Assembly (NCBI GenBank): GCA_020059915.1
Contig: JAGVBB010000003.1
Span: 40,920 to 104,919 of the forward strand
Direction of reading: 5' to 3'
Length of the DNA stretch: 64,000 bases
Source of the DNA: Minisyncoccota bacterium
Lineage (GTDB): Bacteria > Patescibacteriota > Minisyncoccia > UBA6257 > GWB1-50-10
In this document: positions 1 through 64,000 of the stretch, in pieces
Numbering within the stretch: position 1 is the first letter of the stretch
Layout: every line of letters starts with the position of its first letter
The notes under the pieces: generated by a model
What the model saw: the letters and a program-made list of their open reading frames with translations, nothing else
What the model was told of the DNA's origin: nothing
The model's database searches: none
Program-made: the position numbers and the translations under genes

Positions 1-118
1 GACGTGGGTAGATATGGTGTTTTGTTTTCGCCCTTACTAATTTGTTTGTGTAAGGTTTTTTGCAAGCGTTGCATTTCTCTTTGTTTATCTTCCAAACCTT
101 TCCCATACAACGCCTCCA

Positions 119-325
119 TTATTTTAATTTGAAATAGTGATAAGGAAAGAAAAAAGGCCAGAGGAACCACATTTTAAGCAATCTTTTTTCCATTTGGTTC
201 ACAGTCAGGATGTCACCGTTTCTTATCATGTGTAATATCTTTTTTCGATACCAACACTCACTTATAAGGAGGCCGATAGCAAAATAAATGATGAGAATTA
301 CAAAAAAAACAAATAAATCTTCCAT
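119..325 (-). CDS. small hypothetical membrane protein
   Basis: 68-aa ORF with a hydrophobic N-terminus and no recognisable motif. It is intergenic-sized, so it may be spurious. Confidence 0.25.
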   Translation of the reverse strand: MEDLFVFFVILIIYFAIGLLISECWYRKKILHMIRNGDILTVNQMEKRLLKMWFLWPFFFPYHYFKLK

Positions 326-407
326 ATGTTCTCCCTTTTTTGTATATTTCAGTTTTTTTCTATATTATTGATTAAGTAAAAGTACATCGCTACCATACTA
401 TAAATTT

Positions 408-1403
408 ATGAAACTGTCCATAGGAATTGTTGGTCTACCCAACGTTGGGAAATCAACTCTGTTTACCATTCTCACAAAACAAAATGTTACTGTTGCAAAT
501 TATCCGTTTGCCACCATTGATCCAAATGTTGGTGTTGTTCCAGTACCAGATGAACGCCTTGAGGTTCTTACCACACTGTCATCTTCAAAAAAGATGATAC
601 CTGCTGTTGTCGAGTTTTATGACATTGCGGGATTGGTGAAGGGTGCATATAAGGGCGAGGGATTGGGAAATCAGTTCTTGGCAAATATACGAGAATGCAA
701 AGCGATTGTACAAGTACTTCGTTGTTTTAAAGACGCAGATATTATTCATGTTGAGGAGACAACAGATCCAGTTCGCGATCTGGATATTATTCTTACCGAA
801 CTTATTTTTAAAGATTTAGACACGGTTACAAAACGGCTTGAAAAATGTGAAAAAGATGTACGAACGGGAGATAAAAAAGCACAACATGATGCAGAAGTTC
901 TTCGTGCAGTGAAAACCGCACTTGAGGGAGGAAATTTATCAAAAGTATTTGCACATGAATCCATCGTAAAGGAATTGTCATTATTAACTGCGAAAGAGCA
1001 GATATTTTTATTAAACGGCGAAGAAGAAGATGTTCCATTGGAATTAAAAGAAAAGATAGCGGAACTTGGCGGACAATATCTAACTATGAATCTTGGACTT
1101 GCGGATGATGTATCACCAATTATCGTTAAAGCATATGAGGCGTTACATTTGATTAGCTTTCTTACTACTGGTGAAGATGAGACGCGTGCTTGGACTATTG
1201 AGCGCGGAGCAAAGGCTCCGGAAGCAGCAGGTGCCATACACACTGATTTTGAACATAAATTCATTCGTGCTGAAGTGGTGAATTATAAGAAGCTTGTTGA
1301 GGCGGGTGGTTGGAATCAGGCAAAACAAAAAGGGTGGCTTCGATTGGAGGGAAAAGAATATGTAGTTGAGGACGGAGATGTGATGGTAATAAGGCATGGG
1401 TAA
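408..1403 (+). CDS. ychF: ribosome-binding ATPase YchF (Obg-family GTPase)
   Basis: N-terminal G1 motif GIVGLPNVGKSTLF, the YchF-type architecture and a C-terminal TGS-like region. A -10-like tactataaat lies upstream. Confidence 0.9.
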   Translation: MKLSIGIVGLPNVGKSTLFTILTKQNVTVANYPFATIDPNVGVVPVPDERLEVLTTLSSSKKMIPAVVEFYDIAGLVKGAYKGEGLGNQFLANIRECKAIVQVLRCFKDADIIHVEETTDPVRDLDIILTELIFKDLDTVTKRLEKCEKDVRTGDKKAQHDAEVLRAVKTALEGGNLSKVFAHESIVKELSLLTAKEQIFLLNGEEEDVPLELKEKIAELGGQYLTMNLGLADDVSPIIVKAYEALHLISFLTTGEDETRAWTIERGAKAPEAAGAIHTDFEHKFIRAEVVNYKKLVEAGGWNQAKQKGWLRLEGKEYVVEDGDVMVIRHG

Positions 1404-1650
1404 CCAATATATTTAATTCATTTTTCAGACACAGAATATCCGCCTGCTGGTGTATTTCTTTTCCCTCGGCAACCTTCGTTGCCTGCGGGATATTCTTCAA
1501 AATGAATTAAATATATTAGTCTTTTTATTAGGGCGACGCCCAAGTCTTAGTACAAAAAATATATAGACAAAAAACTTATTATTTTGGGAAAATTTTTTTA
1601 ACAATCTTCGTTGCCTGCGGGATATTCTTCAAAATGAATTAAATATATAA
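1404..1650. repeat. intergenic inverted-repeat/direct-repeat complex (MITE-like)
   Basis: An 18-nt perfect inverted repeat, atatatttaattcatttt at 1406-1423 versus aaaatgaattaaatatat at about 1500-1517. A 43-nt direct repeat, cttcgttgcctgcgggatattcttcaaaatgaattaaatatat, occurs at 1475-1517 and 1607-1649. Confidence 0.6.
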
Positions 1651-1717
1651 GCTGTTTTTATTAAGTGGAAAAATAATTGGTTTTAAATTAGATGAGTAGA
1701 GTATATACTAATTAAGA

Positions 1718-2473
1718 ATGTACGAACTAAAGCTTGATCAATATCAAGGACCGCTTGATAAGTTATTAGAACTTATTGAGTCAAAGAAAATGGAGATTAA
1801 TACGATTTCTCTTGCACTTGTTACTGCGGATTTTTTGCATTATTTGGAGGGTTTCAAGGTTAATTTTGGAATTAATGAAGCATTACCAGATGAAGCACAA
1901 TATAATGTGCCACTTGAATTACTTGCAGATTTTCTTGTAGTTGCATCTCGTTTACTACTTATAAAATCAAAAACGTTGTTACCATCTCTTGAACTTACCA
2001 GTGATGAGCAGGAGGAAATAAAAGATTTAGAGTTACGTTTGAAGTTGTACCAAGAATTTAAAAAAACACAGGAATATATACGGGTATATTGGAGTGATGT
2101 GCCAAAGATCTACACGAGAGAGTTTATGCAATCAAGTCAGGCGCTTTTTTATCCTCCCGCGCATGTTGGTCCACATGAACTTCTTGGTGCAATATTAAAA
2201 ATTTCAGGAAATCTTGAGGCATCAATGGTCCCGAAGGTTCGTGTAAAGAATCAGATTATTAACCTTCGTGCAAAGATTGAGGAGGTTATCAGAAAACTTA
2301 CCAATGTGCCACAAAAATTAAAGGAACTTCACGGGGAAGGGAATCGTGGTGAGCTCGTTGTGTTGTTTCTTGCAATTTTGCATCTCATAAAACAACAATT
2401 GGTGACGGTGGAACAAGGCAAACATTTTGAGGATATTACAATTGCGAAGTCAGAGGATATAAAGGTAGAATAA
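1718..2473 (+). CDS. scpA: segregation and condensation protein A
   Basis: N-terminal LDQYQGPLDKLLELIE kleisin motif. It sits immediately upstream of scpB. Confidence 0.8.
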   Translation: MYELKLDQYQGPLDKLLELIESKKMEINTISLALVTADFLHYLEGFKVNFGINEALPDEAQYNVPLELLADFLVVASRLLLIKSKTLLPSLELTSDEQEEIKDLELRLKLYQEFKKTQEYIRVYWSDVPKIYTREFMQSSQALFYPPAHVGPHELLGAILKISGNLEASMVPKVRVKNQIINLRAKIEEVIRKLTNVPQKLKELHGEGNRGELVVLFLAILHLIKQQLVTVEQGKHFEDITIAKSEDIKVE

Positions 2474-2477
2474 CTAT

Positions 2478-3083
2478 ATGGATATTGTTTCAAAACTTGA
2501 GGCATTATTGTTTTATTATGGGGAACCAGTATCTCGTTCAACAATTGCCCATTTATTACAATTAAACGAAGAAGAGTGCAATGAGGTGGTTTCTCGATAT
2601 GGAAAAATACTTTCAGATTCCGCAGAACGGGGTCTAACACTTTTGTATAAGGGAAATACAATCCAACTTGCAACAAAGCCGGAATTAAAAGAAATTGGTG
2701 AGGCAATTGTTAAGGATGAATTTCGTGAGTCGCTTACCCCCGCAGCACTTGAAACGTTAGCACTTGTTGCATATCTTGGACCAACAACACGCGCAACAGT
2801 CGATTATATACGTGGTGTCAATTCAAGTTATTCAATGAGAAATCTTTCTATGCGAGGACTTGTTGAACGTGGTGAAGAAAAAGGAATGTCATTCCAATAT
2901 AGTATTACGGAGGAATTTTTGAAACACATGGGACTTTCTCATGTTCAATCACTACCAGAATATAGTCGATATCACACACTCCTCGAAACGTTTGCACGAA
3001 CACAGGAGGATGGATCGGAAGAAAAGAGTGAGGTGATACCAAGTGCGACGCCATTTGATTCGGCTGAACATCCGAAGGAGTAA
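2478..3083 (+). CDS. scpB: segregation and condensation protein B
   Basis: LEALLFYYGEPVS motif and winged-helix ScpB pattern. It is translationally coupled to scpA. Confidence 0.8.
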   Translation: MDIVSKLEALLFYYGEPVSRSTIAHLLQLNEEECNEVVSRYGKILSDSAERGLTLLYKGNTIQLATKPELKEIGEAIVKDEFRESLTPAALETLALVAYLGPTTRATVDYIRGVNSSYSMRNLSMRGLVERGEEKGMSFQYSITEEFLKHMGLSHVQSLPEYSRYHTLLETFARTQEDGSEEKSEVIPSATPFDSAEHPKE

Positions 3084-4009
3084 TGTCCATGAAAGTACAC
3101 GCGCAATTTTTTTTTCTTATTTGTCTGCTTATTGTGGGAATTATTGTTTCAAATTTTCTTTTTAGTAATAAAAAAAAAGATGACACTAAAAAGAATACGA
3201 CAGAAAATGTCGTTATAGAACAAAAACAGGAACTAAAGAAATATCCATCCAGAAATTGGGATGTTCCAGATCTTAATGTTGATGCTGAGGGCGTTATGGT
3301 TTATTCATTGGATTCAAATTTTTCTTATTTAAATTTCAGAACTTATGGAAAATGGCCCATTGCCTCAATTACAAAACTTTTGACTGCAGTAGTCTTTATT
3401 GAAGATATTGGCATTCAAAAGAAAGTTCCAATATCAAAGACAGCGTTGGAAACTGAAGGCTATTCTGGTGGTTTTCGAAGTGGGGAGGCATATAGAGGGC
3501 AAGATCTTGTTACTGTTATGTTAGTTACATCGTCCAATGATGCCGCAACAGCAATTGAAGAATATGCGGGTGGACGAGAAGCATTCATTAATCTATTGAA
3601 CGCCAAGGCAGTACTTCTTGGAATGAACGACACAAGCTTTGAAGATGCATCTGGTCTTTCTCCAAAAAATCTTTCAACACCAAATGACCTCATAAAGCTT
3701 GCGCGATATATTGCAGAAAAGCATCCAGAAATTTTAGGATGGACAAGATTGCAAAGTTTTATATCACAACCAACGAATAGTGCCGAGAGTAATGTTATTT
3801 ATAATGTAAATCCATTTGCAAGTGACTTCTCTTTTTTGGGTGGAAAAACAGGTACTTCACCTGAGGCGCGTGAGAATATTCTTGGTTTTTTTACCTATAA
3901 GGGCGAGCGGGTAATTTGTATTATTTTAGGAAGTCGTGATAGGGTAAAGGCAAAAGAGGAGATATTCAAGTGGATCGATTTGGCATATACCATAGAACAA
4001 AAAAACTAA
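3083..4009 (+). CDS. D-alanyl-D-alanine carboxypeptidase (peptidase S11, PBP5-like)
   Basis: SxxK motif (SITKLL), SxN motif (SSND), KTG motif (KTGTS) and an N-terminal membrane anchor. Confidence 0.75.
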   Translation: MSMKVHAQFFFLICLLIVGIIVSNFLFSNKKKDDTKKNTTENVVIEQKQELKKYPSRNWDVPDLNVDAEGVMVYSLDSNFSYLNFRTYGKWPIASITKLLTAVVFIEDIGIQKKVPISKTALETEGYSGGFRSGEAYRGQDLVTVMLVTSSNDAATAIEEYAGGREAFINLLNAKAVLLGMNDTSFEDASGLSPKNLSTPNDLIKLARYIAEKHPEILGWTRLQSFISQPTNSAESNVIYNVNPFASDFSFLGGKTGTSPEARENILGFFTYKGERVICIILGSRDRVKAKEEIFKWIDLAYTIEQKN

Positions 4010-4015
4010 TTTATT

Positions 4016-5062
4016 ATGATTGCATTTGAAGGAATTCGTATACTTATTTTATTTGCACTTTCTTTTGTTGTTGCACTTTTTATTACTCCGTTTGTGCTCA
4101 AACTCCTTATGAAGTTTGGCATAAAGAAGAAAAATATACGCGATGCAACGACTGCTCCCATATTCCATCAGTTTCATAAAAATAAAGGAGAAACACCAAC
4201 TATGGGTGGTGTTATTATTTGGGGCACGGTGGTTGTCCTTGGATTATTGTTTTTTGTTTTAAGTCAGTTATTTGGCGGATTTGCTAACTATTTTAATTTT
4301 GTAAGCAGATCGGAAACATATCTTCCTTTGGGATATTTATTATTTGCTGCGATAGTTGGACTTATTGATGATTTTCTTGGCGTCTTGCGTATTGGTCCTA
4401 AAGGAGGAGGACTTAGTATGCGTCACAAAATTATCATGTATACCATTGTTTCTGCGGTTGGTGCTTGGTGGTTTTATTTCCGTTTGGGATGGAACACACT
4501 CTTTATTCCATTCATTGGAGATATTACTATCGGATGGTGGTACATTCCACTGTTTATGTTTGTCATTATTGCGTCCGCATTTTCTACTAATGAAACTGAT
4601 GGACTTGATGGACTTGCTGGGGGAACTTTATTTTTCATTTTTGGTGCGTTTGCGGTAATTGCATTTACATTAAAACACTTTGATCTTGCTGCAATGAATG
4701 TAGTGATTCTTGGAGCGCTTCTTGCATTTCTTTGGTTCAATATTTATCCCGCGAAATTTTTCATGGGTGATACGGGGTCAATGTCGTTGGGAATTACTGT
4801 GGGTGCTATGGCGATGTTAACCAATACTGTATTTTTTCTTCCTTTCTTTGGCGCAATTCTTGTATTTGAGTCAGTTACGGTGATTATCCAAATGATTAGT
4901 AAAAAGATAAGAAAAAAGAAAATATTTCTTTCTACTCCCATCCACCATCATTTTGAGGCTATCGGATGGCCAGAAACGCAAATTACTATGCGATTTTGGT
5001 TCATCACTGCAGTTACTACAACCATTGGTCTCGCATTATTCTTTATTGCGCGGTTTATATAA
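4016..5062 (+). CDS. mraY: phospho-N-acetylmuramoyl-pentapeptide transferase
   Basis: Polytopic membrane protein with the MraY signature motifs MGDTGS and HHHFE. Confidence 0.9.
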   Translation: MIAFEGIRILILFALSFVVALFITPFVLKLLMKFGIKKKNIRDATTAPIFHQFHKNKGETPTMGGVIIWGTVVVLGLLFFVLSQLFGGFANYFNFVSRSETYLPLGYLLFAAIVGLIDDFLGVLRIGPKGGGLSMRHKIIMYTIVSAVGAWWFYFRLGWNTLFIPFIGDITIGWWYIPLFMFVIIASAFSTNETDGLDGLAGGTLFFIFGAFAVIAFTLKHFDLAAMNVVILGALLAFLWFNIYPAKFFMGDTGSMSLGITVGAMAMLTNTVFFLPFFGAILVFESVTVIIQMISKKIRKKKIFLSTPIHHHFEAIGWPETQITMRFWFITAVTTTIGLALFFIARFI

Positions 5063-5089
5063 AAATTGAATACGATATAATACATAGAG

Positions 5090-6598
5090 ATGGCCGTTCT
5101 CATAAAAAATGGCTTGGTGTATGACGGTTTAGGAAATCCTCCAGAACGGAAGGATGTTCTTATTCGTGGTCAGTTTATTGCGAAAATTGGAACGTTATCT
5201 CGTTCGCATGCCGATGAGGTTATTGATGCACACAGTATGTATGTTACGCCCGGTTGTATAGATGTGACATCCCACTCTGATCACCATTACTCGCTTTTTA
5301 ATGAACCAAATCAAGAGGATCTTCTTTCACAAGGAATAACCTCCATTATTGGTGGTAACTGCGGATTTTCTTTAGCTCCGTTATTTGGAGTGTTACCAGA
5401 TATTACTACCGAATGGGGAAGTATCAATGGGATAAATGTTAATTGGAAAACAGTTAAAGAGTTTCTTGGTTATTTTAAAGAACATCCACTTGGTGTTAAT
5501 TTCGGAACGCTTGTTGGCTACACAGGATTACGGAGAGGGACAACAAAAGATCGTTTTAGAGATTTAACAGATGGAGAACTTATTTCTATTGAACGCATGG
5601 TTGATATATCTATAAAAGAAGGCGCTCTTGGGGTTTCGTTTGGTTTAGAACATATTCATGGAATGAGAACGCCATTTTATGAAATTGAACGTATTGCTCG
5701 GACAGTATCACGAAACAAGGGAATTTGTTCAATTCATATGCGTGATATGCGGGAAGGAATCAAAAAATCTGTTGAAGAAAGTGTTTCTATTGCAGAAAAA
5801 ACAGGATGTGGAATACACATCAGCCACATGCAGCCGTTAAAAAAATATAACAAACAGTATATTGAAGCACTCTCATATTTATCAAGTCACGCACATGTTA
5901 CCAATATTCATTTTGATATAAATACATTTGATACAATCCCGATACTGTTATATGAATTATTGCCGGTGTGGGCCCAGGAAGAATCAAGTAAAAAAATGAA
6001 AGAGAATTTATGTGTAGATGGATTTCGTACACGACTTCTTGAGTATATTAAAAAGACAGCCGCTCGGGACTATGTCATAAGTCACGTTCCTGATCGAACA
6101 CTCAAGTTTTTTGAAGGAAAATCAATGCGTGAACTAGCAATGCGTGCGGGTGTGTCTTATGAGGAGATGATTGTGAATGTTATGTATGCAACACAGTTTA
6201 GAGCCACCGCCAGTGTAAAAATTGTTGATACTGATACTATTGAGCAGGCGGTTGCGCATTCACAATCGGTGATATCATCAAATAGCGCTGCATTTGGAAA
6301 AAAAGAATTTAAGCAAAATCAGGGGACGCATACATTCCCAGAATTCTTTTCTTTTGTTGAGAAAAAGAAAATAATTCCCATGGAAAAAGCTGTTGAAAAA
6401 ACATCAAGTATTCCAGCAAAGGAGTTTGGTATTAACAAACGTGGAGTTATATCTGAGGGAAATTATGCTGATATTGTGCTTTGGTCAAATAACAAGCCGG
6501 TCCAAACATTTGTTAATGGGTTGTGTGCCTGGTCTGCAGAAATTGGGTGTAACAATGTACGAAATGGGACGATATTAGAATCAATAAAAAAACAATGA
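5090..6598 (+). CDS. amidohydrolase-family protein (D-aminoacylase-like)
   Basis: N-terminal IKNGLVYDG pattern and metal-binding motif PGCIDVTSHSDHH typical of N-acyl-D-amino-acid deacylases. It occupies the position where murD usually sits. Confidence 0.6.
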   Translation: MAVLIKNGLVYDGLGNPPERKDVLIRGQFIAKIGTLSRSHADEVIDAHSMYVTPGCIDVTSHSDHHYSLFNEPNQEDLLSQGITSIIGGNCGFSLAPLFGVLPDITTEWGSINGINVNWKTVKEFLGYFKEHPLGVNFGTLVGYTGLRRGTTKDRFRDLTDGELISIERMVDISIKEGALGVSFGLEHIHGMRTPFYEIERIARTVSRNKGICSIHMRDMREGIKKSVEESVSIAEKTGCGIHISHMQPLKKYNKQYIEALSYLSSHAHVTNIHFDINTFDTIPILLYELLPVWAQEESSKKMKENLCVDGFRTRLLEYIKKTAARDYVISHVPDRTLKFFEGKSMRELAMRAGVSYEEMIVNVMYATQFRATASVKIVDTDTIEQAVAHSQSVISSNSAAFGKKEFKQNQGTHTFPEFFSFVEKKKIIPMEKAVEKTSSIPAKEFGINKRGVISEGNYADIVLWSNNKPVQTFVNGLCAWSAEIGCNNVRNGTILESIKKQ

Positions 6599-7722
6599 AG
6601 AAAATAAGAATTCCCAAAAGTGGAAGCCCAGATTTTGTTTTTTTAGGGTTTTTAATTATTCTTGTTATTTTTGGTTTGGTAATGCTCACGAGTGCATCTT
6701 CTGATATTGCCAAATTAGAAAGTGGGGATAGTATGTATTATTTAAAACACCAAATGCTGAATGGACTTTCTATTGGCATGTTTGGTTTCCTTGTTGGATA
6801 CTTTTTGTATTATCGTATTTGGGAAAAAATTTCTATACCACTTTTGGTGGTCGGTATTATTGGTCTTTGTCTTGTTTTTACCCCATTAGTGATGAGTGTT
6901 AAGGGAGGGGATAGATGGGTTGATTTAAAGTTATTTTCTTTCCAACCTGGAGAATTTATGAAACTTGCGTTTCTTGTATACCTTTCTGCTTGGGTGGGGA
7001 AAAACCAGGAACGAGGAAAAAGTTTTTTTGGAGGATTTTTACCGTTTATGGTTCTTGTTGGTGCGGTGATGTTACTTCTTGTTTTCCAACCAGCAACATC
7101 CACAGCAGCATTAATATTTGGTGCATCGATTATTACCTATTTTGTTGCGGGAGCAAAGCCAAGATTTTTTGTTGCTATGGTGTTGATAGGGGCACTTTCT
7201 TTTTCCGCACTAGTATTTTTTGATACAAATGATGCTGGAGAAAATTATCGCCTTAAACGTATCATGACATTTCTCCATCCTGAGGATGACCCATTAAACA
7301 AAGGATATCACATCAACCAGGCTCTCAACGCAATTGGTTCTGGAGAAGTGTTTGGTGTTGGTTTTGGTAAATCGACAACAAAGCTCCATTATCTTCCCGA
7401 GCCGATTGGAGATTCAATTTTTGCTGTTATAGCAGAGGAACTTGGATTTGTCGGTGCAGTTGGATTTCTTCTTTTTTTCCTGGCATTTCTATGGCGAGGG
7501 TTTCGGATTGCTACCCGCGCCCCGGACAATTTTGGAAAACTACTTGTTACAGGCTTTATGAGTGTTTTAGGACTCCAGGCATTTGTGAATATCGGTGCGA
7601 TTTCTGGAGTTATACCACTCACTGGTGTTCCACTTCCATTTGTAAGTTATGGTGGAACCGCTCTCGCAATATTTCTTACTATGTCTGGAATTATCATGAA
7701 TGTTTCAAAATATAGACGATAA
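6595..7722 (+). CDS. ftsW: SEDS-family peptidoglycan polymerase FtsW/RodA
   Basis: Ten-TM profile with the conserved C-terminal motif GVIPLTGVPLPFVSYGGT. Confidence 0.8.
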   Translation: MKKIRIPKSGSPDFVFLGFLIILVIFGLVMLTSASSDIAKLESGDSMYYLKHQMLNGLSIGMFGFLVGYFLYYRIWEKISIPLLVVGIIGLCLVFTPLVMSVKGGDRWVDLKLFSFQPGEFMKLAFLVYLSAWVGKNQERGKSFFGGFLPFMVLVGAVMLLLVFQPATSTAALIFGASIITYFVAGAKPRFFVAMVLIGALSFSALVFFDTNDAGENYRLKRIMTFLHPEDDPLNKGYHINQALNAIGSGEVFGVGFGKSTTKLHYLPEPIGDSIFAVIAEELGFVGAVGFLLFFLAFLWRGFRIATRAPDNFGKLLVTGFMSVLGLQAFVNIGAISGVIPLTGVPLPFVSYGGTALAIFLTMSGIIMNVSKYRR

Positions 7723-7727
7723 ACAAT

Positions 7728-8870
7728 ATGAGAAGAACAAAAAAAATTAGAATTGGTTTTACTGGTGGGGGAACAGGCGGACATATATATCCATTACTTG
7801 CTGTGTGTGATGAGTTTTTAGCAAAACGCGGTGTGTATGATGACACAATTGTTGAAATGCACTATTTTGGAGATCCAGGAATATATCAAAACGAATTTGA
7901 ATTTAGAAATATACACGTGCATCCGATTATCGGAAGTAGATTGCGCAGGTATATGTCTGTTCAAAACATTTTTGATATTCCGAAGTTTTTTCTCAGCATC
8001 TTTCAATCTCTTGTCATTATGCTTTTTACCATGCCAGATGTTTTGTTTTCAAAAGGCGGACCAGGATCTGTTCCTGTTGTGTTATCTGCATGGTGGTACA
8101 GAATCCCCGTAATAATTCATGAATCAGATGCCGTTCCTGGTTTGGGAAACCGTATATCTTCAAAATTTGCAAAACGTATTTGTGTGGCGTTTTCTGAATC
8201 AAAAACATTTTTTCCTGAGTCAAAAGTTTCTCTTACGGGAAATCCTATTCGAAAAGAACTTCTTGGAAATCGTATGTCAAAAGAAGGAGCAAAAAATTTT
8301 TGGCGCATGAATGAAAAACTTCCATTGGTACTTGTGCTTGGTGGTTCACAGGGATCCCAGCGAATAAATTCACTGATTATTGAAAATCTCGCAGAATTAC
8401 TCGGAGATATACAGATATTGCACCAGGTTGGTAAACATAACTATCAGGACATAGAAATGTCTATGAAGGAAATTATGGCGCCAGTCCCTCGAGAATTTCG
8501 TGATAGATATCGCGCAGTTGGTTTTATGGATGTTGAGGAAATGAAACATGCCTTTTCATCCGCAAATGTTGTTGTTTCGCGTGCTGGTTCTGGGGCAATA
8601 TTTGAAATTGCATCGTTTAATGTGCCAGCGGTGCTCATACCACTCAAAGAGTCAGCGGGAGACCATCAGCGAGTGAATGCCTATGCATATTCAAAGATTA
8701 GTCGTGCACAAGTTCTTGAGGAGGAAAACATGACTGTACATGAATTACAATCAAGAATTCATAGAGAACTTCAGAATGGACAACCAACGGAATCATCTCC
8801 AAACCAATTTTTTATACAAAATTCATCGCAATTGATTGTTCAGGAAATTAATCGTTATATAGCAAATTAA
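7728..8870 (+). CDS. murG: UDP-GlcNAc--lipid I N-acetylglucosaminyltransferase
   Basis: N-terminal IGFTGGGTGGHIYPLLAV glycine-rich loop. GT28 architecture. Confidence 0.85.
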   Translation: MRRTKKIRIGFTGGGTGGHIYPLLAVCDEFLAKRGVYDDTIVEMHYFGDPGIYQNEFEFRNIHVHPIIGSRLRRYMSVQNIFDIPKFFLSIFQSLVIMLFTMPDVLFSKGGPGSVPVVLSAWWYRIPVIIHESDAVPGLGNRISSKFAKRICVAFSESKTFFPESKVSLTGNPIRKELLGNRMSKEGAKNFWRMNEKLPLVLVLGGSQGSQRINSLIIENLAELLGDIQILHQVGKHNYQDIEMSMKEIMAPVPREFRDRYRAVGFMDVEEMKHAFSSANVVVSRAGSGAIFEIASFNVPAVLIPLKESAGDHQRVNAYAYSKISRAQVLEEENMTVHELQSRIHRELQNGQPTESSPNQFFIQNSSQLIVQEINRYIAN

Positions 8871-8889
8871 ATTCGACTGGGTCAAAAAG

Positions 8890-10296
8890 GTGAGGTATAC
8901 TATACCTATGAGTGTACGGGTACGATTTGCACCCTCTCCAACAGGGTTTCTGCATATTGGGGGTGTGAGAACTGCATTATTTAACTGGCTTTTTGCAAAA
9001 AAAGAAGGTGGCAAGTTTATTTTGCGTATTGAAGATACTGATAAGGAGCGCTCTGAAAAGCGCTTTGAAGAAGATATTTTGAAGAATTTTGAGTGGTTTG
9101 GTATTTATTCTGATGAGCCAATATGGCGACAAAGTGAGCGCATTCATATTTATAAAAAATATCTTGAGCAACTCCTTCATGATGGAAAGGCATATTATTG
9201 TTTTTGTACGGAGGATGATTTAGAGGCAGAATACCAGGCACAGATGAGTCAAGGAATGGCTCCAAAATACAGTGGACGATGTCGTTCAATTCCTAAAGAA
9301 GAAGCGGAAGAGCGCGCGAAAAAAGAACATGCAGTTATCCGTATCAAAATGCCAGACGTAGTAGTTCAGTTTTCTGATGTGGTTCGAGGAAAAGTAAGCT
9401 TTGATACAAAATTATTTGGTGACATTATCATTGCAAAGGGTCTTGAAGATCCATTGTATAACTTTGCTGTAGTTGTTGATGATCATGAAACTCAGATCAC
9501 ACACGTTATTCGAGGTGAAGAACATCTTCCAAACACACCAAAGCAGATTGTTATTCAAGAAGCACTTGGTTTTCCAAGTGTACAATATGGACACCTTCCT
9601 TTAATACTTGATACAACCAAAAAGAAGCTTTCAAAACGGTTTCTTCAAGATTCACTGAATCAATATAGGGTTGATGGATATCTACCTTCGGCAATCTTAA
9701 ATTTCTTAGTATTACTTGGTTGGCATCCAGAAAATGACAGAGAAGTGTTGACTATAGAAGAAATGAAAAAAGAGTTTTCCTTAAAGCGTGTGCAAAAAGG
9801 TGGTGCGGTATATAATCCAGAAAAACTTGATTGGTTGAATGCAATGCATATACGAATGCTGCCACTCCCTGATCTAGTTGAACACATAGTGTCGTTTGCT
9901 CCAGAGGCATGGAGATCTGACAAGGAAAAACTAGCGCGTGCTGTTGAGGTTTGTCGTGATCGTATGAAACGTCTTCATGATTTTATTAGTGAGGCGAAGT
10001 CATTTTTTGAAGTGGTAGATTATGATTCCAAACTTCTTGCCTGGAAAGATGTTTCTTTAGAAGAGTCAAAAAAACATTTAGAACATATATTGGAGATTCT
10101 CAAAAATGATGATGGGCAGGTGGATTCACACATTATGAATTATGCGCATACTGAAGGAAAGGGAAATGTATTATGGCCACTTCGTGTTTCTTTATCTGGT
10201 CTCCAAAATTCACCGGGGCCACTCGAAATATTAAAAGTAATTGGAACAGATGATGCCATCAAGAGAATTTCTGTGGCAATTGGGAAGATTTCTTAA
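8890..10296 (+). CDS. gltX: glutamyl-tRNA synthetase
   Basis: HIGH-type motif PSPTGFLHIGG and KMSKS-type motif KLSKR. Confidence 0.9.
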   Translation: MRYTIPMSVRVRFAPSPTGFLHIGGVRTALFNWLFAKKEGGKFILRIEDTDKERSEKRFEEDILKNFEWFGIYSDEPIWRQSERIHIYKKYLEQLLHDGKAYYCFCTEDDLEAEYQAQMSQGMAPKYSGRCRSIPKEEAEERAKKEHAVIRIKMPDVVVQFSDVVRGKVSFDTKLFGDIIIAKGLEDPLYNFAVVVDDHETQITHVIRGEEHLPNTPKQIVIQEALGFPSVQYGHLPLILDTTKKKLSKRFLQDSLNQYRVDGYLPSAILNFLVLLGWHPENDREVLTIEEMKKEFSLKRVQKGGAVYNPEKLDWLNAMHIRMLPLPDLVEHIVSFAPEAWRSDKEKLARAVEVCRDRMKRLHDFISEAKSFFEVVDYDSKLLAWKDVSLEESKKHLEHILEILKNDDGQVDSHIMNYAHTEGKGNVLWPLRVSLSGLQNSPGPLEILKVIGTDDAIKRISVAIGKIS

Positions 10297-10298
10297 TC

Positions 10299-11624
10299 AT
10301 GAACAAACTTTGTTTTTCGTGTATTATCGGAATACTTTGTATTATATTCTTACATTCGTTTTTTTATGTACATGCGGAAACCTCCGGTTCATTTTTTTCT
10401 AATGTTCTTGGAGACCTAGAAAAAAATATAAATGAAAAAAGTACAGAACTTCAAAAAATAAAAGAACAACGTGATTTATTGCAACGATCACTGGACGCAG
10501 TAAGCGAGGTTGGAAGTTCTCTCAAGAAAGATATTCAGACATACAATACGAGTATTAACCAACTAAATCTTTCAATAAAATCCAGTTCGGTACACATTGA
10601 AAAATTAAATCTTGAAATTGATGTTATTAGTGATGAAATACAAAGCATAAAACAGGGGACAGAGCTTAAAAAATATGCAATTGCACGATTGATGGGGGAG
10701 ATACAACAAGCAGATAATGAATCACTTATTGAGCGATTATTAAAGAGTGAATCATTGAGCGATAGCATTGCCAAGATAGAAAATATTAGAACATTAAATT
10801 CTGCTTTGTCAAATAACATAAAAAATCTTCAGTCGTTACAAACAGAATACAAGGAGAAGCTTGAAACAACAAAAAATAAAGTAAATCAAAAAGAGGTACA
10901 AAAGGAAACACTTAAAAATTTACAGCAAATTACTGCAGAGCAAAAAACTGAAAAACAAAAATTACTTGAAGTAACGAAATCACAAGAACAGATATATCAA
11001 CAACAAATTGATAAACTCGATGCTCAACAAGGAGAGATTAGTAGTATTATTACTGAATTTGAAGATAAACTTCGTGCGTCATTCAATCCATCATTATTAC
11101 CAACACAACGACCCGGCGTCCTTGGATTTCCTGTCGAAAGTCCTTATATAACCCAATGTTATGGTCCGACGAGTTTTGCAATACGTGCATATAGGACAAA
11201 ATCACATAATGGTATTGATTTTGGTACGCCTGTGGGAACGCCTGTTCTTGCGGCAGAGTCTGGAACAATTGCACGAACGGGAAACAATGATCGTGGAACT
11301 TCACGTTGGTCAAAGTACCAATATGGAAAATACATTGTTGTTGAACACGAAAATAATCTTGCTACATTGTATGCCCATCTTTCTTCTCAAGTCGTTAAGG
11401 CAGGAGATAGGGTAGAAAAAGGACAGATAATAGGGTATTCTGGAAATACGGGATATTCAACTGGCCCACACTTACATTTTAGTGTGTTGTGGGCACAAAC
11501 ATTACAATACAAATCAATTCCACCAGCTGCGGGACTTGTGCCAGTGGGAGTAAATATTGATCCTGCATTTTATCTCCAGTCATTATCTGGATTTCCAAAA
11601 GGAAGAGATTCAGGGTGTAAATAA
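10299..11624 (+). CDS. M23-family metallopeptidase with N-terminal coiled coil (EnvC-like)
   Basis: Signal/TM segment, a long coiled-coil region, and a C-terminal M23 domain with HNGIDFG and HLHF motifs. Confidence 0.8.
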   Translation: MNKLCFSCIIGILCIIFLHSFFYVHAETSGSFFSNVLGDLEKNINEKSTELQKIKEQRDLLQRSLDAVSEVGSSLKKDIQTYNTSINQLNLSIKSSSVHIEKLNLEIDVISDEIQSIKQGTELKKYAIARLMGEIQQADNESLIERLLKSESLSDSIAKIENIRTLNSALSNNIKNLQSLQTEYKEKLETTKNKVNQKEVQKETLKNLQQITAEQKTEKQKLLEVTKSQEQIYQQQIDKLDAQQGEISSIITEFEDKLRASFNPSLLPTQRPGVLGFPVESPYITQCYGPTSFAIRAYRTKSHNGIDFGTPVGTPVLAAESGTIARTGNNDRGTSRWSKYQYGKYIVVEHENNLATLYAHLSSQVVKAGDRVEKGQIIGYSGNTGYSTGPHLHFSVLWAQTLQYKSIPPAAGLVPVGVNIDPAFYLQSLSGFPKGRDSGCK

Positions 11625-11631
11625 TTTTTAT

Positions 11632-12060
11632 ATGAAAAAAATAAAAAAATGTAACATCATTGTAACAGTCACACTTTGTTCAATGTTTGTTTTTATTTTA
11701 CCGGTTAATGCGCAGACCATGATAAGCGATAATCCGCTTTCAATTTTTAAAGATATTGTGCCAGATCAGGTAAAGGAGATATTTGATATTGCAGATCAAG
11801 CACAAAAGAAATTGGAATCGAAGTTTGGTATTGATATTCAAAAAATGGCCACCGGAGGCGTTTTGCCGGGGTCCAATGCCGGGTCATCCCAACAGATAAC
11901 CCCAGAATACACAAAAAACCTCCTAGAACGGGTTTCTGGGCTCATTAGTAGTACAAACCCGGCTGATGCGCCAGATTTTGTGGGACGAGCAACAGATATC
12001 GTTCGGCAGTTTATTAAATATATCATTGGTATTATGAGACAAATCATTGATATGATTTAG
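11632..12060 (+). CDS. hypothetical secreted protein
   Basis: ATG at 11632 is followed by a signal peptide (KKCNIIVTVTLCSMFVFILPVNAQ). No motif recognised. The track ORF 11557 overlaps the upstream gene. Confidence 0.4.
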   Translation: MKKIKKCNIIVTVTLCSMFVFILPVNAQTMISDNPLSIFKDIVPDQVKEIFDIADQAQKKLESKFGIDIQKMATGGVLPGSNAGSSQQITPEYTKNLLERVSGLISSTNPADAPDFVGRATDIVRQFIKYIIGIMRQIIDMI

Positions 12061-12090
12061 GAGTTGAGGATATAACAAATAGAAACAAAA

Positions 12091-12127
12091 CAAATCCGCC
12101 CAGTTCTTAGGCGGATTTGTTATTTAT
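12091..12127 (+). terminator. intrinsic terminator
   Basis: Hairpin caaatccgcc-cagttcttag-gcggatttg followed by a T-run. Confidence 0.5.
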
Positions 12128-12345
12128 AGAGTATAAAGAGATTTTAAAATGAGTACTCAAGAAGAGCCCTACTTTTCCCCCTATAGTAATGTCGCAAAAG
12201 GTATATTGTGCGACATATCTAAACATCGGAATATGGCTGATATATCTATCTCCCCCCATTTATTCTGTGGTAGTATGCTGTATCTTTTTGGAAAATAAAA
12301 ACCCCGTATTACACGGGGTGGTTTCTATGACCAATAATATAGTTT

Positions 12346-12624
12346 TTAAGTCTTTTTTCTTGACCTTAATGCTATTCGCCGACTGAACCTGAAATGTTGG
12401 CGAAACATTGTGCCCTCGTCGAGGGTTATTCTCCCCTTTCTGAGTATTCCAACTGTTCTTGCGCTTGAGATGAACTCCTTTGCTTTTTGTCTTGCATCAT
12501 CTTCGTCCACCGCATGAAACACATGTGAGCAGAATTCTTTTTCCTTTCTTCCAATTATTATCCTTCGATGTGAAGGTTTTTTCGGAATGGTTAGTCGGTA
12601 AAACATATTTTTCCTCCTATCCAA
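12346..12624 (-). CDS. hypothetical basic small protein (downstream gene of the overlapping pair)
   Basis: 92-aa Arg/Lys-rich ORF translationally coupled to the 12617-12889 gene. A hairpin aaccccgtattacacggggtg lies downstream at about 12300-12325. Confidence 0.4.
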   Translation of the reverse strand: MDRRKNMFYRLTIPKKPSHRRIIIGRKEKEFCSHVFHAVDEDDARQKAKEFISSARTVGILRKGRITLDEGTMFRQHFRFSRRIALRSRKKT

Positions 12625-12889
12625 TTATTTCTGTTTTTATAAGTACTGGATTAATAGGACTTCCGAAAACATCACTGAGTAGGGTTTGTATCTTTTCTTT
12701 TGTTTTTCGCGCCTCTGAATCTGTTTCGACGCGTATATTAACCTTTACCTCAATCATGTTGTCTTTTGGGTCATCATATTCGAGGCCCAATGACTCATCT
12801 GAAACAATTTGCAATCCTCGCAAGATTTTTTCGCGTTTTTTCCCATCTTTTTCAAGAAGGTATGTTGCGTGAAACGTATACATATTCAA
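12617..12889 (-). CDS. hypothetical small protein (upstream gene of an overlapping pair)
   Basis: 90-aa ORF. Its stop overlaps the start of the next minus-strand ORF by 8 nt. No recognised motif. Confidence 0.4.
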   Translation of the reverse strand: MNMYTFHATYLLEKDGKKREKILRGLQIVSDESLGLEYDDPKDNMIEVKVNIRVETDSEARKTKEKIQTLLSDVFGSPINPVLIKTEIIG

Positions 12890-12975
12890 CCTCCGCTATT
12901 AAGTTAATGTTCAAGCATACTTTACTGTTTAAATAAGGGAATGTCAATAGAACTCATAAAAAAACACTGGTACAA

Positions 12976-13755
12976 TTGAACAATATGAATGACTTCAAGA
13001 CTCCGGAAGAATTTAAGGAAGCCTGCGGATATACATTGGAACATGATGAATGGTACCCCCGAGTTACAAAGATTGTTGAGATAAAAGCGAAGCCAGCACT
13101 GTATTATTTTTACGCAAAAATGCCAAATTATCGGGCTGCGGAGCAGGTAAAGGAACAGTCAGCAGTTGAGGGAACAGCAATTCATGAAGCAGCCGAGGCG
13201 ATTCTCATGGGGCAAAAACCACACATTCCCTACTCTATCACTCCATCGATGTCTGCGTTCGCAGAATATTTACTAAAAAATAATATTGAAGTTGATCCAA
13301 GTCATGTTGAGGTGAGACTGAAAAGCGACAAACATCGATATGCAGGAACGTTGGATGCGATTGCGCGGATAGATGGAAAACTTGGAATACTTGATATAAA
13401 AACATCTCTTGAAATTTATCGCGATTATAATATTCAAACTTCAGCATATTTTTATGCAATGAAAGATTTGTTTCCGGAACTTTCCACCCGTTGGATATTA
13501 CGTATCGATCAAAGCAGGATTTGTATGAATTGTGGAGCAACGCTTCGCGCAAAAGGTGGACGTGAGCAAATAAGAACAACATGGGGAGATCCATTTATGA
13601 AATCGTGCAATCATGAATTTGGTCCACTTGTTGGACATATAGAGTTAAAGGAACTACATAACGTTGAGAATGATTTTGAGGCGTTTCTTGGCGCAAAGCG
13701 TTTGTGGGAATGGGAACATGAGGAGTGGCTTAAAAAAGTTGGATATCTAAAATAG
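12976..13755 (+). CDS. PD-(D/E)xK nuclease superfamily protein (RecB/Cas4-like)
   Basis: Motifs GTLDAIARID ... ILDIKTS (D...DxK) and YNIQTSAYFY (QxxxY of RecB-family nucleases). A Cys cluster CMNCG...CNH follows. Confidence 0.6.
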   Translation: MNNMNDFKTPEEFKEACGYTLEHDEWYPRVTKIVEIKAKPALYYFYAKMPNYRAAEQVKEQSAVEGTAIHEAAEAILMGQKPHIPYSITPSMSAFAEYLLKNNIEVDPSHVEVRLKSDKHRYAGTLDAIARIDGKLGILDIKTSLEIYRDYNIQTSAYFYAMKDLFPELSTRWILRIDQSRICMNCGATLRAKGGREQIRTTWGDPFMKSCNHEFGPLVGHIELKELHNVENDFEAFLGAKRLWEWEHEEWLKKVGYLK

Positions 13756-13759
13756 TTAA

Positions 13760-13790
13760 AAAAATCTCCCGCATACTGCGGGAGCAATTG
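13760..13790 (-). terminator. hairpin terminator (bidirectional)
   Basis: ctcccgcatactgcgggag hairpin. On the minus strand it is followed by a T-run, downstream of the 13791-14264 gene. Confidence 0.45.
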
Positions 13791-14264
13791 TTATCTTATG
13801 CTTCCACCATTATATCGGAGCTCATAGAGAAGTCCGGTATTTGGTTTTTGTGAAATCATTTCTTCACCACTAAAGAATTCAAGACTTCCATGAAATGTGT
13901 TGATGTAGGTAAAATCGGATTCCATATATATACGAGGTCCGCGAAATATTGAATCTTTATCTACCTGAGCGAGTGCGTTTTTGAGAAATGCGGTAAGATG
14001 TTGTTTTGTTGTTTCATCATCTGTCTGCACTCTTCCGTGGTATGACATACTCCAAACCGGCTTTCCTTTATAGTAGACAACTTCATGTCCGATAAAAGAT
14101 TTTGATCCAACATATTTGTCCGTATATTCCCAATCACCACGACGTATTATGATTTTTATCGCCCCACTTTTTTCATATTTAATAACTTCTGTGGCCTCCG
14201 AAATATTTGCATATCCACGCTTCTTTGCATAGATGATGAAATCAATTAATTCATCCTGATCCAT
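13791..14264 (-). CDS. hypothetical protein
   Basis: Start reassigned to the ATG at 14264, which is preceded by a GGAGG SD. No recognised motif. Confidence 0.4.
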   Translation of the reverse strand: MDQDELIDFIIYAKKRGYANISEATEVIKYEKSGAIKIIIRRGDWEYTDKYVGSKSFIGHEVVYYKGKPVWSMSYHGRVQTDDETTKQHLTAFLKNALAQVDKDSIFRGPRIYMESDFTYINTFHGSLEFFSGEEMISQKPNTGLLYELRYNGGSIR

Positions 14265-14356
14265 AAAACCTCCAAATTTAATGAACAACTTATTTAAACA
14301 TAAAAATATATATATTGTCAATTATACACAAAAAATAATAGAGTTATTATATAGAT

Positions 14357-14791
14357 ATGAATGATGTGAATCATGAGTATTGGCCGAAGGTTGGTGTTGC
14401 GGTAATGGTTTTAAAAGACAATAAAGTACTCATGGGAAAGCGAAAAAATACCCATGGTGCTGGCGATCTCGCATTTCCTGGCGGGAAGATGGAACATTTG
14501 GAGTCATTTGAGGAATGTTTGCGACGTGAGGTTCGTGAGGAGGCAGGAATAGAAATTAAAAATATTAAATTTCTCCGTCTTTTAAATCTAAAGGGATATC
14601 CACCAAAACATTTTGTTGATGTGGGCTTTATCGCCGATTGGGAATCTGGAGAACCGACTGTTATGGAGCCGGATAAATGTGAGGGATGGGATTGGTATCC
14701 ACTTGATGCAATTCCCATGGAACGGCTATTCTATCGACTAGATACATTTTTTGAGGCATACAAAACAGGAAAGAATTTCTTTGATGAATAA
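14357..14791 (+). CDS. NUDIX hydrolase
   Basis: Nudix box GGKMEHLESFEECLRREVREEAGIE (Gx5Ex7REUxEExGU). Confidence 0.8.
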   Translation: MNDVNHEYWPKVGVAVMVLKDNKVLMGKRKNTHGAGDLAFPGGKMEHLESFEECLRREVREEAGIEIKNIKFLRLLNLKGYPPKHFVDVGFIADWESGEPTVMEPDKCEGWDWYPLDAIPMERLFYRLDTFFEAYKTGKNFFDE

Positions 14792-14795
14792 TATA

Positions 14796-14820
14796 AATCC
14801 CCTTCCGAGAAGGGGTTTAT
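14796..14820 (+). terminator. bidirectional intrinsic terminator
   Basis: Hairpin aaatcccc-ttccgagaa-ggggttt between convergent genes. Confidence 0.5.
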
Positions 14821-15332
14821 ACTTTATGTTTTTCGTCGGAGTCTATAAATTTTACGCCATATTTTTCAGAAAGTTCTTTTAGTTTTGATTTTAGTTTCTC
14901 TCTGCCTATATCAGAATATATAGACCCTTCAATGTTAATTTCTTTTTCTTTTGCAAAGCGGAATGTTTCTTCTGCTAATTTTGATCCATATCCCTTCCCC
15001 TGCTCCGAGTCCTTCACTGACATAAAAGAAATCCAATATGTATTTTCTTCATATGGACTTTTTTCAAGTTCACATATCCCCACTATATCTTTTTCTTTAC
15101 TAACTAATGGATAGAATAATTCCCTTTTTTGAGTTTTTCTTTCCATAAGTTTACGCAAGTCAAAATATTTGAATTCTCCCCCGTTTTCTTTTTTTAAAAA
15201 TTTCTTGTCTGGATTATGTTTATCTTTATAAATAATCTTTTCTAATTCATCCGCAGAAACTGTTTCTGTAGATACAGGAAATTCTTCTTTCTTTTCTTTT
15301 TGTATTTTTCTATTAAATTCTTTTTGTTCCAT
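14817..15332 (-). CDS. GNAT-family acetyltransferase-like protein
   Basis: Motif-A-like QGKGYGSKLAEE in the C-terminal half. Lys/Glu-rich N-terminus. Confidence 0.5.
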   Translation of the reverse strand: MEQKEFNRKIQKEKKEEFPVSTETVSADELEKIIYKDKHNPDKKFLKKENGGEFKYFDLRKLMERKTQKRELFYPLVSKEKDIVGICELEKSPYEENTYWISFMSVKDSEQGKGYGSKLAEETFRFAKEKEINIEGSIYSDIGREKLKSKLKELSEKYGVKFIDSDEKHKV

Positions 15333-15334
15333 GG

Positions 15335-16360
15335 TTATAAGAATTTCTCAATATTATTTTTATGTTCTTCATATGTCTTTGAACAATAAATTTGCCCATT
15401 TGTATCGTGTATATAATATAGGCAGTCTGTCTTAGTTGGATTCAGCACTGCATCAATGGCGTCTAGTCCTGGATTACAAATTGGATGTGGAGGAAGCCCA
15501 CTGTTTCTATATGTATTATAGGGGGAATCAATATTTTTGTCATTTGACCTCATTGGTTTCCACCAATCCCCTTCACTCATATATGTTTGTGGTTGGGAGT
15601 TATTACGCACAACACCATAGTGTGCAATGTCATCTCTTGCATATTGTACCGTTGCATCCACCTCAAGTCGCATATTTTTAAGGAGTCGATTCCAGAGAAT
15701 GCCAGAGATAAGGGGCATATCGTTGTTCCCCGATGCTTCTCGTTGAATAATTGATGCAATGCGCAGTGCGGTATTCCATTTTATATTTTCTTTTATAAAC
15801 CGTTCTGTATATGGTTGAAATTTTTCATTAAATTTATCAATAAACCGTTCAGCTATTTTTGATGGTGACTCTTCTGTTGAGAGTAAATATGTATCAGGAA
15901 AATAGACGCCTTCTGTGTAGAGTTTTTCTTTTGCGGTATATTTTGTTATCCAATCCTTTTTCTCTTGTTCGGTCCATCCCAAACTATCAGCAAGTATTTC
16001 CCCAATTTGTTCTTTGCGAAGTCCCTCCGGTATGGTGATCCACACCATATATGGCTTCTGTTTCATTATACTTCCGACTTCCCACGCAGACATATTTTTT
16101 GATATTTTGTATGCCCCCGCTTCTATATCTGAAAAAGTAAAAACAAATTTAAACCCAGATTCACTTTTTATAAACCCTTGATCGTTAAGTTTTTTTATTA
16201 TATCCGTCTTTGAGGTATTAATGGGAATAATAAATCGTTCTAGTTCCGCTTGTTTTTGTGGAGCACTAAATAATGAATTATAAGCGAAAAAACCTATAAT
16301 ACTTACAAAAAATAAAACAATTAATAATATTGTTGGTATTTTTTTCATATGGTAGTTCAT
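15335..16360 (-). CDS. mltG: endolytic murein transglycosylase MltG (YceG family)
   Basis: N-terminal TM, then the YceG-like domain with LASIIQREA...LEVDATVQYA. Confidence 0.8.
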   Translation of the reverse strand: MNYHMKKIPTILLIVLFFVSIIGFFAYNSLFSAPQKQAELERFIIPINTSKTDIIKKLNDQGFIKSESGFKFVFTFSDIEAGAYKISKNMSAWEVGSIMKQKPYMVWITIPEGLRKEQIGEILADSLGWTEQEKKDWITKYTAKEKLYTEGVYFPDTYLLSTEESPSKIAERFIDKFNEKFQPYTERFIKENIKWNTALRIASIIQREASGNNDMPLISGILWNRLLKNMRLEVDATVQYARDDIAHYGVVRNNSQPQTYMSEGDWWKPMRSNDKNIDSPYNTYRNSGLPPHPICNPGLDAIDAVLNPTKTDCLYYIHDTNGQIYCSKTYEEHKNNIEKFL

Positions 16361-16381
16361 ACCTTATTAAGACAAGCGTTG

Positions 16382-18886
16382 TTACGCCCCGTGACACTTC
16401 TTGTACTTTTTTCCTGATCCACAATAACAAGGATCGTTTCTTCCAATATCTTTTGATTCAGTTGGAGGAACTACTTTTTGTGCTGGTTTGTTTAATTCAA
16501 TATTTGAAATATCCATCTCAAATATTTGGAATATTGAATTGAACACAAATTGTTCATATGCACGGAGCAATCTTTCAAAAAGGATATGTGCCTCACGTCT
16601 ATATTCAACAATTGGTTCGTGTTGCCCGTATGCGCGAAGATTTACTGTGTCGCGGAGGGATTCCAAGTGCTCCAAGTGTTCTATCCATAGAGTATCCAAA
16701 ATTCGTATTAATTGTTGTCCAATAATAAATGCCCGTTCTTTTTCTAACGTTGTTGGAATTTTTGAACAGAGTGCTTTTGCTTCTTCTAGTTTTTTATATT
16801 CCTCTTCCCCAAGATGTTCTGTTCCGTGTTTTATTGCTTTTTCATAGTGAGCTAAAAATGAATTAATTGTATCTGTTACCATGGGGAGTATGGTGCTTTC
16901 TTCCCCCGCCTTTAAAATGTTTGTTCTTCTTGTATACAGTGCAGTTCGTTGTTTATTTAATACATCATCAAATTCAAGTAGGTGCTTTCTAATATCAAAA
17001 TTATTTCCCTCAACTTTTTGTTGGGCTTGATTTACTGACTTGGTAATTATTTTTGATTCAATGGGCACATCTTCGGGAAAATTCATCATCTTCATTACCG
17101 AACCAATCCTATCCCCTCCAAATATACGCATGAGATCGTCTTCAACAGAAAGAAAGAATTGTGACGATCCTGGATCTCCCTGGCGTCCCGCACGACCACG
17201 CAACTGGTTATCAATACGCCGTGCTTCATGTCGTTCTGTACCAATAACATGCAATCCGCCAAGTGCTTTTATTTCTTCTGCTAAATCCTTATTAAATGGG
17301 ATCCCCCCAAGAATGATGTCAACGCCACGACCAGCCATGTTGGTTGCAACGGTAACTGCTCCTCGTTTTCCTGCTTGAGCGATAATCGCTCCTTCTCGTT
17401 CATTGTTTTTTGCATTCAATACTTCATGGGGAACTCCTTCTTCTGTGAGGTATGCAGAAATTGTTTCGTTATTTGTTATTGAGGTTGTTCCGATAAGTAC
17501 CGGTTGCCCCTTTTCATGTCGCGCGCGTACTTCTTTTGCTATAGCACGATATTTTGCGTCTTTTGTTTTATAGATTAAATCGTCAATATCATCACGAACC
17601 ATTGGGCGGTTTGGTGGGATGGAAACGACCCCCAAATTATATGTTTTATGAAATTCTTCTGCAGAAGTTTGTGCAGTTCCGGTCATGCCAGCAATCTTTT
17701 TATAAAGACGAAAATAATTTTGAATGGTGATTTGTGCGTATGTTCTATTTTCTTGTTTTACCTGAACCCCCTCTTTTGCCTCGATTGCTTGATGAAGACC
17801 ACCAGAATATCTTCGTCCTTGGAGCATTCTTCCAGTGAATTCATCAACAATAATTATTTCTCCATCTCGAACTACGTATTCTTTATCTTTATGAAACAAT
17901 GCTTTTGCGCGAACACTTTCCTGAAGAAAATGAACTAAGCGTGCATTTTCTGGTGCATACAGATTTCCAATTCTCATTTCGCGTTCAACTTTTTCAATTC
18001 CTGATTCCAAGATTGAGACAGTTTTTAATTTTTCATCAACTGTGTAGTCCTCTTCTGGTACCAAGCGTTCTGCAATATGTGAAAATGTTTTGTAATATCC
18101 ACTTGATTCGCTGTCTGGTGCGGCAATAATGAGTGGAGTTCGCGCCTCATCAATTAAGATTGAATCAACCTCATCGATAATCGCAAAGTAATATGATCGT
18201 TGTACACGTTCACTTATTACATTAACCAAGTTGTCACGAAGATAATCAAACCCAAATTCATGATTTGTTCCATATGTTATATCCGCGGCATATGCCTCTC
18301 TTCTTGTGGTTGGTCTTAAAAATTTTTCCACAACACGAAAACTTCCCAATTCATCACGTTCTTTATCTGCTTCAGTATTCTCGTATGTTGGATCATACAT
18401 GTATGCAGAATCATGAACAATACATGATGTGGTAAGTCCCAATGCATGATAGATCTGCCCCATCCAAATCGCATCACGTTTTGCGAGATAATCATTCACT
18501 GTTATCACATGAACGCCCATTCCAGAGAGCGCATTTAAATACACCGCCGAAGTTGCGGTTAATGTTTTTCCTTCCCCGGTAAGCATTTCTGCAATTTTTC
18601 CTTCATGGAGTACCATTCCTCCGATAAGCTGAACATCATAATGTCTCTGTTTTAGTTTTCTTTTTCCTGTTTCCCTCACCAAAGCAAACGCACGTGGGAG
18701 CGCTGAATTAAGTGCCTCGTTTATATCAGAGGAAGAACGTATAGATTCCTTTAGTTTGTTTGATTCGATAAGAATTTGCTCATCGCTGTATGCCTCAATT
18801 TCCGCCTCAAGTTTATTTATTTCATTGACGCGTTCTTGTAAAACAGAGAGTTCATTGAGTCCAAATAGTTTAGAAAAAATAGACAT
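16382..18886 (-). CDS. secA: preprotein translocase ATPase SecA
   Basis: 834 aa with DEAD-like motor motifs and the C-terminal zinc-binding tail CYCGSGKKYKKCHG. Confidence 0.95.
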   Translation of the reverse strand: MSIFSKLFGLNELSVLQERVNEINKLEAEIEAYSDEQILIESNKLKESIRSSSDINEALNSALPRAFALVRETGKRKLKQRHYDVQLIGGMVLHEGKIAEMLTGEGKTLTATSAVYLNALSGMGVHVITVNDYLAKRDAIWMGQIYHALGLTTSCIVHDSAYMYDPTYENTEADKERDELGSFRVVEKFLRPTTRREAYAADITYGTNHEFGFDYLRDNLVNVISERVQRSYYFAIIDEVDSILIDEARTPLIIAAPDSESSGYYKTFSHIAERLVPEEDYTVDEKLKTVSILESGIEKVEREMRIGNLYAPENARLVHFLQESVRAKALFHKDKEYVVRDGEIIIVDEFTGRMLQGRRYSGGLHQAIEAKEGVQVKQENRTYAQITIQNYFRLYKKIAGMTGTAQTSAEEFHKTYNLGVVSIPPNRPMVRDDIDDLIYKTKDAKYRAIAKEVRARHEKGQPVLIGTTSITNNETISAYLTEEGVPHEVLNAKNNEREGAIIAQAGKRGAVTVATNMAGRGVDIILGGIPFNKDLAEEIKALGGLHVIGTERHEARRIDNQLRGRAGRQGDPGSSQFFLSVEDDLMRIFGGDRIGSVMKMMNFPEDVPIESKIITKSVNQAQQKVEGNNFDIRKHLLEFDDVLNKQRTALYTRRTNILKAGEESTILPMVTDTINSFLAHYEKAIKHGTEHLGEEEYKKLEEAKALCSKIPTTLEKERAFIIGQQLIRILDTLWIEHLEHLESLRDTVNLRAYGQHEPIVEYRREAHILFERLLRAYEQFVFNSIFQIFEMDISNIELNKPAQKVVPPTESKDIGRNDPCYCGSGKKYKKCHGA

Positions 18887-18915
18887 AATGCAAAAAAAAC
18901 AGTATCAGACCTCGT

Positions 18916-18985
18916 GGGCGACTACGGTGGTGACCTCCATTTTAACAATGTTGTTGAGCGAGTGCGCAATCCGTAGTCGCCCGCG
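18916..18985 (-). promoter_or_regulatory. long hairpin in the secA 5' leader
   Basis: 12-bp perfect inverted repeat gggcgactacgg / ccgtagtcgccc with an about 40-nt loop, immediately upstream of the secA start. Confidence 0.35.
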
Positions 18986-19055
18986 CCGCCCAATACCGCT
19001 TTATAGCCTGATTGTATCACATATCCTGATTTCTTCAATATTTCCCTAGTGGGGA

Positions 19056-19190
19056 CTTGCTTTTTTGGGAGTAGTATGCTATAATGCCTGTGTTGAGTGA
19101 GTGAATTTACTCTTGCCCTTATAGGCAGAAGGAAATTCTTCCATTTCCCACACGTTTCGCAAGAAACGTGTGGGTTTTTGTTGTGGGTGT
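19056..19190 (+). ncRNA. predicted small RNA (consensus promoter plus intrinsic terminator)
   Basis: TTGCTT-17 nt-TATAAT at 19056-19084. A transcript of about 95 nt follows, containing hairpins, and ends at the terminator cccacacgtttcgcaagaaacgtgtggg plus T-run (19148-19185). It has no ORF. Confidence 0.3.
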
Positions 19191-20144
19191 TTATTTTTCT
19201 TGATTTAGTGTATCTGTCACAAATATTGGAATTCTGAAATTTGAAAACATTGATTCGTAATTAAGTTGGAAGTGAAATTCCAATTCATATTCATGTATTA
19301 CCACCCTTCCCGCATTATGTTTCTGGTGTATGTAACTTGCCAGTCGTTTTTTTGCGATTGGTTCTGCAATGTGGGTTTCAATATAGTTCCCTATTGTATT
19401 GCCAAATAAAAACTCAAGAATTTTTTTTATCTTACTTGGTTTGTGTAGCGGAACCATTTCGCTATTGAGCATTCCAATTTCTGCCCAGCTGTTTTTTTCT
19501 CTGAATCTTTCATATGATAATCCATCAATAAAAATAGGGATGAGATGTTTATATAATTCATATCGATAGTAATTATGTGGAGGCTTTTCATATGATATGG
19601 GGGTTATGATATGGTTGAAACAAAATTTGTCGGGACTACTTGCCTCAAAATCATCAAGACGTCTGGCGCGAAACAAAGAAAACAAACCACTTACCAAATA
19701 GCGTGCAGTGAATATCCTGCCCTGTCGCACGCCAAGTACGACATCAAAGTCGGATGATTTTCTAATTGCGCCGAATGACATTGAACCACTAACGAGCACA
19801 AAATCAACAAATGGAATATATCGGAACCACGTTGCCATCTTCATAAGTTTTTTCCACTTGATATCAAGGAGAAAATCTTGCTTGGTTCTTGATTCCAATA
19901 ATGAATCTCTATTTTGTATAACAAGAAAACCGTTTTTTGAAAAAACCAGTTTTTGTTGTGTTAACGATTCTATTACTTCAATAATTTGTGTGAATGAAAC
20001 CTGTTTCAATAGCGGAGCTCGCGTTACTATTTCCATGGGAGTTACTGCTCGCTCCATGGCGTTATAAAAAGATATGAATTCAAATACAGATTGTTCGATA
20101 TTATTCCTCATCTTGTGTAGATGATTCAATTTGCGCAGGCTCAA
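19191..20144 (-). CDS. hypothetical protein with nucleotidyltransferase-fold motif
   Basis: LVSGSMSFGAIRKSSDFDVVLGV matches the hG[GS]...DxD minimal nucleotidyltransferase signature. The start is uncertain because the track ORF overlaps rmuC by 44 nt. Confidence 0.4.
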   Translation of the reverse strand: MSLRKLNHLHKMRNNIEQSVFEFISFYNAMERAVTPMEIVTRAPLLKQVSFTQIIEVIESLTQQKLVFSKNGFLVIQNRDSLLESRTKQDFLLDIKWKKLMKMATWFRYIPFVDFVLVSGSMSFGAIRKSSDFDVVLGVRQGRIFTARYLVSGLFSLFRARRLDDFEASSPDKFCFNHIITPISYEKPPHNYYRYELYKHLIPIFIDGLSYERFREKNSWAEIGMLNSEMVPLHKPSKIKKILEFLFGNTIGNYIETHIAEPIAKKRLASYIHQKHNAGRVVIHEYELEFHFQLNYESMFSNFRIPIFVTDTLNQEK

Positions 20145-21171
20145 GACCTATTGCCGAACCTGTAATACGCATGACATCCTTATCTATTTTTTTTAACTCC
20201 CCCGTTGCCTTTCGATAATGATTCACCGTAGTATCCAACGACTTTCCCATTGAGTTCATATATTGTTCATATGCCAAAAGATGTTTTCCTAACTCTTCCA
20301 CACGCTTGATAATATCTTTTGCCGATTCCTCAATTTGCAATGATTTCAATCCCTGCAAAACCGTTTGTAAATATGCGAGAAATGAGGTTGGTGAAACTAT
20401 AATAACGTGTTTGTCTTTGAATGCGTATTCAATTAAGTCGCGTGTATTTACCTTAACTGCACCCACTTGTGAGATGAGAAGATCATAATAAATTGCTTCA
20501 TGTGGGATAAACATAAATGCAAAATCCATCGTTCCTTTGGATGGAATAACATATTTTGAAGTTTCATCAATTCTCTTTTTTAAATCGTTTTTAAATTCTT
20601 TTTCGTATGTTTCACGAAGTGTTGGATCTTTTTCTTCAATAATGCGATTATAATTTTCAAGAGAAAACTTTGAGTCAATGGGAATAATTTTATCTTTTAC
20701 AAATACAACGGCATCCACAATAAGTTCTTTCCCGGTATTTTCATCAACACCCATATGATATTGCATTTCAAAACTTCCTGGGGGAAGCACATTTTTGAGA
20801 AGCGTTTCAAGATAATATTCACCTAATATTCCCCGTTGTTTTGGATTCTTTAAAATGTCTTGCAACGATTGGAGTTGGTCGGTGAAATTTATTACCTGCT
20901 TGTTTGTTTCATCAAGTTTGGTGAGGCGTTCAGTGACATCGCGGATAATTTTATGGGACTCACTATATTGTGTTTGCATGAAGCGCGTTGATTCCCCAAG
21001 TCGTGAATCAAGTGTTCGTGCTATTTCCTGCATCTGACTTTGTAAAAGAAGTAGCGAGGAGTTTTCTTCTTTTGGTTTTGGTTGTTTTAACGCTCGCAAA
21101 ATAATCACCAGGGCAATGCCCACGGCAATGATGGGAACAAGAACAATAAGAAGTGTTGTCGTTGTTGTCAT
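20101..21171 (-). CDS. rmuC: DNA recombination protein RmuC
   Basis: N-terminal TM, a coiled coil, and the RmuC nuclease-like C-terminal region (YVIPSKGTMDFAFMFIPHEAIYYDLL). Confidence 0.7.
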   Translation of the reverse strand: MTTTTTLLIVLVPIIAVGIALVIILRALKQPKPKEENSSLLLLQSQMQEIARTLDSRLGESTRFMQTQYSESHKIIRDVTERLTKLDETNKQVINFTDQLQSLQDILKNPKQRGILGEYYLETLLKNVLPPGSFEMQYHMGVDENTGKELIVDAVVFVKDKIIPIDSKFSLENYNRIIEEKDPTLRETYEKEFKNDLKKRIDETSKYVIPSKGTMDFAFMFIPHEAIYYDLLISQVGAVKVNTRDLIEYAFKDKHVIIVSPTSFLAYLQTVLQGLKSLQIEESAKDIIKRVEELGKHLLAYEQYMNSMGKSLDTTVNHYRKATGELKKIDKDVMRITGSAIGLEPAQIESSTQDEE

Positions 21172-21173
21172 AG

Positions 21174-21527
21174 CTAGTTATTTGAAAGTAATACCACGAT
21201 TATAAGAAACACGAGAAGTGAAAGAAATGAATTTGCAAAAGCAAATATATAAGAGAGAAAACGTTCTCGGTTCCAGAATTCATACATGAGCACTCCATTC
21301 ATTCCCATCATAGTGAGCCCCAACAACCATATTCCCCACAAACCGCTTTTCTCCCCGAACACACTCACCTCCTGCAATGTATCAAATTTTATAACAATAG
21401 ATTCAGCAAGACGCCCGTAGTTTGTTGCGGTTAACACAAGAGAGACAACAGAAAACGCGATGCCTAAAAAAATGAGCGCTGAATATATTTTGTGGTGTTT
21501 GAAAAATGGTAGATACTTGAGCATCAA
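21174..21527 (-). CDS. hypothetical membrane protein
   Basis: 117 aa with 3-4 TM segments. It may be a leaderless mRNA, because a TATAAT lies 12 nt upstream of the ATG. Confidence 0.4.
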   Translation of the reverse strand: MMLKYLPFFKHHKIYSALIFLGIAFSVVSLVLTATNYGRLAESIVIKFDTLQEVSVFGEKSGLWGIWLLGLTMMGMNGVLMYEFWNRERFLSYIFAFANSFLSLLVFLIIVVLLSNN

Positions 21528-21582
21528 TTACTATTATAACCCACAACCCACAACCGACAACCAACAACGCGGAAAAAAAGAA

Positions 21583-21610
21583 CCCGCTAATGAGCGGGTT
21601 TTTTGAGAAA
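21583..21610 (-). terminator. intrinsic terminator overlapping the stop codon
   Basis: aacccgctaatgagcgggtt hairpin with T-runs on both strands. Confidence 0.45.
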
Positions 21611-22039
21611 ATTGATGACCGATGCCCAGCCAACCATATAAAGGATAATTGGGAGGATAAAGAATAACAGAGAAAAAAGTGATTCTCCTATCGTTGGGCT
21701 GTCTCCCAAAAATACTTTTGCCATCATATTTTGAATATCGGCCGGTAGCCACGAGGCATTTAAGTATATGATCAATTCAGTGCGGAAAAATGAGTTAGTG
21801 CTCCAGTTTCCTATTTTAAGAAATTCATTCTGTCTAAGAATTTCGTTTCTTTGTACAAGTATTGAATCAATTTCACCTTCAAATTCAATTCCATTTGCTT
21901 GGTGATAATTAACAGTTGTTTCGAACTTTTCTATTGTTGTAGAAAGTTCGTCTCGCATGGAAAATTGATCATAGATGAATTGAATCGGTAAGTATACCAA
22001 GAATACGAATAGCAGAATTCTAAAAATTTTGCGTTTCAT
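21587..22039 (-). CDS. hypothetical membrane-anchored protein
   Basis: N-terminal TM and C-terminal TM. No recognised motif. Confidence 0.4.
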   Translation of the reverse strand: MKRKIFRILLFVFLVYLPIQFIYDQFSMRDELSTTIEKFETTVNYHQANGIEFEGEIDSILVQRNEILRQNEFLKIGNWSTNSFFRTELIIYLNASWLPADIQNMMAKVFLGDSPTIGESLFSLLFFILPIILYMVGWASVINFLKKPAH

Positions 22040-22150
22040 AAATCACCTTTAAATTATTAATGATGGAGTAATTATAGCATGTACCCTTGACTTTGTCAAT
22101 ATAGTATGCTATAATGTGTACATACTTAATAATTTAATGAGGAGTAGAAA

Positions 22151-22441
22151 ATGGTAAAAATGACAACAAAAATTGGGTTCCTTGAACGAAAAATGTCGGA
22201 ACATGATTGGAAGGAAGCTGATATGCACTTGACCATCATTGATGGAGAAATCAGTCAAGCTCAATTGGAAGATTTAAAAAATGGTTTGGGAATGCCTTGT
22301 GGTATTACCAAGGTTGACGATGAAGTACTGTTTACTGATTTTATTACCGCAACTCTTATTGCTGCTGGATGGGATGCATCAACAAAATACCATAAGTTTT
22401 CCGATGGCAAAATTGATCTAAATATTTCTGTAAAATTCTAA
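22151..22441 (+). CDS. hypothetical small protein
   Basis: 96 aa, preceded by a strong TTGACT-17 nt-TATAAT promoter at 22087-22121. Confidence 0.4.
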   Translation: MVKMTTKIGFLERKMSEHDWKEADMHLTIIDGEISQAQLEDLKNGLGMPCGITKVDDEVLFTDFITATLIAAGWDASTKYHKFSDGKIDLNISVKF

Positions 22442-22650
22442 TTTCAAAAGAATATTAAGGAGTATTGATGAACAAGTTTATATATTTGCCAAATTACTGA
22501 TTCCATTAAAGCTTTGTCATTAATTTGGCATTCATAAAAGCTGACCCCTTCTTTCATGGAGGGGTTTACTATTTTTTCTCATTTTGTATACTCTTATTGA
22601 GCTTATTATTTTTAGCTAATATCTAACCGCTAAAAGCTAACAGCTGTTCT

Positions 22651-22732
22651 GCGCGGGTGGCGAAATTGGTAGACGCACTACCTTGAGGTGGTAGCGCCGC
22701 AAGGCTTGGAGGTTCAAATCCTCTCCCGCGCA
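22651..22732 (+). tRNA. tRNA-Leu (anticodon GAG)
   Basis: Cloverleaf with acceptor gcgcggg/cccgcgc, a long variable arm, anticodon loop ttGAGgt, T-loop ggttcaaatcc and discriminator A. No encoded CCA. Confidence 0.85.
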
Positions 22733-22738
22733 CAAAAA

Positions 22739-22772
22739 TAAAAACTGAGTAGTTTACCTGCTCAGTTTTTAT
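22739..22772 (+). terminator. intrinsic terminator after tRNA-Leu
   Basis: Hairpin aactgagtag-tttacc-tgctcagtt followed by a T-run. Confidence 0.5.
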
Positions 22773-22780
22773 TTCTATAT

Positions 22781-22928
22781 ATTGTGAGAGGATTTGAACG
22801 AGAAAGGGGTCGGGAAAACGGGAGTTTTCCCGTGGTGGAAGTACTGAAACCGCAAGGTGTCAGAAAATTTCGTCTGCGAAATTTTGTTCAATTCCCTCTC
22901 CCGCCTGCCTACCGGCAGGCAGGCGCAC
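22781..22928. repeat. tRNA-Leu-derived partial copies plus GC-rich hairpin
   Basis: Inverted 14-nt copy of the T-arm (gagaggatttgaac at 22786-22799). Direct partial copy of the 3' end (gttcaattccctctcccgc at 22886-22904). Nested hairpins, and the palindrome gcctgcctaccggcaggc at 22904-22921. Confidence 0.45.
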
Positions 22929-22957
22929 AAAAAATAAACCCCCAAAGGGGGTTTTAA

Positions 22958-23224
22958 TTATCTTTTGTAATGAGTGTTGTGATACTCTTCGTATCTTGGA
23001 ATATTTATATGCGCGTAGAAGTTTCTATAAAAAACTCCTTTCAATTCGCTATAAAACATTCCAGCGAGTGTTAGTGCGGAAATTCCGATTACTAATAAGA
23101 AAACCGCAAAAACAATTGGATGAAGTGAGTACAATATTGCAATTATCCAAACAGATGTTATCAGGAACATATGTGCTGTAAGGATATTGAACAATGTTTT
23201 GTCAATATACATTTCCTCTTTCAT
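22958..23224 (-). CDS. hypothetical small membrane protein
   Basis: 88 aa with two predicted TM helices. Confidence 0.35.
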   Translation of the reverse strand: MKEEMYIDKTLFNILTAHMFLITSVWIIAILYSLHPIVFAVFLLVIGISALTLAGMFYSELKGVFYRNFYAHINIPRYEEYHNTHYKR

Positions 23225-23238
23225 TGGTATCCCCTGTT

Positions 23239-23568
23239 TTATTCTGCTGAAATTTTGAAGAGCTTAGAGCTGTTTTCCGGTATTCCTGGTATTTTTGCAA
23301 GACCGGAGAAAACGTCCCAGCTTTTTTTCTTACATTCCTTGAGAAATGCGTCGTTGTCTTTTTGAAATTGCGCGGTGTATTCTGCTTTTATTATAAAGTC
23401 ACCATCTTTTAGATTCGAAAAAGGACCCGACTCGGTTACTTTCATTTGTAACGGATTTTCATTTGTCACTTCTGCGATACACAACCGAACGAATCCAGTT
23501 ATCCAGATGATAAGAAGATCTCCCACTTTTGTTGAGTAGAGGGTTTTTGTCTTATTTTTCTTTTTCAT
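23239..23568 (-). CDS. hypothetical protein
   Basis: 109-aa ORF with no recognised motif. Confidence 0.35.
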   Translation of the reverse strand: MKKKNKTKTLYSTKVGDLLIIWITGFVRLCIAEVTNENPLQMKVTESGPFSNLKDGDFIIKAEYTAQFQKDNDAFLKECKKKSWDVFSGLAKIPGIPENSSKLFKISAE

Positions 23569-23638
23569 TTCACACCTTTCCTTTTGTTAAAGATTAAGTG
23601 CTATTATGCGTTGTTTTTTATCTTTTAGCAAGTTTTAC

Positions 23639-23821
23639 TTACTGACAAGCACACTTCTCTATAACGATTTTTGCGGGTTCGTTTCCCCTTCCGTAGAAGT
23701 ATCCCAAACTGAAGAAAAACAGCCCTATAAGGGCAATTACGAGCCAAAAAAGGGCCAACTTTACCCACTGAGGAGGCTGGTGTTCGTTTGGTTCTATTGG
23801 GGGGTTTGTTGAGCTAGACAT
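23639..23821 (-). CDS. hypothetical small membrane protein
   Basis: 60 aa with one TM segment. Confidence 0.3.
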   Translation of the reverse strand: MSSSTNPPIEPNEHQPPQWVKLALFWLVIALIGLFFFSLGYFYGRGNEPAKIVIEKCACQ

Positions 23822-23956
23822 CTTTTAATTAGTATAAACAATAAGCAAATATACTGCGCAAGTAGTCTACAATTCATTTACCCACGGAGAATATTATTTT
23901 GAATAAATATGTCGGAATAAAATAAATAAATTACTGAGTAAAAGGAATCAAAAAAC

Positions 23957-24016
23957 ACACTCTATTGCATCGTTCAAATCCCTTTAGGTTGCGTTTGCAA
24001 TAGAGTGCGTTTTTTT
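23957..24016 (+). terminator. terminator-like hairpin (possible rpmA leader/attenuator)
   Basis: 13-bp inverted repeat cacactctattgca / tgcaatagagtg with a 26-nt loop containing cgttcaaatccc, followed by a T7 run. No ORF lies upstream on this strand. Confidence 0.4.
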
Positions 24017-24125
24017 ACTTTTAGGAAGATTATTTATATTTTATGGAGATCATTTATAAGAAATAATATTCGTAGTCCTTGACACAGAACGCATATCTGG
24101 ATTATTATATATCGGTTAAGAAGTT

Positions 24126-24401
24126 ATGGCACATACCAAAGCTAAAGGATCTACTAAACTAGGACGAGAGTCAGAATCAAAACGACTTGGCGTGAAGCGT
24201 TTTGATGGGCAGGTTGTAAAAGCCGGCGAAGTTTTGATTCGTCAGCGTGGAACGAAATACTACCCAGGGACAAATGTTCTTCGTGGTGGAGATGATACCC
24301 TCTATGCGAAAACTCCAGGATCAGTAAAGTTCTCAAGTAAACAAAAAAAGAGTTTCGATCGTTCGAAGAAACGAGTTACCGTAATTAATATAGTAGGTTA
24401 A
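24126..24401 (+). CDS. rpmA: 50S ribosomal protein L27
   Basis: [29 protein letters not shown]... matches the L27 consensus. There is a Lys-rich C-terminal extension of about 20 aa. Confidence 0.9.
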
Positions 24402-24407
24402 TAATAT

Positions 24408-24447
24408 AAAAAATCTCCGCGTTCTGCGGAGATTTTTGTTTTTCTAT
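24408..24447 (+). terminator. bidirectional intrinsic terminator
   Basis: aaaaaatctccgc-gttct-gcggagatttttgttttt between convergent rpmA and rplI. Confidence 0.55.
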
Positions 24448-24885
24448 CTATTCCTTTTTTACATCAACAACAATAGTTGTTTCTATTCCCTCGCCCACAT
24501 TAATTGGTACCACATGTTCCCCGATGGATTTTATTGGATGCTCTAGTAGTGCTTGAGCCTCCCCTGCCTTATATTGAACAAGTTGTTTTTCAATGTCCTT
24601 TGAAGTGATTGATCCAAATAACTCTCCCTTTTCCCCTGCTTTAAGTGTGAAGTGCAGTTTTAAATTTTTGATGGAATCCGCAAGTTTTTTTAATGTCTGT
24701 ATTTTTCTTTGGTAAGCCGCATCTTTTTCAGATTTTTCTTTTTCAATTTTTTGAATTGCTCCGGAGGTTGCCTGTACCGCAAATCCTTTTAGTATCAAAA
24801 AATTACGCGCATATCCATCGTTTATCTCTTTCACCTCTCCTTTTTTTCCAACACCTTTTATATCTTTTGTAAAAACTACTTTCAT
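24448..24885 (-). CDS. rplI: 50S ribosomal protein L9
   Basis: MKVVFTKDIKGVGKKGEVKEINDGYARNFL N-terminal L9 domain. Confidence 0.9.
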   Translation of the reverse strand: MKVVFTKDIKGVGKKGEVKEINDGYARNFLILKGFAVQATSGAIQKIEKEKSEKDAAYQRKIQTLKKLADSIKNLKLHFTLKAGEKGELFGSITSKDIEKQLVQYKAGEAQALLEHPIKSIGEHVVPINVGEGIETTIVVDVKKE

Positions 24886-24889
24886 ATGT

Positions 24890-26098
24890 TTATTTAAGTT
24901 GATCCTCTATGAGTTGAAGTGCTTTATCAAGTTGTGGATCTTTCTTTTGTTCTATATCTGTTTCTTTCATTACTACTGTTATATCCGGTTCCAATCCTGT
25001 TTTATCAATCTTTGTTCCGTCGGGAGTGAGCCAATGTGCAATAGTGACTTTCATTTTTGAGCCGTCTTTTAAATCCACAACCTCCTGAACACTTCCTTTA
25101 CCAAATGTTTTTTCTCCAATAAGTTTTGATCCATTAATATCACGGATTGCACCAGCGAGAATTTCTGCGGCAGAAGCGCTTCCCCCATTCACCAACACAA
25201 CGACAGGCATATCAACAAGCAGCCCATTTCCTGAAGCAAACCGAATTGTTTCCTCCCCCGTTCTTAGTTTTTCCTTTACTACTGTTTTTCCGGATTCCAA
25301 AAACCAACCACTAATATCTACTGCTACATCAAGAAATCCCCCTGGATTATTTCGAAGATCAAGAATGATTCCTTCTGGATTTTTATCTGCTATTTCAAAA
25401 AGTTTTTGGCGAAACAATGATGGAACGTTTGCATTGAAATTATGTAATTGAAGATGCGCAACATTCTTTCCATTAGAAAGAGTTTTTATTTCAACATCAA
25501 GTGTGGGTACCTCTATAATTGCGCGCGTGATTTTTATTTCCTTAGGTTCTTTCCATGAATTACGCATAATGAGCAATCGAACTTCTGTCCCCGGTTTTCC
25601 ACGAATAATCTTCACTGCGCTTTCCGTAGACATATTTGTAGTAGTCGTATTATCAATGCGAAGAATTCTATCTAACGGAAGAAGCCCTACTTTTTCTGCG
25701 GGATTGCCTTTTAGCGGAGAAATAATCGTTATGATGCCATCACGAAGTCCAATTTCTGCACCAATACCGCCGAACATACCATTTAAATCCTCATCAAATT
25801 TTTTTGCATCAGACGGATCAAAAAAATCTGAATATGGGTCCTCAAGTGATGCAATCATTCCACGAATTGCACCATAGAGCATTGAGTCGTCTTTAATTGC
25901 ACTCGTATCTACATATTTATTTTGAACAACATCAACTGCTTCCCAAAATAGTGAGAAGTCGGATTTAATAAGTGCGCGCGGATCGGTGATGACTATTGAT
26001 CGTTTGTTTCCATATGTATATCCAACAAACCCCGATACAATAATAATAATGAGCACAAACAGTGCACCTCCTGAAATTTTCCATTTGTTATTCCACAT
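24890..26098 (-). CDS. ctpA: carboxy-terminal processing protease (S41, PDZ-containing)
   Basis: N-terminal TM, a PDZ region, and catalytic-region motifs GGIGAEIG and VVLVNGGSASAAEILAGA. Confidence 0.85.
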   Translation of the reverse strand: MWNNKWKISGGALFVLIIIIVSGFVGYTYGNKRSIVITDPRALIKSDFSLFWEAVDVVQNKYVDTSAIKDDSMLYGAIRGMIASLEDPYSDFFDPSDAKKFDEDLNGMFGGIGAEIGLRDGIITIISPLKGNPAEKVGLLPLDRILRIDNTTTTNMSTESAVKIIRGKPGTEVRLLIMRNSWKEPKEIKITRAIIEVPTLDVEIKTLSNGKNVAHLQLHNFNANVPSLFRQKLFEIADKNPEGIILDLRNNPGGFLDVAVDISGWFLESGKTVVKEKLRTGEETIRFASGNGLLVDMPVVVLVNGGSASAAEILAGAIRDINGSKLIGEKTFGKGSVQEVVDLKDGSKMKVTIAHWLTPDGTKIDKTGLEPDITVVMKETDIEQKKDPQLDKALQLIEDQLK

Positions 26099-26164
26099 AT
26101 CCCTCTAATTAAATCAGAGTTCAAAGATGTATGCAAAAAAATGCCCCACAAGGGGGGGGCATAA

Positions 26165-26689
26165 TTATTTTTTCAAAAACAATAACTGTTTAGTTCCGAG
26201 TACCATCATTGGTGGTATCACATAAAGCAATGCAAGAAATCCACCACCGATTACAAGGCCAAATCCAAGTCCTACAAATGATCCAACCATGAGCAGATAT
26301 AATATCTCATGCTGATTCAACATTGATTGAAAACCGATATATGTGATCCATGCGCCGAAAGTAAAAATCAGCCCACATACCACATACACATAGATTGCGG
26401 TTGGTATGAATGTATACAGTATTATATTTACAATAAATGCTATGACCAAGACCGCACCGAGAATGATTTGACCAAATGTATCTTCCTCTTCTCCCTTGCT
26501 TCTTGATTCATCGTGTTCTTGTTCTCCAATATATCCGAATGTATAACCGCCAAAAGCAAGGAATAACACATCAAGAATTCTTGGGTATACAATTTCATAA
26601 CCGAATAATACGATCGGATCAATACGGAATAGTGAATATATAAATCCGAAAAATCCGAATGTAAAAAAGTACCTAGTTGGTGTATTCAT
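26165..26689 (-). CDS. hypothetical membrane protein
   Basis: 174 aa with 5-6 TM segments. No recognised motif. Confidence 0.4.
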   Translation of the reverse strand: MNTPTRYFFTFGFFGFIYSLFRIDPIVLFGYEIVYPRILDVLFLAFGGYTFGYIGEQEHDESRSKGEEEDTFGQIILGAVLVIAFIVNIILYTFIPTAIYVYVVCGLIFTFGAWITYIGFQSMLNQHEILYLLMVGSFVGLGFGLVIGGGFLALLYVIPPMMVLGTKQLLFLKK

Positions 26690-26745
26690 AACACCTCCTT
26701 TTATTGTTAATGTTGAGGAGATTATACAACGTATGCCTTATTCCG

Positions 26746-27291
26746 TCAATTTTCTATCTTGTAATAGTTGGGGCCTTGTGGAGTAAGTTCTGATTCAAAT
26801 AATACAAGTTCGGTTGGATGGAATGACGCATCAAATGGCGTGTATATAGTTTCCAGTCGTTCACGTGGTTTTGGATTAAATCGTGCGAGCGTTATATGTC
26901 CGTTGAAGTGCGAGGAATTTTCCTGCGTCCATTGTATTCCGTTTCTATATAAGTTTGCTTCAAGCGATAATTTTATAAATTCAAGCTCTTTCGATGTTTC
27001 TTTGGTGAGTGAAAGCCACACCATCCGTTTTTCAAATGCTGGCGGGCCGTAATCAATCGCGTTTGTTTGTATATACAGAGATTCGGGAATCGTTGTCCCC
27101 TTCATTGCATCAAGAATTCCCGGAATCATTGCTTCATCCTGGTCTCCGAGAAATGAAATAGTAATATGGAGATTTTCCCACTTTACGAGCCGTGCATCAA
27201 GCGGGATTTTTTTCACAAAAGAAACAGTCGCCACGTTAATAGAGTCCAGTGTCGTTTGAGGAAGTTCGAATGCTACGAACAACCTTTTCAT
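26746..27291 (-). CDS. thpR: RNA 2',3'-cyclic phosphodiesterase (2H phosphoesterase, LigT/ThpR)
   Basis: Two HxT/S motifs, HITISFLG and HITLARF, at the spacing typical of the LigT family. Confidence 0.75.
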   Translation of the reverse strand: MKRLFVAFELPQTTLDSINVATVSFVKKIPLDARLVKWENLHITISFLGDQDEAMIPGILDAMKGTTIPESLYIQTNAIDYGPPAFEKRMVWLSLTKETSKELEFIKLSLEANLYRNGIQWTQENSSHFNGHITLARFNPKPRERLETIYTPFDASFHPTELVLFESELTPQGPNYYKIEN

Positions 27292-27314
27292 ACCAATAAT
27301 AATAGCATAGAATA

Positions 27315-27683
27315 ATGGAAATGCCGCTTGATCCGAATTATTTAGAGCTTTTGAAAGAGCGCGGTAAAGAAAGTCACGTGTATAGAGATTATCAGCTCAC
27401 CGGACTTGAGGTTGCAGAAATGCTTGGAGATCGGACACACAAAGCGCTTTATATGCGACTTGCAAAGCAATATGGCGCGACTGCATTGCTTTCAGTTGCT
27501 CGACGAATTTCGGAACAAAAAGCAATAAAAAATAAAGGGGCGTATTTTATGAAGGTATTTTTCTCTGAATTTGGAAAACCTAAGAACCAAAAAAAAGATG
27601 AATCAAAAGGAAGTAAAACCAATAGTCACCATAGAGGAAAAGAAAAACGAAACGTTTCTCCGAAAGAAAACGGTTCCGTTTAA
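27315..27683 (+). CDS. hypothetical protein (3' end overlaps def)
   Basis: The helical N-terminal 80 aa look protein-like. The low-complexity Lys-rich tail overlaps the def start, so the true 3' end is uncertain. Confidence 0.3.
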   Translation: MEMPLDPNYLELLKERGKESHVYRDYQLTGLEVAEMLGDRTHKALYMRLAKQYGATALLSVARRISEQKAIKNKGAYFMKVFFSEFGKPKNQKKDESKGSKTNSHHRGKEKRNVSPKENGSV

Positions 27684-28110
27684 TTTTGATAATTACACCG
27701 AGAAAGAATTGCGTGAACTTATCAAAATGATGCGCGAGACTATGAAACGTGCAAATGGTGTCGGTCTCTCTGCAAACCAGGTTGGTCTTCGTGAGCGATT
27801 TTTTGTTGCCGAGGCACCTGATAGCCAGGGACGGCAAAAATTTTATGCAGTCTTCAATCCAAAAATAACAAAATTCTCTGAAGAACTTTCAACGGTTGAA
27901 GAAGGATGTTTGAGTGTTCCTGAAATGTTTGGACCAACACCTCGCGCATATCGCGTGACACTGGAGGGACAGGATATAAAAGGAAAGAAGATAAAAATAA
28001 AAGCATGGGGGCTCCTTGCTAGAATCTTTCAACACGAGGTAGACCATTTAGATGGACACTTGTTTATTGATAGAACAAAAAGTGCACGAAAGATTCAGAT
28101 AAAGAAGTAA
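27571..28110 (+). CDS. def: peptide deformylase
   Basis: Motifs GVGLSANQVG, EGCLSVPE and HEVDHLDG. The alternative start at 27598 is also plausible. Confidence 0.85.
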   Translation: MENLRTKKKMNQKEVKPIVTIEEKKNETFLRKKTVPFNFDNYTEKELRELIKMMRETMKRANGVGLSANQVGLRERFFVAEAPDSQGRQKFYAVFNPKITKFSEELSTVEEGCLSVPEMFGPTPRAYRVTLEGQDIKGKKIKIKAWGLLARIFQHEVDHLDGHLFIDRTKSARKIQIKK

Positions 28111-28979
28111 TGCATATGTCATATATTTTCTTTGGCACTCCGGAATTTGCACAAATCGTTTTAAAGCATTTAATTGATGCGGGCCATGTTCCTATGGCGG
28201 TTGTGTGCAACCCTGATCGTCCAGTAGGAAGAAAAAAAATTATTACTCCCCCACCGGTAAAGCAATATGTACTTGGTTTATCTCCAGAAATTAGAAATTC
28301 AATACATATTATTCAACCAGAAAAATTAAAGGAAGTTGAAGAACAGTTAAAAGAAATTAAAACAGATTTATTTGTTGTTGCGGCGTATGCAAAAATAATT
28401 CCTCAATCAATTCTTGATTTGCCGACACATGGAACGGTTGGCGTCCATCCGTCACTTCTTCCAAAGTTACGTGGATCATCCCCAATTCAGTCGGCGATTT
28501 TAAACAATGAAACAGAAACAGGAGTTTCTCTATACTTTGTTGATAAGGATGTTGATCATGGTCCAGTTATTGAAGAAAAAGTATTAAAGGGATTTGATTT
28601 ATCAGTAATAACATATAAAGATCTTCATGATGTGCTTGCGCATCTCGGTGGAGCAATGCTTGCAGAGATTATTGCTCAATTAATGCGTGGAGAAAAACAA
28701 GGAATTGAACAAAATCATACCGAGGCGACACTCACCAAGAAATTTGTTTCTCAAGACGGGTTTGTTGATCATAACGATCTCCAACTTGCCATGCAGGGAG
28801 AAACAGAACGAGCACAAACCATTAACACAATGGTTCGCGCATTGAACCCAGAGCCTGGTGTGTATACGATAGTTAATGAAAAACGGATGAAGTTGCTACA
28901 AACAAAGATTGTTGATGGCAATCTCAAGCTCATGCGCATCCAAATGGAGGGTGGAGTCCCTCAGGATATGCGCTCTTAG
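28110..28979 (+). CDS. fmt: methionyl-tRNA formyltransferase
   Basis: N-terminal IFFGTPEFA and the formyltransferase core. Translationally coupled to def (ATGA overlap). Confidence 0.85.
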   Translation: MHMSYIFFGTPEFAQIVLKHLIDAGHVPMAVVCNPDRPVGRKKIITPPPVKQYVLGLSPEIRNSIHIIQPEKLKEVEEQLKEIKTDLFVVAAYAKIIPQSILDLPTHGTVGVHPSLLPKLRGSSPIQSAILNNETETGVSLYFVDKDVDHGPVIEEKVLKGFDLSVITYKDLHDVLAHLGGAMLAEIIAQLMRGEKQGIEQNHTEATLTKKFVSQDGFVDHNDLQLAMQGETERAQTINTMVRALNPEPGVYTIVNEKRMKLLQTKIVDGNLKLMRIQMEGGVPQDMRS

Positions 28980-29022
28980 AATTGACAAATTAATACATTT
29001 ATTATATTGTTAAGTTATTAGT

Positions 29023-30354
29023 ATGAATAGAAATGAAAAGGGGTTCCAGGGCTTTGGTATTGCACCAGCCATTTTGGAAGTACTTGCACGATTGAATTTC
29101 GTTACTCCAACACCTATACAGGAGCAAGCAATTATTCCCCTCCTACAAGGGAAAGATGTTATGGGTATTGCGCAGACTGGAACGGGAAAAACGCTTGCGT
29201 TTGGTATTCCGCTTGTCCAAAGTGCAATTCAAAAAAAAGGATTGTCGTTGGTGGTTGCTCCAACGCGTGAACTTGCAATACAAATTGATGAGGCAATTTC
29301 TGCTGTTGGAAAACCATTAGGACTAAAAACAGCAGTGCTTATTGGTGGTGAACCAATGGGAAAACAGTTGCGTCAACTTTCTCGAAATCCTGACATTATT
29401 ATCGGAACACCAGGGCGCATTGTTGATCACACAGAACAAAGAACTATTTCATTAGGAAATACAAAAATCCTTGTACTTGATGAAGCAGATAGAATGCTTG
29501 ATATGGGATTTGCTCCACAATTAAAAAGAATTCACGCACTCCTTCCTAAAGAACGGCAGACTATGTTATTTTCTGCGACTATGCCAGAATCAATATTTTC
29601 GATGGCACGCACATATTTGTCACTTCCTATTCGTGTTGAAGTTGCACCACAAGGAAGTACCGCAAAGGATGTTGCACAAGAAGTATTTTTTGTTCCTCAT
29701 GAAGACAAGCCACGACTTCTTGAAAAAATTCTTCAGGAGTATAGAGGTTCTGTGTTGGTGTTTGCGCGAACAAAATATGGAGCAAAGCGTATTGCATTTA
29801 TGGTCCGTGGATTTGGAAATCCAGCAGCTGAGATACATTCGAATAGATCACTCAATCAACGAAAAGAAGCGTTGCAAGGATTTAAAAATGGAACATATCG
29901 AGTGCTTGTTGCAACCGACATAGCAGCGCGTGGTATTGATGTAAAAAACATTGAGTTGGTAATCAATTATGATCTTCCAGAAAATGCAGAAGATTATGTA
30001 CACAGAATTGGACGAACGGGACGCGCGGGAGAAATTGGAAAAGCAATTTCATTTGCTCGACCAGACGAAAAGCGTGATGTTCGTGTTATTGAACATTTAA
30101 TTTCAAAGGAACTTCCTGTTTCAAAACTTCCTGAACTTCCTTCCGTCCACCCACTTCATAATATAAAAGAACGAGAAGAGCGACGATCGTTTTCTTCGGC
30201 GCGACCGCGAAGTTTTTCTTCTCGGGAACCTCGAACTACCAGTCGATCTGGAGGACGTTCGTTTTCGTCGCGATCAGGAAGCAGATCGTTTTCTCAGGAT
30301 AGAAAACAGGCACCATCAAGAAATGGCGTGAAACGCAGACGGTTCCGTCCATAA
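29023..30354 (+). CDS. DEAD-box ATP-dependent RNA helicase
   Basis: Q motif, AQTGTGKT, DEAD, SAT and HRIGRTGRAG. RS/RG-rich C-terminal tail. Confidence 0.9.
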   Translation: MNRNEKGFQGFGIAPAILEVLARLNFVTPTPIQEQAIIPLLQGKDVMGIAQTGTGKTLAFGIPLVQSAIQKKGLSLVVAPTRELAIQIDEAISAVGKPLGLKTAVLIGGEPMGKQLRQLSRNPDIIIGTPGRIVDHTEQRTISLGNTKILVLDEADRMLDMGFAPQLKRIHALLPKERQTMLFSATMPESIFSMARTYLSLPIRVEVAPQGSTAKDVAQEVFFVPHEDKPRLLEKILQEYRGSVLVFARTKYGAKRIAFMVRGFGNPAAEIHSNRSLNQRKEALQGFKNGTYRVLVATDIAARGIDVKNIELVINYDLPENAEDYVHRIGRTGRAGEIGKAISFARPDEKRDVRVIEHLISKELPVSKLPELPSVHPLHNIKEREERRSFSSARPRSFSSREPRTTSRSGGRSFSSRSGSRSFSQDRKQAPSRNGVKRRRFRP

Positions 30355-30358
30355 TTTT

Positions 30359-31030
30359 TTATAATTCAGTCACTGAGTCAACGAGAACGGTATCCTCGTT
30401 GATTTTTTTACCAATTACACGCACCCGTCTTCCTTGTTCGAATGATGGAATACATCGATCGGTTTCGTCCCCACATCTCCAGTTGGAAAAATCTAATGAC
30501 ATCAATAAAGCTGGTTTGCCTGGTTTTTCGTATACGAGTTGCCAGTCACCATTTCTTTCAATGATATTTCCTTCTTCTTCAAATTGGATCACTTCAGGTT
30601 GTTTTGGTTCATCTCCACAAATGACATCGTCTATCTTCCAGATTGCGTTTTTGCGTACCAGCGATATTTTTATATCTTTCACGATAGTATCAAAATATTC
30701 ACGAACTCCAATTTCTGCGGTTGTATCCCCTGTTTTTATAGGAAATATTTCAAAACTTTTTGGAAAATGTTGGGCACAGAGTATTGGGTCATAATTTTTT
30801 TGTTCCGGGGACGAGATAATAGTTTTTATCTTATCCTTAAAGCTATCGGAGAGCATGTTTGTCTGCTTATACGAATCGTCTGCAATCATATATTTCTTTT
30901 CAAGCCATGTGTTATAAAACTTTGAAACCAGTGCATCTGGTTTTGTTATTATTGCATTTGAGGCAATAAGAAATATAAGCACCACAAGAATAATAATTCC
31001 CGCTATGCCCACAATTACCGTTTTCTTCAT
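30359..31030 (-). CDS. hypothetical membrane-anchored protein
   Basis: N-terminal TM followed by a soluble domain. No recognised motif. Confidence 0.4.
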   Translation of the reverse strand: MKKTVIVGIAGIIILVVLIFLIASNAIITKPDALVSKFYNTWLEKKYMIADDSYKQTNMLSDSFKDKIKTIISSPEQKNYDPILCAQHFPKSFEIFPIKTGDTTAEIGVREYFDTIVKDIKISLVRKNAIWKIDDVICGDEPKQPEVIQFEEEGNIIERNGDWQLVYEKPGKPALLMSLDFSNWRCGDETDRCIPSFEQGRRVRVIGKKINEDTVLVDSVTEL

Positions 31031-31141
31031 ATTAAAAAGTATACTCCCATTTAGACGCAGTTTGAAATCTTTTTAATTGACTAAGGTCGATAAAAAATGT
31101 ATTATATTTCAGTTATTTCACAACTTAGAAAGGATAAGAAT

Positions 31142-31846
31142 ATGGGCAATAAAAACACAGAAATCAGAGAACGACTGATTTCAAAAGATGTTGTCACTCA
31201 GAAAGCGTTTGAGATACTTAATGTTCCTTATGATGGAAAAGAAACCTTCCATCTTGGAATGTTCCCCTTATCTGATGAAGCAGTTGATACATTGGAAAAT
31301 GCTGGATTCTGTTACGAGTCTGCCTTCAATAAATCAGAATACTTTATTTGGCACACAAAAGGAGAAGAATGGAAGGTACCACAAGATAAAGTTTTTTCGA
31401 TAAACGTAAAACTTTCATTTACCGCTTTTGGAATTTTACTCATCCCATATATTGATGGGTACGAGCATGCTGAACAAAGTCCAGAATTAGCGCGTGTTAT
31501 ATTTTTGGATAACATTCAAAATAACTCGGATAGCTATTCAAAGGCGGTTGTTGACGGAATACGATCAAAAGATTCTATTGCTCCCCTACTCCTGTATGCA
31601 ATGCTTGTAAGAAATATCATTTCTCTAAAAGAATTGTTTTATGGACATTTTGCAAACGGGTCGGAAATAATACTCAATCTTGCCAGTTCTTGCATTTCCC
31701 CATTTCGGGGATTACTTGATCCGACTCAGGATGGTTCTGATGTTCTCTTTGTTTCCCCAGATGATCAGAAAAAAATCTTAGATGTTTGGAAAAATAATTT
31801 CGGCCTGTTCTATGAACAAATAAAAATGTTCAATGCACTTATATAA
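31142..31846 (+). CDS. hypothetical protein
   Basis: Start reassigned to MGNKNTEIR at 31142. No recognised motif. The terminator hairpin aaaaacccccgaaagggggttt at 31846-31875 follows. Confidence 0.4.
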   Translation: MGNKNTEIRERLISKDVVTQKAFEILNVPYDGKETFHLGMFPLSDEAVDTLENAGFCYESAFNKSEYFIWHTKGEEWKVPQDKVFSINVKLSFTAFGILLIPYIDGYEHAEQSPELARVIFLDNIQNNSDSYSKAVVDGIRSKDSIAPLLLYAMLVRNIISLKELFYGHFANGSEIILNLASSCISPFRGLLDPTQDGSDVLFVSPDDQKKILDVWKNNFGLFYEQIKMFNALI

Positions 31847-31883
31847 AAACCCCCGAAAGGGGGTTTATTTTTATGGTAGTTTG

Positions 31884-32297
31884 TTATTGTAAGAATTTTC
31901 CTTCAGGTGGTGTTATTGAACCGTCTGGAATAGTCCATTTTTGTATACCTGATCCATCTTTCAACCCATATCCTCGTATCATGCCATCTTGATTGCAATT
32001 GAAATCGGCATTATATCCACCATTACGCATCATGGGTATGGAATTCCTAAAGTTATTTTGATATCCATATCCACTACGATGAGATCGTCCAAAGTCTCCT
32101 GTGTCAATCATGCTTTTAAATTCTCCGAGCTTAACACCCCCCATAAATACCGCCCAAAGAATGAGAAGTCCCAAAACCCAGCGGATTATATGGCAGGCCC
32201 TATGCATGCCGTTTGGGCCACACATCATCTTTCCTTTTTTACAGAACATGCAACACGACCCCGCATTTTCCATATTGTTATTTTTTTCGTCTGTCAT
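31884..32297 (-). CDS. hypothetical Cys-rich membrane protein
   Basis: Cys cluster CCMFCKKGKMMCGPNGMHRACH, then one TM and a Gly/Asn/Tyr-rich tail. Confidence 0.35.
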   Translation of the reverse strand: MTDEKNNNMENAGSCCMFCKKGKMMCGPNGMHRACHIIRWVLGLLILWAVFMGGVKLGEFKSMIDTGDFGRSHRSGYGYQNNFRNSIPMMRNGGYNADFNCNQDGMIRGYGLKDGSGIQKWTIPDGSITPPEGKFLQ

Positions 32298-32359
32298 ATA
32301 CCAATACTACGTATGTATTTGTTGGAATATTACACATGAACCAATGAAAGACATTTTTT

Positions 32360-32388
32360 AAAACCCCCACAGTGTGGGGGTTATTTTT
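32360..32388 (-). terminator. intrinsic terminator downstream of lexA
   Basis: aaacccccacagtgtgggggtt hairpin with a T-run on the minus strand. Confidence 0.5.
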
Positions 32389-33043
32389 ATAGTTTTGGTT
32401 TTTTGATAACCTGCACTACTTTTCCGTTAATCATATAATTGTCATTTTCGTGAATATAGATTGGTGGAAAATCCTGGCTTGAATCAGAGATAAGAATGAT
32501 CTGTTTGTTTTCCTCATCTTTGTGGAATCTTTTTATGTTTGCCATTCCATCAATAATTGAGAGGATAATATCGCCATTTTTTGGGTTCCTATCGGTGGTA
32601 TCTACAATGACATAGTCGCCATCTTCAATTTTCTTTTTATCAATGGTCGCACGGTTCATACTTGGACCCTTTACACGAATTGCAAACAACACATGTGATG
32701 CGGGACGAGGTTTTACGAGTGATTCAGAAATGCGAAGAAAGCCTTCAATATTTTCTTCTGCAATTGCTGTTGCGGGACCAGCACTTGCATATCCAAGAAT
32801 AGGGATCATGAGCAATCCGCCTTTTTGTTTTTTTGTTGGAGCATCCCATGTGTCTCGCGTGTTTTTAATAACACCATGCGCTTTATCGATATGGAGCAAT
32901 CCGCGTTTTTCCAATTGACCCATATGATGCTTTACCTTTTGTGGAGATGTTTCACCAATGAATGCGCCAATCTCACGCAATGAGAACATTGCAAGATTTT
33001 TTATTTTTGCGAGCTCCAATAATTTTTCTTGGATGGTGTGCAT
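32387..33043 (-). CDS. lexA: LexA-family repressor (S24 peptidase)
   Basis: N-terminal wHTH (LREIGAFIGETSPQKVKHHMGQLEKRGLL). C-terminal S24 domain with Ser-Lys dyad context (VKGPSMN ... K). Start reassigned to MHTIQ at 33043. Confidence 0.75.
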   Translation of the reverse strand: MHTIQEKLLELAKIKNLAMFSLREIGAFIGETSPQKVKHHMGQLEKRGLLHIDKAHGVIKNTRDTWDAPTKKQKGGLLMIPILGYASAGPATAIAEENIEGFLRISESLVKPRPASHVLFAIRVKGPSMNRATIDKKKIEDGDYVIVDTTDRNPKNGDIILSIIDGMANIKRFHKDEENKQIILISDSSQDFPPIYIHENDNYMINGKVVQVIKKPKL

Positions 33044-33056
33044 ATGTTTATATACA

Positions 33057-33071
33057 TAGTATATCATACTC
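33057..33071. promoter_or_regulatory. palindromic candidate operator at the lexA start
   Basis: ATATAC-TAT-GTATAT perfect 6-3-6 palindrome between the putative -10 and the ATG of lexA. Confidence 0.3.
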
Positions 33072-33211
33072 GCATAATACTTGACACTGTGGACAACTAA
33101 AACACAAGAAAACAAAAGACAGAATTAGTCAAAATGGGTTTAAAATTGACTACTCCCCCATTTAATGGTATTATCAATACATAATTCTTTAATAAAAAGT
33201 AGGAGGATATT

Positions 33212-33796
33212 ATGTCTGAAAACAAGGTGATCGCAATCAGCCAGTTTGCTCTTAGCCAATGGGGATGTCCGCATTGTGGATATCGCTCTGGATATATGCC
33301 AATACAGGTTGGTGGATCGGCAATGTGGATTTGTGGTGAGTGCCAGAAAAGATGTGCAGTTCTTGCAGATGGTATAACGAGATCAAAGATTGCAGTTGGT
33401 GCTCCCGCATACTATCCAGAATTACAGCCACACCCTTTAGAAGGAACTCCAAAACATGGAAGACCTGATAAAAAACCGGTTGGTGGTGGAGAATATTTTC
33501 GTTCTCGTGGTATTGGATTGGACGAAACGCCTGGATGCTTTGTTTGTGGTGGAAGTACAAAATTACATAGCAACATTGCTGCGTTTGTACAATGTAAAGA
33601 AGCTGGCGAACGAATCGTTAAAATGTTCGAAACAGGTGCGCGATTAGATTACCGGGAACATGAGCCAGACCGCATTCAGGTAAAAATAGGTGCTTGTGAT
33701 AAGCACTTTAGGAATCTTGAAATGCTCCATAATAAAACCTCAGAAACTGGTACTATTGTTGCAGAAATGATTTTCCGTTCAAAAACAGAAGTTTAA
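33212..33796 (+). CDS. hypothetical Cys-rich zinc-ribbon protein (divergent from lexA)
   Basis: CPHCG...CGEC and CFVCG...C...CDKH clusters. TTGACT-N17-TATTAT promoter at 33150-33180. No recognised family. Confidence 0.45.
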   Translation: MSENKVIAISQFALSQWGCPHCGYRSGYMPIQVGGSAMWICGECQKRCAVLADGITRSKIAVGAPAYYPELQPHPLEGTPKHGRPDKKPVGGGEYFRSRGIGLDETPGCFVCGGSTKLHSNIAAFVQCKEAGERIVKMFETGARLDYREHEPDRIQVKIGACDKHFRNLEMLHNKTSETGTIVAEMIFRSKTEV

Positions 33797-33826
33797 AAAA
33801 CTCCCCCGCTTTTGCGGGGGTTTTGT
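33795..33826 (+). terminator. bidirectional intrinsic terminator
   Basis: aaaactcccccgc-tttt-gcgggggttttgtt between convergent genes. Confidence 0.55.
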
Positions 33827-34176
33827 TAATCATATAAAGATCCATCAAGGAGTCCGAGTAGTTCTGCAAGAATTGCATATGCTTCTTTTTTGGTAAGCTT
33901 CATTTTTTCTTGGAGTTCCATCAGTACGAAACTATATATAGATTCGTAATATTGTGCCTGAAGAAGTTTTAAATTAGGACTGCTTATTAATTCTTCAATA
34001 GATATGCCATTTTGTTTTGCAATTAAGATATTGATGCTGGTCTCTTCGTTTGGTAATTTTTCTTCAAGTTTTGCTTTGATTTCTTCCCCAACTTTATTGA
34101 ATTCCTCGTCAGACATTCTTTGTTCAATACCATATAGTGCCAAAACCAGTTCCATTTTGTCATATGGAATATTCAT
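33826..34176 (-). CDS. hypothetical acidic protein
   Basis: Start reassigned to the ATG at 34176, preceded by an AGGAGGA SD. Helical, Glu-rich, no recognised motif. Confidence 0.4.
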   Translation of the reverse strand: MNIPYDKMELVLALYGIEQRMSDEEFNKVGEEIKAKLEEKLPNEETSINILIAKQNGISIEELISSPNLKLLQAQYYESIYSFVLMELQEKMKLTKKEAYAILAELLGLLDGSLYD

Positions 34177-34258
34177 ATTTTCCTCCTCTGCATAGTTATT
34201 AATGAATAATAAAAAAATACCGCTTTGTGTTGTTTTTGTCAAAGTTTATTTCACACAT

Positions 34259-34306
34259 ACATCCTATGAGTAGACTTTAGAGATTTAGTCTACTCATAGG
34301 ATGTAT
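34259..34306. repeat. perfect 18-bp inverted repeat (strong hairpin)
   Basis: acatcctatgagtagact-N10-agtctactcataggatgt, lying just upstream of the -35 of the 34176 gene. Confidence 0.6.
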
Positions 34307-34310
34307 GAAC

Positions 34311-34398
34311 TCAATTTTTAGGGGTAAGTGGATTCTTTTATCTGAGAGTGTGTATTCATTTTTAGGGGTAAGTGGATTCTTCCGTCTGAGGGTGATGT
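34311..34398. repeat. 2 x 44-bp tandem direct repeat
   Basis: tttttaggggtaagtggattctt... repeated twice, with divergence in the 3' third. Confidence 0.6.
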
Positions 34399-34811
34399 TA
34401 CCAATTTAATACAGTTACAGTAATTTGGAGGATGGTGGCAAAGTAGACCCAGAGAAGATATGGAATATTTATGAATACCACCCAGCGGGCTTTTGGCCAG
34501 ATGACCTTCATCGCCCAGATGAGTGTCCCCAGCACCAACAGAATATCAAGTGTTGCAAGTATGTTACTTTGCAATCCAAATTGGATGGGGGTGAACAATA
34601 CGTTGAACAAGGCATTCAAAAAAAATGGCAGAAAGACGCTCGTTTTATATTCCTTCTTCATATATTTCACGAGTACATACCCAAATGAAACAATGATCAA
34701 CACATACAACACCGTCCACACGGGACCAAATATCCATGATGGTGGCGCCCATGCCGGTTTTAACAATTCGCTATAATATGCGTAGTTTTCCATTACCTTC
34801 ATTATAATCAA
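34398..34811 (-). CDS. tspO: TspO/MBR-family tryptophan-rich membrane protein
   Basis: LKPAWAPPSWIFGPVWTVLYVLI matches the TspO signature. Four to five TM helices. Confidence 0.65.
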   Translation of the reverse strand: MIIMKVMENYAYYSELLKPAWAPPSWIFGPVWTVLYVLIIVSFGYVLVKYMKKEYKTSVFLPFFLNALFNVLFTPIQFGLQSNILATLDILLVLGTLIWAMKVIWPKARWVVFINIPYLLWVYFATILQITVTVLNW

Positions 34812-34892
34812 TTTTTATATTGACAATCTTTGACAAATCCCCGATTTATTGGTATTTTATTTACAACGTTAACAAATTATATTGGAGGAACA

Positions 34893-35402
34893 ATGGTTAA
34901 GGGCAAGAGGTTTTTTCGGCTTTCCATTGCTATTCAGGAACTATTTTTGTTGATTTCAGAGATGAATCATCTGAAGCAATCAAAGCAAACAGGCATCTTT
35001 GTATCCGTCTTCAACAAGGAAACAGGAGATGCTCTGATGGAGCAAACATTTGGATTACTCCATCTTGATCAGGAAGAATCATATAGAGTTTTTTGTCAGC
35101 AACGGGCATTTTGGCTTTTTAGCCATCCCGATGCAATTTGTTCTATTGAAAATGGCGAGGACGCATTTACTGGCGCTGTTTCAGGAAGAAAACATGTTGT
35201 TGCGGTTTCAGGACTTGATCCACATGACAATTCGGCAGTCGCCATTCTCATTTTGAGCCAGCTTGAAGATACACAAGAAGATCGCGATAAACGCGATGCA
35301 TATGTACGGATGTCAGAATGTTGGGATGATTTGTATATCATTCTTGATTTTCTTGCATGCGTACACAAGATGGATCTATTTGATCGGTTCAATGCAGTGT
35401 AA
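34893..35402 (+). CDS. hypothetical protein, paralog family member A
   Basis: Start at the ATG after GGAGG. Conserved core HPDAICSIENGEDAFTGAVSGRKHVVAVSGLDPHDNSAVAILIL is shared with 35441-35890 and 44472-45017. Confidence 0.5.
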   Translation: MVKGKRFFRLSIAIQELFLLISEMNHLKQSKQTGIFVSVFNKETGDALMEQTFGLLHLDQEESYRVFCQQRAFWLFSHPDAICSIENGEDAFTGAVSGRKHVVAVSGLDPHDNSAVAILILSQLEDTQEDRDKRDAYVRMSECWDDLYIILDFLACVHKMDLFDRFNAV

Positions 35403-35440
35403 TTCAATTTCATTCACACATACATATAGTAGGAGGATTC

Positions 35441-35890
35441 ATGAATGTAGAAGATGCAACCAAAACTGTTGAAGCATTTATTGCTCTCATTTCCAAAACA
35501 CTCAAACCATTTCCAACACAACGACGTTTTGTGCAGGTATACGACAAAGAAGAACAAAGAGTTGTTATCAGTATGGTCTTGGGAAGTGGAAATAAAAAGA
35601 ATGGACTTGATACAAAACAAAGAATGCTTGCATGGCTTTTGGAACACCCGGATGCTGTTGCTTCGGCAGAAAGTTGCGGAGACGCCCCCGATGGCGGAAT
35701 TTCAGGACGAAGATATATTGTTTTGGTTTCTGGTGGGTTCCCGATTGATAATTCGGCGCTTGCGATTTTATTATTCGCACAGATTGAACACGAGCCGGTG
35801 GATACCATCAATCGAGAAACCTATATTGAAAAAGCTGGATGTAAGGAAGAACTTAATTCATTGCTCAATTTTCTCGAAATTACGATATAA
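35441..35890 (+). CDS. hypothetical protein, paralog family member B
   Basis: AGGAGG SD. Core HPDAVASAESCGDAPDGGISGRRYIVLVSGGFPIDNSALAILLFAQIEHEP. The terminator accgcgcatgatgcgcggttttttt at 35897-35921 follows. Confidence 0.5.
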   Translation: MNVEDATKTVEAFIALISKTLKPFPTQRRFVQVYDKEEQRVVISMVLGSGNKKNGLDTKQRMLAWLLEHPDAVASAESCGDAPDGGISGRRYIVLVSGGFPIDNSALAILLFAQIEHEPVDTINRETYIEKAGCKEELNSLLNFLEITI

Positions 35891-35926
35891 CTATATACCG
35901 CGCATGATGCGCGGTTTTTTTATATA

Positions 35927-36391
35927 TTATTTCTTCTTTTTGAAAAACAGTTTTATTGAAAATGCGAGAAAGTGGATGATTTTATCCAATGCAGAACGAG
36001 CAAACAATTTTCTTCGTTTATATAGATATATAAAAATAAGGAGTGGCAATATAGTAACGAGTGGGTTGGTAAAAAAACCGATAACCACAATGATGCCATA
36101 CAACCACAGTGACCAACGCTTTTTTTGTTCAATACCATAGGCGGTGGCAACTGCAAGAATTCCGATGAACAATCGGAGAATATAAAATCCAAATTCTTCG
36201 GTATTTGGGCGGACCACATCCGCAAACACACTTCCCAAAATACTCAACCCTCCAATGAGGGTGAATAATGTTATGAGTCGAATAGGTGTGGGAAGTTTTA
36301 CGTGGGGCAATCCAACGTTCAATTCTTCGGCAACCTTATCAATTTCCCCTTCTTCGGTTTTTTCTTGGGCATTCGTGTTTTCCATGTACAT
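35927..36391 (-). CDS. hypothetical membrane protein
   Basis: 154 aa with 3-4 TM segments and a Lys-rich C-terminus. Confidence 0.4.
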   Translation of the reverse strand: MYMENTNAQEKTEEGEIDKVAEELNVGLPHVKLPTPIRLITLFTLIGGLSILGSVFADVVRPNTEEFGFYILRLFIGILAVATAYGIEQKKRWSLWLYGIIVVIGFFTNPLVTILPLLIFIYLYKRRKLFARSALDKIIHFLAFSIKLFFKKKK

Positions 36392-36433
36392 AACTATAAT
36401 CTAGAACGAAAAAAAATAAAAAGCGCTGTGTGT

Positions 36434-37366
36434 TTATGAAATGAGCAGTTCGGCACAGACAAACATTACATAAAAAAGAACAAGCAAGATTGCCTCTTTT
36501 TTGGTGAGCGTTCGATCGGTTTTCATGAAATGAATAAGCAAGATGATGGCAAGTACCATGGCAATTCCTGTTATATAGATAATGCGAGGATTGAAGACAA
36601 ATGGATTGATGAGTGCGACAATACCGATCACGATGGTTGCGTCTGCCACCACTGTTCCCATGATGTCTCCCAGCGCAAGATCATCTTTTTCTTTCTTTAC
36701 TGCTTTGATAGAAAAGAACAGTTCTGGAAGTGTTGTACCAAGCCCAACAGCGAACATACCAATGAGCACAGGAGGAATACTTAGAGTGTGCGCCAACCCA
36801 ACGCCAAACTCCACCGTGAAGTGTGCCCCCAACAAAAGGAACCCCATGCTGAGGAGAAGAAGGAATAGCCCACGAAAAGAAAATTTTTCTCGTGGAATAT
36901 TTTGCACAATCATATTTCTTCGCAAAATAAAGAAATAGAACAAGGCACCAATGACCACAAGAATCAATCCCTCATTCCGTGAGTAGTGCCCATTGAGGCC
37001 AAACAAAATGGGAATGGCGAGTATACCAATATAGAAAAAACGTTCCTGAATCATTTTACTTTCCACCTTCAGGTTGTGTTTGGAAAAGAAAATAACTATC
37101 GCAATAACAAGAGAAAGGTCGGCGACGTTTGAACCAAACAATGTTCCCAATCCAAATGATGGAACGCCAGCAAGGGCGGAATTAACAGCAATGAATGTTT
37201 CAGGAAGTATTGAAATAACCGCAACAATCAAAAATCCGATGACAAATGTTGGTAGGCGGAACCACTCGGCAAGCCGTGTTGAGTGTATGATCGCGTAATC
37301 GGCACTTTTGATAACAAGAAACATTGAGAACACAAGAGCCGCGGATAGGGTGAGTATTTCTAGCAT
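36434..37366 (-). CDS. Na+/Ca2+ exchanger-family (CaCA, YrbG-like) membrane transporter
   Basis: Two alpha-repeat motifs GSNVADLSLVIAIV and GTTLPELFFSIKAV. Ten TM segments. Confidence 0.75.
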   Translation of the reverse strand: MLEILTLSAALVFSMFLVIKSADYAIIHSTRLAEWFRLPTFVIGFLIVAVISILPETFIAVNSALAGVPSFGLGTLFGSNVADLSLVIAIVIFFSKHNLKVESKMIQERFFYIGILAIPILFGLNGHYSRNEGLILVVIGALFYFFILRRNMIVQNIPREKFSFRGLFLLLLSMGFLLLGAHFTVEFGVGLAHTLSIPPVLIGMFAVGLGTTLPELFFSIKAVKKEKDDLALGDIMGTVVADATIVIGIVALINPFVFNPRIIYITGIAMVLAIILLIHFMKTDRTLTKKEAILLVLFYVMFVCAELLIS

Positions 37367-37481
37367 GACAAATTATTATTGATAGTGTTTCCCCTATTAT
37401 ACCCGATGGCTTGTGTTTTCAAAAACATTTTTGTTGAATATTTCCTTTATTTTTGGTAGTATTCGGTTGTTATTGTGAGAT

Positions 37482-37504
37482 CGCCTACCTTCGGCAGGCA
37501 GGTC
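37482..37504. repeat. GC-rich hairpin motif shared with the tRNA-Leu locus
   Basis: gcctaccttcggcaggcagg versus gcctgcctaccggcaggcagg at 22904-22924. Confidence 0.4.
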
Positions 37505-37525
37505 TAATGGTGAAATAAATAATAT

Positions 37526-37596
37526 TGCGGGATCGTCTAATGGTAGGACAGCGGACTCTGAATCCGTCAATCTTGGTTCGAATCCAGGTCCCGCAG
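37526..37596 (+). tRNA. tRNA-Gln (anticodon CTG)
   Basis: Acceptor tgcggga/tcccgca, anticodon loop ctCTGaa, T-arm cttggttcgaatccagg and discriminator G. No encoded CCA. Confidence 0.8.
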
Positions 37597-37603
37597 CACA
37601 TGA

Positions 37604-37640
37604 AAATCTGGAACACATTTGTTGTGCTCCAGATTTTTAT
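37604..37640 (+). terminator. intrinsic terminator after tRNA-Gln
   Basis: aaaatctggaacac-atttgtt-gtgctccagattttt. Confidence 0.5.
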
Positions 37641-37830
37641 TTGTAGGACACCGGATTCGAACCGCGGGCCGCAGGCTTCGAAGAGAAGCCGAAGGTCTCG
37701 AACTCAGCAGAGTGAGAGGCGAATCCAGGTCCCGCAGCCAATTTTTAAGCGTAAAAATTGCGTCGAAACGAGCACGCTTTCGACGTTGAATCATATTATT
37801 TGCACCGTAAGGTGCAAATATAACAGGAGT
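37641..37830. repeat. tRNA-Gln-derived partial copies and hairpin cluster
   Basis: 19-nt direct copy of the tRNA-Gln 3' end (cgaatccaggtcccgcagc at 37711-37729). Inverted T-arm-like ccggattcgaacc at 37651-37663. Hairpins ggcttcgaagagaagcc, cgtcgaaa...tttcgacg and atttgcacc-gtaa-ggtgcaaat. Confidence 0.45.
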
Positions 37831-37993
37831 ATAAATCACGCAGAAATTAGCACAATTTCTGCGACATTTGTTTAGTATATATTTTTTCCGGATTGTTGAA
37901 TGGCGAATCCAGGTTCAAAAATGCACGCGAATGCGTGCATTTTTTGGTGTTGATAGAATTGTATATTTGTTGGATAATTTATTCAATAAGTAT

Positions 37994-38521
37994 ATGGATT
38001 ATATAGATTTATTAGATAATACTTTTTTTGGAACCCTTTTTGCTGGAAGTCTCATTGCAATTTTGGGATATATCTTTTATAAAAAACAAAAAATATTGGA
38101 TATTTTCTATAGAAAAGAGGAAGAAAAACAAAAAAAGTGTGATATTCTTCTAAAACATTTAAGAATTTCTGTGGATGACTGTAGGGCTCAAGTGGACGTC
38201 CGTAATGGAAAAAATTCTATTGCAAAAAATATATATGATTTTATAGAATCTACGTATTCAAATTTTATTTCTAGATCAAACTCAATTAGATTTCGAAATT
38301 ATGTAGACAAGATTAATGATTCATTTGATGAATTAAAACTTTTTTTAATTCCTGAAGATAAGTACAAAACAGAAAGAAATGAACTTCAAAATTTAATACC
38401 CTCAATCACCTTTTATTTGGCAGGAGTTGATATTTTAGAGGAAAAAAATGTAGTTGAACTTGAAAAAAAATTACAAGAAGCAGAGAATATTTTAAAAAAA
38501 ATTGGAAAAGTAAAAGACTAA
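37994..38521 (+). CDS. hypothetical membrane-anchored coiled-coil protein (island gene 1)
   Basis: Start reassigned to MDYIDLL. One N-terminal TM, then a Lys/Glu-rich helical region. Very AT-rich coding sequence. Confidence 0.4.
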   Translation: MDYIDLLDNTFFGTLFAGSLIAILGYIFYKKQKILDIFYRKEEEKQKKCDILLKHLRISVDDCRAQVDVRNGKNSIAKNIYDFIESTYSNFISRSNSIRFRNYVDKINDSFDELKLFLIPEDKYKTERNELQNLIPSITFYLAGVDILEEKNVVELEKKLQEAENILKKIGKVKD

Positions 38522-38529
38522 TTAGAATC

Positions 38530-39456
38530 ATGGACGAAAAATTAAAATTATTTGTAATGGGGCATGGGAATGCTTTTCATTCGAGGGTTATTTCTAAACT
38601 TCGAACTTTGGGTTGGAGTGTTATGGTAAGTCCATTTTATCGAGATAATGCCACTGGTAAGGCGAGAGAGGCTGATATTATTGCGGAAAAAGAAGTAAAA
38701 TTTGGCATGGATGGAAATTCGAATGCTAGCAATGGTTTCTTTTTAATACGATTAGTTATTGAGTGTAAATATGTTAAGGACCCTATTATTTTTTGGTTTG
38801 ACAAAAAAGATGCCACAGCTACTGAAGAGAGAATTATAAAAGATATTAGTATTTTTCAAAATTCAAAAAAAAATACCTCGATAAAAAAGCACCATTGGTA
38901 TGAGTCAGAAGAAGCCGCAAAATTATTTGCCACTTTCAACCAAAACAAAGAAGAACGACAATTTGAAAATGAAATTATTTTTTCTTCCGTTGATAAAGTC
39001 CTCAATTGTTTGATAAACTATAGATCAAAGCCCTCAATAATCACCTCTCCAATTTCTCCAGACCATTGTTTTTATAAAAAATTAAATCCGATTATTATTA
39101 CGTATCCCATTATTATTTTGGACAGTTTTTCTAAACTATATAGAACAGAAATATCATCACAAACAGATCAAATTACAAATTTAAATGGGGCTGTAAATTT
39201 TGATATAGAAGTTAATTATGAATATGAACAAGGTATTTTTGGCGGCGAACATCCAAAAGTTAGTCATCACCCCTATTTGTCTATTAGAGTAAAAATGCCA
39301 GGAGAAACCGAGCCTGAAGAGCCTAAAACATGGAGTGAATATAAAAATATGAATTTTGAATATTTCTTACTTGACGTCACTTGTATTGAGAAATTAGATG
39401 ACTATTTAGAAAAATTAAAAAATAAGGATTTAAGAGCAGCGCTTAATTTTGTCTAA
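38530..39456 (+). CDS. Mrr-cat (restriction endonuclease type IV-like) domain protein with unknown C-terminal domain (island gene 2)
   Basis: N-terminal 90 aa FHSRVISKLRTLGWSVMVSPFYRDNATGKAREADIIAEKEV...FFLIRLVIECKYV fit the Mrr_cat pattern (D...DIIAEK...ECK is a PD-(D/E)xK core). The C-terminal 190 aa or so are not recognised. Confidence 0.55.
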   Translation: MDEKLKLFVMGHGNAFHSRVISKLRTLGWSVMVSPFYRDNATGKAREADIIAEKEVKFGMDGNSNASNGFFLIRLVIECKYVKDPIIFWFDKKDATATEERIIKDISIFQNSKKNTSIKKHHWYESEEAAKLFATFNQNKEERQFENEIIFSSVDKVLNCLINYRSKPSIITSPISPDHCFYKKLNPIIITYPIIILDSFSKLYRTEISSQTDQITNLNGAVNFDIEVNYEYEQGIFGGEHPKVSHHPYLSIRVKMPGETEPEEPKTWSEYKNMNFEYFLLDVTCIEKLDDYLEKLKNKDLRAALNFV

Positions 39457-39462
39457 TTAATT

Positions 39463-39933
39463 ATGAATGAATTATCTTATAAAGCAGTAGATTTTATAAA
39501 AGAAATTCGAAGTAAAATCCAGTTTCTTGTTACTGTACAAATCTTCTTTTCGGGGGTTATGTATGCTTTTTATGACGCCATTGGTAGTGAGGTGATAAAA
39601 GATGGTACAAATACTCTTTTTTGGGGTATTGGTGTAGCGTTTTGTTTAATAAACTATTTAATGATTGGAATTCTTGAGGAGTCAAAAGAAAGAATGTTTC
39701 GTTGGATAAATATTAGTATCTCAATAAACATTGCATGCTTTATATTACCTTTTGTTATTTTAGCGCTGGTAGTGAGAAATCCTCTTCCCAGTTTTTATAA
39801 CTGGCCGTTTATTATTTCTTTTGGAGGAGCAATTTGGATGCCGATAGTTACATTTTCAACCATTATTGGTGCCTCATATTGGAATATTTTTTTATGGATC
39901 AACAAGTTACTCAAAAATATAACTAAAAAATAA
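39463..39933 (+). CDS. hypothetical 4-TM membrane protein (island gene 3)
   Basis: 156 aa with four predicted TM helices, 6 nt downstream of the nuclease gene. Confidence 0.45.
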   Translation: MNELSYKAVDFIKEIRSKIQFLVTVQIFFSGVMYAFYDAIGSEVIKDGTNTLFWGIGVAFCLINYLMIGILEESKERMFRWINISISINIACFILPFVILALVVRNPLPSFYNWPFIISFGGAIWMPIVTFSTIIGASYWNIFLWINKLLKNITKK

Positions 39934-39941
39934 ATCCAATC

Positions 39942-40298
39942 ATGCTCCACCAAATGCATTTACATCCAAATCCCTTCAGAAAGATAAAAGAGGGATCACA
40001 ACAGATTGAAACACGAATATATGACGAAAAACGTCGTCAGTTTAAAATTGGTGACAGTATTGAATTTATTTCTCGAGAAAATCCCGAAGATAAATTTTTA
40101 GTAGAAATAACAGATCTTATTATCAAACCAACTTTTTCTGAGCTTTTTGATACCTTTCCGTCCGAACTATTTGGGGGAAAAGACAAAGAGGATTTAATGG
40201 GAATCTATAAATATTATTCACCCCAAGAAGAAAAAGACTTTGGTGTGGTGGGTATAAAGGTGCGATTGATTGACTCTCTGGAGCAGAGTAAAAAGTGA
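39942..40298 (+). CDS. ASCH (PUA-like) domain protein
   Basis: MHLHPNPFRKIKEGSQQIETRIYDEKRRQFKIGDSIEF matches the ASCH domain N-terminal beta-barrel pattern (GxKxxExR ... GD). Confidence 0.6.
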   Translation: MLHQMHLHPNPFRKIKEGSQQIETRIYDEKRRQFKIGDSIEFISRENPEDKFLVEITDLIIKPTFSELFDTFPSELFGGKDKEDLMGIYKYYSPQEEKDFGVVGIKVRLIDSLEQSKK

Positions 40299-40313
40299 GA
40301 TTCTGTCGCTAGT

Positions 40314-40346
40314 AAAAAATACCAGTTTTATAGCTGGTATTTTTGT
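40314..40346 (+). terminator. intrinsic terminator at the island end
   Basis: aaaaataccag-ttttatag-ctggtatttttg. Confidence 0.55.
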
Positions 40347-40366
40347 ATATTGTTATAGGTTTTTGT

Positions 40367-41497
40367 TTATCTCCACTCTTTTAGTATTTGAGATTTTATA
40401 TTAAGCGTGGCGCCGAGTGTGATGAGCACAGAGACACATATCGCTATCCATCCAAGGAACGGAATAAGTCCAAGAAGTAGATAGATGATTACTCCCAATA
40501 ATATGGTTTTCCAATTGATAGTGTATTCTGATTTCTTAGATATCCATTTATAGACAAGAGACCCAAGGAATATTGGAGTTACGATCCCTCCATAGATAAA
40601 GAGCATTATGAACGAAAGCAATCCGAGGATGCCGAGAGGAATTCCTATGATAGTGACAAGAAGAATAATTGAAAGCACCGGCAACACAATGATGGTGATG
40701 ATACCGCGACCAAGTTCTTTTAATGGATTGGAAACGGCCTGCTCTACAAGTTCTTTGCTATATTTGCGGAATATAAGTCCCACGAGAAGCGCAGTAACCA
40801 ACAACATCAAGAACTTAGCAAAAAGCGCGAAGGTGAGAAATCCAACTACTCCACTTTTCTTTGCTTTATTCTTTATCTCAGTGAAGGTTGTTTTCCCTTG
40901 CACCTTTGCCCCACTTTCCATACTGGCGGGTTTCATTGCTTCGTATACAAGATTTCCCTTTATATCAGCACCTGATCCCAATGTGAGTTTTTCTGCCTTG
41001 ATATTCACGTTGCCATCAATAGGAGCGTTGATATAGATTTCCCCACCGGCAATTTTTACATTTCCCTTAACCTGAGAATCTATTCGTACCGTTCCGCCAG
41101 CCATTGCCACATCCCCACCAATGGATTTACTTGCAAGGATTATTTGTCCCCCACCAATGAGAACATCACCGCCAATATCCCCGCTTATAGTGATATTTCC
41201 ACCGCCGACACGAACGTCTCCAGAAACCTGACTTAAGATGGTTATATTACCACCAACCACAGACAGATCTTCCGCAATTGGACCGGACACGAGAACAGTA
41301 CCGCCGGCTATCAGAACATCTTTCTCTGCGGCTCCGGCACTTGTTACCGTACCACCGACCATATAGAGGTTTTCTGCGATTTTTTCCTGTGGCGTTAGAG
41401 ATGACTGTTGTCCTGCTCTAAATTCCGCAGCATATATTACGACGGGTAGTATAAATAACAATAAAGCTGATACAAGTGCTTTATTAAGGTTTTTCAT
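40367..41497 (-). CDS. bactofilin-like beta-helical repeat protein with signal peptide and C-terminal 4-TM domain
   Basis: Repeats of GG(N/T)I(T/R)I...GDV(x)IGGG typical of polymer-forming cytoskeletal (DUF583/CcmA) repeats. Start reassigned to MKNLNK. Confidence 0.5.
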   Translation of the reverse strand: MKNLNKALVSALLLFILPVVIYAAEFRAGQQSSLTPQEKIAENLYMVGGTVTSAGAAEKDVLIAGGTVLVSGPIAEDLSVVGGNITILSQVSGDVRVGGGNITISGDIGGDVLIGGGQIILASKSIGGDVAMAGGTVRIDSQVKGNVKIAGGEIYINAPIDGNVNIKAEKLTLGSGADIKGNLVYEAMKPASMESGAKVQGKTTFTEIKNKAKKSGVVGFLTFALFAKFLMLLVTALLVGLIFRKYSKELVEQAVSNPLKELGRGIITIIVLPVLSIILLVTIIGIPLGILGLLSFIMLFIYGGIVTPIFLGSLVYKWISKKSEYTINWKTILLGVIIYLLLGLIPFLGWIAICVSVLITLGATLNIKSQILKEWR

Positions 41498-41563
41498 ATT
41501 ACAAATTGTAACATGTTTAGTGGTATACAAGTAAAACCCATTAATTCTTAGACTTGTATCTTT

Positions 41564-42709
41564 CTATTTCTCCTTTTTTTCAAACTTTAGATATTTCTTT
41601 CCCTGTAATTTTTTTGGTAAATAATCTTTTGCTGAATATTTTTCATACCCCTCTCCATATCCCAACTCTTTCATAAGTTTTGTCGGAGCATTGCGAATTT
41701 CAAGTGGAATGGAAAGATTGCCAAATTCGCGCACATCCGCCTGAGCACTTCGCAGACCATCATATGCACTTCTGTTTTTTGGAGCAAGTGCAAGATAGCT
41801 TACCCCGTGGGCAAGATTAATTGCACATTCTGGTAAACCGATAGTTTCAACGGCGCGGAATACCTCGTTCGCAATAATGAGTGCGGTTGGCGATGCCAAC
41901 CCAATATCTTCTGAGGCAAAGATGACCATGCGTCGTGCAATAAATTTTGGATCTTCTCCCGCTTCTATCATGCGTGCCAAATAATATAATGCCGCGTTTG
42001 GCTGTGAGGCACGCATTGATTTAATGAACGCACTAATAATGTTGTAGTGCTCATCCCCTTTTTTGTCATACCGAATAAACGCATGTTGTAGTGTTTCTTC
42101 CAGCGTCTTTTTAGTTATCTTGTTATACAATGTGTGCGCTGTATCAAGTAGCCCGATCATTTGACGCGCATCACCGTTTGCAAACCGTACCAACCACTCC
42201 TTCCCTGTTGCATCAACTTTAATTTTTGTGTGTTCAATGATTGTTTTGAGATTATCTTCACTTAATTCTTTCAATATGAAAACCTTACAACGAGAAAGAA
42301 GTGGAGAAATAACTTCAAAGCTTGGATTTTCCGTAGTTGCACCAATGAGTGTGATCAATCCGCTCTCCACATATGGCAACAAAAAATCTTGCTGTGCTTT
42401 GTTAAATCGATGGATTTCATCAAGAAAAATAACTATAGGTTTCAATCGTGGTCCACCTTTTACAATTTCGCGAATATCTTCTTTTCCAGCGGAGACTGCA
42501 GAAAGTTCAAACAACTCCACATCAAGTGTGTTTGCATATATGCGTGCCAGTGTTGTTTTTCCACATCCGGGAGGTCCCCACAAAATAAATGAAAACAAAT
42601 GTTTCCCCTCAATTGCTTTTTTGAGTGGCTTCCCCTCACCAACGAGATGTTCTTGTCCGATAAATCCGGAAAGATCTTTAGGTCGTAATGCTGCTGCTAA
42701 GGGTTCCAT
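41564..42709 (-). CDS. rarA: replication-associated recombination protein A (AAA+ ATPase)
   Basis: Walker A ILWGPPGCGKTTLA, Walker B IFLDEIHRF and the MgsA C-terminal domain. Confidence 0.85.
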   Translation of the reverse strand: MEPLAAALRPKDLSGFIGQEHLVGEGKPLKKAIEGKHLFSFILWGPPGCGKTTLARIYANTLDVELFELSAVSAGKEDIREIVKGGPRLKPIVIFLDEIHRFNKAQQDFLLPYVESGLITLIGATTENPSFEVISPLLSRCKVFILKELSEDNLKTIIEHTKIKVDATGKEWLVRFANGDARQMIGLLDTAHTLYNKITKKTLEETLQHAFIRYDKKGDEHYNIISAFIKSMRASQPNAALYYLARMIEAGEDPKFIARRMVIFASEDIGLASPTALIIANEVFRAVETIGLPECAINLAHGVSYLALAPKNRSAYDGLRSAQADVREFGNLSIPLEIRNAPTKLMKELGYGEGYEKYSAKDYLPKKLQGKKYLKFEKKEK

Positions 42710-42844
42710 ATGTCTCCATATATCTTACTTCGTTTTATTAAAACAAAAAAATTGACAATGATAGAAATTGTTGTGTGTATACATCTATTTCTTTTGTAGT
42801 TAGCTGTATAAATAAAAAAAGCCCCGCTATGATAGCGGGGTTTG

Positions 42845-44263
42845 TTAGTTTCCTAGCAAATAGTGTATTGCGTCAGAGGCAGAATACGAATCTTCTGCAT
42901 GTGCCATAAGAAACGGGAGAAAACTGACATCGTCTCCCATGGTAACAATCGGGGGCTCTTCCTCGTCGCCAAGATTTACCGTGGTCATAAGGCCATTACA
43001 GAGGCATCCACGACCGATAGCGTCCTTGAGATCCCCTCCTTTTGCAACATATTTATCAAATGGTTCAGCAGAACAACGATATCCAATTTTTCCATCTGGT
43101 CGCTCATAGGGAGAGACAAGTTCGCCTTGATCACAAATCCGTTTTCGGGATTCATAGATTTCCGGTTCCGATATGGTTCCTTCTAATAGTATTTTTTTGA
43201 ATGGAAATCCGGTTGGTGAAATACGCATATCGGTCTTTATCACAAGCTTACCCTCATATCCTTGTTTGCGAATTCTTCTGCGAAGTATTTCATTCATATC
43301 AGAATCATCTGAAAGCGCAAAGATAGAGCCTGCTTGAATACCCGATGCACCAATAGAAAGCGCCCATGCAAGTTTTTCTGGAGATGCTTGAGAGCCACCA
43401 ATCCAAAATGGAATACCCAGAGAAGCAAGTTCTGCATAATCAACCTTGTCTTTTTCTCCATAGATTGGTTCTGGTTCTCCCAATTCATTAAAAATAAGTT
43501 TTCGTGGAGGTGCATTATGTCCGCCGGCAGTTGGCTCTTCCACAACAAATGCGGTGATACTTCCTGCGGGCAATTTTTTTACAAAAATATTTGCAAGTAA
43601 GTTTGAGGAAATAATAGGAATAAAACCCGGCTTTTTCATCTTAGGTAATGGAGCACCGAAAAATGTTTCAGGATGAAATGACATTGTGTAACTTGTTATA
43701 TTTTTTCCAATAACAGGCAACCGATAGTGTGCTTCTCTCCCTTCTGAAATATCTTCCAGAAGTTTGGGAATCTGAAGTGGAATACCCGCGCCCATCGTTA
43801 CATAGTCAACGCCAGCAAGCATTGCGCCAGTGATTGCATACACGTGTGGCATCGCAACTTTTTCAAGATAGTTAATACTTATTGGGTTTGAATTATTTTC
43901 CTTTGCAAGCCATACCAATGCAAAGTTTGAACATACAGTAAGAGAGATAAGAAGATGATTGGGATTCACGGTGAATACAGGAATTGCTTTATATGGAGTT
44001 CCTTTTGGAATCCCCCCCTTTACGAAATATGTTTTTATGATCTTTTCCGCTACCGATGGAAACGGAAAGTGTGAAAGCGCGCGTCGAACGTGACCACCTG
44101 GATCACCTTTTTGCAATATGCGCGGAACAAGTCGTTCAAGGACAACACCAGAAACGGTGCCAAGTCCTCCGTTCATTGAGACATTCCGAGGGAGACGCCA
44201 GCCAGAAACACCAACTCCCATCCCACCCTGGATTATCTTACGGAAGATAAGAGTGTTTTTCAT
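42845..44263 (-). CDS. nitronate monooxygenase / FabK-like FMN-dependent TIM-barrel oxidoreductase
   Basis: N-terminal IIQGGMGVGVSG and C-terminal IGGSQASPEKLAWALSIGASGIQAGSIFA typical of the NMO family. Confidence 0.55.
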   Translation of the reverse strand: MKNTLIFRKIIQGGMGVGVSGWRLPRNVSMNGGLGTVSGVVLERLVPRILQKGDPGGHVRRALSHFPFPSVAEKIIKTYFVKGGIPKGTPYKAIPVFTVNPNHLLISLTVCSNFALVWLAKENNSNPISINYLEKVAMPHVYAITGAMLAGVDYVTMGAGIPLQIPKLLEDISEGREAHYRLPVIGKNITSYTMSFHPETFFGAPLPKMKKPGFIPIISSNLLANIFVKKLPAGSITAFVVEEPTAGGHNAPPRKLIFNELGEPEPIYGEKDKVDYAELASLGIPFWIGGSQASPEKLAWALSIGASGIQAGSIFALSDDSDMNEILRRRIRKQGYEGKLVIKTDMRISPTGFPFKKILLEGTISEPEIYESRKRICDQGELVSPYERPDGKIGYRCSAEPFDKYVAKGGDLKDAIGRGCLCNGLMTTVNLGDEEEPPIVTMGDDVSFLPFLMAHAEDSYSASDAIHYLLGN

Positions 44264-44471
44264 GACCTTTCTCCTTTCTAAATTATTATTGATCTATCTA
44301 TATAATAAGGCTTTATAGAGGTTATGCAAAAGGATGATTTTATAACCTACGACCTACAACCAACAACGGGAGATGGAGATGGGACAACCGACGACCGACA
44401 AGATAGCTGGACGGACTAGTGGCTTTATACTATTGTATGTTTAACATTAACAACATTCCTAGGAGGATGAT

Positions 44472-45017
44472 ATGGGAACGAATTTGCCGTTACAGGAGAA
44501 AATTGAGGAGATGCGAACCTATGCGGAGTTGGTGCTCCAGATACCGCAGATTAAAAATAAAAAAACAACCGGAGTATATGTGCGTGTCTATAATCGGGAA
44601 ACAACAAATCTGGTTATTGGTGAAACGTTTGGGACATTCGCACATGGATACCTGAAAGAATCAAATTCATCACACCAAAAAGCACGCTGGTTATATCTCC
44701 ATCCGCATGCAATTTCGACGACAGAGAGTAATGGCGAGGTTGATGCTGGTGGCATTAAGGGCAAGAACCACATTATTGGTGTTTCTGGATTTGATGTTTT
44801 TAATTATAATTCCGCACTCGCGATACTATTACTTGCCTGTTTTGAACATGAACCGAGTAATGGTTCTTGGCATGTGATGCAGGAATATGCAAAGCGAGCA
44901 CAATGTGAAACAGAACTTAATTGGCTTCTTGAACACATGCAAGCACTCCCCATTCCATCACGATTTGCGACCGTTGTTACTAAATTTTTTTCCTGGTTAC
45001 ATAAAGAAAAGAAGTAA
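44472..45017 (+). CDS. hypothetical protein, paralog family member C
   Basis: AGGAGG SD. Core HPHAISTTESNGEVDAGGIKGKNHIIGVSGFDVFNYNSALAILLLACFEHEP. The terminator atcccgcc-caagag-gcgggattttt at 45022-45050 follows. Confidence 0.5.
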   Translation: MGTNLPLQEKIEEMRTYAELVLQIPQIKNKKTTGVYVRVYNRETTNLVIGETFGTFAHGYLKESNSSHQKARWLYLHPHAISTTESNGEVDAGGIKGKNHIIGVSGFDVFNYNSALAILLLACFEHEPSNGSWHVMQEYAKRAQCETELNWLLEHMQALPIPSRFATVVTKFFSWLHKEKK

Positions 45018-45102
45018 CACATATCCCGCCCAAGAGGCGGGATTTTTATATATTGTGCCAATTATTTATTTGTTGGATAATTTTGTTATATTGTATATCA
45101 AA

Positions 45103-45549
45103 ATGAAATTCACGCTTGAACGGTTTATTGAGGCAAACAATAATGGAACTTTGAAAGAACTTACCATTGAATATTTATTAACCGAAGGAAAGAATAAACA
45201 TCTCGCGGATCATTTATCTAACAACAAAATAATTTGGGTTGATCTTATTGAATACCCACTTAGACAATTAAGAAGAGAAATGGGATATGAGGGCGAGGGA
45301 CTTGTGTTTAGTGAGAACAAAGAACAATGGGATCAACGGGTTGGACTCTTAAAAAATGACATACAACAGGGATATACTCCTCCCCCGCTTATTGCTACCG
45401 ACTTTTGGGATGATGTACATCTTGCTGATGGTTCACACAGACATGAGGCGTTTGTGCAACTTAATTGGAGTAAATATTGGACTATATTCTTCATAAAAAA
45501 TGAGGCCAATAAAAAGATAATTTTGGATATGAATTTGTTAGGGAATTAA
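45103..45549 (+). CDS. ParB/sulfiredoxin-like nuclease-domain protein
   Basis: PPPLIATDFWDDVHLADGSHRHEAF resembles the ParB N-terminal domain motif (DGhHR..A). Start reassigned to MKFTLERF at 45103. Confidence 0.5.
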   Translation: MKFTLERFIEANNNGTLKELTIEYLLTEGKNKHLADHLSNNKIIWVDLIEYPLRQLRREMGYEGEGLVFSENKEQWDQRVGLLKNDIQQGYTPPPLIATDFWDDVHLADGSHRHEAFVQLNWSKYWTIFFIKNEANKKIILDMNLLGN

Positions 45550-46646
45550 ACAAATCCAAGAACTACAGCAATTCCCATAACAAGCATGAGCACTCCCGCA
45601 ATTAGGTGAAGTAAACGCAAGCGTTTCTGACGTATTTTTTCCGCCATAGACGGATCAAACCCTTTGTATGTTGCAAATGTGATAAAAAGCATTGGCAGGA
45701 TAAAAATGACATTGTATAGGAACAAATACCACAACGCTTGTGCAAGATAGGTTTTCTTTGCGAGCAGTCCCAAAATCACGATATATGGACCGCTTGTGCA
45801 CGGAAGGAGAAACAAACTTACTACAAATCCAATCGCAAATGCTCCCCATGGATTTGTTATTGAGTTGATAAGCCCCTTCAACTTGGGTCGCCAACTTAGT
45901 GGTACCTCCATAAGAATTCCCTTCCCATACCAGAAATAATCCTTCAGATTGAGTAATCCGATAATAATTGCGAGCCAGCCGATAATTGTATAAAACCACA
46001 AAGAAACATTACCGATGCTGAGTGCTTGATACAAACCAAGCCCCATAAGAAAATATGAGATAAATATGGAAAGTGAAAATGCAAGACCTGCGCGAAGCGC
46101 TCTTTTTCTGTTTCCCGATGCCAATATTGCTGTCATAAGAATAATAAGCACTGCAAATTCGCATGGATTTACTGCATCAACCGCACTTCCCATAATTACT
46201 GCAGCCGCGGTGATTCCGATGTCCTGATGCTCTTCTTTTTCTATAAGTGGTTCAGAAAGATCTTTAGAAGATCCAAGAAAGTTCTCTGCTTCTTGAAAAA
46301 AATTATCTATAATCGGTCTATCGCCCATAAATACTTTTTCTCCCATTATCAATGCTGGTACCCCGCGTCCTTCTGCGGGAATATTCATACGATCAAGTAG
46401 CTCGTTATACAAAACGGCATTCTCACGATTGAAATAAATTTCCTTTTTTTCAATTGGATAGTTTTCAAAAATTTGTTTGTCTTCAAAATATTTTTCAACA
46501 ACCGCACAATGAGGACATCCTGTCCCATAAAAGAAATATATTTTGTTTTGTGCAGTTGTTATATCTGTAACAGTGAAAAATATTATGTATACAAGTATTG
46601 CTATAGCACACACGCGCCACAGTATGTTAGATTTTGCCATCTTCAT
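45546..46646 (-). CDS. thioredoxin-fold / CcdA(DsbD)-family thiol-disulfide membrane protein fusion
   Basis: N-terminal CPHC thioredoxin-like domain after a TM anchor. C-terminal CcdA-like membrane domain with the AVNPCEFAVL motif. Confidence 0.65.
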   Translation of the reverse strand: MKMAKSNILWRVCAIAILVYIIFFTVTDITTAQNKIYFFYGTGCPHCAVVEKYFEDKQIFENYPIEKKEIYFNRENAVLYNELLDRMNIPAEGRGVPALIMGEKVFMGDRPIIDNFFQEAENFLGSSKDLSEPLIEKEEHQDIGITAAAVIMGSAVDAVNPCEFAVLIILMTAILASGNRKRALRAGLAFSLSIFISYFLMGLGLYQALSIGNVSLWFYTIIGWLAIIIGLLNLKDYFWYGKGILMEVPLSWRPKLKGLINSITNPWGAFAIGFVVSLFLLPCTSGPYIVILGLLAKKTYLAQALWYLFLYNVIFILPMLFITFATYKGFDPSMAEKIRQKRLRLLHLIAGVLMLVMGIAVVLGFV

Positions 46647-46926
46647 GGTTTATTATTTTTATTGCTTTTCCGTGTATCAATGCATCTCCAATTTTTTCAT
46701 AGGTTGCACGAAGAATTCTTTGGTATGTACTTTGTGAAGTACGCATTTTTTTTGCCGCATCAATTTGATCCAGATTATTAATGTGTCGCAAACGATAGGA
46801 TTCAAGCTCCTCGATAGATATTTCAACAATCTTCAGATTTCGCAACGGAACTCCTTGCGGTTTAAAGTATAGAATATTTGGTTTGAAGGTGATTCCAGAA
46901 CACAAACAACGTCTTGGTCTTGCCAT
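46627..46926 (-). CDS. DUF134 (UPF0251) predicted DNA-binding protein
   Basis: MARPRRCLC...FKPQGVP N-terminus and a sigma-70 region-4-like HTH (QIDAAKKMRTSQSTYQRIL). Confidence 0.6.
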   Translation of the reverse strand: MARPRRCLCSGITFKPNILYFKPQGVPLRNLKIVEISIEELESYRLRHINNLDQIDAAKKMRTSQSTYQRILRATYEKIGDALIHGKAIKIINHEDGKI

Positions 46927-47002
46927 ATGTTTATATTAATATAATATCGTTTTTAAAAACCACACCAACCCTTCTTAAATAAGAAGGGTTGGTATTTTTT
47001 AT

Positions 47003-47245
47003 CTACTGATTCTTTAGAATAGCCTTTTCTTCACGAATGGCTACCAACTCATCCTCAAGCATTTTTTCCTGTTCTTCTAGAGTATTGAGTTTGTTTGTAG
47101 GAGAAATATATCTCCTGAATCCAAATCCCCGACCACAGCCACGACAACCCCAACCACGTCCCATTTTTTCTCCATTACAAGAACCAGCACCTCTTCCCGT
47201 CATAGGACCTTGTCCTAATGGACCTGTTGTGTCTAATTTTGGCAT
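47003..47245 (-). CDS. DUF5320-family protein
   Basis: MPKLDTTGPLGQGPMTGRGAGSCNG N-terminal motif and a C-terminal coiled coil. This family is a typical partner of DUF134. Confidence 0.55.
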   Translation of the reverse strand: MPKLDTTGPLGQGPMTGRGAGSCNGEKMGRGWGCRGCGRGFGFRRYISPTNKLNTLEEQEKMLEDELVAIREEKAILKNQ

Positions 47246-47289
47246 GTTGTTATTATTTTTTTGTATAGCGGCCTTTTATTTGTTATGTC

Positions 47290-47319
47290 TCTAGTTATGA
47301 ATATATACCCATAACTAGA
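47290..47319. promoter_or_regulatory. 10-bp inverted repeat candidate operator
   Basis: tctagttatg-N10-cataactaga, about 45 bp upstream of the DUF5320 start codon. Confidence 0.3.
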
Positions 47320-47591
47320 AGTTGTCAAATCAAAAGTTCTTTTCTATCTGATTATTAGTAATGACCCTAAAAAACAAAAAACCCATCTTGCGATGGAATC
47401 TTTGTAGACCTAAGAAAGTACGTTGACGTTTTGCAACATCAAATGAAATTATAACTCACGAAACAATTTCTCCCTTTCATAGATCTACTTTAAGTATGGG
47501 CCATTGGGGAGTTTGTACAATGATACGTCTGTGGATAACTTTTGGTCTGTTTTTTATGATTTTTGCTGTGGATTTTCTTATCTACATAAAA

Positions 47592-47625
47592 ATCAACGCC
47601 CCATTGGGGCGTTTGTAAAAATTGA
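47592..47625 (-). terminator. hairpin terminator
   Basis: aacgccccattggggcgtt hairpin flanked by A/T runs, at the end of the 47627-48232 gene. Confidence 0.45.
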
Positions 47626-47626
47626 T

Positions 47627-48232
47627 TTATTGTGGAGTGTAGCGTATTCCCATTGAATACAATGGAAATTTGTTTGTTATATCGTATCCAGTAGAAGCAT
47701 AACACTTCCATTCCCTATTCACTGATTGTGTGAATTTTAGTTCTATGCATCGTTTCCATGTCTGCGTGACCCCAAGTGTTGCAAAAGTTGCATCGAAGTT
47801 GAAAGCGGAAATTGTAACTGAGTGGTAATTAATAAACTCATTCAGCGTCCATTCAGGTTTATCAGGGAGGCCGGCCATTATGCCGTACCAGTGGAGTGTC
47901 GAGAGAAATTCAAATGGTTGAATGGCAACTTGAAGTCCGCCCCACACAGCATCCTTATAAAATCCGGCAGTTGCACCAAGTTTTACCATTGGAATGAGTT
48001 TTGTTAACTGAAATCTTCCATGAACACGAGTTTGATTTCCGGTTATTCTTAGTGTTGTATTTTCACTTTTAAATGCAACATTAATATCAACACCGCTTGA
48101 AATCACACCTCTTCCAAAACTCACGTCAACGCTTTCAAATTTCAATGCATTTTCATCTTGTGCAAATGCATGATTTGGAAAAACACACATGGTAACAAGT
48201 ACCAAAAAAAGAATTGCAAATAACTTTTTCAA
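47627..48232 (-). CDS. hypothetical secreted beta-rich protein
   Basis: Signal peptide MKKLFAILFLVLVTMCVFPNHAFA. Alternating hydrophobic pattern. Ends in aromatic residues. Confidence 0.4.
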   Translation of the reverse strand: MKKLFAILFLVLVTMCVFPNHAFAQDENALKFESVDVSFGRGVISSGVDINVAFKSENTTLRITGNQTRVHGRFQLTKLIPMVKLGATAGFYKDAVWGGLQVAIQPFEFLSTLHWYGIMAGLPDKPEWTLNEFINYHSVTISAFNFDATFATLGVTQTWKRCIELKFTQSVNREWKCYASTGYDITNKFPLYSMGIRYTPQ

Positions 48233-48395
48233 TTTCTATCCCCATTTGTTAATGATATATGGATTATATCACCAAATATATAATTTGTCAACCTTACAAA
48301 TATTTATATTCTTATAGGATAATGTTTTTTATTGTGAATTACTTTGATTTTTGTGATACACTGATACAGATGAGTAGTGAATGCAGATTCACTAG

Positions 48396-48992
48396 GTGAT
48401 CAGAATCAACATGAAAATAAATACAAAGGGCTCAGAGTGGCGTCCCCAAGAAGATGGGGTCGATTTTTTTGGTAAGTTTTGGGAAAAAAGTTGGACATAT
48501 ATAAAGACGGTTGTTAATGTACTTCACGAGTCAGTCCTCATTCTTGATAAGGATCTTCGCATTATAGCGGGAAACGAAACCTTCTATAGGACGTTTGATG
48601 TGACACAAGAAAAAACAGAAGGGAAGGTTATTTATGAACTTGGAAATGGCCAATGGGATATTCCCATTCTTCGAAAATTTTTTGATGAGATTTTGAAAGA
48701 GCATAGTTTTTTTAAGGGATTCCAAGTCGCTCATGACTTCCCTTCTATTGGACGTAAGGTAATGATTTTAAACGCACGTGAAATTCATATCAAAGATGAT
48801 ACTTCTTTAGAAAGTTCCTCCCCCATTATTGTGCTTGCCATAGAAGATGTTACGGAAATGATGGTTGTTGCAGAAACGCTTGCACACCAGACAAAACAAA
48901 TTGAGGCAAGGTTTAGTGTACGGACGCACATGTTAGAAGTTCAAATAGAAAAATTACAAAGTGAGCTCAATAATTTTAAAAATAAACCCTAG
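48396..48992 (+). CDS. PAS-domain protein
   Basis: VLILDKDLRIIAGNETFYRTFDV...GKVIYEL fits the PAS fold. C-terminal coiled coil. The terminator aaaccctagtaaaatagggcttttt follows. Confidence 0.55.
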   Translation: MIRINMKINTKGSEWRPQEDGVDFFGKFWEKSWTYIKTVVNVLHESVLILDKDLRIIAGNETFYRTFDVTQEKTEGKVIYELGNGQWDIPILRKFFDEILKEHSFFKGFQVAHDFPSIGRKVMILNAREIHIKDDTSLESSSPIIVLAIEDVTEMMVVAETLAHQTKQIEARFSVRTHMLEVQIEKLQSELNNFKNKP

Positions 48993-49023
48993 TAAAATAG
49001 GGCTTTTTATATATTATTAAAGA

Positions 49024-49674
49024 ATGATTCGGGCAGTTTTATTTGATATGGACGGGCTTATGTTTGACACGGAGACGGCATATTCCATTGTTCAAACAGA
49101 AATGTTCAAAAAACGAGGCGTGGAGTTTACTGTCGAGATAAAGCGCCCGCTTATGGGGAAACGCGCCAATGAGGTTATGGAAAGAATTATTGAGGTATGG
49201 GGAACACATGAGAAGGTAGAAGATGTGCTTTTCGAACAGGATGAATTACTCAAAAAAGTTTTTCAAGAATCAGTAAAAAAATTGGAGGGACTAGATGAAA
49301 TTATCCAATTTCTTGTTGAAAATAATGTGCGAACATGTATTGGCACATCATCAAGAAAATTTTTAGTAGATATACTTTTAGAGAAATATAACTTATCCGA
49401 TATGTTTGAATTTGTTGTTTCTGGTGACATGGTTGCAAAAGGAAAACCGGATCCAGAGATCTACACCACGTGTGTTAAAAAGCTTAATATTCCCCCTTCT
49501 AATTGTCTTGTATTGGAAGACTCATTGAATGGTGTGCGGGCAGGGGTTACTGCTGGATGCCATGTTTGTGCAATTCCTTCTGAATATACCCGCGATGAAA
49601 ATTTCTTTATAGCAACGTTTGTTGTTGAATCTTTGGCAGATAAGAAAATAAAAGATTTCATTTTAAGTAATTAA
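49024..49674 (+). CDS. HAD-superfamily hydrolase (subfamily IA, beta-phosphoglucomutase-like)
   Basis: Motif I VLFDMDGLMFDTE, motif II GTSS and motif III/IV K...LEDSLNG. Confidence 0.8.
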   Translation: MIRAVLFDMDGLMFDTETAYSIVQTEMFKKRGVEFTVEIKRPLMGKRANEVMERIIEVWGTHEKVEDVLFEQDELLKKVFQESVKKLEGLDEIIQFLVENNVRTCIGTSSRKFLVDILLEKYNLSDMFEFVVSGDMVAKGKPDPEIYTTCVKKLNIPPSNCLVLEDSLNGVRAGVTAGCHVCAIPSEYTRDENFFIATFVVESLADKKIKDFILSN

Positions 49675-49676
49675 TT

Positions 49677-49934
49677 GTGAACTATTTCACTTATATTCTG
49701 AAATGTGCTGATGGAACGCTTTATACCGGTTCTACGAATAATTTGGATAAGAGGATAAAACAGCATAACAATCTGAAATCGGGAGCTCATTATACAAAAA
49801 TTAGAAGGCCTGTTTCCTTGTTATATTTTGAAACATTCAAGACGCCTGGGGAGGCAAAAAAACGTGAAAATGAGATTAAACGCTGGCGTCGTGACAAGAA
49901 ACTTGTTTTAATTAGTACTCACTATGAAACATAA
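49677..49934 (+). CDS. GIY-YIG nuclease-family protein (UPF0213)
   Basis: FTYILKCADGTLYTGSTNNLDKRIKQHN with the GIY...YIG-like pattern. GTG start. Confidence 0.75.
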   Translation: MNYFTYILKCADGTLYTGSTNNLDKRIKQHNNLKSGAHYTKIRRPVSLLYFETFKTPGEAKKRENEIKRWRRDKKLVLISTHYET

Positions 49935-50655
49935 AAGCTATATAATTTCTGCGGTATTTTTATTTGTTTGTGCAATAGTCATTTTTTATCTGTACAACAC
50001 CAACAACATAACAAGACAGGAGGAAGAGACTGTTATGTGCACCATGGATGCACTTATTTGTCCTGATGGAAGCGGAGTCGGGAGATCGGGAAAGGATTGT
50101 GCGTTCTCCCCTTGTTCGAATGGAAACCTGTTTATTGGAGAATTCCAACAGGATTCAAACGGATTTCGCCTTATTATGGAATCCCCAAAAGGAATTGGGA
50201 ACGAGACTTCGTATGTGATGCCACTCCAGATAACAGTGACAAATGTATTAAAAGAATTTATCGGAAAGAAGGTGCAGGTGCGCGGGAGTTTTGTTACTGG
50301 AAACACGTTACACGTTGATTCAATGGAAGAAGCGAACGATTCAATACTTGAAACAGGAACGGTACCAATGGGAAAAACAATATACATTAATAGAGTTTTT
50401 GTGACACTCCACAGTGTGGTGCAGGACAGCAGGTGTCCGATTGACGCACAATGCATAGAAGCGGGAGCTATCACCGCGCGCGTGACACTCAAGAGCGACA
50501 CCAATACAGAAACATTTAATATGCCATCCGATGAGGTACCGCATAAATTTGACTCTTATCAGGTTTCAATTATTGATATCCAACCACCACGCATGTCAGG
50601 AAAAGAAACAAATCAAAACGATTATGTTCTTACTTTCAAGGTAACATCGCTATAA
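49924..50655 (+). CDS. hypothetical membrane-anchored Cys-containing protein
   Basis: N-terminal TM anchor and several Cys pairs. No recognised motif. Confidence 0.4.
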   Translation: MKHKSYIISAVFLFVCAIVIFYLYNTNNITRQEEETVMCTMDALICPDGSGVGRSGKDCAFSPCSNGNLFIGEFQQDSNGFRLIMESPKGIGNETSYVMPLQITVTNVLKEFIGKKVQVRGSFVTGNTLHVDSMEEANDSILETGTVPMGKTIYINRVFVTLHSVVQDSRCPIDAQCIEAGAITARVTLKSDTNTETFNMPSDEVPHKFDSYQVSIIDIQPPRMSGKETNQNDYVLTFKVTSL

Positions 50656-51351
50656 ATGAAATATTATTTAAAACTACTTTCACTCCCCCTTTCGTTATTG
50701 GCGCTTTTTCTTTCACTCAATATTATTTGGCGCGTGTTTGATTTGCCACCCGCAGAAGTTTTTGCACAACAGGTGGAGGTGTGGTTTAGATCATATGGTC
50801 TCATCGTATTATTTATCAGTGCGTTTATAGAAGGAGTACTCTTGTTTGGAGGATACTTTCCTGGAGTGTTTGTGATATTCATAAGTATCGTATTGTCCCA
50901 ATCAATTCCTGATGCAATACTACGTGTTGCCGTCGCTTCGGTTGGTCTCTTTCTTGCACATGTATTCAATTATGCGTTAGGAAAATATGGATGGCATAGA
51001 TTGCTTTCACGATTCGGGCTCAAACATTCAATCGCACAAGCGCAAGAAAATTTAGTTGCACATGGAGCACTTGCGATTTTCAGCAGTTATTGGTTGCCGA
51101 GTATTGGAACACTGACCGATACTGCCGCAGGAATATTGCAGATGCCATTCAAGAAATTTTTTGTTGCATCTCTCCTTTCTGTTATTTTTTGGGATTCATT
51201 AGTAGGAACAATTGTATATATTATTGGACCAAAATCGCTCGCCATTGCATCTTCCGGAGGTATAACAGAATTGATTATTCAGTTTTCAATTGTTGCAATC
51301 TGGATAGCTGTTTTACTTTTATTGGATTGGAAAAAGAGAAGAATTATATAG
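50656..51351 (+). CDS. DedA/SNARE-associated-like membrane protein
   Basis: FIEGVLLFGGYFPGVFVIFI resembles the DedA E...PGE/G motif region. Multi-TM. Confidence 0.45.
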   Translation: MKYYLKLLSLPLSLLALFLSLNIIWRVFDLPPAEVFAQQVEVWFRSYGLIVLFISAFIEGVLLFGGYFPGVFVIFISIVLSQSIPDAILRVAVASVGLFLAHVFNYALGKYGWHRLLSRFGLKHSIAQAQENLVAHGALAIFSSYWLPSIGTLTDTAAGILQMPFKKFFVASLLSVIFWDSLVGTIVYIIGPKSLAIASSGGITELIIQFSIVAIWIAVLLLLDWKKRRII

Positions 51352-51442
51352 TTTTGTAGTAATTTAGTTGCTAAAAGGGAGTAAAACAACTACACTGAAC
51401 ATCTAGTAACAAGAACCCACCACGGTGGGATTTCGTTTGTCT

Positions 51443-52900
51443 ATGTCACAAAAAGAAACAATAATCAGGTTTGATAAAGTTTCGTTTGATTATGGCTTCA
51501 AAAAGCAAATTCTTTCTGAGGCGAGTTTTTCAATCAGAGAAAACGCAAAAATAACACTCATGGGACAGAATGGTGCCGGAAAAAGCACCATATTCCATCT
51601 TATTTCTGGAACATTACAATCAGAGTCAGGAAGTGTGATTGTAAAAAATGGAATGACCCTTGCAACTGCACGACAGGTGGTACCGAGAGAATATGTAGAT
51701 CTCACTGTTCGTGAATTCTTTGAAAAAGCGTTTTTGAAAAAAGTATATGATATAGATCCAAAAATTGAGGCAATATTAGAAATAGTTAACCTACGCGCTC
51801 CTCTTACCCGAACAGTAAAAAGTTTTTCTGGTGGACAGCAGGCACGTCTCCTTCTTGCACATGCACTTATTCAGAATCCGGATATTCTTCTTCTTGATGA
51901 GCCGACAAACAATCTTGATAAGGCGGGAATTGCTCATCTTACCGAGTTTCTTATTTCTTATAAAAAAACATGTATTGTTATTTCCCACGATGCAGATTTT
52001 TTGAATGCATTTACCGATGGCGTGTTGTATCTTGATTACTTCACCAAGAAGGTTGAACAATATGTTGGAAATTATTTTGATGTGGTACGAGAGATACAAA
52101 ACCGCTTGGAGCGAGAGAGAATGAAAAATGCCAGACTCGAGAAAGATATTGCAAATCGAAAGGATCAGGCAAATTTCTTTGCACAAAAAGGTGGACACAT
52201 GCGTGATGTTGCTAAGAAAATGAGAACACAGATTGAAAAGCTTTCTGAAGAAAAAGTGGAAGAGCGACGAGAAGACAAGACCATCAGAAAATTTCTTATT
52301 CCCGTTCAACAAGACATATCGGGACGCATTTTAAATCTGGATTCGGTTGCCATATTTCGTGATCACAAGTCCGTTACCAAAAAGGTTTCAGTAACATTGA
52401 AGAAAAAAGAACGGTTGTTACTCACTGGCTCCAACGGTATTGGAAAGACAACATTGCTTGAAAAACTTGCAACCGGCCATGCAAAAGGAGAGCATATTAC
52501 CGAGGGTGTTCGTATCGGATATTATAGACAAGATTTTTCCACACTTGATTTTAATGCAACAGTATATGAGGCCCTAAAGGAGGTTATGCGTGACGGTATG
52601 AGTGAGGAAGACCTCCGTTCTGTGGGAGCAGGATTTTTACTTGATGCTGAGGTATTAAAAACAAAAATTGGTTCACTTTCTGAAGGACAGAAGGGATTAA
52701 CCGCATTTGCGCGGTTGGTATTATTGGAGCCTGGATTACTTATCCTTGATGAACCGACAAATCACATTAATTTTCGACATATTCCCATCATTGCACGCGC
52801 GCTTGATTCATATGAAGGCGCAATGATTTTGGTGAGCCACGTTCCTGATTTTATTGAAAAAATAAACATGACAGAGACGTTGGACTTGGACAAACTGTAA
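51443..52900 (+). CDS. ABC-F family ATPase (tandem ABC domains, no TMD)
   Basis: Two Walker A motifs (GQNGAGKST, GSNGIGKTT), two signature motifs (SGGQQARL, SEGQKGL) and a linker region. The ATG at 51443 is preferred over the GTG at 51425. The upstream hairpin is cccacc-acg-gtggg. Confidence 0.85.
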   Translation: MSQKETIIRFDKVSFDYGFKKQILSEASFSIRENAKITLMGQNGAGKSTIFHLISGTLQSESGSVIVKNGMTLATARQVVPREYVDLTVREFFEKAFLKKVYDIDPKIEAILEIVNLRAPLTRTVKSFSGGQQARLLLAHALIQNPDILLLDEPTNNLDKAGIAHLTEFLISYKKTCIVISHDADFLNAFTDGVLYLDYFTKKVEQYVGNYFDVVREIQNRLERERMKNARLEKDIANRKDQANFFAQKGGHMRDVAKKMRTQIEKLSEEKVEERREDKTIRKFLIPVQQDISGRILNLDSVAIFRDHKSVTKKVSVTLKKKERLLLTGSNGIGKTTLLEKLATGHAKGEHITEGVRIGYYRQDFSTLDFNATVYEALKEVMRDGMSEEDLRSVGAGFLLDAEVLKTKIGSLSEGQKGLTAFARLVLLEPGLLILDEPTNHINFRHIPIIARALDSYEGAMILVSHVPDFIEKINMTETLDLDKL

Positions 52901-52903
52901 TAC

Positions 52904-52935
52904 AAAAAAATCCGCCGAAAGGGCGGATTTTTTGT
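52904..52935 (+). terminator. bidirectional intrinsic terminator
   Basis: aaaaaaatccgcc-gaaag-ggcggattttttg. Confidence 0.55.
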
Positions 52936-52939
52936 ATTG

Positions 52940-53620
52940 TTATTTTGCGATGAGAGAAAAAGACATGTTGAAGAAATCATCAATGACATTGTTTGCAAGG
53001 TTATCAAAGAATTTATCCGAACCGTAGCGAATATTCCATTTTGTTCTGTCTATGGAAACCGTTCCATTTATTTTCAACATACCATCCTGCACAAATATAT
53101 CTGCAGGAAATTCAATTTCATTAGTAACATCTTTCATGGTTAAATCCCCTGTTACGAGGTATCCGAAGGGATTTACTGATGAGGCATTTATTTGTGCACT
53201 CTTAATTACAAACGTCGCACTAGGGAATGTCTCAACTGCAAAAAAATCTTCTGACTTTAGATGGCGATCAAGACCAGATTCACCATTTCCCTTTCCTGTT
53301 GAGTCCGTCTGTATAGTGGTCATATCAAACACAATTGTTCCCATTATGATTCCTTCAGAAACAGAAACAGTTCCTTCTTTTACTTTTATAGTACCCCGAT
53401 CAGTATAGTCTTTTATAAGAGTTTTCTTTCCCTCCCAGTTGGAGACGCTTTCTGGAACAGAAATTTTATACTGTCCATTCTTGACCATTGTCGCATTAGC
53501 GTACTTATTGTCTGCGCCGTTTTTTTCCGCGGGTTGTTTTTCTGTTTTTTGAAAAAAAGAAAACCAAACAGCACCGATAACCAGAAGACCAATGATTATG
53601 TATATAATATTTTTTGTCAT
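52940..53620 (-). CDS. YceI-family periplasmic/lipid-binding protein
   Basis: LDRHLKSEDFFAVETFPSATFVIKS and YLVTGDLTMKDVT match the YceI pattern. N-terminal TM anchor. Confidence 0.7.
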   Translation of the reverse strand: MTKNIIYIIIGLLVIGAVWFSFFQKTEKQPAEKNGADNKYANATMVKNGQYKISVPESVSNWEGKKTLIKDYTDRGTIKVKEGTVSVSEGIIMGTIVFDMTTIQTDSTGKGNGESGLDRHLKSEDFFAVETFPSATFVIKSAQINASSVNPFGYLVTGDLTMKDVTNEIEFPADIFVQDGMLKINGTVSIDRTKWNIRYGSDKFFDNLANNVIDDFFNMSFSLIAK

Positions 53621-53687
53621 ATGTTTATTTTTTTATATCTCATAAGTATACCAAAAATCCGCCCTGTTAGGCGGATTTACAAGAATC

Positions 53688-53846
53688 TTATGCGCCTACT
53701 TGAGGCTGATTCTCCGTTGTCGCTTCTGAGCTAGGAGTGACCTCGGTTTTTGTCTCGGTCGCTTCGCTCGCCACCAACTGAACGTTACAGGTTGAGCAGT
53801 TTCCTGCTTCTGATGATACTGCCTGACATTTTGGACACGTGTACAT
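53688..53846 (-). CDS. small zinc-ribbon protein (52 aa, below ORF-track cutoff)
   Basis: Translation MYTCPKCQAVSSEAGNCSTCNVQLVASEATETKTEVTPSSEATTENQPQVGA has CxxC...CxxC. It is GC-rich (about 50%) relative to its surroundings. A terminator aaatccgccctgttaggcggattt lies downstream on the minus strand. Confidence 0.45.
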   Translation of the reverse strand: MYTCPKCQAVSSEAGNCSTCNVQLVASEATETKTEVTPSSEATTENQPQVGA

Positions 53847-53985
53847 GTTTGTTGTTTGGTTAAATTAAACAACGGCGTGCGACTATTACCGTTCTCCGGT
53901 TTCAAAAAAGAAGGCAGTACCTTCTTTTTGATATATACCCATGATACCCTATTTTTTTGTTTTTATCCAGTTTTTTCTCATAATG

Positions 53986-56685
53986 TTATGCAAACTTTTT
54001 TGAGAACATCATATTCAATTTTTTTGAAAAAAGACGAGAGAAAAGCTTTCTTACTTCTTCCAATACAAGAATAGATAATGAGACCACTATTGCAAACACC
54101 CAATCAGAGCTGTTTAATGGCACCGTATGAAGATACCTTTGCATGAATGGATTATACACGGCAAATATATGGAATGTTATAACAGCTATAGTTGCATATA
54201 CGAGATACATATTATTAAATGGGTTTTTTGAGAATAGAGATTTATTTTCATACTTACAATTCCACGCATTGAACCATTGGAAGACAGCAAGCGTGGTGAG
54301 AGACATGGTGAGTGCTTTTTCTATTCCCGTCTCAAGGTATTGAGAAAATACAAATATGGTCCCGATTGCTATGATAATTCCCATATATATCATTCTACGT
54401 ACGGAAAAGGCATCAAGAATAAATCGAGATGGCTTATTATATTTTTTTGTTAAGAGATTGTCTTCTTTTGGCTCCATAACAAGAGAGATATCAAGGAACC
54501 CATCGGTTATAAAGTTGAGCCAAATGATTTGAGCAGGAAGGATCGGCAATGGAAAACCCAAAAGCATTGATACGAGAATAACGAGAGCTTCGCCAACACT
54601 TGTTGAAAACAAATAGAGAATAACACGTTTAATTGTTTTATAGATATTTCGCCCTTCTTCTACCGCGGTAATAATATTTCCAAAATTATCATCTAATAAA
54701 ATAATATCCGAGGCCTCTTTTGCAACTTCTGTCCCCACCTTCCCCATAGCAACGCCAAGATCTGCCGCAGCAAGCGATGGTGCATCATTAACCCCATCGC
54801 CGGTCATTGCTACTACCTCCCCGCGTTTCCGAAATAATTCGATAATGCGTAATTTATGATTTGGTGTGACACGCGCAAATACATTACATTCTGCAAATCG
54901 TTCAAGTAGTTCATCATCAGAAAGTTTTTCCAATTCTTCCCCCGTTATGACGCTGGTGGAATGACCGATAAGTCCCGCTTCGTCCGCAATCGCACGTGCA
55001 GTTATTTTATGGTCACCCGTTATCATAACAACGCGTATTCCCGCCTTATGGGCGTCTTGGATAGCGATAATTGCTTCTTCTCGAATTGGATCTTTAAGGG
55101 CAAAAAAACCACAAAATGTGAGAGATGGGAGTTCATTATTTGATACAACTGCAGGAGCGTCTGGATTCATGGCAAATGCTAACACACGGAATCCTTGTTT
55201 TGACATACGAGAAAAAATTTCTTCAAGTTCAACTTTTTCTTCAAGGGATAGATGTTCTGATTTTTTTTCTCTCCATACACGATCGGCAAGTGCAAGGATT
55301 TTTTCCGGAGCACCAATTACCGACATAAAATTCTTATTTTCAAACGTGTGAATAGTGAGATGGAATTTTGTTGTGTAATCGAATGGGAGCTCAAAAATTT
55401 TCTTTATTCCCTGCTCTATGCCAGTGAACCCAACTTTTTGCGAAAATACGCCAAGTGCCGCTTCCGTTGGATCTCCAGAAACTTTCCATGAGTCTGTTTT
55501 TTCCATATATATAGCATGGGCATTTGAACAAAATGAGGCGATTTTTCCAGAAAGTGCAATATCTGGATGATTGAGTGGATTTATTGGTTTTCCCTCGAAG
55601 AGAATATTTCCTGTTGGTTCGTATCCGTTACTTTCCACATCAAACAATTGTTTATTTATATACACTTGTTTAAGTACCATTTCATTTTTGGTGAGTGTTC
55701 CCGTTTTATCAACAGCAATTATTTTTGCCTGACCAAGCGCTTCAACAGCTTGCAATCTTTTTACCAACACATTTTTTTTAGTCATTCGCCAAACTCCTGT
55801 GGCAAGCACTAAGGTCATTACGATAGGTAATCCTTCTGGAATAATTGAAACGGAAAGAGAGACAACTGTGGAAAACATTTCGAGTAGCGATCTTCCTGAA
55901 AGAAGCCCAACAATCATGATTACAGCGCTTATCACAAACACTGTTGCAATGATGAGCCTTGAAAGATTTTTTATGTTTCGTTTCAATGGGACATCTGTAT
56001 CAACAGAAACAATTGCTTGAGAGATTTTTCCTATTTCACTCATAACCCCCGTTGAAACAGCAATTGCAGTTCCGTTCCCACTTACTATATTTGTTCCCTT
56101 GAACACCATATTTTTTTGATCGTGAACAGGAAGCACTACATTATCCAATGCATTGGATATCTTTGATATGGGCGCGGATTCTCCCGTCAAACTTGATTCA
56201 TTCACTTTGAGATTATTGGAAGAAATAATTCGAGCATCAGCAGGAACTTTATCTCCTTCTTGAAGTACTACTATATCACCCGGAACAATTTCTTTATCTG
56301 GAACTACAAAAATTTTACCATCACGCAATACTGATGCTGATGTTTCAACAAACTGTTTCAATGCAAGCAGTGTGCGTTGTGCCTTCCCTTCCTGAACCGT
56401 TCCCATAATTGCATTAAAGAGAAGAACAATAAAAATAATTACCGCATCTGCGATTTCCCCAATGACAAGCACGATTCCCGCAGCTGCCAACAAAATATAG
56501 ATTAATGGACTTGAAAATTGAGAAAAGAAAATAGAAAGAATACCCAACTGCTTTGCTTCAGGAAGTGCGTTTATTCCATATTTTTTAAGGCGATTTTCTA
56601 TTGATTTGCTCGCCAATCCAGATTCATGAGAGTCTAATTCCTTGATAATTTCTATCGGTTCTTTTGCATACCATTGAGTGCTCAT
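53986..56685 (-). CDS. P-type cation-transporting ATPase (type IIA, Ca2+-ATPase-like)
   Basis: DKTGTLT phosphorylation site, TGDHKITA, GDGVNDAPSL, and ten TM helices. Confidence 0.9.
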   Translation of the reverse strand: MSTQWYAKEPIEIIKELDSHESGLASKSIENRLKKYGINALPEAKQLGILSIFFSQFSSPLIYILLAAAGIVLVIGEIADAVIIFIVLLFNAIMGTVQEGKAQRTLLALKQFVETSASVLRDGKIFVVPDKEIVPGDIVVLQEGDKVPADARIISSNNLKVNESSLTGESAPISKISNALDNVVLPVHDQKNMVFKGTNIVSGNGTAIAVSTGVMSEIGKISQAIVSVDTDVPLKRNIKNLSRLIIATVFVISAVIMIVGLLSGRSLLEMFSTVVSLSVSIIPEGLPIVMTLVLATGVWRMTKKNVLVKRLQAVEALGQAKIIAVDKTGTLTKNEMVLKQVYINKQLFDVESNGYEPTGNILFEGKPINPLNHPDIALSGKIASFCSNAHAIYMEKTDSWKVSGDPTEAALGVFSQKVGFTGIEQGIKKIFELPFDYTTKFHLTIHTFENKNFMSVIGAPEKILALADRVWREKKSEHLSLEEKVELEEIFSRMSKQGFRVLAFAMNPDAPAVVSNNELPSLTFCGFFALKDPIREEAIIAIQDAHKAGIRVVMITGDHKITARAIADEAGLIGHSTSVITGEELEKLSDDELLERFAECNVFARVTPNHKLRIIELFRKRGEVVAMTGDGVNDAPSLAAADLGVAMGKVGTEVAKEASDIILLDDNFGNIITAVEEGRNIYKTIKRVILYLFSTSVGEALVILVSMLLGFPLPILPAQIIWLNFITDGFLDISLVMEPKEDNLLTKKYNKPSRFILDAFSVRRMIYMGIIIAIGTIFVFSQYLETGIEKALTMSLTTLAVFQWFNAWNCKYENKSLFSKNPFNNMYLVYATIAVITFHIFAVYNPFMQRYLHTVPLNSSDWVFAIVVSLSILVLEEVRKLFSRLFSKKLNMMFSKKFA

Positions 56686-56753
56686 CTGTTTATTTTATCA
56701 GAAAAATTGCTGTATTGGACAGCAATTACTACAACAAGGTGTATAATACATAT

Positions 56754-56939
56754 ATGGATATTTTTAAAACTCGTACCTATACATGGTGGCAGGTCGCTTT
56801 AATAAAAATAACACTTCTTTTTATTGGTATTGGTATCGGTTCCTATTGGGCCGAAACATTTTATCCAATAGCGCTGTTACTTATTGTTATTGGATTGGTA
56901 ATTGGAATCTACCTCGCAGTAATTACACTCAGAAAATAA
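56754..56939 (+). CDS. hypothetical small 2-TM membrane protein
   Basis: ATG at 56754 after an extended -10 (tgtataat). A terminator aatccccgtatgtacggggatttttatt follows. Confidence 0.3.
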   Translation: MDIFKTRTYTWWQVALIKITLLFIGIGIGSYWAETFYPIALLLIVIGLVIGIYLAVITLRK

Positions 56940-56976
56940 ATAGATAACAAAATCCCCGTATGTACGGGGATTTTTA

Positions 56977-57345
56977 TTATTCAGAAAAGATTATTTGAGC
57001 ATGATTTACATAAAATGCGGGGTGATTATCTCCGATTTCATTCAATATTTTTTCTGTTGACTCTTTCCAGCGAGGGTCCATATCCACAACGTTTTCGCTC
57101 TCAATGCATTGCTTTGCTTCTTCAAGTGAGGCGAACAACGCAGAAATTGGAGACGTATGCCAATCGTCCCAAAAAATATTTCTTCCAATGGCAATTGGAG
57201 TCCATAGAGGAATCATTCTCAATCCGGCAAGAATTGGACTTTCTGTTTTTACGTAGATTTTCTCTACTGTCGCATCTTTTGTTTCTTCGTCATAAAGAAA
57301 CTGATAAATTGAGGTTCTGGTAACGGCAAAAAATTCGTTTCGCAT
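56977..57345 (-). CDS. hypothetical protein
   Basis: 122-aa ORF with no recognised motif. Confidence 0.4.
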   Translation of the reverse strand: MRNEFFAVTRTSIYQFLYDEETKDATVEKIYVKTESPILAGLRMIPLWTPIAIGRNIFWDDWHTSPISALFASLEEAKQCIESENVVDMDPRWKESTEKILNEIGDNHPAFYVNHAQIIFSE

Positions 57346-57447
57346 ATACCCTCCTATTTGTTAACGGTATCTACATAGTAGTGCCAACAGTAATATTGAG
57401 TCAATGGAAGTTTTTTGTAAGAAATAACAGGTGTATAGTGTATTAAT

Positions 57448-58005
57448 ATGGTGGAGCAAATTCCAGAATCAAGCGATGAAATTATCGCCGTCCGAATTCA
57501 ACAGGGAAACACACAAGCATTAGGAATTCTGATTGACCGATATGAGACAAAACTGAAACGCTATGGTATGCGGTTTTTGGCGTATGATGATGACATTAAT
57601 GATGCCGTTCAAGAGATATTTATCAAGACGTACCAAAACATTCAAAGCTTTGATTCGACAAGAAAATTTTCATCGTGGATATATCGCATTGCACACAACG
57701 AATTTATAAACCACATACGCAAACACGCAAAAGATCCGCTTCCCTTTCTTGATTTTGAAGTGGACGCTCTTATCCCCCATCCTTTTTCCGAACATACACC
57801 AGAAAATGATATGGAACGAAAAGAAGTTCGGGAGATGATGGACAAGGCACTCAAAAAACTTTCACCAAAATATCGAGAAATTCTTCTTCTTTTTTATTAT
57901 GAAGAGTTATCATATGAAGAAATTGCTGATATTTTACGGATACCAAAAACAACAGTCGGCGTTCGATTAAATCGAGCAAAGAAAGAATTAAGAAAACAAT
58001 TATGA
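57448..58005 (+). CDS. RNA polymerase sigma factor, ECF subfamily
   Basis: Region 2 (IFIKTYQNIQSFDSTRKFSSWIYRIAHNEFINHIRK) and region 4 (LSYEEIADILRIPKTTVGVRLNRAKKELRK). Confidence 0.8.
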   Translation: MVEQIPESSDEIIAVRIQQGNTQALGILIDRYETKLKRYGMRFLAYDDDINDAVQEIFIKTYQNIQSFDSTRKFSSWIYRIAHNEFINHIRKHAKDPLPFLDFEVDALIPHPFSEHTPENDMERKEVREMMDKALKKLSPKYREILLLFYYEELSYEEIADILRIPKTTVGVRLNRAKKELRKQL

Positions 58006-58709
58006 CACATTTAAGAGAAACAATTTTAAAAAAGATTCATGAAAAAGAAGTTGTTATGAGACCACGATGGCCATTTGTGTTACGGGGAATACTACGAATT
58101 ATTCTTGTGGCTGTTGTTATTTGTTTTGCATTGTTTGTCATGATGGTGCTTATGGTAGCACTCAGAGAAAATGGACTCATGCAGTTGCCGGCGTTTGGAG
58201 CACCCGGATTATTCCATTTCTTTATCAATCTTCCATGGCTTATTATCCTTGGTGTGTTTATCGCATTGATTATTGTTGAGATCCTTTTTAAAAAGTTCTC
58301 ATTTGGATATCGAACTCCAGCCCTTATCACACTTGGTGTAATAGGTGTGGGAACTGTTCTTGGTGGGTTGTTCCTTTCTTCTATTGGACCACGCGCAATG
58401 ACTGACAGAATCAGAAACAATGCGTTTGTAAGAAGTGAGATGATGCGGGAAGGGCCGGAATTTATCAGACAAAAACCACTTACCCATGGTATTATTCGTG
58501 AGCTTAACGTTTCTGATATGTTGTTAGAAACAGAGGATGAAACGGTGCGAGTACTCTTTGATGAATCTACGCGATTCCCCGATGGCAAAGAGATACTTTT
58601 TGTCGGATCCCCTATATTTGTTGGTGGATTACGAAACGGAAGTATTATTAAAGCATTTGGCATATCAAACGAACCACCCGAGTTAAAATTTTATAGGATG
58701 AGAAAATAA
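58002..58709 (+). CDS. putative membrane anti-sigma factor
   Basis: Overlaps the sigma-gene stop (ATGA). Short cytoplasmic N-terminus, three to four TM segments and a C-terminal extracytoplasmic domain. The terminator aaaaatccccgcatcatgcggggtttttt follows. Confidence 0.45.
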   Translation: MTHLRETILKKIHEKEVVMRPRWPFVLRGILRIILVAVVICFALFVMMVLMVALRENGLMQLPAFGAPGLFHFFINLPWLIILGVFIALIIVEILFKKFSFGYRTPALITLGVIGVGTVLGGLFLSSIGPRAMTDRIRNNAFVRSEMMREGPEFIRQKPLTHGIIRELNVSDMLLETEDETVRVLFDESTRFPDGKEILFVGSPIFVGGLRNGSIIKAFGISNEPPELKFYRMRK

Positions 58710-58745
58710 TATAGAAATAAAAATCCCCGCATCATGCGGGGTTTT

Positions 58746-59486
58746 TTAATATTGTTCGACAACAGAGATGAGATACATTCCAGATTCTTCTGATACATTA
58801 TTCACAAATATACTATATCTCCATCGGTTTCCTTTTGGCGTTATTGTGGACATAGTTCCTTGTGGAAGAAAATCATGAAACGTGAAATTTTCCTCATCAT
58901 CTATCTTTTTGATCAAGAATTCACCAATCATATCCTGGAGCTCGTCTGTTTTAATACAGAAAAGTTCAACAGAACGCGACCCTACATCAATTCGCTGATT
59001 CATAACCTTCCAGATATCATGTTCAACATTATTCAGATATGAAAATGTTTCACAGAATATTACGTTTTTCGACATGAGATAATTACGCAATGAACCGGGA
59101 TCCAGTGCAATCAGCATAGTTCGAAACTCTTCAGCTTCCTCATCGGTAAATTCGTTTGCAATCATGAGTGTATTGCCAATGGAAAGAGAAAATGAATGAA
59201 AAACAGATTTGTCCATGTTCCCTGAAAGAGCCATCTCTTTAAAGAATGGCATGTTTCTAAATCTTCCCAAGAGTTTACACGACTCTATAAAGTAGCCTGG
59301 AAGTTTTCGTAGTTCGAGAAGTGAGAGTATAAAACACACTAAATATTTCCTTGCTAACTCAGGAAATTGCAATAATTCTTTCCGTGTGTGTTCAACTAGT
59401 TCCTTATGACTTACGGTATACACAAGTCCTCCATAATTTGTTAATGAATATAGCAATACTTTCCCATATTTGGGATTATATGTCAA
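58746..59486 (-). CDS. hypothetical protein
   Basis: 246-aa ORF with no recognised motif. Confidence 0.4.
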   Translation of the reverse strand: MTYNPKYGKVLLYSLTNYGGLVYTVSHKELVEHTRKELLQFPELARKYLVCFILSLLELRKLPGYFIESCKLLGRFRNMPFFKEMALSGNMDKSVFHSFSLSIGNTLMIANEFTDEEAEEFRTMLIALDPGSLRNYLMSKNVIFCETFSYLNNVEHDIWKVMNQRIDVGSRSVELFCIKTDELQDMIGEFLIKKIDDEENFTFHDFLPQGTMSTITPKGNRWRYSIFVNNVSEESGMYLISVVEQY

Positions 59487-59520
59487 ATAAATACATAGCT
59501 GTATCGGTCAATTTTGTGAT

Positions 59521-59883
59521 ATGCTGTATATAATGAAGCAATTTAGAGAGAGTTTTGGGCACGCATTTGATGGACTATCTTATGTGTGGCGAGAAGAACG
59601 CAACTTTCGCATACAGGTACTGTTAGGAGCTCTTGTTGTGTTGGGTATGTTTCTCGTTGACTTCTCTTATGAGGCGATGGGACTAGCGGTGGTGGCAATT
59701 GTTTTGGTCCTTACCGCAGAAACGATAAATACCGCATTTGAGGACACGCTTGATGTTATTGACCCCAACCACAATGCACGCATAGGAAAGATAAAAGATA
59801 TTGCCGCGGGAGTCGTGGTACTTTGTGTTTTTGGCGCTGTCGCTATTGGATTTTTTGTCATTTTTTCTTATTTTTCCCTATAA
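59521..59883 (+). CDS. dgkA: diacylglycerol kinase (prokaryotic DgkA family)
   Basis: Three TM helices and the conserved ETINTAFEDTLD motif. Confidence 0.8.
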   Translation: MLYIMKQFRESFGHAFDGLSYVWREERNFRIQVLLGALVVLGMFLVDFSYEAMGLAVVAIVLVLTAETINTAFEDTLDVIDPNHNARIGKIKDIAAGVVVLCVFGAVAIGFFVIFSYFSL

Positions 59884-59887
59884 CAAC

Positions 59888-60463
59888 ATGAGATTGCGCG
59901 ATCGAATCACAGAATATCTATATCCGATAATTATCGTGATTATCATACTAACGGTTATTTTCTTATTTTTTTATCTTGCAACATTTATCTCCGGGATAGT
60001 TGATACTGCATTGGAGCAAGAGCAAAAAACACAAACCAAAGAGCTCGCCATTGAGGCGGAAGCATATGAGGCCGCGACAAAACCCGAAGAAATACCGCTT
60101 ACACACGAAACATATAGCACGACCACAACAAACGAAACAACAACATCTTTACTTGTTGAAGAAAAACCACAAGAAAACAAGGCGCTTATTACAATCTCGG
60201 TTCTCAACAGTACCGCAATGGCAGGAAAAGCAGGAGAACTTTCTTCATTGCTTGCATCACAGGGATATAAAGTGCTCTTTGTTGGAAATGAAAAAAAACA
60301 ACAACCAACGACACTCATAAAAGTAAAAGATACATCAAAAAAAATATTTCCTGTCTCAATTTCAGAAATTACCAATATTGTGAAAAGTATCTATACCATA
60401 ACGGAGGTGCCACTTGAAGCAACTTCGGAATATGATCTCGTTATCGTTATTGGAATGAGTTAG
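59888..60463 (+). CDS. LytR_C-domain membrane-anchored protein
   Basis: N-terminal TM, then ITISVLNSTAMAGKAGELSSLLASQGYKV matching the LytR C-terminal (LytR_C) domain. Start reassigned to the ATG at 59888. Confidence 0.55.
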   Translation: MRLRDRITEYLYPIIIVIIILTVIFLFFYLATFISGIVDTALEQEQKTQTKELAIEAEAYEAATKPEEIPLTHETYSTTTTNETTTSLLVEEKPQENKALITISVLNSTAMAGKAGELSSLLASQGYKVLFVGNEKKQQPTTLIKVKDTSKKIFPVSISEITNIVKSIYTITEVPLEATSEYDLVIVIGMS

Positions 60464-60490
60464 TCCCCGCTTATCAAACGCCATATTCTG

Positions 60491-61747
60491 TTGTATGCTC
60501 ATAGCATAGATATGAAATTTGCATCCATTACAGAACTATATCAGTCGCTTATTCTTTCGCTTTCACAGGCGGATTTTTCTTTTGGAATAAAAGATTTTTT
60601 TGATATTCTCCTTATTACCTCCCTCTTTTATATTGTGTTTCTTCTTATCAAACGAACACATTCAACATTCATTGTAACTGGTGCAACTATTTTCGGACTT
60701 ATTTATGTAATTGCAAAAGTGTTCAATCTTTATATTACTCGAGTATTTTTCCAAACTATTTTTCCGTTCTTTATCTTTATTATTGTGGTTATCTTCCAAC
60801 GAGAAATTCGTTATTTCTTTGAGTGGCTTGCAACGTGGCGCTCATTATCATTTTTGAAACAAAAATCGTCGCTTGCCGAGAATACCATTAACGACATTCT
60901 CGCGGCAGTACAAAAATTTAAAGAAACAAAAACAGGAGCGTTGATCGTGTTTCCAGGGAGACAAAGCATTGACCAGTTTGTACAAGGCGGGACAGGACTT
61001 TTTGGAAGAATTTCATTTCCATTACTCCTTAGTATTTTTGATGATTCAACACCAGGGCATGACGGAGCAATAATTATAAAGGACAATCGCATTGAAAAAT
61101 TTGGCGTTCGCCTCCCCCTTTCTGACCGATTTAAATCGGAGGTTATGGGAACACGACACTGTGCAGGGGTTGGTATTTCTGAACGAAGTGATGCATTTAC
61201 TATTGTTGTTTCTGAAGAACGAGGCATTGTTTCATATACATATAAAGGTATGCTCACCCAAACAAAAGAAATGATTGAGTTGAAAGATGCACTCCAAGGA
61301 TTTCTTTCCGACCAGATTCCCGATCCAACACCGCGCGCCCGATGGCACTCATTACTTACAAAAAATGTCGGATTAAAAATTGGTGCGATTTCCCTTTCTA
61401 CGTGTATCTGGTTTGGTTTTGCGCTTTCCGCACAAAGCGGTATTATCAATCGACAACTAGTTGCTCAAATAGAATTTAAATCGGTTCCCAAAGATTATGC
61501 GGTAGAACTTATTACTCCAAAAGCAATTTCAGTTACACTTGCAGGAAAAAATCCTGACTTCAAACTTCTTAAAGAAAATTCAGTACGGGCAATCATAGAT
61601 ATTAAAAACAACCAGACCGAAGGAACTGAACGGCTCGCACTCTTGGAATCAATGATTGATTATCCACAAGAACTACAAATCGTTTCCTTTGAGCCCCATA
61701 CGGTGAAATATAGTATTAAAAAGATAGAAGTTAAGGAAAAACAGTAA
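60491..61747 (+). CDS. cdaA: diadenylate cyclase CdaA fused to a YbbR/CdaR-like C-terminal domain
   Basis: Three N-terminal TM helices. DAC domain motifs DGAIIIKDNRI and GTRHCAGVGISE. An extra TM follows, then about 150 aa with YbbR-like beta-repeat character. Confidence 0.8.
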   Translation: MYAHSIDMKFASITELYQSLILSLSQADFSFGIKDFFDILLITSLFYIVFLLIKRTHSTFIVTGATIFGLIYVIAKVFNLYITRVFFQTIFPFFIFIIVVIFQREIRYFFEWLATWRSLSFLKQKSSLAENTINDILAAVQKFKETKTGALIVFPGRQSIDQFVQGGTGLFGRISFPLLLSIFDDSTPGHDGAIIIKDNRIEKFGVRLPLSDRFKSEVMGTRHCAGVGISERSDAFTIVVSEERGIVSYTYKGMLTQTKEMIELKDALQGFLSDQIPDPTPRARWHSLLTKNVGLKIGAISLSTCIWFGFALSAQSGIINRQLVAQIEFKSVPKDYAVELITPKAISVTLAGKNPDFKLLKENSVRAIIDIKNNQTEGTERLALLESMIDYPQELQIVSFEPHTVKYSIKKIEVKEKQ

Positions 61748-61809
61748 TTATTGACTTTTTTAAATAAAGTGCTATAATATAACTATCAATCTTTAAAAAA
61801 AGAGGGTGT

Positions 61810-62082
61810 GTGATGAAACACAAACAAGCAATAACAGATCGTCCTGTGGACGACATGGATAATATCGTCCCCACCTCAAATGAGAGTTTAATAGGATGCA
61901 TAAAGGAAATTGCCAATAAGTTACCATATAGAGCATACATAGTTATACAAATGCTCTATTATGAGGATTTCACAGAAAATGAAGTCTCTTGCTCAATGGG
62001 AATTCCCTTAATCCAAGTTCAAAGTATCCATAAAAAAGCGCTTGAACTTATAAAAAAACAAATTTTAGACACCCCAGCATAG
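61810..62082 (+). CDS. sigma-70 region-4-only HTH protein
   Basis: LPYRAYIVIQMLYYEDFTENEVSCSMGIPLIQVQSIHKKALELIKK matches sigma70_r4_2. There is no region 2. The terminator acacccc-agcat-aggggtgt follows. Confidence 0.45.
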   Translation: MMKHKQAITDRPVDDMDNIVPTSNESLIGCIKEIANKLPYRAYIVIQMLYYEDFTENEVSCSMGIPLIQVQSIHKKALELIKKQILDTPA

Positions 62083-62088
62083 GGGTGT

Positions 62089-62868
62089 TTATTTTTGAAT
62101 AGGAAATAATGGATGCTCCCCTTCTGTAAGTTCTTTATATATTTTTGGATTTACTGCAATCATATCAAGATCGCGATAATCGTATAATGCACTCCCTATA
62201 TTTGTGACAATACCACCCGCTTCTTTTACCAAAAGAGAACCAGGGGCATAGTCATAATCTTTTCCAAACGGGTGAAAGCAGATCCTGCCATCTAATCTTC
62301 CCGAGGCAATCATTGCATATTCAAATCCAGCATTTATAGAATTAAAAAGAAAAGTTGATTCGATTAACTTTTGATATACCAGCTTTCCATTTTCCGTGTT
62401 TTGTTTAATTTCGTAACACATATACGCTTCACGCAAGGATCTATTACTTACAAAAATTTTCTCCCCATTTTTTGTTGCTCCCATGCCTTTTTCCGCAACA
62501 TACATTTCATCCCGAACAAAATCATAGATAACACTGAAAACCACTTCGCCTTGATCAATCAGTGCCAACATGGTCGTACAAAACGGCAATCCTCGCACGA
62601 AATGTGAGGTACCATCTATGGGGTCCAAAAGCCAAAATCGTTCCGCCATTCTGTTCCCACCACCCTCTTCACCAACAAATTCAATTGTTGGGTATAACGC
62701 GCGCAGACGCGTGGAAAGAAACGATTCAACCTTCTCATCAAGTTCCGTGACCAAATTCTGACCAGACTCGTCTTTATGTCGGACATTCCCTGGATTACCA
62801 AAATATGGAAGTACCATCTCCCGCACTTCACGAATTATTGGAACAACGGATTCTCGATATGAATTCAT
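62089..62868 (-). CDS. suhB: inositol monophosphatase-family protein
   Basis: WLLDPIDGTSHFVRG and the downstream metal-binding motif of the IMPase/FIG superfamily. Confidence 0.8.
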   Translation of the reverse strand: MNSYRESVVPIIREVREMVLPYFGNPGNVRHKDESGQNLVTELDEKVESFLSTRLRALYPTIEFVGEEGGGNRMAERFWLLDPIDGTSHFVRGLPFCTTMLALIDQGEVVFSVIYDFVRDEMYVAEKGMGATKNGEKIFVSNRSLREAYMCYEIKQNTENGKLVYQKLIESTFLFNSINAGFEYAMIASGRLDGRICFHPFGKDYDYAPGSLLVKEAGGIVTNIGSALYDYRDLDMIAVNPKIYKELTEGEHPLFPIQK

Positions 62869-62893
62869 ATAGAAAGGATATCATATATTAAAA

Positions 62894-62914
62894 AACCCGC
62901 CTAAAGCGCGGGTT
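62894..62914 (-). terminator. bidirectional hairpin terminator
   Basis: aacccgc-ctaaag-gcgggtt flanked by A/T runs. Confidence 0.45.
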
Positions 62915-63422
62915 AAAAAAGATTTGAAAAATTCATATCATTGAGGAAGTAGGTATTTTTCTTGTACCAATATACAGCATACCGATCATCATCCAAAAAA
63001 CCATACTCTTCATCTACTATCAAAAATTGGTGTATGACCACATTCTTTTCATTTTTTTGAGCTCCATCTGCAGTTTCCAAGACACACGCGCTTGCGTTCA
63101 TTCCAATCAAGAACAGTGTTTCAATACCCAATGAATCCAGCAATGTTAACAGTATTTTTACATCAGATGCCTGAAATGCATTATCGTCATCCTTGATGTA
63201 TTCATACAGATGAGGATATCCAGACAATTCATTTTTTATATCTGCAATAGTATGCCCCTCACCAAACCAACGTATATCAAAGATGGGGACATTTTTTTGT
63301 CTGCAAAGATGAATTATTTCCTTTTGGTTTTTTATAACCTGGGATAAATCTTCTTTGGGGACATTTTGCGTGAATGATTTCTGCATATCAATGATCATTA
63401 ATGCAGTATTTTCCCAGTTCAT
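62913..63422 (-). CDS. isochorismatase-family cysteine hydrolase
   Basis: N-terminal ALMIIDMQKSF and LIGMNASACVLETA match the isochorismatase-like fold motifs. Confidence 0.7.
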   Translation of the reverse strand: MNWENTALMIIDMQKSFTQNVPKEDLSQVIKNQKEIIHLCRQKNVPIFDIRWFGEGHTIADIKNELSGYPHLYEYIKDDDNAFQASDVKILLTLLDSLGIETLFLIGMNASACVLETADGAQKNEKNVVIHQFLIVDEEYGFLDDDRYAVYWYKKNTYFLNDMNFSNLF

Positions 63423-63515
63423 ACAAACCTCTTATTCAGTTTTTAATATAAATATTATAACACAGATTTTGGATAATTCAAGTATAAAAATCCCCCGCTT
63501 TTGCGGGGGTTCTTC

Positions 63516-64000
63516 TTAGTTGCCATTAAGTATTATTGGTAATCCATTCTTTCCTGAGCCAATTATAACAATTTTAGAATTTGGAGATTTTGCCAACATT
63601 TCCGTTGCTTCAATACCCTTCCATTCCAACAACTCTGGACTAATTCCTTTTGCTACAATAGTTTGAAAATCTTGAATTCCTTTAGCTTCAATTCGTTTTC
63701 TTTCAGCTTCCTTTTCTTCTTTTTGTAAAACAAATTCCATGCGCTGATTTTCTTGATCGGATTTCTGTTTTTCTTCTATTGAGGCAGAAAGACTTGGTGG
63801 AAGCGTTATACCACGAAGAGGAGTTCCTTCAATAAACACGCCACGCTGTGTCACTATTTTTTCCAAATCAACTCTTATTGATTGTTCTAGTGTACCCCTA
63901 TCAGCGCTGTAAAGTGTCTTTGCTTCCGAGCTTGCAGTTACACCACGAACAATAGAACGTATTTGAGGAATAAGAATTATTTCTTCATAGTTTTCACCAA
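63516..64000 (-). CDS. SPFH/band-7 (HflC/HflK-like) protein, 5'-partial (continues past window end)
   Basis: C-terminal SPFH-associated coiled coil (EEKEAERKRIEAKGIQDFQ). The reading frame stays open upstream of the track's TTG start to position 64000. The terminator cccccgcttttgcggggg lies downstream. Confidence 0.6.
   Translation of the reverse strand, partial: GENYEEIILIPQIRSIVRGVTASSEAKTLYSADRGTLEQSIRVDLEKIVTQRGVFIEGTPLRGITLPPSLSASIEEKQKSDQENQRMEFVLQKEEKEAERKRIEAKGIQDFQTIVAKGISPELLEWKGIEATEMLAKSPNSKIVIIGSGKNGLPIILNGN

Follow-up and report, generated by a model that had tools for sequence, protein, structure and literature searches.

The sequence directly 3′ of a tRNA-Leu gene in the window (the whole 64-kb stretch of Parcubacteria DNA analyzed here) is, in our moderately confident reading, an intact representative of a family of hairpin-rich modules that lack genes and have been inserted behind tRNA genes of CPR/Patescibacteria. 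The unit (22734–22904) is one of a set spanning 100–190 bp, and the family is apparently undescribed so far; we found no description of such modules in the literature. CPR bacteria have tiny genomes that are usually called poor in mobile DNA and noncoding RNA. If our reading is correct, their tRNA genes carry a widespread, fast-turning-over class of gene-less structured modules.

Architecture of the tRNA-Leu Module

All of the features that an initial annotation had listed 3′ of tRNA-Leu are present, and they exceed chance. Together with those added here, the parts of the locus are as follows.

22651–22733, + strand: tRNA-Leu(GAG), the host gene, with no encoded CCA (ARAGORN; Rfam RF00005, 53.1 bits)
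22712–22743, + strand: copy 1, spanning T-loop to discriminator with the A-rich trailer, repeated downstream in inverted and direct form
22736–22774, no strand assigned: A-run, 17-bp hairpin, and T-run resembling a bidirectional intrinsic terminator; left part of the module
22786–22799, + strand: 5′ arm GAGAGGATTTGAAC, 5′ strand of the closing helix, antisense to the T-loop and T-stem 3′ strand
22811–22832, + strand: predicted core hairpin 1, CGGGAAAAC-GGGA-GTTTTCCCG; two compensatory pairs in L209
22844–22863, + strand: predicted core hairpin 2, CTGAAACC-GCAA-GGTGTCAG; G-C to A-U in L197 and L208
22864–22885, + strand: predicted core hairpin 3, AAAATTTCG-TCTG-CGAAATTTT; homologue in L197
22886–22904, + strand: 3′ arm GTTCAATTCCCTCTCCCGC, 3′ strand of the closing helix, a sense tRNA copy running from G53 to within the acceptor 3′ strand
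22902–22925, no strand assigned: GC-rich palindrome CGCCTGCC-TACC-GGCAGGCAGGCG, inside the putatively displaced acceptor strand
22923–22938, + strand: GCGCACAAAAAATAAA, rest of the putatively displaced tRNA 3′ end with trailer; orthologous in L085
22936–22954, no strand assigned: bidirectional terminator, which also terminates a convergent 88-aa gene

The intact tRNA-Leu and terminator of the initial annotation are borne out by ARAGORN, Rfam, and the 17-bp hairpin. The inverted 14-nt copy of the T-arm that it reported (22786–22799) is a 100% reverse complement of tRNA-Leu 22712–22725 and is the sole other match in the window with up to two mismatches allowed. The direct partial copy of the 3′ end (22886–22904) is equally real, differing from tRNA-Leu GTTCAAAT-CCTCTCCCGC by one mismatch and one extra base; the closing helix that the 3′ arm forms with the 5′ arm contains one T/T mismatch and a single bulged C. 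A further repeat had been missed: GCGCACAAAAAATAAA (22923–22938) repeats the tRNA-Leu end and trailer GCGCACAAAAATAAAA (22728–22743). Because the tRNA copy resumes past the palindrome, the latter splits what is a longer stretch of duplicated tRNA 3′ end, and the repeat flanking the insert consists of 22712–22743 on one side and 22886–22904 plus 22923–22938 on the other. In dinucleotide shuffles of the 300 nt downstream of tRNA-Leu, the direct-copy score was reached in 2 of 3000 cases and the inverted-copy score in 1 of 3000.

The palindrome and the hairpin that follows it also hold up. A GC-containing hairpin with a T-run, as in intrinsic terminators, is found at 22736–22774 and, on both strands, at 22936–22954. 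The first is kept in L086 with compensatory changes; at the second, similarity to L263 and L085 picks up again, and it is probably the original terminator of tRNA-Leu. By analogy with members of a second type described below, copy 1 was probably supplied by the inserted module. The terminators flank the module and do not account for its arms and core. Folding of 22775–22960 gives a minimum free energy of −73 kcal/mol (z = −5.6), with 0 of 200 shuffles equally stable, and the predicted fold joins the arms and three hairpins in a four-way junction. The earlier suggestion of a tRNA-derived structured RNA thus holds in part: the arms derive from the tRNA and the folding strand is tRNA-sense, but the core has no tRNA homology.

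Several conventional assignments were rejected. ARAGORN detected neither a tmRNA nor an extra tRNA in the window, and together with Rfam it gives two normal tRNAs only, which excludes a second, split, or intron-containing tRNA; the 3′ arm as part of a tRNA would be without a T-stem partner. Rfam returned no match at the gathering score, nothing relevant at E ≤ 10 over 22500–23100, and nothing relevant at E ≤ 1 in eight related loci. Among known ribozymes, riboswitches, and small RNAs, the best candidate was the ylbH leader, which scores 25 bits against a 50-bit threshold and spans the terminator only. Two ORFs of 56 and 57 aa over the module run through the hairpins and tRNA copies, and we judged them spurious.

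A Second Module behind tRNA-Gln

The same design also follows tRNA-Gln in the window, so the tRNA-Leu block is not a one-off remnant.

37526–37597, + strand: tRNA-Gln(CTG), host of the second module (ARAGORN; Rfam)
37603–37638, no strand assigned: terminator hairpin 3′ of tRNA-Gln
37646–37738, + strand: second module, whole, of the same design as the tRNA-Leu module
37646–37663, + strand: 5′ arm GGACACCGGATTCGAACC
37664–37719, + strand: core, CCGCAG-(hairpin)-CGAAGG
37720–37738, + strand: 3′ arm CGAATCCAGGTCCCGCAGC, 19/19 identical to tRNA-Gln
37904–37914, + strand: further T-arm copy of tRNA-Gln, CGAATCCAGGT, older and degenerate, with a terminator after it

At this locus, neither the direct-copy nor the inverted-copy score was reached in shuffled sequences (0 of 3000 for each).

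Recurrence, Covariation, and Distribution

Comparison with related loci (L numbers) reveals a general order of tRNA, terminator or leader hairpin, antisense 5′ arm, multi-hairpin core, and 3′ arm. Type A modules begin with a terminator and type B modules with a conserved leader hairpin that starts directly after the discriminator. The 5′ arm is antisense to the T-loop and T-stem of the host tRNA, in some members reaching the acceptor 3′ strand; the core is purine-rich, with two to four hairpins; and the 3′ arm copies the tRNA from T-loop to discriminator. The inverted copy noted at tRNA-Leu is therefore real without being a mere curiosity, since the antisense 5′ arm is present in every member as the 5′ strand of the closing helix. 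A bulge in this helix occurs in many members and is absent from L142, L222, L086, L043, and L209, so we discarded it as a universal feature.

In a survey of CPR-rich loci, which were among the metagenome matches listed and are skewed to tRNA-Leu(GAG), cognate inverted and direct copies were found at 13 of 298 tRNAs, compared with 0–2 (mean 0.5) in 20 non-cognate tRNA-end controls. The tRNAs concerned are Leu, Gln, Gly, Val, and Ser. Modules behind tRNA-Arg (L215) and tRNA-Glu (L043) were spotted by inspection, beyond the survey count. The arms follow the host tRNA, matching its A/G T-loop variant and the T-stems of Gly, Ser, Val, and Arg. All element-bearing loci with assignable taxonomy are CPR (Colwellbacteria, Yanofskybacteria-like, and Patescibacteria).

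The cores fall into at least two families, corresponding to types A and B. The core of the window module is 85% identical over 86 nt to that of L197, behind tRNA-Leu (E = 1.7e-18), and 79% identical over 58 nt to that of L208, behind tRNA-Gly (E = 2.6e-7). Conservation of the core behind these two tRNAs marks the block as a complete recurrent unit instead of the decayed or excised element proposed initially. The flanks of core hairpin 1, GGGGTC...GTGGNGGAA, are the best-conserved type A sequence. Core hairpin 3 has its counterpart in L197 as AAAATTTTGC-GGGA-GCAAAATTTT, with C-G replaced by U-A, and double compensatory changes affect six predicted pairs of the type A core. In seven sequences the type B leader hairpin pairs completely (100%), with five of nine pairs changed on both sides and a conserved CTGC loop; its covariation score was reached by 0 of 500 shuffles.

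The two strands are not equivalent: in 12 of 15 elements the tRNA-sense strand gives the better fold, and 78% of its unpaired bases are purines. Core orientation relative to the tRNA is the same for all cores of both types, which led us to reject an invertible segment between the inverted arms. By eye, hairpin loops in folds of the tRNA-sense strand are often GNRA or GAA.

Occupied, Empty, and Swapped Sites

In the occupied locus L225, the DNA after the 3′ arm is 94% identical to the DNA directly after the tRNA in the empty L111; the same junction is 96% identical to empty L202 and 90% to empty L221, and the identity begins inside the repeat. The tRNAs of L180, L225, and L157 themselves lack CCA, which instead follows the 3′ arm. 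The downstream copy in relatives retains the original CCA and flank of the empty site, in agreement with the attL/attR-like duplication suggested in the initial annotation. As at attL/attR, there is a direct repeat and an empty site whose junction lies inside it (L225); no integrase within or adjacent to the module was found among the ORFs scanned. The direct repeat is perfect over 18–19 nt in L180, L186, L225, L161, and at the window tRNA-Gln. At module 3′ arms the flanking duplication ranges from about 10 to 24 nt; in L005, whose arrangement is related, it reaches 59 nt.

The window's tRNA-Leu site is a turnover hotspot among close relatives, whose flanking genes are 78–93% identical. Comparison of these relatives shows different occupants: type A in the window, type B in L085 and L263 (the tRNA-Leu of L263 being 98% identical to that of the window), and a third core with a type B remnant in L086. 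For the window's own lineage we saw only such replacement and found no empty site. Where copies lie in tandem (window tRNA-Gln; L086), they become more degenerate with distance from the tRNA.

Small genes downstream of tRNA-Leu also vary, with one of 163 aa in L263 and two of 123 and 83 aa in L086; the L263 gene lies outside the module, past its 3′ arm. In L131, a gene-bearing insert of 1.9 kb separates tRNA-Leu from a 22-nt, full copy of the tRNA 3′ end.

Search for a Mobilizing Enzyme

A Pfam scan of 20 window ORFs near both tRNAs (16.4–27.3 kb and 36.4–48.2 kb, about one third of the window ORFs) revealed no recombinase, transposase, or reverse transcriptase, and we therefore rejected an integrase or island context. 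Matches in these regions include RmuC, SecA, LigT, a Na/Ca exchanger, and MgsA; the L27, L9, and CtpB genes (24126–26098) were identified from precomputed Pfam hits only. None of these three enzyme classes was found adjoining any module member, no ORF lies inside any module unit, and we saw neither an excised circle nor an autonomous parent element. A phage or plasmid origin was likewise rejected: scans of viral contigs gave 0 matches for the tRNA-Leu core and 0 for the type B leader, and for the type A motif only chance or GC-rich matches and one phage tRNA.

Proposed Mechanism

We propose that each unit is a non-autonomous miniature insertion module that targets the T-loop-to-3′-end segment of a tRNA gene and recombines with it in att style. 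The module would supply a replacement tRNA 3′ end and, in type A, also a new terminator, while the original 3′ end, trailer, and terminator would be displaced downstream (22886–22954 in the window). A recombinase encoded elsewhere would move the modules. Newer modules would insert beside the tRNA, with older ones pushed out, truncated, or excised; such displacement would explain both the tandem, ever more degenerate copies and the cassette-like replacement. On the tRNA-sense strand the arms would pair and close the multi-branched fold, which may act as an RNA or as a folded single-stranded att site, possibly to the benefit or cost of the host.

Two observations complicate this scheme. The 3′ arms of the window module and of L197 carry the same deviation, T for A and one extra base, which is unlike a freshly displaced tRNA end, and therefore part of the arm may be the module's own, which may place the crossover further 3′. 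In addition, simple att recombination leaves the re-matching of both arms to a new tRNA unexplained.

Comparison with Known Systems

In mycobacteriophage Ms6, the attP core spans 26 bases with a 7-base T-loop as the likely exchange site; integration of this type leaves the tRNA restored by the element, with a partial copy of its 3′ end downstream, and a core change retargets integration to another tRNA (PMC1762012). The modules resemble this T-loop/3′-end class of tyrosine integrase systems in their target, the tRNA 3′ segment, and in the downstream copy. They differ in being gene-less units of 100–190 bp with no integrase nearby among the ORFs scanned, in carrying an inverted core copy, and in having a covarying multi-hairpin fold, for which double-stranded att sites have no need.

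In folded attP(+) and attC sites, inverted target-like copies pair within one strand and rebuild a target-like duplex. The modules likewise have inverted copies some 60–100 nt apart that are predicted to pair in one strand, structure better conserved than sequence, a bulge or mismatch in many closing stems, and a cassette-like topology with direct core repeats outside and an inverted copy inside. Such folded single-stranded sites are described for CTX-phi attP(+), recombined by XerCD, and for integron attC, recombined by IntI (PMC3442271, PMC4792948). Unlike these, the modules have no dif-like site, their duplex copying the tRNA T-arm and not dif; no IntI or Xer gene lies nearby among the ORFs scanned; and the closing helix of 10–18 bp is too short for two recombinase-binding sites. 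The attC boxes R″ (RYYYAAC) and R′ (GTTRRRY) are not matched: only their AAC/GTT occurs, at the inner ends of type A arms (TTTGAAC/GTTCAAT), and type B arms are without even these. In contrast to attC cassettes, the units contain no ORF, and there is no integrase among the scanned ORFs.

Like MITEs and CIMEs, the modules are small, noncoding, structured, present or absent between relatives, and presumably moved in trans; they differ in having no known parent transposon or integrative element. As to the features of MITEs, the arms vary with the host tRNA, giving no family-constant terminal inverted repeats, and the duplication of about 10–24 nt (59 nt in L005) is not a fixed target-site duplication. 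Retron msr-msd regions have terminal inverted repeats that form a closing helix around several hairpins. The modules share this layout and a similar size, and differ in lacking an adjacent reverse transcriptase gene and an Rfam retron match and in having tRNA-derived arms. Box C/D or H/ACA guide RNAs, a retroviral-type primer-binding site, IS110 bridge RNA, casposons, and group II introns were considered and rejected for absence of the defining boxes, an adjacent protein gene, 3′-terminal CCA pairing, or the appropriate size.

Alternative Explanations

It is possible, if rather unlikely, that the module serves above all as a host gene for a structured small RNA, made as part of the tRNA transcription unit in the manner of a tRNA-like processing signal or a 3′ external transcribed spacer RNA. 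Its closing helix would mimic the T-stem and acceptor so that RNase Z, RNase P, and the CCA-adding enzyme release and stabilize the RNA, and pairing between antisense arm and tRNA is a further possibility. Type B modules, which have no terminator between tRNA and module and hence must be co-transcribed with the tRNA, fit this explanation. RNase Z cuts CCA-less tRNA precursors after the discriminator, and the leader begins at exactly that position. The better folding of the tRNA-sense strand, its 78% purine content at unpaired bases, the stems kept by compensatory changes, and the conserved CTGC loop point the same way. However, type A modules, including that of the window, lie between strong bidirectional terminators on both sides, and a search for a promoter gave nothing convincing. 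Unrelated cores replace one another in close relatives, which is unusual for a housekeeping RNA, and G-U intermediates are essentially absent from the covarying stems (0 of 63 cells).

The 3′ETS-leuZ sponge RNA, mascRNA, and plant mitochondrial t-elements are released from tRNA transcripts by tRNA-processing enzymes. The modules resemble them in lying directly behind or mimicking a tRNA, in folding on the tRNA-sense strand, and in having ends that could be set by RNase Z or RNase P. None of the three is known to be insertion-polymorphic or to carry an antisense T-arm copy, and type A modules differ further in being insulated by terminators. A host RNA is compatible with our preferred reading of an inserted module, since an RNA of this kind can itself be encoded on a module that is mobile.

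An improbable but more radical variant is that of protein-less mobile modules whose folded strand would pick its target by base pairing: the antisense arm would serve as guide to the T-arm segment, in either the gene or the transcript of a tRNA, and would be re-templated for each new tRNA. Conceivably the modules even derive from circular molecules of ~150–190 nt, viroid-like or dumbbell in form, that became integrated. If true, they would form a new class of tRNA-homing elements, guided by nucleic acid and confined to the ultra-small CPR bacteria.

It is very unlikely that a larger genomic island or prophage once lay between attL and attR and decayed to leave this block as a stump, whose hairpins would be leftover terminators. 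The variable small genes of L263 and L086 and the L131 insert reaching up to a tRNA 3′-end copy would suit such an origin. Yet independent deletions would not be expected to yield the same closed architecture repeatedly, nor a homologous covarying core across genomes and tRNAs, and the extra gene of L263 is outside the module; recurrence and covariation already largely refute this account. Hardly credible is a by-product of replication template switching at the terminator palindrome (quasi-palindrome extension) with local duplication, devoid of mobility and function: the type A 5′ arm matches the tRNA perfectly and, with the terminator between, lies nearly symmetric to it (in the window, 10 nt on one side versus 11 nt on the other), and the tRNA end, terminator, and arm of L209 form a nearly perfect 40-bp palindrome, but the conserved core, type B leader, direct copy, empty and occupied sites, and one core behind different tRNAs are left unexplained. 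Template switching may nevertheless help to keep the 5′ arm matched to the tRNA.

Implications

If recombination moves the inserted modules, a tRNA-specific recombination system awaits discovery, and the modules represent a natural example of a minimal att cassette, about 150 bp long and able to restore the gene it targets. Should the fold work as RNA, it defines a new tRNA-linked RNA family with a built-in T-arm antisense. In both cases annotation is affected by spurious ORFs (22775–22945 and 22784–22957 in the window), partial tRNA matches, and contig breaks at tRNA genes, and the modules could serve as strain-level markers in CPR populations.

For the palindrome that splits the downstream tRNA copy, we found no description of its 20-mer, CCTGCCTACCGGCAGGCAGG, in the literature; it is a short hairpin sequence with copies in very diverse genomes.

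Modules Follow Both tRNA Genes of the Window

tRNA-Leu(GAG) is followed by a gene-less, hairpin-rich module that comprises a leader hairpin or terminator, a 5′ arm (an antisense copy of the host tRNA T-arm), a core, and a 3′ arm (a sense copy of the host tRNA 3′ end). The layout downstream of tRNA-Gln(CTG), the only other tRNA in the window, matches it.

Features of the two modules (window coordinates)
22651–22733 (+), tRNA-Leu(GAG), from tRNA calling and Rfam
22736–22774, terminator 3′ of tRNA-Leu (A-run, 17-bp hairpin, T-run)
22786–22799, 5′ arm, 14-nt perfect reverse complement of the tRNA-Leu T-loop and T-stem 3′ strand
22811–22832, 22844–22863, and 22864–22885, three core hairpins of the tRNA-Leu module
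22886–22904, 3′ arm, sense copy of tRNA-Leu from G53 into the acceptor strand, with one mismatch and one extra base
22902–22925, GC-rich palindrome
22923–22938, copy of the remaining tRNA-Leu end and A-rich trailer
22936–22954, bidirectional terminator
37526–37597, tRNA-Gln(CTG)
37603–37638, terminator after tRNA-Gln
37646–37663, 5′ arm of the tRNA-Gln module, antisense T-arm copy GGACACCGGATTCGAACC
between 37663 and 37720, structured core of the tRNA-Gln module, 56 nt
37720–37738, 3′ arm of the tRNA-Gln module, sense copy CGAATCCAGGTCCCGCAGC, 19/19 perfect
37904–37914, additional degenerate tRNA-Gln copy

The tRNA-Leu end copies, hairpins, and palindrome described in the initial annotation are all present. 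The direct-copy score was matched in 2 of 3000 dinucleotide shuffles of the downstream region and the inverted-copy score in 1 of 3000; for tRNA-Gln, each score was reached in 0 of 3000 shuffles. The tRNA-Leu 3′-end copy is longer than first noted, and the palindrome sits within it. Folding, which that annotation had also proposed, pairs the arms to close a four-way junction (−73 kcal/mol, z = −5.6).

The ORFs at 22775–22945 (−) and 22784–22957 (+), 56 and 57 aa long, cross the tRNA copies and module hairpins; both are almost certainly spurious, and annotation could mistake them for genes. Three ORFs without a Pfam match lie behind the tRNA-Gln module (37868–39933). The window belongs to a CPR/Patescibacteria bacterium; its CtpB protease places its nearest named relatives in Candidatus Jorgensenbacteria (54–56% identity), and one window protein is on record for Candidatus Parcubacteria bacterium C4565.

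Modules Recur across CPR tRNAs

We scanned metagenomes with the tRNA-Leu 3′ end as query, obtaining at least 120 loci, and pooled these with CPR genome loci reached via the neighboring CtpB gene, yielding 298 usable tRNAs. A cognate inverted copy followed 30–200 nt further on by a cognate direct copy was found for 13 of these 298, in a survey weighted towards tRNA-Leu(GAG) whose metagenome loci are the matches listed. Non-cognate tRNA ends compared with the same downstream regions gave 0–2 positives (mean 0.5, 20 controls). The host tRNAs were Leu, Gln, Gly, Val, and Ser; outside this count, inspection revealed modules at tRNA-Arg (L215) and tRNA-Glu (L043), where L numbers denote related loci or contigs. 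All module loci that could be named are CPR (Colwellbacteria, Yanofskybacteria-like, Patescibacteria).

Direct 3′-end copies also lie about 85 nt downstream of other CPR tRNAs (Gln, Lys) in L005 (reverse strand, tRNA-Gln 2843–2914), L031 (4531–4640), and L009; in L005 the repeat is perfect over 59 nt, of which 41 nt are trailer. The motif CCAGAGGACG...CGCCTCAGGCG is common to these loci and could be the signature of a third core type.

Cores Covary and Fold on the tRNA-Sense Strand

Among the modules are at least two core families, types A and B. The type A core of the window tRNA-Leu module recurs in L197 (tRNA-Leu; 85% identity over 86 nt, E = 1.7e-18) and L208 (tRNA-Gly(GCC); 79% over 58 nt, E = 2.6e-7), with a more distant relative in L209 (tRNA-Leu). 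Pairing in hairpins 1 to 3 is kept despite double changes, with compensatory changes in six pairs, as in the stem swaps CTGAAACC/GGTGTCAG versus CTAAAACC/GGTTTTAG and GGGAAAAC/GTTTTCCC versus GGGGAGA/TCTCCCC. Type B is found at tRNA-Leu (L180/L200, L186, L225, L157, L142, L085, L263), tRNA-Ser (L222), tRNA-Val (L161), and tRNA-Arg (L215). It starts with CAGCGAAT... directly after the discriminator, and its leader hairpin, in which the CTGC loop is conserved, is fully paired in seven sequences; both sides are changed in five of nine pairs, a covariation score reached by 0 of 500 shuffles. The core motif that follows is CCGGAG-[hairpin]-CGAGGCGG, with CGAG repeated, and the window tRNA-Gln module resembles type B in motif only. 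In both types the arm-adjacent sequence is conserved and the arms themselves fit the local tRNA.

Of 15 elements, 12 fold more stably on the tRNA-sense strand than on the complementary one. Unpaired bases of the tRNA-sense strand are 78% purine, and, in our reading of the folds, GNRA or GAA is frequent among its hairpin loops. Covarying stems switch between Watson–Crick pairs, with G–U almost absent. These results indicate selection for folding on one strand, that of tRNA polarity, whether in RNA or in single-stranded DNA. With no terminator ahead of it, type B must be transcribed together with the tRNA; type A, including the window module, has terminators on both flanks. A serious alternative, which does not exclude an insertion module, is a role as RNA, in which tRNA enzymes could process the module into a small RNA linked to the tRNA. 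No Rfam family matches the modules.

Probable Insertion and Turnover at tRNA 3′ Ends

The best-supported interpretation is that the modules are miniature, non-autonomous insertion units with specificity for the T-loop-to-3′-end segment of tRNA genes. L225 has, beyond its 3′ arm, DNA (CCATTGAAGAAATTGC...) that shares 94% identity with DNA abutting the tRNA in L111 and likewise corresponds to the post-tRNA DNA of L202 (96%) and L221 (90%); these three loci carry no module. In L180, L225, and L157, the leader abuts a tRNA without CCA and CCA instead follows the 3′ arm, which indicates that the downstream copy is the displaced original end and that the module supplied the present tRNA 3′ end.

The window organism and its close relatives carry three different contents at the same tRNA-Leu, among flanking genes 78–93% identical and with a tRNA 98% identical to that of L263. 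The syntenic comparison suggested in the initial annotation revealed varying occupants: type A in the window, type B in L085 and L263, and in L086 a window-like terminator and 5′ arm with an unrelated core and a type B remnant behind. Similarity between the window and L085 restarts at 22893, within the 3′ arm, placing replacement junctions in the tRNA-derived segment. Decay of tandem copies grows with distance from the tRNA.

The insertion account leaves unexplained the matching of both arms to a new host tRNA and the 3′ arm deviation common to the window and L197. Quasi-palindrome template switching over the terminator could contribute to keeping the sequence of the 5′ arm the same as that of the tRNA, and L209 has a near-perfect palindrome of 40 bp made up of tRNA end, terminator, and arm.

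The initial annotation had likened the copies to att sites. This reading is right in part. Insertion-type duplication, occupied versus module-free loci, and the displaced CCA end agree with it; the inverted copy is atypical, and no integrase-type gene was found among the ORFs scanned nearby. Recombinase, transposase, and reverse transcriptase genes were found neither beside any module nor in a scan of 20 window ORFs near the two tRNAs (about one third of window ORFs). Viral-contig scans yielded no tRNA-Leu core, type A core, or type B leader. The 26-base attP core of Ms6 equals the T-loop-to-3′-end of tRNA-Ala, and module topology resembles such tRNA-integrating elements (PMC1762012). However, the modules are geneless, span only 100–190 bp, and have an inverted core copy closing a conserved fold. 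This inverted copy recalls the folded single-stranded sites CTX-phi attP and integron attC, although the modules lack the box consensus and the ORFs of attC cassettes, and their short duplex copies a tRNA T-arm and not the dif-like site of CTX-phi attP. The decayed remnant first proposed is contradicted by a module that is intact, recurs behind tRNA-Gln and in the survey, and has a core conserved with compensatory changes; behind tRNA-Leu the window has a complete representative of a recurrent class, and our literature search found no description of that class.

Additional Features of Module Loci

The stretch from tRNA-Leu to a conserved 109-aa gene (L263 4312–4803; L086 735–1361; window 22958–23224) holds, among close relatives, differing hypothetical genes of 88/89 aa, of 163 and 89 aa (the 163-aa gene in L263), or of 123 and 83 aa (L086), and is a small variable-gene hotspot adjoining the module. 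In L131 (6229–8269), from a higher-GC organism, a 1.9-kb insert separates tRNA-Leu from a complete repeat (22 nt) of the tRNA 3′ end. This insert, with ORFs of 226 and 358 aa and, judged by ORF size, no obvious integrase-sized gene, represents a bigger cargo at a site of this kind.

In L006 (Jorgensenbacteria, 4134–5100), a membrane-protein gene directly after tRNA-Leu(GAG) resembles window 21174–21527 (weak DUF1648 match), a homology apparent by eye only. Over the compared span (window 21174–24401), tRNA-Leu(GAG) in L006 is oriented opposite to the window relative to L27/L9/CtpB. This comparison indicates a local inversion or rearrangement around tRNA-Leu in the window lineage.

Right after tRNA-Leu, some 140 nt (CCATTGAGGAAATTGCGAGTTTTGAAGGTTCGCCTCGCTTCGCTCGGCGAC...) are 78–96% conserved among the otherwise dissimilar contigs L111, L202, L221, L144, and L165, and this block also follows the 3′ arm in L225. 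It has no Rfam match at gathering score (L111, L221) and may represent a further conserved non-coding element. Two module-bearing CPR contigs have group I introns (Rfam RF00028) within tRNA-rich stretches (L186 7542–7771 and L208 2611–2846; 77 and 65 bits); in L208 the gap between the intron and the downstream tRNA-Gly, host of a type A module, is only about 100 nt.

The GC-rich hairpin CCTGCCTACCGGCAGGCAGG (22902–22925), for which the literature gave no match, is not restricted to the tRNA-Leu locus. A 22/22 identical copy lies on an unrelated Magasanikiibacteriota contig (L076 4422–4443), and a variant lies in the window about 25 nt upstream of tRNA-Gln (37481–37505). Exact matches to its 20-mer come from 12 stretches of viral contigs (L098–L109; 11 contigs, GC 33% to 70%), with two or three copies on some contigs. 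In L215 (3420–3470), a 22-nt insertion breaks up the 3′ arm belonging to the tRNA-Arg module (CGATTCCCTCC / atcacgagagggattccacgaa / GGGACAC), resembling the split of the window 3′ arm by the palindrome (CCCGC / ... / GCGCAC). Displaced acceptor strands may be insertion hotspots in their own right.

Follow-up and report, generated by a model that had tools for sequence, protein, structure and literature searches.

Sequence comparison points to a divergent lexA gene on the minus strand of the 64-kb stretch of DNA that was analysed (hereafter the window), preceded by a conserved direct repeat that is a likely candidate for the LexA operator (Table 1). Taking the locus as a whole, we consider it reasonably probable that a divergent LexA represses its own gene through this repeat, that a nearby palindrome is the product of chance and that a divergently transcribed Zn-ribbon gene is independent of lexA.

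Table 1 Features of the lexA and Zn-ribbon locus, in window coordinates
Feature	Coordinates	Strand	Basis or remark
G+C-rich terminator-like hairpin directly after the lexA stop	32362..32382		Only TTTT after it on the lexA strand
lexA CDS, 218 aa, begins MHTIQEKLL	32387..33043	minus	Profile, homologue and E. coli LexA alignments; predicted N-terminal wHTH, ASAG cleavage site, GPSM serine, KRF lysine
Spurious N-terminal extension (24 codons), predicted non-coding promoter DNA	33044..33115	minus	Homologue coverage; stops in L030–L033
Palindrome ATATAC-ATA-GTATAT, plus-strand ATATACATAGTATAT	33050..33064		Coordinates corrected by 7 nt
lexA extended -10, TGaTATACT	33058..33066	minus	Promoter scan and orthologue alignment; 14 nt before ATG
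Conserved block AGTTGTCCACAGTGTCAAGTA with direct repeat TGTCCA-CAG-TGTCAAG	33078..33098	minus	Candidate operator over the -35 position
TTGTCCACA, one mismatch from the DnaA-box consensus TTATCCACA	33088..33096	minus	Overlaps first half-site
Inverted repeat TAGTCAA-N13-TTGACTA	33126..33152		Zn-ribbon gene -35 forms the right arm; PSSM <11 bits
Zn-ribbon gene promoter TTGACT-17-TATTAT, TG-extended	33146..33174	plus	Promoter scan
Zn-ribbon gene Shine–Dalgarno sequence AGGAGG, strong	33201–33206		
Zn-ribbon protein, 194 aa, two zinc sites	33212..33796	plus	N-terminal CPxC...CxxC ribbon; C-terminal CFxC...C...CxxH
Bidirectional intrinsic terminator after the Zn-ribbon gene	33803..33820		

The predicted open reading frame (32387–33115, minus strand) runs for 242 amino acids from a TTG. 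Its product had been called a LexA-like repressor, and this call is borne out by an S24 domain, by an Ala-Gly site with a Ser/Lys dyad and by a weak match to the LexA wHTH. The Peptidase_S24 domain (PF00717) scores 78.6 bits (3.7e-22) against a Pfam cutoff of 23.3. LexA_DNA_bind (PF01726) scores 20 bits (6e-4), under the Pfam gathering cutoff of 23.7, and a precomputed PF01726 match is present in many LexA homologues of 55–65% identity. The top NCBIfam match is TIGR00498 (lexA), near full-length at 93.3 bits, which is below the curated cutoff of 110.95; because this match is both the best and close to full-length, we assign the protein to LexA as a divergent member rather than to another family. 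When compared with PDB sequences using phmmer, residues 23–214 align to residues 29–197 of E. coli LexA across both domains, with residues 23–52 falling within the E. coli DNA-binding domain. ASAG is aligned with VAAG at the E. coli cleavage site, GPSM with GMSM (Ser119) and IKRF with VKRL (Lys156); by its predicted Ala-Gly site and Ser/Lys dyad, the protein is catalytically complete. An identical 218-amino-acid protein (P0121, 100%) carries the JGI name 'repressor LexA', and a neighbouring protein (P0001) is named 'hypothetical protein C4565_04220 [Candidatus Parcubacteria bacterium]'. Judged by these comparisons, this Parcubacteria (CPR) genome encodes a genuine though divergent LexA repressor.

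The original prediction also placed the start at MHTIQ and regarded the longer N terminus as probably spurious, and both proposals stand. The best 120 LexA homologues are almost all 215–223 amino acids in length and cover 90% of the 242-amino-acid frame, about 50 orthologous lexA loci all open with ATGCAYAC (MHT) and the four closest orthologues (L030–L033, 83–87% identity) have an in-frame TAA 9–18 nt upstream of the ATG. On the basis of these lengths, the shared MHT and the upstream stops, the predicted true start is the ATG at 33043–33041, with promoter DNA at 33044–33115. The homologue lengths and the orthologue stops rule out a coding role for the extension.

A promoter scan of lexA returned GTGTCA-18-TATACT with a TG, the hexamer TATACT lying at 33063–33058. 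In an alignment of five promoters, TGaTATACT pairs with TGATATAAT, TGGTATAAT and TGCTATAAT of the orthologues. The distance from the end of the -10 to the ATG is 14 nt in the window group and 6–7 nt in more distant orthologues, which have TATAAT; a Shine–Dalgarno sequence is absent before lexA in both. With the -10 this close to the ATG and no Shine–Dalgarno sequence, the leader would be very short or absent, and the same is predicted for the lexA mRNAs of this clade. A census of Shine–Dalgarno sequences across the ORFs of the window was set aside as uninformative, owing to the unreliability of longest-ORF starts.

The operator was originally predicted to be a perfect palindrome, located at 33057–33071 between the -10 and the ATG. 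The palindrome exists, but at 33050–33064, and it does not separate the two elements: on the lexA strand, its left arm overlaps five of the six bases of the -10 hexamer. Its perfect 6-3-6 symmetry, its uniqueness in the window as an exact sequence and its site from -10 to +1, at which repressor binding would stop initiation, would fit a lineage-specific LexA operator (ATATAC-N3-GTATAT) across the -10 and the transcription start, as would the speed with which LexA motifs change (PMC8565304). However, the left arm is explained by the -10, and the right arm is variable among relatives: GTATAT becomes TGGAAT, TAATAT, TAAGAA and AGTTAT in L030–L033, despite LexA proteins that are 83–87% identical with an identical recognition-region context, and it is the adjacent direct repeat that is conserved instead. 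Neither arm is enriched in lexA promoters, with ATATAC and GTATAT found in 0.25 and 0.5 of 14 promoter families in a hexamer census, compared with about 0.8 expected. The AT-rich window has a density of 5.1 per kb for perfect inverted repeats with 6-bp arms and spacers of 0–8, which would place 0.86 of them by chance in the 168-bp spacer between the two genes. Conservation, enrichment and chance rate lead us to reject the palindrome as an operator, a role that we regard as highly improbable. It is probably a by-product, composed of a -10 box and a chance match in the initiation region.

The direct repeat TGTCCA-CAG-TGTCAAG (33078–33095) has head-to-tail half-sites with a 9-bp period. The alignment of five orthologous promoters contains AGT(T/A)GTCCACAGTGTCAAG (33080–33098, minus strand), in which the 17-nt block GTCCACAGTGTCAAG is invariant in the window and in L030–L033, and the upstream flank and the palindrome region diverge around it. 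The period-9 pattern YGTMA-N4-YGTCA is found in most of 22 non-redundant metagenome lexA promoters (for example, TGTCAACTCTGTCA, TGTCAACAGTGTCA, CGTCAACGGCGTCA, AGTCAAATTTGTCA and TGTAAAGCCTGTCA), and a variant, CGTAAAGGCCGTCAAGGG, occurs in L115, one of the lexA loci added through an exact protein look-up. In an unbiased hexamer test, GTCAAG (11.1 of 14 families, 0.24 expected) and TGTCAA (11.0 of 14, 0.44 expected) rank first, ahead of TATAAT, and none of 300 shuffles reaches such counts. Of the 14 independent families of lexA promoters, about 11 contain the repeat.

We derived an 18-nt PSSM from 14 distinct promoters and scanned 733 kb on both strands, taking expectations from block shuffles. 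At 18 bits or more there are 48 matches compared with 0.8 expected, a count that is partly circular because the matrix was trained on lexA promoters; only its specificity and the matches outside the training set are independent. With regard to specificity, each of the 48 matches is found immediately before a lexA orthologue, on its sense strand, or, in the case of L035, before the ORF ahead of lexA. The L035 site was outside the training set and is 382 nt before lexA and 52 nt before the ATG of the preceding 87-amino-acid ORF, the same offset from an ATG as in the window; L115 and L116, also outside the training set, score 15.9 bits. The window repeat itself scores 22.3 bits, and the next-best matches in the window score 14.2 and 12.1 bits, the latter (53822–53837) being discarded as codons for the CPKC of a 52-amino-acid Zn-ribbon ORF. 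Beyond lexA operons, no second gene bearing the repeat was found in the 733-kb scan.

The repeats of several orthologues sit farther upstream than the -35 (approximately -40 to -75) instead of overlapping the -35 or the -10, an unusual place for a repressor to bind, and TGTCAA reads as TTGACA, the -35 consensus, on the opposite strand; both observations count against the favoured reading. The second would suit an alternative in which the block is a reversed -35-like promoter element, or is bound by a factor other than LexA, with the LexA operator elsewhere. DnaA is an example of such a factor, as the block includes the DnaA-box-like TTGTCCACA and another protein could therefore be the ligand. 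The large L039 group carries a perfect TGTGGATAA, the hexamer test shows enrichment of TCCACA or TGTGGA among lexA promoters, and TTRTCCACA or TGTGGATAA is present in about 8 of 14 families in either orientation, as is typical of DnaA boxes. The variable position of the repeat relative to the -10 among lineages and the lack of regulon members in the scan also agree with a ligand other than LexA. Nevertheless, the 9-bp spacing and the orientation towards lexA are fixed across lineages that have different upstream neighbours, the motif is restricted to the promoters of lexA operons, and in the window single DnaA boxes with one mismatch are as frequent as chance predicts. LexA proteins as a rule regulate their own genes, which also argues against a different ligand and makes autoregulation by the repeat the most economical reading. 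We consider binding by another factor, or a promoter role, to be unlikely, and the repeat to be the likely LexA operator.

In the favoured reading, lexA would be transcribed alone on the minus strand from the extended -10 TGaTATACT (33066–33058), with transcription ending at the hairpin at 32362–32382. A LexA dimer bound to the repeat in the place of the -35 would exclude RNA polymerase, and self-cleavage at the Ala-Gly of ASAG, presumably stimulated by RecA, would free the lexA promoter.

Neither of the classic LexA boxes, CTGT-N8-ACAG and GAAC-N4-GTTC, occurs in the spacer (33044–33211) at up to one mismatch, in line with the earlier remark that the palindrome matches neither of them, and window-wide counts of both are at the chance level. 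No recA, uvr or dinB gene was found within the 64-kb window. Among the loci retrieved, L044 alone has a recA, which is of the proteobacterial type and adjoins a lexA of the MHTIQEKLL clade; the strong repeat motif was not found in the promoter of this recA. An Rfam scan of the window returned two tRNAs and nothing else.

As predicted, a 194-amino-acid Cys-rich ORF lies divergently behind TTGACT-17-TATTAT, and it also has a Shine–Dalgarno sequence. More than 250 homologues share 50–65% identity with its product and have names that include Parcubacteria, Paceibacterota, Nealsonbacteria and Patescibacteria. A profile of the family, searched against 1.84 billion representatives, matches 943 clusters at E ≤ 1e-3, many of which correspond to the C-terminal domain only. 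The first zinc site (C19-P-x-C22 and C41-x-x-C44) is invariant; in the second, C109 and C162-x-x-H165 are invariant and C112 and C128 are nearly so (C128 in a 30-sequence alignment). An AlphaFold2 model of the protein has a mean pLDDT of 95.3. The family has no match in the PDB, the protein contains no Pfam domain, and PHROGs, PADLOC and NCBIfam yield a weak zinc-ribbon match and nothing more.

The N-terminal CPxC...CxxC ribbon weakly matches the eL43/L37Ae-type zinc ribbon (eL43, E 0.006), and the ribbon suggests a putative role in nucleic-acid or protein binding. The C-terminal domain (residues 86–184) is 40% identical to the hypothetical protein gp015 of Rhizobium phage RHph_TM30, and BFVD model A0A7S5R5G8 superposes on it with 34% identity (E 5e-9, TM 0.61). 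Unannotated 158-amino-acid proteins of Rhizobium phages, the genes for which are located among nucleotide-metabolism genes, are the sole relatives in sequence or structure outside the family. This large, well-conserved family, which extends across the Patescibacteria, may merit study in its own right.

The Zn-ribbon gene had been put forward as a candidate for SOS regulation, and the comparison with related genomes does not support this. Across loci drawn from genome and metagenome contigs, lexA is within 4 kb of a Zn-ribbon orthologue in 0 of 29 genome loci; conversely, of the 80 loci retrieved on the basis of lexA (±3 kb), about 53 of them encoding orthologues of at least 43% identity, none contains the Zn-ribbon gene, and nor does any of the nine loci L110–L118 (±10 kb). 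The nearest relatives are collinear with the window, with p190/p149, TspO and p138 on one side and lexA, p137, p249, p223, a DEAD helicase and fmt (according to Pfam tables) on the other. Between lexA and the p138 homologue, these relatives carry a Cyt-b5 gene and a gene for a 137-amino-acid protein in place of the Zn-ribbon gene. We found no conserved neighbours of the Zn-ribbon family, and the repeat is absent from the promoters of the Zn-ribbon orthologues, in which the few matches of 13–15 bits are their own -35 hexamers on the other strand. As the gene never adjoins lexA elsewhere in these loci and the motif is absent, SOS control is unsupported.

In this lineage, LexA might nonetheless co-repress the Zn-ribbon gene from the shared 168-bp spacer, through the AGTCAA/TTGACT pair, as a newly recruited member of the SOS response. 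The divergent arrangement is compatible with this, TAGTCAA-N13-TTGACTA overlaps the -35 of the gene and AGTCA is a half-site variant in some lexA promoters (L030, L036 and L055). However, the PSSM score there is below 11 bits with no direct partner at 9 bp, inverted repeats with 7-bp arms are common in the window (about 4.7 per kb), and the strong site is some 50 bp further upstream than the -35 of the Zn-ribbon gene. In view of the low score and the abundance of such repeats, lineage-specific co-regulation is possible but unsupported, and with the adjacency confined to this lineage and orthologue promoters that lack the motif, we rate it as very improbable. The Zn-ribbon gene is instead predicted to be an independent transcription unit, with its own σ70 promoter, a strong Shine–Dalgarno sequence and a terminator, in a variable slot upstream of lexA.

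To our knowledge, one published study addresses SOS circuitry in reduced CPR genomes. LexA-binding motifs are hypervariable (PMC8565304), and, among cases in which a direct-repeat motif has evolved, PMC7739468 cites a study of the SOS response in Patescibacteria (Sanchez-Osuna et al. 2017, PMID 28618189); as summarized in a supplement (NAR 2021), that study validated LexA from one Collierbacteria and one Parcubacteria genome, and its LexA proteins are KKW01361.1 and KKU00362.1. The direct repeat described here is probably an instance of the kind already known from Patescibacteria. We see a smaller chance that YGTMAA-N3-TGTCAAG is an undescribed LexA motif of a broad MHTIQEKLL clade (Patescibacteria and L044) with leaderless lexA and an extended -10, and that LexA additionally captured a conserved CPR zinc protein of unmatched fold in this one lineage. 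The repeat replaces a plausible but wrong operator call with a concrete candidate for a divergent CPR LexA clade, and, should it be confirmed, the genes under SOS control in these organisms would be defined by scanning whole genomes with it.

The protein shares with canonical LexA (E. coli and B. subtilis type; TIGR00498, PF01726 and PF00717) an apparent two-domain layout, the Ala-Gly site and the Ser/Lys dyad, and its gene is likewise single and appears to be autoregulated. It differs in scoring under the cutoffs of TIGR00498 (93.3 versus 110.95) and PF01726 (20 versus 23.7), and its locus has a direct-repeat candidate operator rather than CTGT-N8-ACAG or GAAC-N4-GTTC, and an mRNA that is predicted to be leaderless or nearly so. 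The non-canonical LexA of Bacteroidetes is similarly a divergent S24 repressor with a lineage-specific motif (PMC8565304). Whereas the N-terminal domain of the Bacteroidetes protein is a CI-like HTH, the present LexA appears to have a LexA-type wHTH, and the Bacteroidetes motifs, GGA-N5-TCC as well as CTAA-N5-TTAG, are palindromes (PMC8565304), unlike the direct repeat found here. The direct-repeat LexA boxes of Alphaproteobacteria (GTTC-N7-GTTC), Balneolaeota and Patescibacteria are composed of head-to-tail half-sites, as is the present repeat. In the Alphaproteobacteria box, GTTC recurs with an 11-bp period, whereas the half-site described here is YGTCA with a 9-bp period.

DnaA-box-like 9-mers occur, in either orientation, in the lexA promoters of about 8 of the 14 independent families (see table). 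The perfect form found upstream of many orthologues, TGTGGATAA, is the reverse complement of TTATCCACA. These 9-mers could be a component of the LexA site or, alternatively, could represent a DnaA input to lexA.

Features in the window and in the comparison loci.
Feature	Location	Strand	Remark
DnaA-box-like 9-mer TTGTCCACA	window 33088-33096	-	lexA promoter
Perfect DnaA-box-like 9-mer TGTGGATAA	L039-L082, ~41-49 nt upstream of lexA		many orthologues
Near-perfect Gram-positive-type LexA box GAACATATGTGC	window 23165-23176		1 mismatch
Tandem paralogous genes	window 34830-35402 and 35441-35890	+	without family match
52-aa zinc-ribbon ORF (MYTCPKCQ...CSTC)	window 53688-53846	-	unannotated-looking; own terminator
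Phage relative of the Zn-ribbon C-terminal domain	L119		Rhizobium phage RHph_TM30 gp015

The Gram-positive-type LexA box is close to where an 88-aa ORF starts, and the 2.4-kb stretch around it holds small ORFs only; across the window, matches of this type are as numerous as expected by chance, with no excess. Elsewhere in the window, the 52-aa zinc-ribbon ORF is within a 365-bp gap between genes for a YceI-like protein and a P-type Ca-ATPase, and the tandem paralogues are duplicated likewise in the collinear relative (L110, 6269-7371).

The 194-aa Zn-ribbon protein encoded divergently from lexA (33212-33796, + strand) has a C-terminal CxxC...CxxH domain that is 40% identical to hypothetical proteins of Rhizobium phages, whose genes neighbour nucleotide-metabolism genes (phosphoribosyltransferase, cytidyltransferase and PurZ-like). 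In many metagenomic proteins, this domain is the only part of the Zn-ribbon protein that is present.

In the two loci behind protein P0213 (L115, 8683-12997, and L116), a DNA methylase gene precedes the lexA-like gene, and after the latter come a 168-aa ORF and genes for a SMODS nucleotidyltransferase and a SEC-C protein. The surroundings of this LexA-family repressor gene are defence-island-like. In L117 (6618-10660) and L118, dnaE (DNA polymerase III alpha) is divergent from lexA across a 150-bp spacer containing TGTCAAC and an ACGTAAA-N3-ACGTAAA repeat. A further locus (L044, 1090-3666; Ga0255092_1001465) encodes a LexA of the MHTIQEKLL clade (51% identical, with that same start), and its lexA/recA spacer also has a repeat with a 12-bp period, comprising two copies of CCCCTGTCGTTG. 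Here the DNA is G+C-rich and lexA is transcribed away from an E. coli-like recA-recX pair; the clade therefore extends beyond Patescibacteria.

Follow-up and report, generated by a model that had tools for sequence, protein, structure and literature searches.

Genes A, B and C of the 64,000-nucleotide stretch analysed here (the window) encode members of an unannotated protein family that very probably shares the fold and superfamily of GlcG/HbpS/PduO-C/EfgA (DUF336, profilin-like), as judged from a predicted structure. As an overall reading we propose, with slightly less than even confidence, a diverged DUF336-fold hetero-oligomer that would bind a small ligand, likely a tetrapyrrole, and be coupled to the membrane protein TspO. 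A and B are probably a soluble partner of TspO, not toxins or immunity factors. The positions of all features are listed in Table 1.

Table 1. Positions in the window of the paralogs, their neighbours and the predicted transcription signals.
Feature	Position	Strand	Description
Conserved hypothetical gene	33826..34242	-	Downstream of TspO in the syntenic block; 43% identical to L010 6146-6481, at the matching position
TspO/MBR membrane protein gene	34398..34811	-	Divergent from A; likely start ATG 34793 (131 aa, in line with the orthologs)
Sigma-70-like promoter of the A-B operon	34830..34858	+	TTGACA, 17 nt, TG-n-TATTTT; 10/12 consensus positions, extended -10 TG
Leader box ACGTTAACAA	34866..34875	+	After the -10 hexamer, before the Shine-Dalgarno of A
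Paralog A	34893-35402	+	169 aa from ATG; 'A-type' subunit; ORF scan, alignment and BLASTP
Paralog B	35441-35890	+	149 aa; 'B-type' subunit; in one operon with A
Intrinsic terminator of the A-B operon	35897..35915	+	8-bp stem with 6 GC pairs, then a T7 run; -14.7 kcal/mol, z -3.2
Leader box ACATTAACAA	44444..44453	+	Upstream of C
Paralog C	44472-45017	+	181 aa; stand-alone copy; ORF scan, alignment and BLASTP
Intrinsic terminator of C	45023..45043	+	-15 kcal/mol, z -3.7

The initial annotation had described A, B and C as three tandem or nearby paralogs. Pairwise BLASTP gave 37% identity for A and B (E 9e-25), 29% for A and C (E 3e-24) and 39% for B and C (E 4e-23), with scores of 77-80 bits that lie far above the shuffled controls (maximum 21.6-24.3 bits, 200 shuffles per partner). 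On this comparison the three are true paralogs; a fourth copy was not found by tblastn in the window. The mechanical ORF of A opens at TTG 34830; the ATG start used here agrees with the 169-aa ortholog P0005 and with the NCBI record RJQ28061.1. The core motifs quoted in the initial annotation are present in the alignment (WLxxHPxA, SxE, GG/GA-I/V-S/K-G, VSG, NSA(L/V)AIL and C-x2-(E/D)-L), but A deviates from its EHEP and ELN motifs, where it reads EDTQ and DDLY. Likewise, a perfect AGGAGG had been reported before all three genes and is seen before B and C only, A having tGGAGGa.

A terminator had also been assigned to each gene, which holds for B and C. The 38-nt spacer between A and B folds more weakly than its shuffles (-3.2 kcal/mol, z +1.5), and since no terminator follows A, A and B form a single operon. 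The -35 and -10 boxes of the A-B promoter are kept in the spacers between TspO and the paralog pair of L010, L012, L013 and L014. The leader box of A recurs at the equal position upstream of C, upstream of the gene 26165-26689(-) and in the same four loci. The spacer between TspO and A was also searched for a common operator, and no inverted repeat is conserved across the TspO-linked loci. A perfect 13-nt palindrome occurs in this spacer in L012 only.

Searches for annotated relatives of A, B and C bear out the earlier statement that no named domain can be assigned by sequence: Pfam, NCBIfam, PADLOC, PHROGs and the PDB sequences all gave no match. The Pfam scan returned 0 families at E <= 1, and noise-level listings were YukD (E 0.02), peptide arginase (E 0.13) and one PHROG (E 0.19). 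Profiles of 3, 20 and 50 sequences, run against the PDB sequences, gave chance matches only (E > 0.4), no viral structural match was found in BFVD at E <= 0.001, and a metagenome scan with A as query found nothing. Every database copy is named 'hypothetical', and the precomputed Pfam domains on about 120 database relatives are limited to PF05157 on one fusion.

The close subfamily around A, B and C is very rare, with 8 clusters among 1.8 billion representatives, whose sources, where named, are all Parcubacteria/Paceibacterota. Profile comparison shows it to be a degenerate offshoot of a larger family, likewise unannotated and comprising about 100 clusters (P0013-P0121): hhalign joined the two with a probability of 98.1% and E 7e-14 after bridging sequences had been removed, and P0013 was reached in an exhaustive HMMER search at E 9e-7. 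P0012 and P0015, which the same search also returned, were rejected as members, being long tandem-repeat proteins in which only profile positions 93-139 were matched, 6-10 times, and thus repeat-inflated false positives. The wider family is of equal length to A, B and C and has the same predicted fold, in a model whose alignment it dominates. It differs in about 16 polar or aromatic residues that are nearly invariant in it and mostly lost in A, B and C (consensus of the wider family GGYFCL...QEKAxRL..HP.H.SSWESRD...WGGAIR...ILSFSGLPE.gDEA), and in lacking the C-x2-E-L cysteine motif of the subfamily. Its members are single-copy stand-alone genes from diverse phyla (Terracidiphilus, Uhrbacteria, other Patescibacteria) and have no TspO neighbour (none in eight other contexts).

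The assignment to DUF336 comes from structure prediction. The predicted three-dimensional fold agrees with solved DUF336 members, and Roadblock/LC7-MglB, longin, GAF and the IclR ligand domain were not the best structural similarity. The model was built from the alignment dominated by wide-family sequences; AF2 with 5 sequences only reached pLDDT 58, too poor for use. Homology to DUF336 cannot be demonstrated by sequence, and therefore the proposed link rests on the predicted structure together with a low-confidence motif register. PF03928 gave no match at E <= 10 on 20 members including 5 wide-family proteins, and the PDB-sequence profile searches returned no DUF336 entry at E <= 10. With hhalign, A5 (115 sequences) against A6 (5 sequences, shallow: GlcG, 4nkp, 2a2l, 6bws, 3fpv) gave a probability of 5% and P 0.008, and E. 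coli GlcG alone gave no significance. Profile searches placed the proteins in no well-characterised housekeeping family, and DUF336 itself is a poorly understood superfamily.

GlcG, HbpS, PduO-C, OrfY, EfgA and NahX (PF03928 'Haem_degrading') are of the same size class as A, B and C (135-180 aa), but none of the solved members has a detectable sequence match to the family. The Parcubacteria subfamily also has two extra C-terminal helices with an invariant Cys, and it is linked to TspO, whereas DUF336 genes are linked to glycolate, propanediol or aromatic-degradation operons or to SenS/SenR.

EfgA, a cytoplasmic sensor of formaldehyde within DUF336, uses a K/S/D pocket (PMC8153426). A signature resembling this pocket (Lys on helix 2, (G/F)-(V/S)-S-G-x6-D) is conserved in the wider family, where, in the numbering of B, K62 is found in 106/106 sequences, S97 in 104/106 and D104 in 104/106. 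The S-x6-D spacing is identical to that of EfgA K57/S114/D121 (...KKAKTA...GVSG-x6-D), in a register taken from a global hhalign alignment of low confidence. In A, B and C the pocket Ser is retained and the Asp is replaced by Asn (D104 to N), while the position of the Lys is occupied by R in A, by R or M in B and by K in C. Further near-invariant residues of the wider family, namely GGY, E-K, R65, H72, W76, R79, W83, R88 and E101, are mostly replaced as well. Ligand binding in the subfamily may be altered or lost. The subfamily has a set of its own, with W65, P70, A72, G85, G89, V96, G98 and C134 invariant and H69, S75, E77, S97, N104 and E116 nearly so. Inspection of the alignment gave no conserved counterpart in the family for the PduOC haem ligand His18 of helix 1.

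The dimers of DUF336 proteins assemble into larger complexes, with the haem of PduOC at the dimer interface (PMC4923194), and haem and cobalamin are ligands of HbpS and PduOC (PMC4923194, PMC8153426). The resulting assemblies are tetramers, octamers or decamers built via beta-sheet-extended dimers. The initial annotation had asked whether homologs in related genomes are multi-copy too; all recovered loci of the close subfamily (5/5) carry two different paralogs, either in tandem or fused into one protein of 315-328 aa. Tandem pairs are found in the window, L010 and L011, and there are three independent fused two-domain proteins, in which both domains match the family profile. A clusters with the C-terminal domains of the fusions and with gene 2 of L010 (bootstrap 88%), and the grouping of C with the fusion N-domains reaches a bootstrap of only 32%. 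In 2/3 of the fusion N-domains the HP..S.E loop is absent, and in 2/3 the SG serine is lost.

Because of this tandem or fused arrangement and the dimer-based assembly of DUF336 proteins, we infer a hetero-oligomer, which would be built on a pseudo-symmetric heterodimer, in contrast to the homo-oligomers of DUF336. That the working unit is an obligate heteromer of two paralog types appears somewhat more probable than not. One partner would be the conserved A-type subunit, and the other a more variable one, of the B-type, the P0011-type, a fusion N-domain or possibly C. Orthologs show dN/dS values of 0.11-0.17 (0.11 for A against the ortholog fragment in L011), and on these ratios the genes are under purifying selection; a fast diversifying evolution is thereby rejected for the orthologs. 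The subfamily nevertheless diverges about 3 times faster than its neighbours, with 34-57% identity for the A-type against 69-82% for TspO and 87% for LexA.

The TspO gene beside A matches PF03073 (E 7e-28, model positions 22-143 of 145), and its product seems to lack the first TM helix. With the TspO that flanks the pair or fusion in L010, L012, L013 and L014 it shares 72-82% identity; among the five linked loci, which are of a single lineage, the identity is 69-82%. TspO faces the pair or fusion divergently in 5/5 recovered loci across a spacer of 72-100 bp, and no other gene is paired with the family in all of them. A gene for a Cyt-b5-like haem domain lies nearby in 4/5 loci (identified partly by its HPGG motif), and a search of the window recovered neither Cyt-b5 nor DUF2214 homologs. 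The left flank is largely syntenic, with LexA, a membrane protein, Cyt-b5, the hypothetical gene (no Pfam match for the window copy) and TspO. The downstream flank varies by locus: a membrane-protein gene and then a Na/Ca exchanger in the window, a Na/Ca exchanger again in L014, and cation efflux, PDEase-like and response regulator genes in the others. C is not adjacent to TspO. As the five TspO loci represent one lineage and the left flank is itself syntenic, the adjacency could be inherited gene order and not functional coupling.

TspO is described as binding and degrading porphyrins (PMC10077581, PMC10598825, PMC13185565), with a physiological role that is still unclear (PMC10077581). The texts searched held no published precedent for a pairing of TspO with this family, and a 2021 review on the partners that bind TSPO (PMC8243069) contains neither DUF336 nor haem-binding, operon or cytochrome b5 as terms. 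In the mechanism that we propose, A, B and C are cytoplasmic proteins of 150-180 aa from a branch of the DUF336 fold that is specific to one lineage and has diverged strongly. Their complex would bind or sense a small ligand, most likely a tetrapyrrole (haem or porphyrin), and this ligand would be exchanged with, or reported on behalf of, TspO, which would be expressed from a divergent promoter region common to A-B. CPR bacteria presumably cannot synthesise tetrapyrroles, and the host is expected to be unable to make haem; any haem used would therefore have to be acquired. A tetrapyrrole- and TspO-linked function of A, B and C is possible, if doubtful. Its most specific form, a dedicated and obligately heteromeric DUF336-fold partner of TspO that receives, delivers or senses tetrapyrroles at the membrane of haem-auxotrophic Parcubacteria, is unlikely.

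If this form were true, a bacterial TspO would for the first time have a genetically anchored partner, and CPR bacteria a new module for handling haem. If the proposed reading as a whole is right, a conserved divergent neighbour with the fold of haem and cobalamin binders would offer a concrete hypothesis for such a partner. About 120 'hypothetical' clusters would gain a fold and a testable pocket with the K...S-x6-D signature. The series from tandem to fusion would then clearly illustrate how an obligate hetero-oligomer arises from a homo-oligomeric fold, one subunit being conserved while the other degenerates. Were the TspO link inherited gene order only, a new divergent branch of the DUF336 superfamily would be left, of value for annotation and no surprise.

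The restriction of the TspO-linked loci to one lineage also suits an EfgA-like cytoplasmic sensor of a reactive metabolite or stress (an aldehyde, or redox via the invariant Cys) that acts on, e.g., translation and has no mechanistic tie to TspO, the adjacency being inherited. We consider this explanation improbable on balance. The invariant K/S/D signature of the wider family fits it, as do the invariant Cys134 and the nearly invariant His69 of the close subfamily. Most wide-family genes are moreover solitary among housekeeping genes, and P0073 and P0061 are flanked by secY and adk within the ribosomal-protein operon. However, the adjacency to TspO across a short divergent spacer has been kept in every one of the five loci despite the divergence of the A-type, while the flank opposite TspO differs in most of them. 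The exchange of D for N in the pocket of A, B and C and of K for R/M in A and B also speaks against such a sensor, and no genes of formaldehyde or aldehyde metabolism were seen nearby.

Quite unlikely is a ligand-free adaptor or scaffold, in which the pocket would have been lost and the hetero-oligomer would serve as a protein-protein platform, e.g., in membrane-protein handling. The model for it is yeast Ybr137w (UPF0303; PDB 4clc), a eukaryotic homo-decamer with 11-15% identity to the family, which reportedly binds Sgt2/Get4 of the GET pathway. The loss of most invariant polar residues of the wider family from the window subfamily would agree with this role, the gaps in the fusion N-domains would be those of pseudo-subunits, and the aromatic/amphipathic C-terminal tail of the A-type proteins (DLFDRFNAV in A) could dock on a partner or the membrane. 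Against it, the distinct invariant set of the subfamily, from W65 to C134, resembles a retained site, and these loci gave no evidence for partners of the Sgt2/Get4 type.

The suggestion of the initial annotation that the genes encode variable effectors, immunity proteins or antitoxin-like factors is very improbable: the proteins are indeed small, lineage-restricted, multi-copy, unannotated and faster evolving than their neighbours, but A and B are homologs of each other and not a toxin with an unrelated antidote, the two types also occur as one fused polypeptide, the synteny beside TspO is stable in five genomes, the dN/dS values are low and the proteins are predicted to fold like ligand binders or sensors. 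Toxin-antitoxin and effector-immunity pairs consist of unrelated partners that are co-transcribed, one of them toxic, in a mobile or variable context, whereas the context here is neither mobile nor defence-related, with 0 PADLOC matches and no secretion signal, toxin domain or mobile-element gene beside the A-B locus; the negative PHROGs and BFVD searches point the same way. A ParB-like neighbour had been named as something to look for and would favour such factors: the ORF 45103-45549 after C has no Pfam match but is possibly ParB-like, with a PHROG E value of 0.0099 as a weak lead.

The initial annotation had described three small ORFs in the window, A, B and C, as paralogs, and this was confirmed by alignment. 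The alignment spans nearly the full length of the proteins, with 30 columns invariant and B and C 27-34% identical to A, and pairwise BLASTP gave E-values of 9e-25, 3e-24 and 4e-23 (77-80 bits), whereas the best of 200 shuffles per partner reached 21.6-24.3 bits, which indicates real paralogy. A fourth copy was not found in the 64-kb window by tblastn. An AGGAGG Shine-Dalgarno sequence had been reported for each ORF, but A has GGAGG; likewise, of the terminators claimed after all three genes those of B and C were recovered and that of A was not, and the 38-nt A-B spacer folds worse than shuffled sequence. Given these terminators and the promoter in front of A, A and B form one operon and C a separate monocistronic unit. 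B is identical to 'hypothetical protein C4565_04200 [Candidatus Parcubacteria bacterium]', and A (RJQ28061.1) and C (RJQ29027.1) are both annotated 'hypothetical'. The NCBI locus tags of A, B and C are C4565_04205, C4565_04200 and C4565_02760, yet B and C lie only 9 kb apart in the window; perhaps the MAG as deposited is split, or its order differs from that of the 303,818-bp contig.

Features of the A/B/C genes and of loci in related genomes (L numbers); P numbers are cluster representatives from profile searches
Feature	Locus	Position	Strand	Details
TspO	window (this Parcubacteria contig)	34398-34811	-	then promoter, A, B
Sigma-70-like promoter	window	34830-34858		TTGACA, 17 nt, TATTTT, TG upstream
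Leader box	window	34866-34875	+	before A
A	window	34893-35402	+	ORF, 169 aa
B	window	35441-35890	+	ORF, 149 aa
Terminator of B	window	35897-35915		terminator scan
Leader box	window	44444-44453	+	before C
C	window	44472-45017	+	ORF, 181 aa
Terminator of C	window	45023-45043		terminator scan
Leader box	window	26704-26713	-	before gene 26165-26689
TspO	L010 (Paceibacterota MAG JBAZZD010000002.1)	6912-7307	-	then 100 bp
Leader box	L010	about 7383-7392		before pair
P0011-type gene	L010	7408-7899
A-type gene	L010	8001-8516
TspO	L012 (JGI Ga0172375)	946-1362	-	then 100 bp, fused P0008
Leader box	L012	about 1438-1447		before fusion
TspO	L013 (contig with P0124, NCBI Parcubacteria LiPW_41)	4482-4928	-	then 72 bp, fused P0006-like
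TspO	L014 (ENA ERZ15184977)	4507-4905	-	then 95 bp, fused P0007
Wide-family gene, secY-adk	L004	5001-5489
Wide-family gene, secY-adk	L005	5001-5489
Wide-family gene, secY-adk	L015	4001-4492

An exhaustive HMMER search with a 5-sequence profile against 1.84 billion cluster representatives returned only 8 strong clusters (E <= 1e-30), including A's ortholog and C itself. Where the sources of clusters in this close subfamily are named, they are Parcubacteria or Paceibacterota. Weaker matches (P0013, P0014 and P0016-18; E 9e-7 to 9e-4) gave entry to a wide family, which two iterated profile searches extended to about 100 clusters. Its proteins measure 150-190 aa and their sources are Patescibacteria, Uhrbacteria, Terracidiphilus and unassigned metagenome bins. 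P0012 and P0015 were discarded as tandem-repeat proteins in which one short segment matched many times. All wide-family clusters are unnamed, and the only one to carry a precomputed Pfam domain (PF05157) is P0050, which is longer (280 aa). With bridging sequences excluded, close subfamily and wide family still match in hhalign (probability 98.1%, E 7e-14). No model of Pfam, NCBIfam, PADLOC or PHROGs and no PDB sequence matched, profile searches included, so the earlier failure to assign a named domain stands: this is a new, unannotated family that current profile libraries do not see.

The fold was predicted with AlphaFold2. With 5 sequences the model of B was poor (pLDDT 58); with a 115-sequence family alignment it reached pLDDT 83.9 and pTM 0.82. 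The predicted topology is helix, beta-hairpin, helix, short helix, beta-hairpin, helix, followed by two extra C-terminal helices. Listed beside this model, in a table column without a given heading, are Ybr137w (PDB 4clc, 9.9), HbpS (3fpv, 9.5), the PduO C-terminal domain with haem (5cx7, 9.1), OrfY/DUF336 (2a2l, 9.0), EfgA (6bws, 8.7), a putative extracellular haem-binding protein (4nkp, 8.3) and NahX (9jth, 8.1). A small DUF336 profile, built from E. coli GlcG of the annotated genome and four solved relatives taken from a phmmer alignment, showed no significant sequence homology to the family alignment in hhalign (probability 5%, P 0.008). In global mode, QEKAxRL of the family faces (S/Q)xKAxTA of DUF336 and WGGAIR...ILSFSG-x6-D faces GG(V/I)P...IGA(I/V)GVSG-x6-D, which is where the ligand-pocket residues K57/S114/D121 of EfgA lie (numbering derived from the phmmer alignment and PMC8153426). 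The equivalent Lys, Ser and Asp each occur in at least 104 of 106 wide-family sequences. A, B and C are thus like DUF336/GlcG-HbpS by fold but not members by the PF03928 sequence definition. We regard the structural assignment as solid and useful, and the model places the family with high confidence in the DUF336/GlcG-like fold, as a new branch that sequence does not reveal; common descent is reasonably supported but unproven.

Column statistics of the wide family show dense, nearly invariant polar and aromatic residues: GGY in strand 1, E-K and R in helix 2, H-x2-S-W-E-S-R-D, W-G-G-A-x-R, S-F-S-G, P-E and D-E. From this set the Parcubacteria subfamily retains only S75, E77, S78, G85, S97, G98 and the Asn at 104 (B numbering); at the pocket Lys position A and B have R/M, and C has K. 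Its own (nearly) invariant positions are W65, H69, P70, A72, E116 and C134. Since most wide-family residues are replaced and the subfamily has its own invariant set, it is a degenerate or re-specialised offshoot. Also new are the extra C-terminal helices, in which the model places the invariant cysteine C134. The dN/dS ratio is 0.17 for B and its L011 ortholog (73% identical) and 0.11 for the C-terminal 85 codons of A compared with L011, which indicates that the orthologs are constrained by purifying selection.

The close subfamily has an obligate two-paralog or fused architecture, which is likewise new. In P0006, P0007 and P0008 (315-328 aa), three of the 8 strong clusters, each chain holds two domain copies, both matching the profile (E 3e-18 to 1e-34). 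A bootstrapped NJ tree groups A, P0005, P0009 and the second L010 gene with the fusion C-terminal domains (88%) and gives B-type sequences a clade of their own (100%); C has no settled position. The fusion N-domain has lost the HP..S.E loop in 2 of 3 fusions and the SG serine in 2 of 3, a pattern expected of a pseudo-subunit.

Besides short fragments, among them L011, where a B ortholog comes after the last part of an A ortholog, five loci were recovered, and pairing with TspO, a porphyrin-binding membrane protein, is constant in all of them, again a new finding. TspO identity among loci is 69-82%, against only 34-57% for A-type domains, and all five spacers keep the -35 and -10 boxes. Four loci, L010 (HPGG motif), L012 (Pfam E 1e-20), L013 and L014, also carry, beyond TspO, a gene with a cytochrome b5-like haem domain; none was found in the window. 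The far flank differs from locus to locus: in the window B is followed by a 154-aa membrane-protein gene and then a Na/Ca exchanger, and elsewhere a Na/Ca exchanger (L014), a cation-efflux gene (L013), a PDEase-like gene (L010) or a response regulator (L012) is found. The TspO/MBR homologs are short in all five loci (131-148 aa) and match only positions 20/22-143 of the 145 in the Pfam model, so the first of five canonical transmembrane helices seems to be missing in this lineage. In the window, the gene at 33212-33796 (+), between LexA (32387-33115) and a hypothetical gene downstream of TspO, encodes a cysteine-rich protein of 194 aa that has several CxxC pairs but no Pfam match. The equivalent stretch holds Cyt-b5-like and DUF2214-like membrane-protein genes in L010, L012 and L013, and L014 keeps the Cyt-b5 gene farther from TspO; the cysteine-rich gene may be a replacement specific to this lineage.

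One leader architecture is common to the A-B operon, to C and to an unrelated gene for a membrane protein of 174 aa (26165-26689, -): -35, 17 nt, -10, 5-8 nt, AAC(A/G)TTAACAA, 5-12 nt, GGAGG, ATG. L010, L012, L013 and L014 all retain this box in front of their pair or fusion. The 10-mer ACRTTAAYAA occurs 5 times in the window versus 1.5 expected (a count attained by 2 of 100 shuffles), and 3 of these copies are in promoter-linked leader position. The box could serve as a shared operator for a small regulon, or as an initiator/leader element in this lineage. Just upstream of the -35 in the L012 spacer lies a perfect 13-nt palindrome (ATCTATCGAAGTC g GACTTCGATAGAT; 1368-1394), which is not conserved in the other TspO loci.

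Because two distinct paralog types are fused and strictly co-occur, the functional unit would hold both as a heterodimer-based oligomer. This fits DUF336 proteins, whose beta-sheet-extended dimers build up into tetramers (EfgA), octamers (HbpS, OrfY, PduOC) or decamers (Ybr137w) (PMC4923194; PMC8153426). HbpS and PduOC bind haem and cobalamin (PMC4923194; PMC8153426), PduOC holding haem at the dimer interface (PMC4923194), and PMC10077581, PMC10598825 and PMC13185565 describe TspO as a tetrapyrrole-binding and tetrapyrrole-degrading membrane protein. With these ligands, and a Cyt-b5 gene usually nearby, the most economical hypothesis is a soluble tetrapyrrole-binding or -sensing complex working with TspO. 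The analysis demonstrates the fold, the pairing and fusion of paralogs, the adjacency to TspO and the purifying selection. The TspO partnership is the weakest step, since all loci come from one lineage with a broadly syntenic TspO-side flank, much of the ancestral pocket is gone from the subfamily, neither C nor the wide family is linked to TspO, and the PduOC histidine ligand is not conserved. A review of TSPO partners (PMC8243069) does not mention DUF336, haem-binding proteins or operon partners. The hypothetical TspO connection is the part of the finding that could matter. In the rival explanations, the proteins would sense a different small molecule in the manner of EfgA, possibly through Cys134, or would act as an adaptor without a ligand, like Ybr137w. 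The earlier suggestion of variable effectors, immunity or antitoxin-like proteins has no support, as A and B are homologous to each other, the domains occur fused in one chain (P0006-P0008), PADLOC gave no match, dN/dS is 0.11-0.17, BFVD gave no viral structural match at E <= 0.001 and the context is syntenic and non-mobile.

Downstream of C, a 148-aa ORF (45103-45549, +) carries a DGSHRHE motif. Because its only match is a weak PHROG 'ParB-like partition protein' (E 0.0099), with none in Pfam, the proposed ParB-like nuclease neighbour is at best very divergent. P0073 and P0061, both of the wide family, are codirectional insertions between secY and adk where the ribosomal-protein (spc) operon ends, a position reminiscent of EfgA, a DUF336 protein that arrests translation. 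Directly after tRNA-Gln (37526-37597), a low-GC block (37526-40000; 29% versus about 38% elsewhere) contains ORFs at 37868-38521, 38530-39456 and 39463-39933 without significant Pfam match, and may represent a small integrated island.
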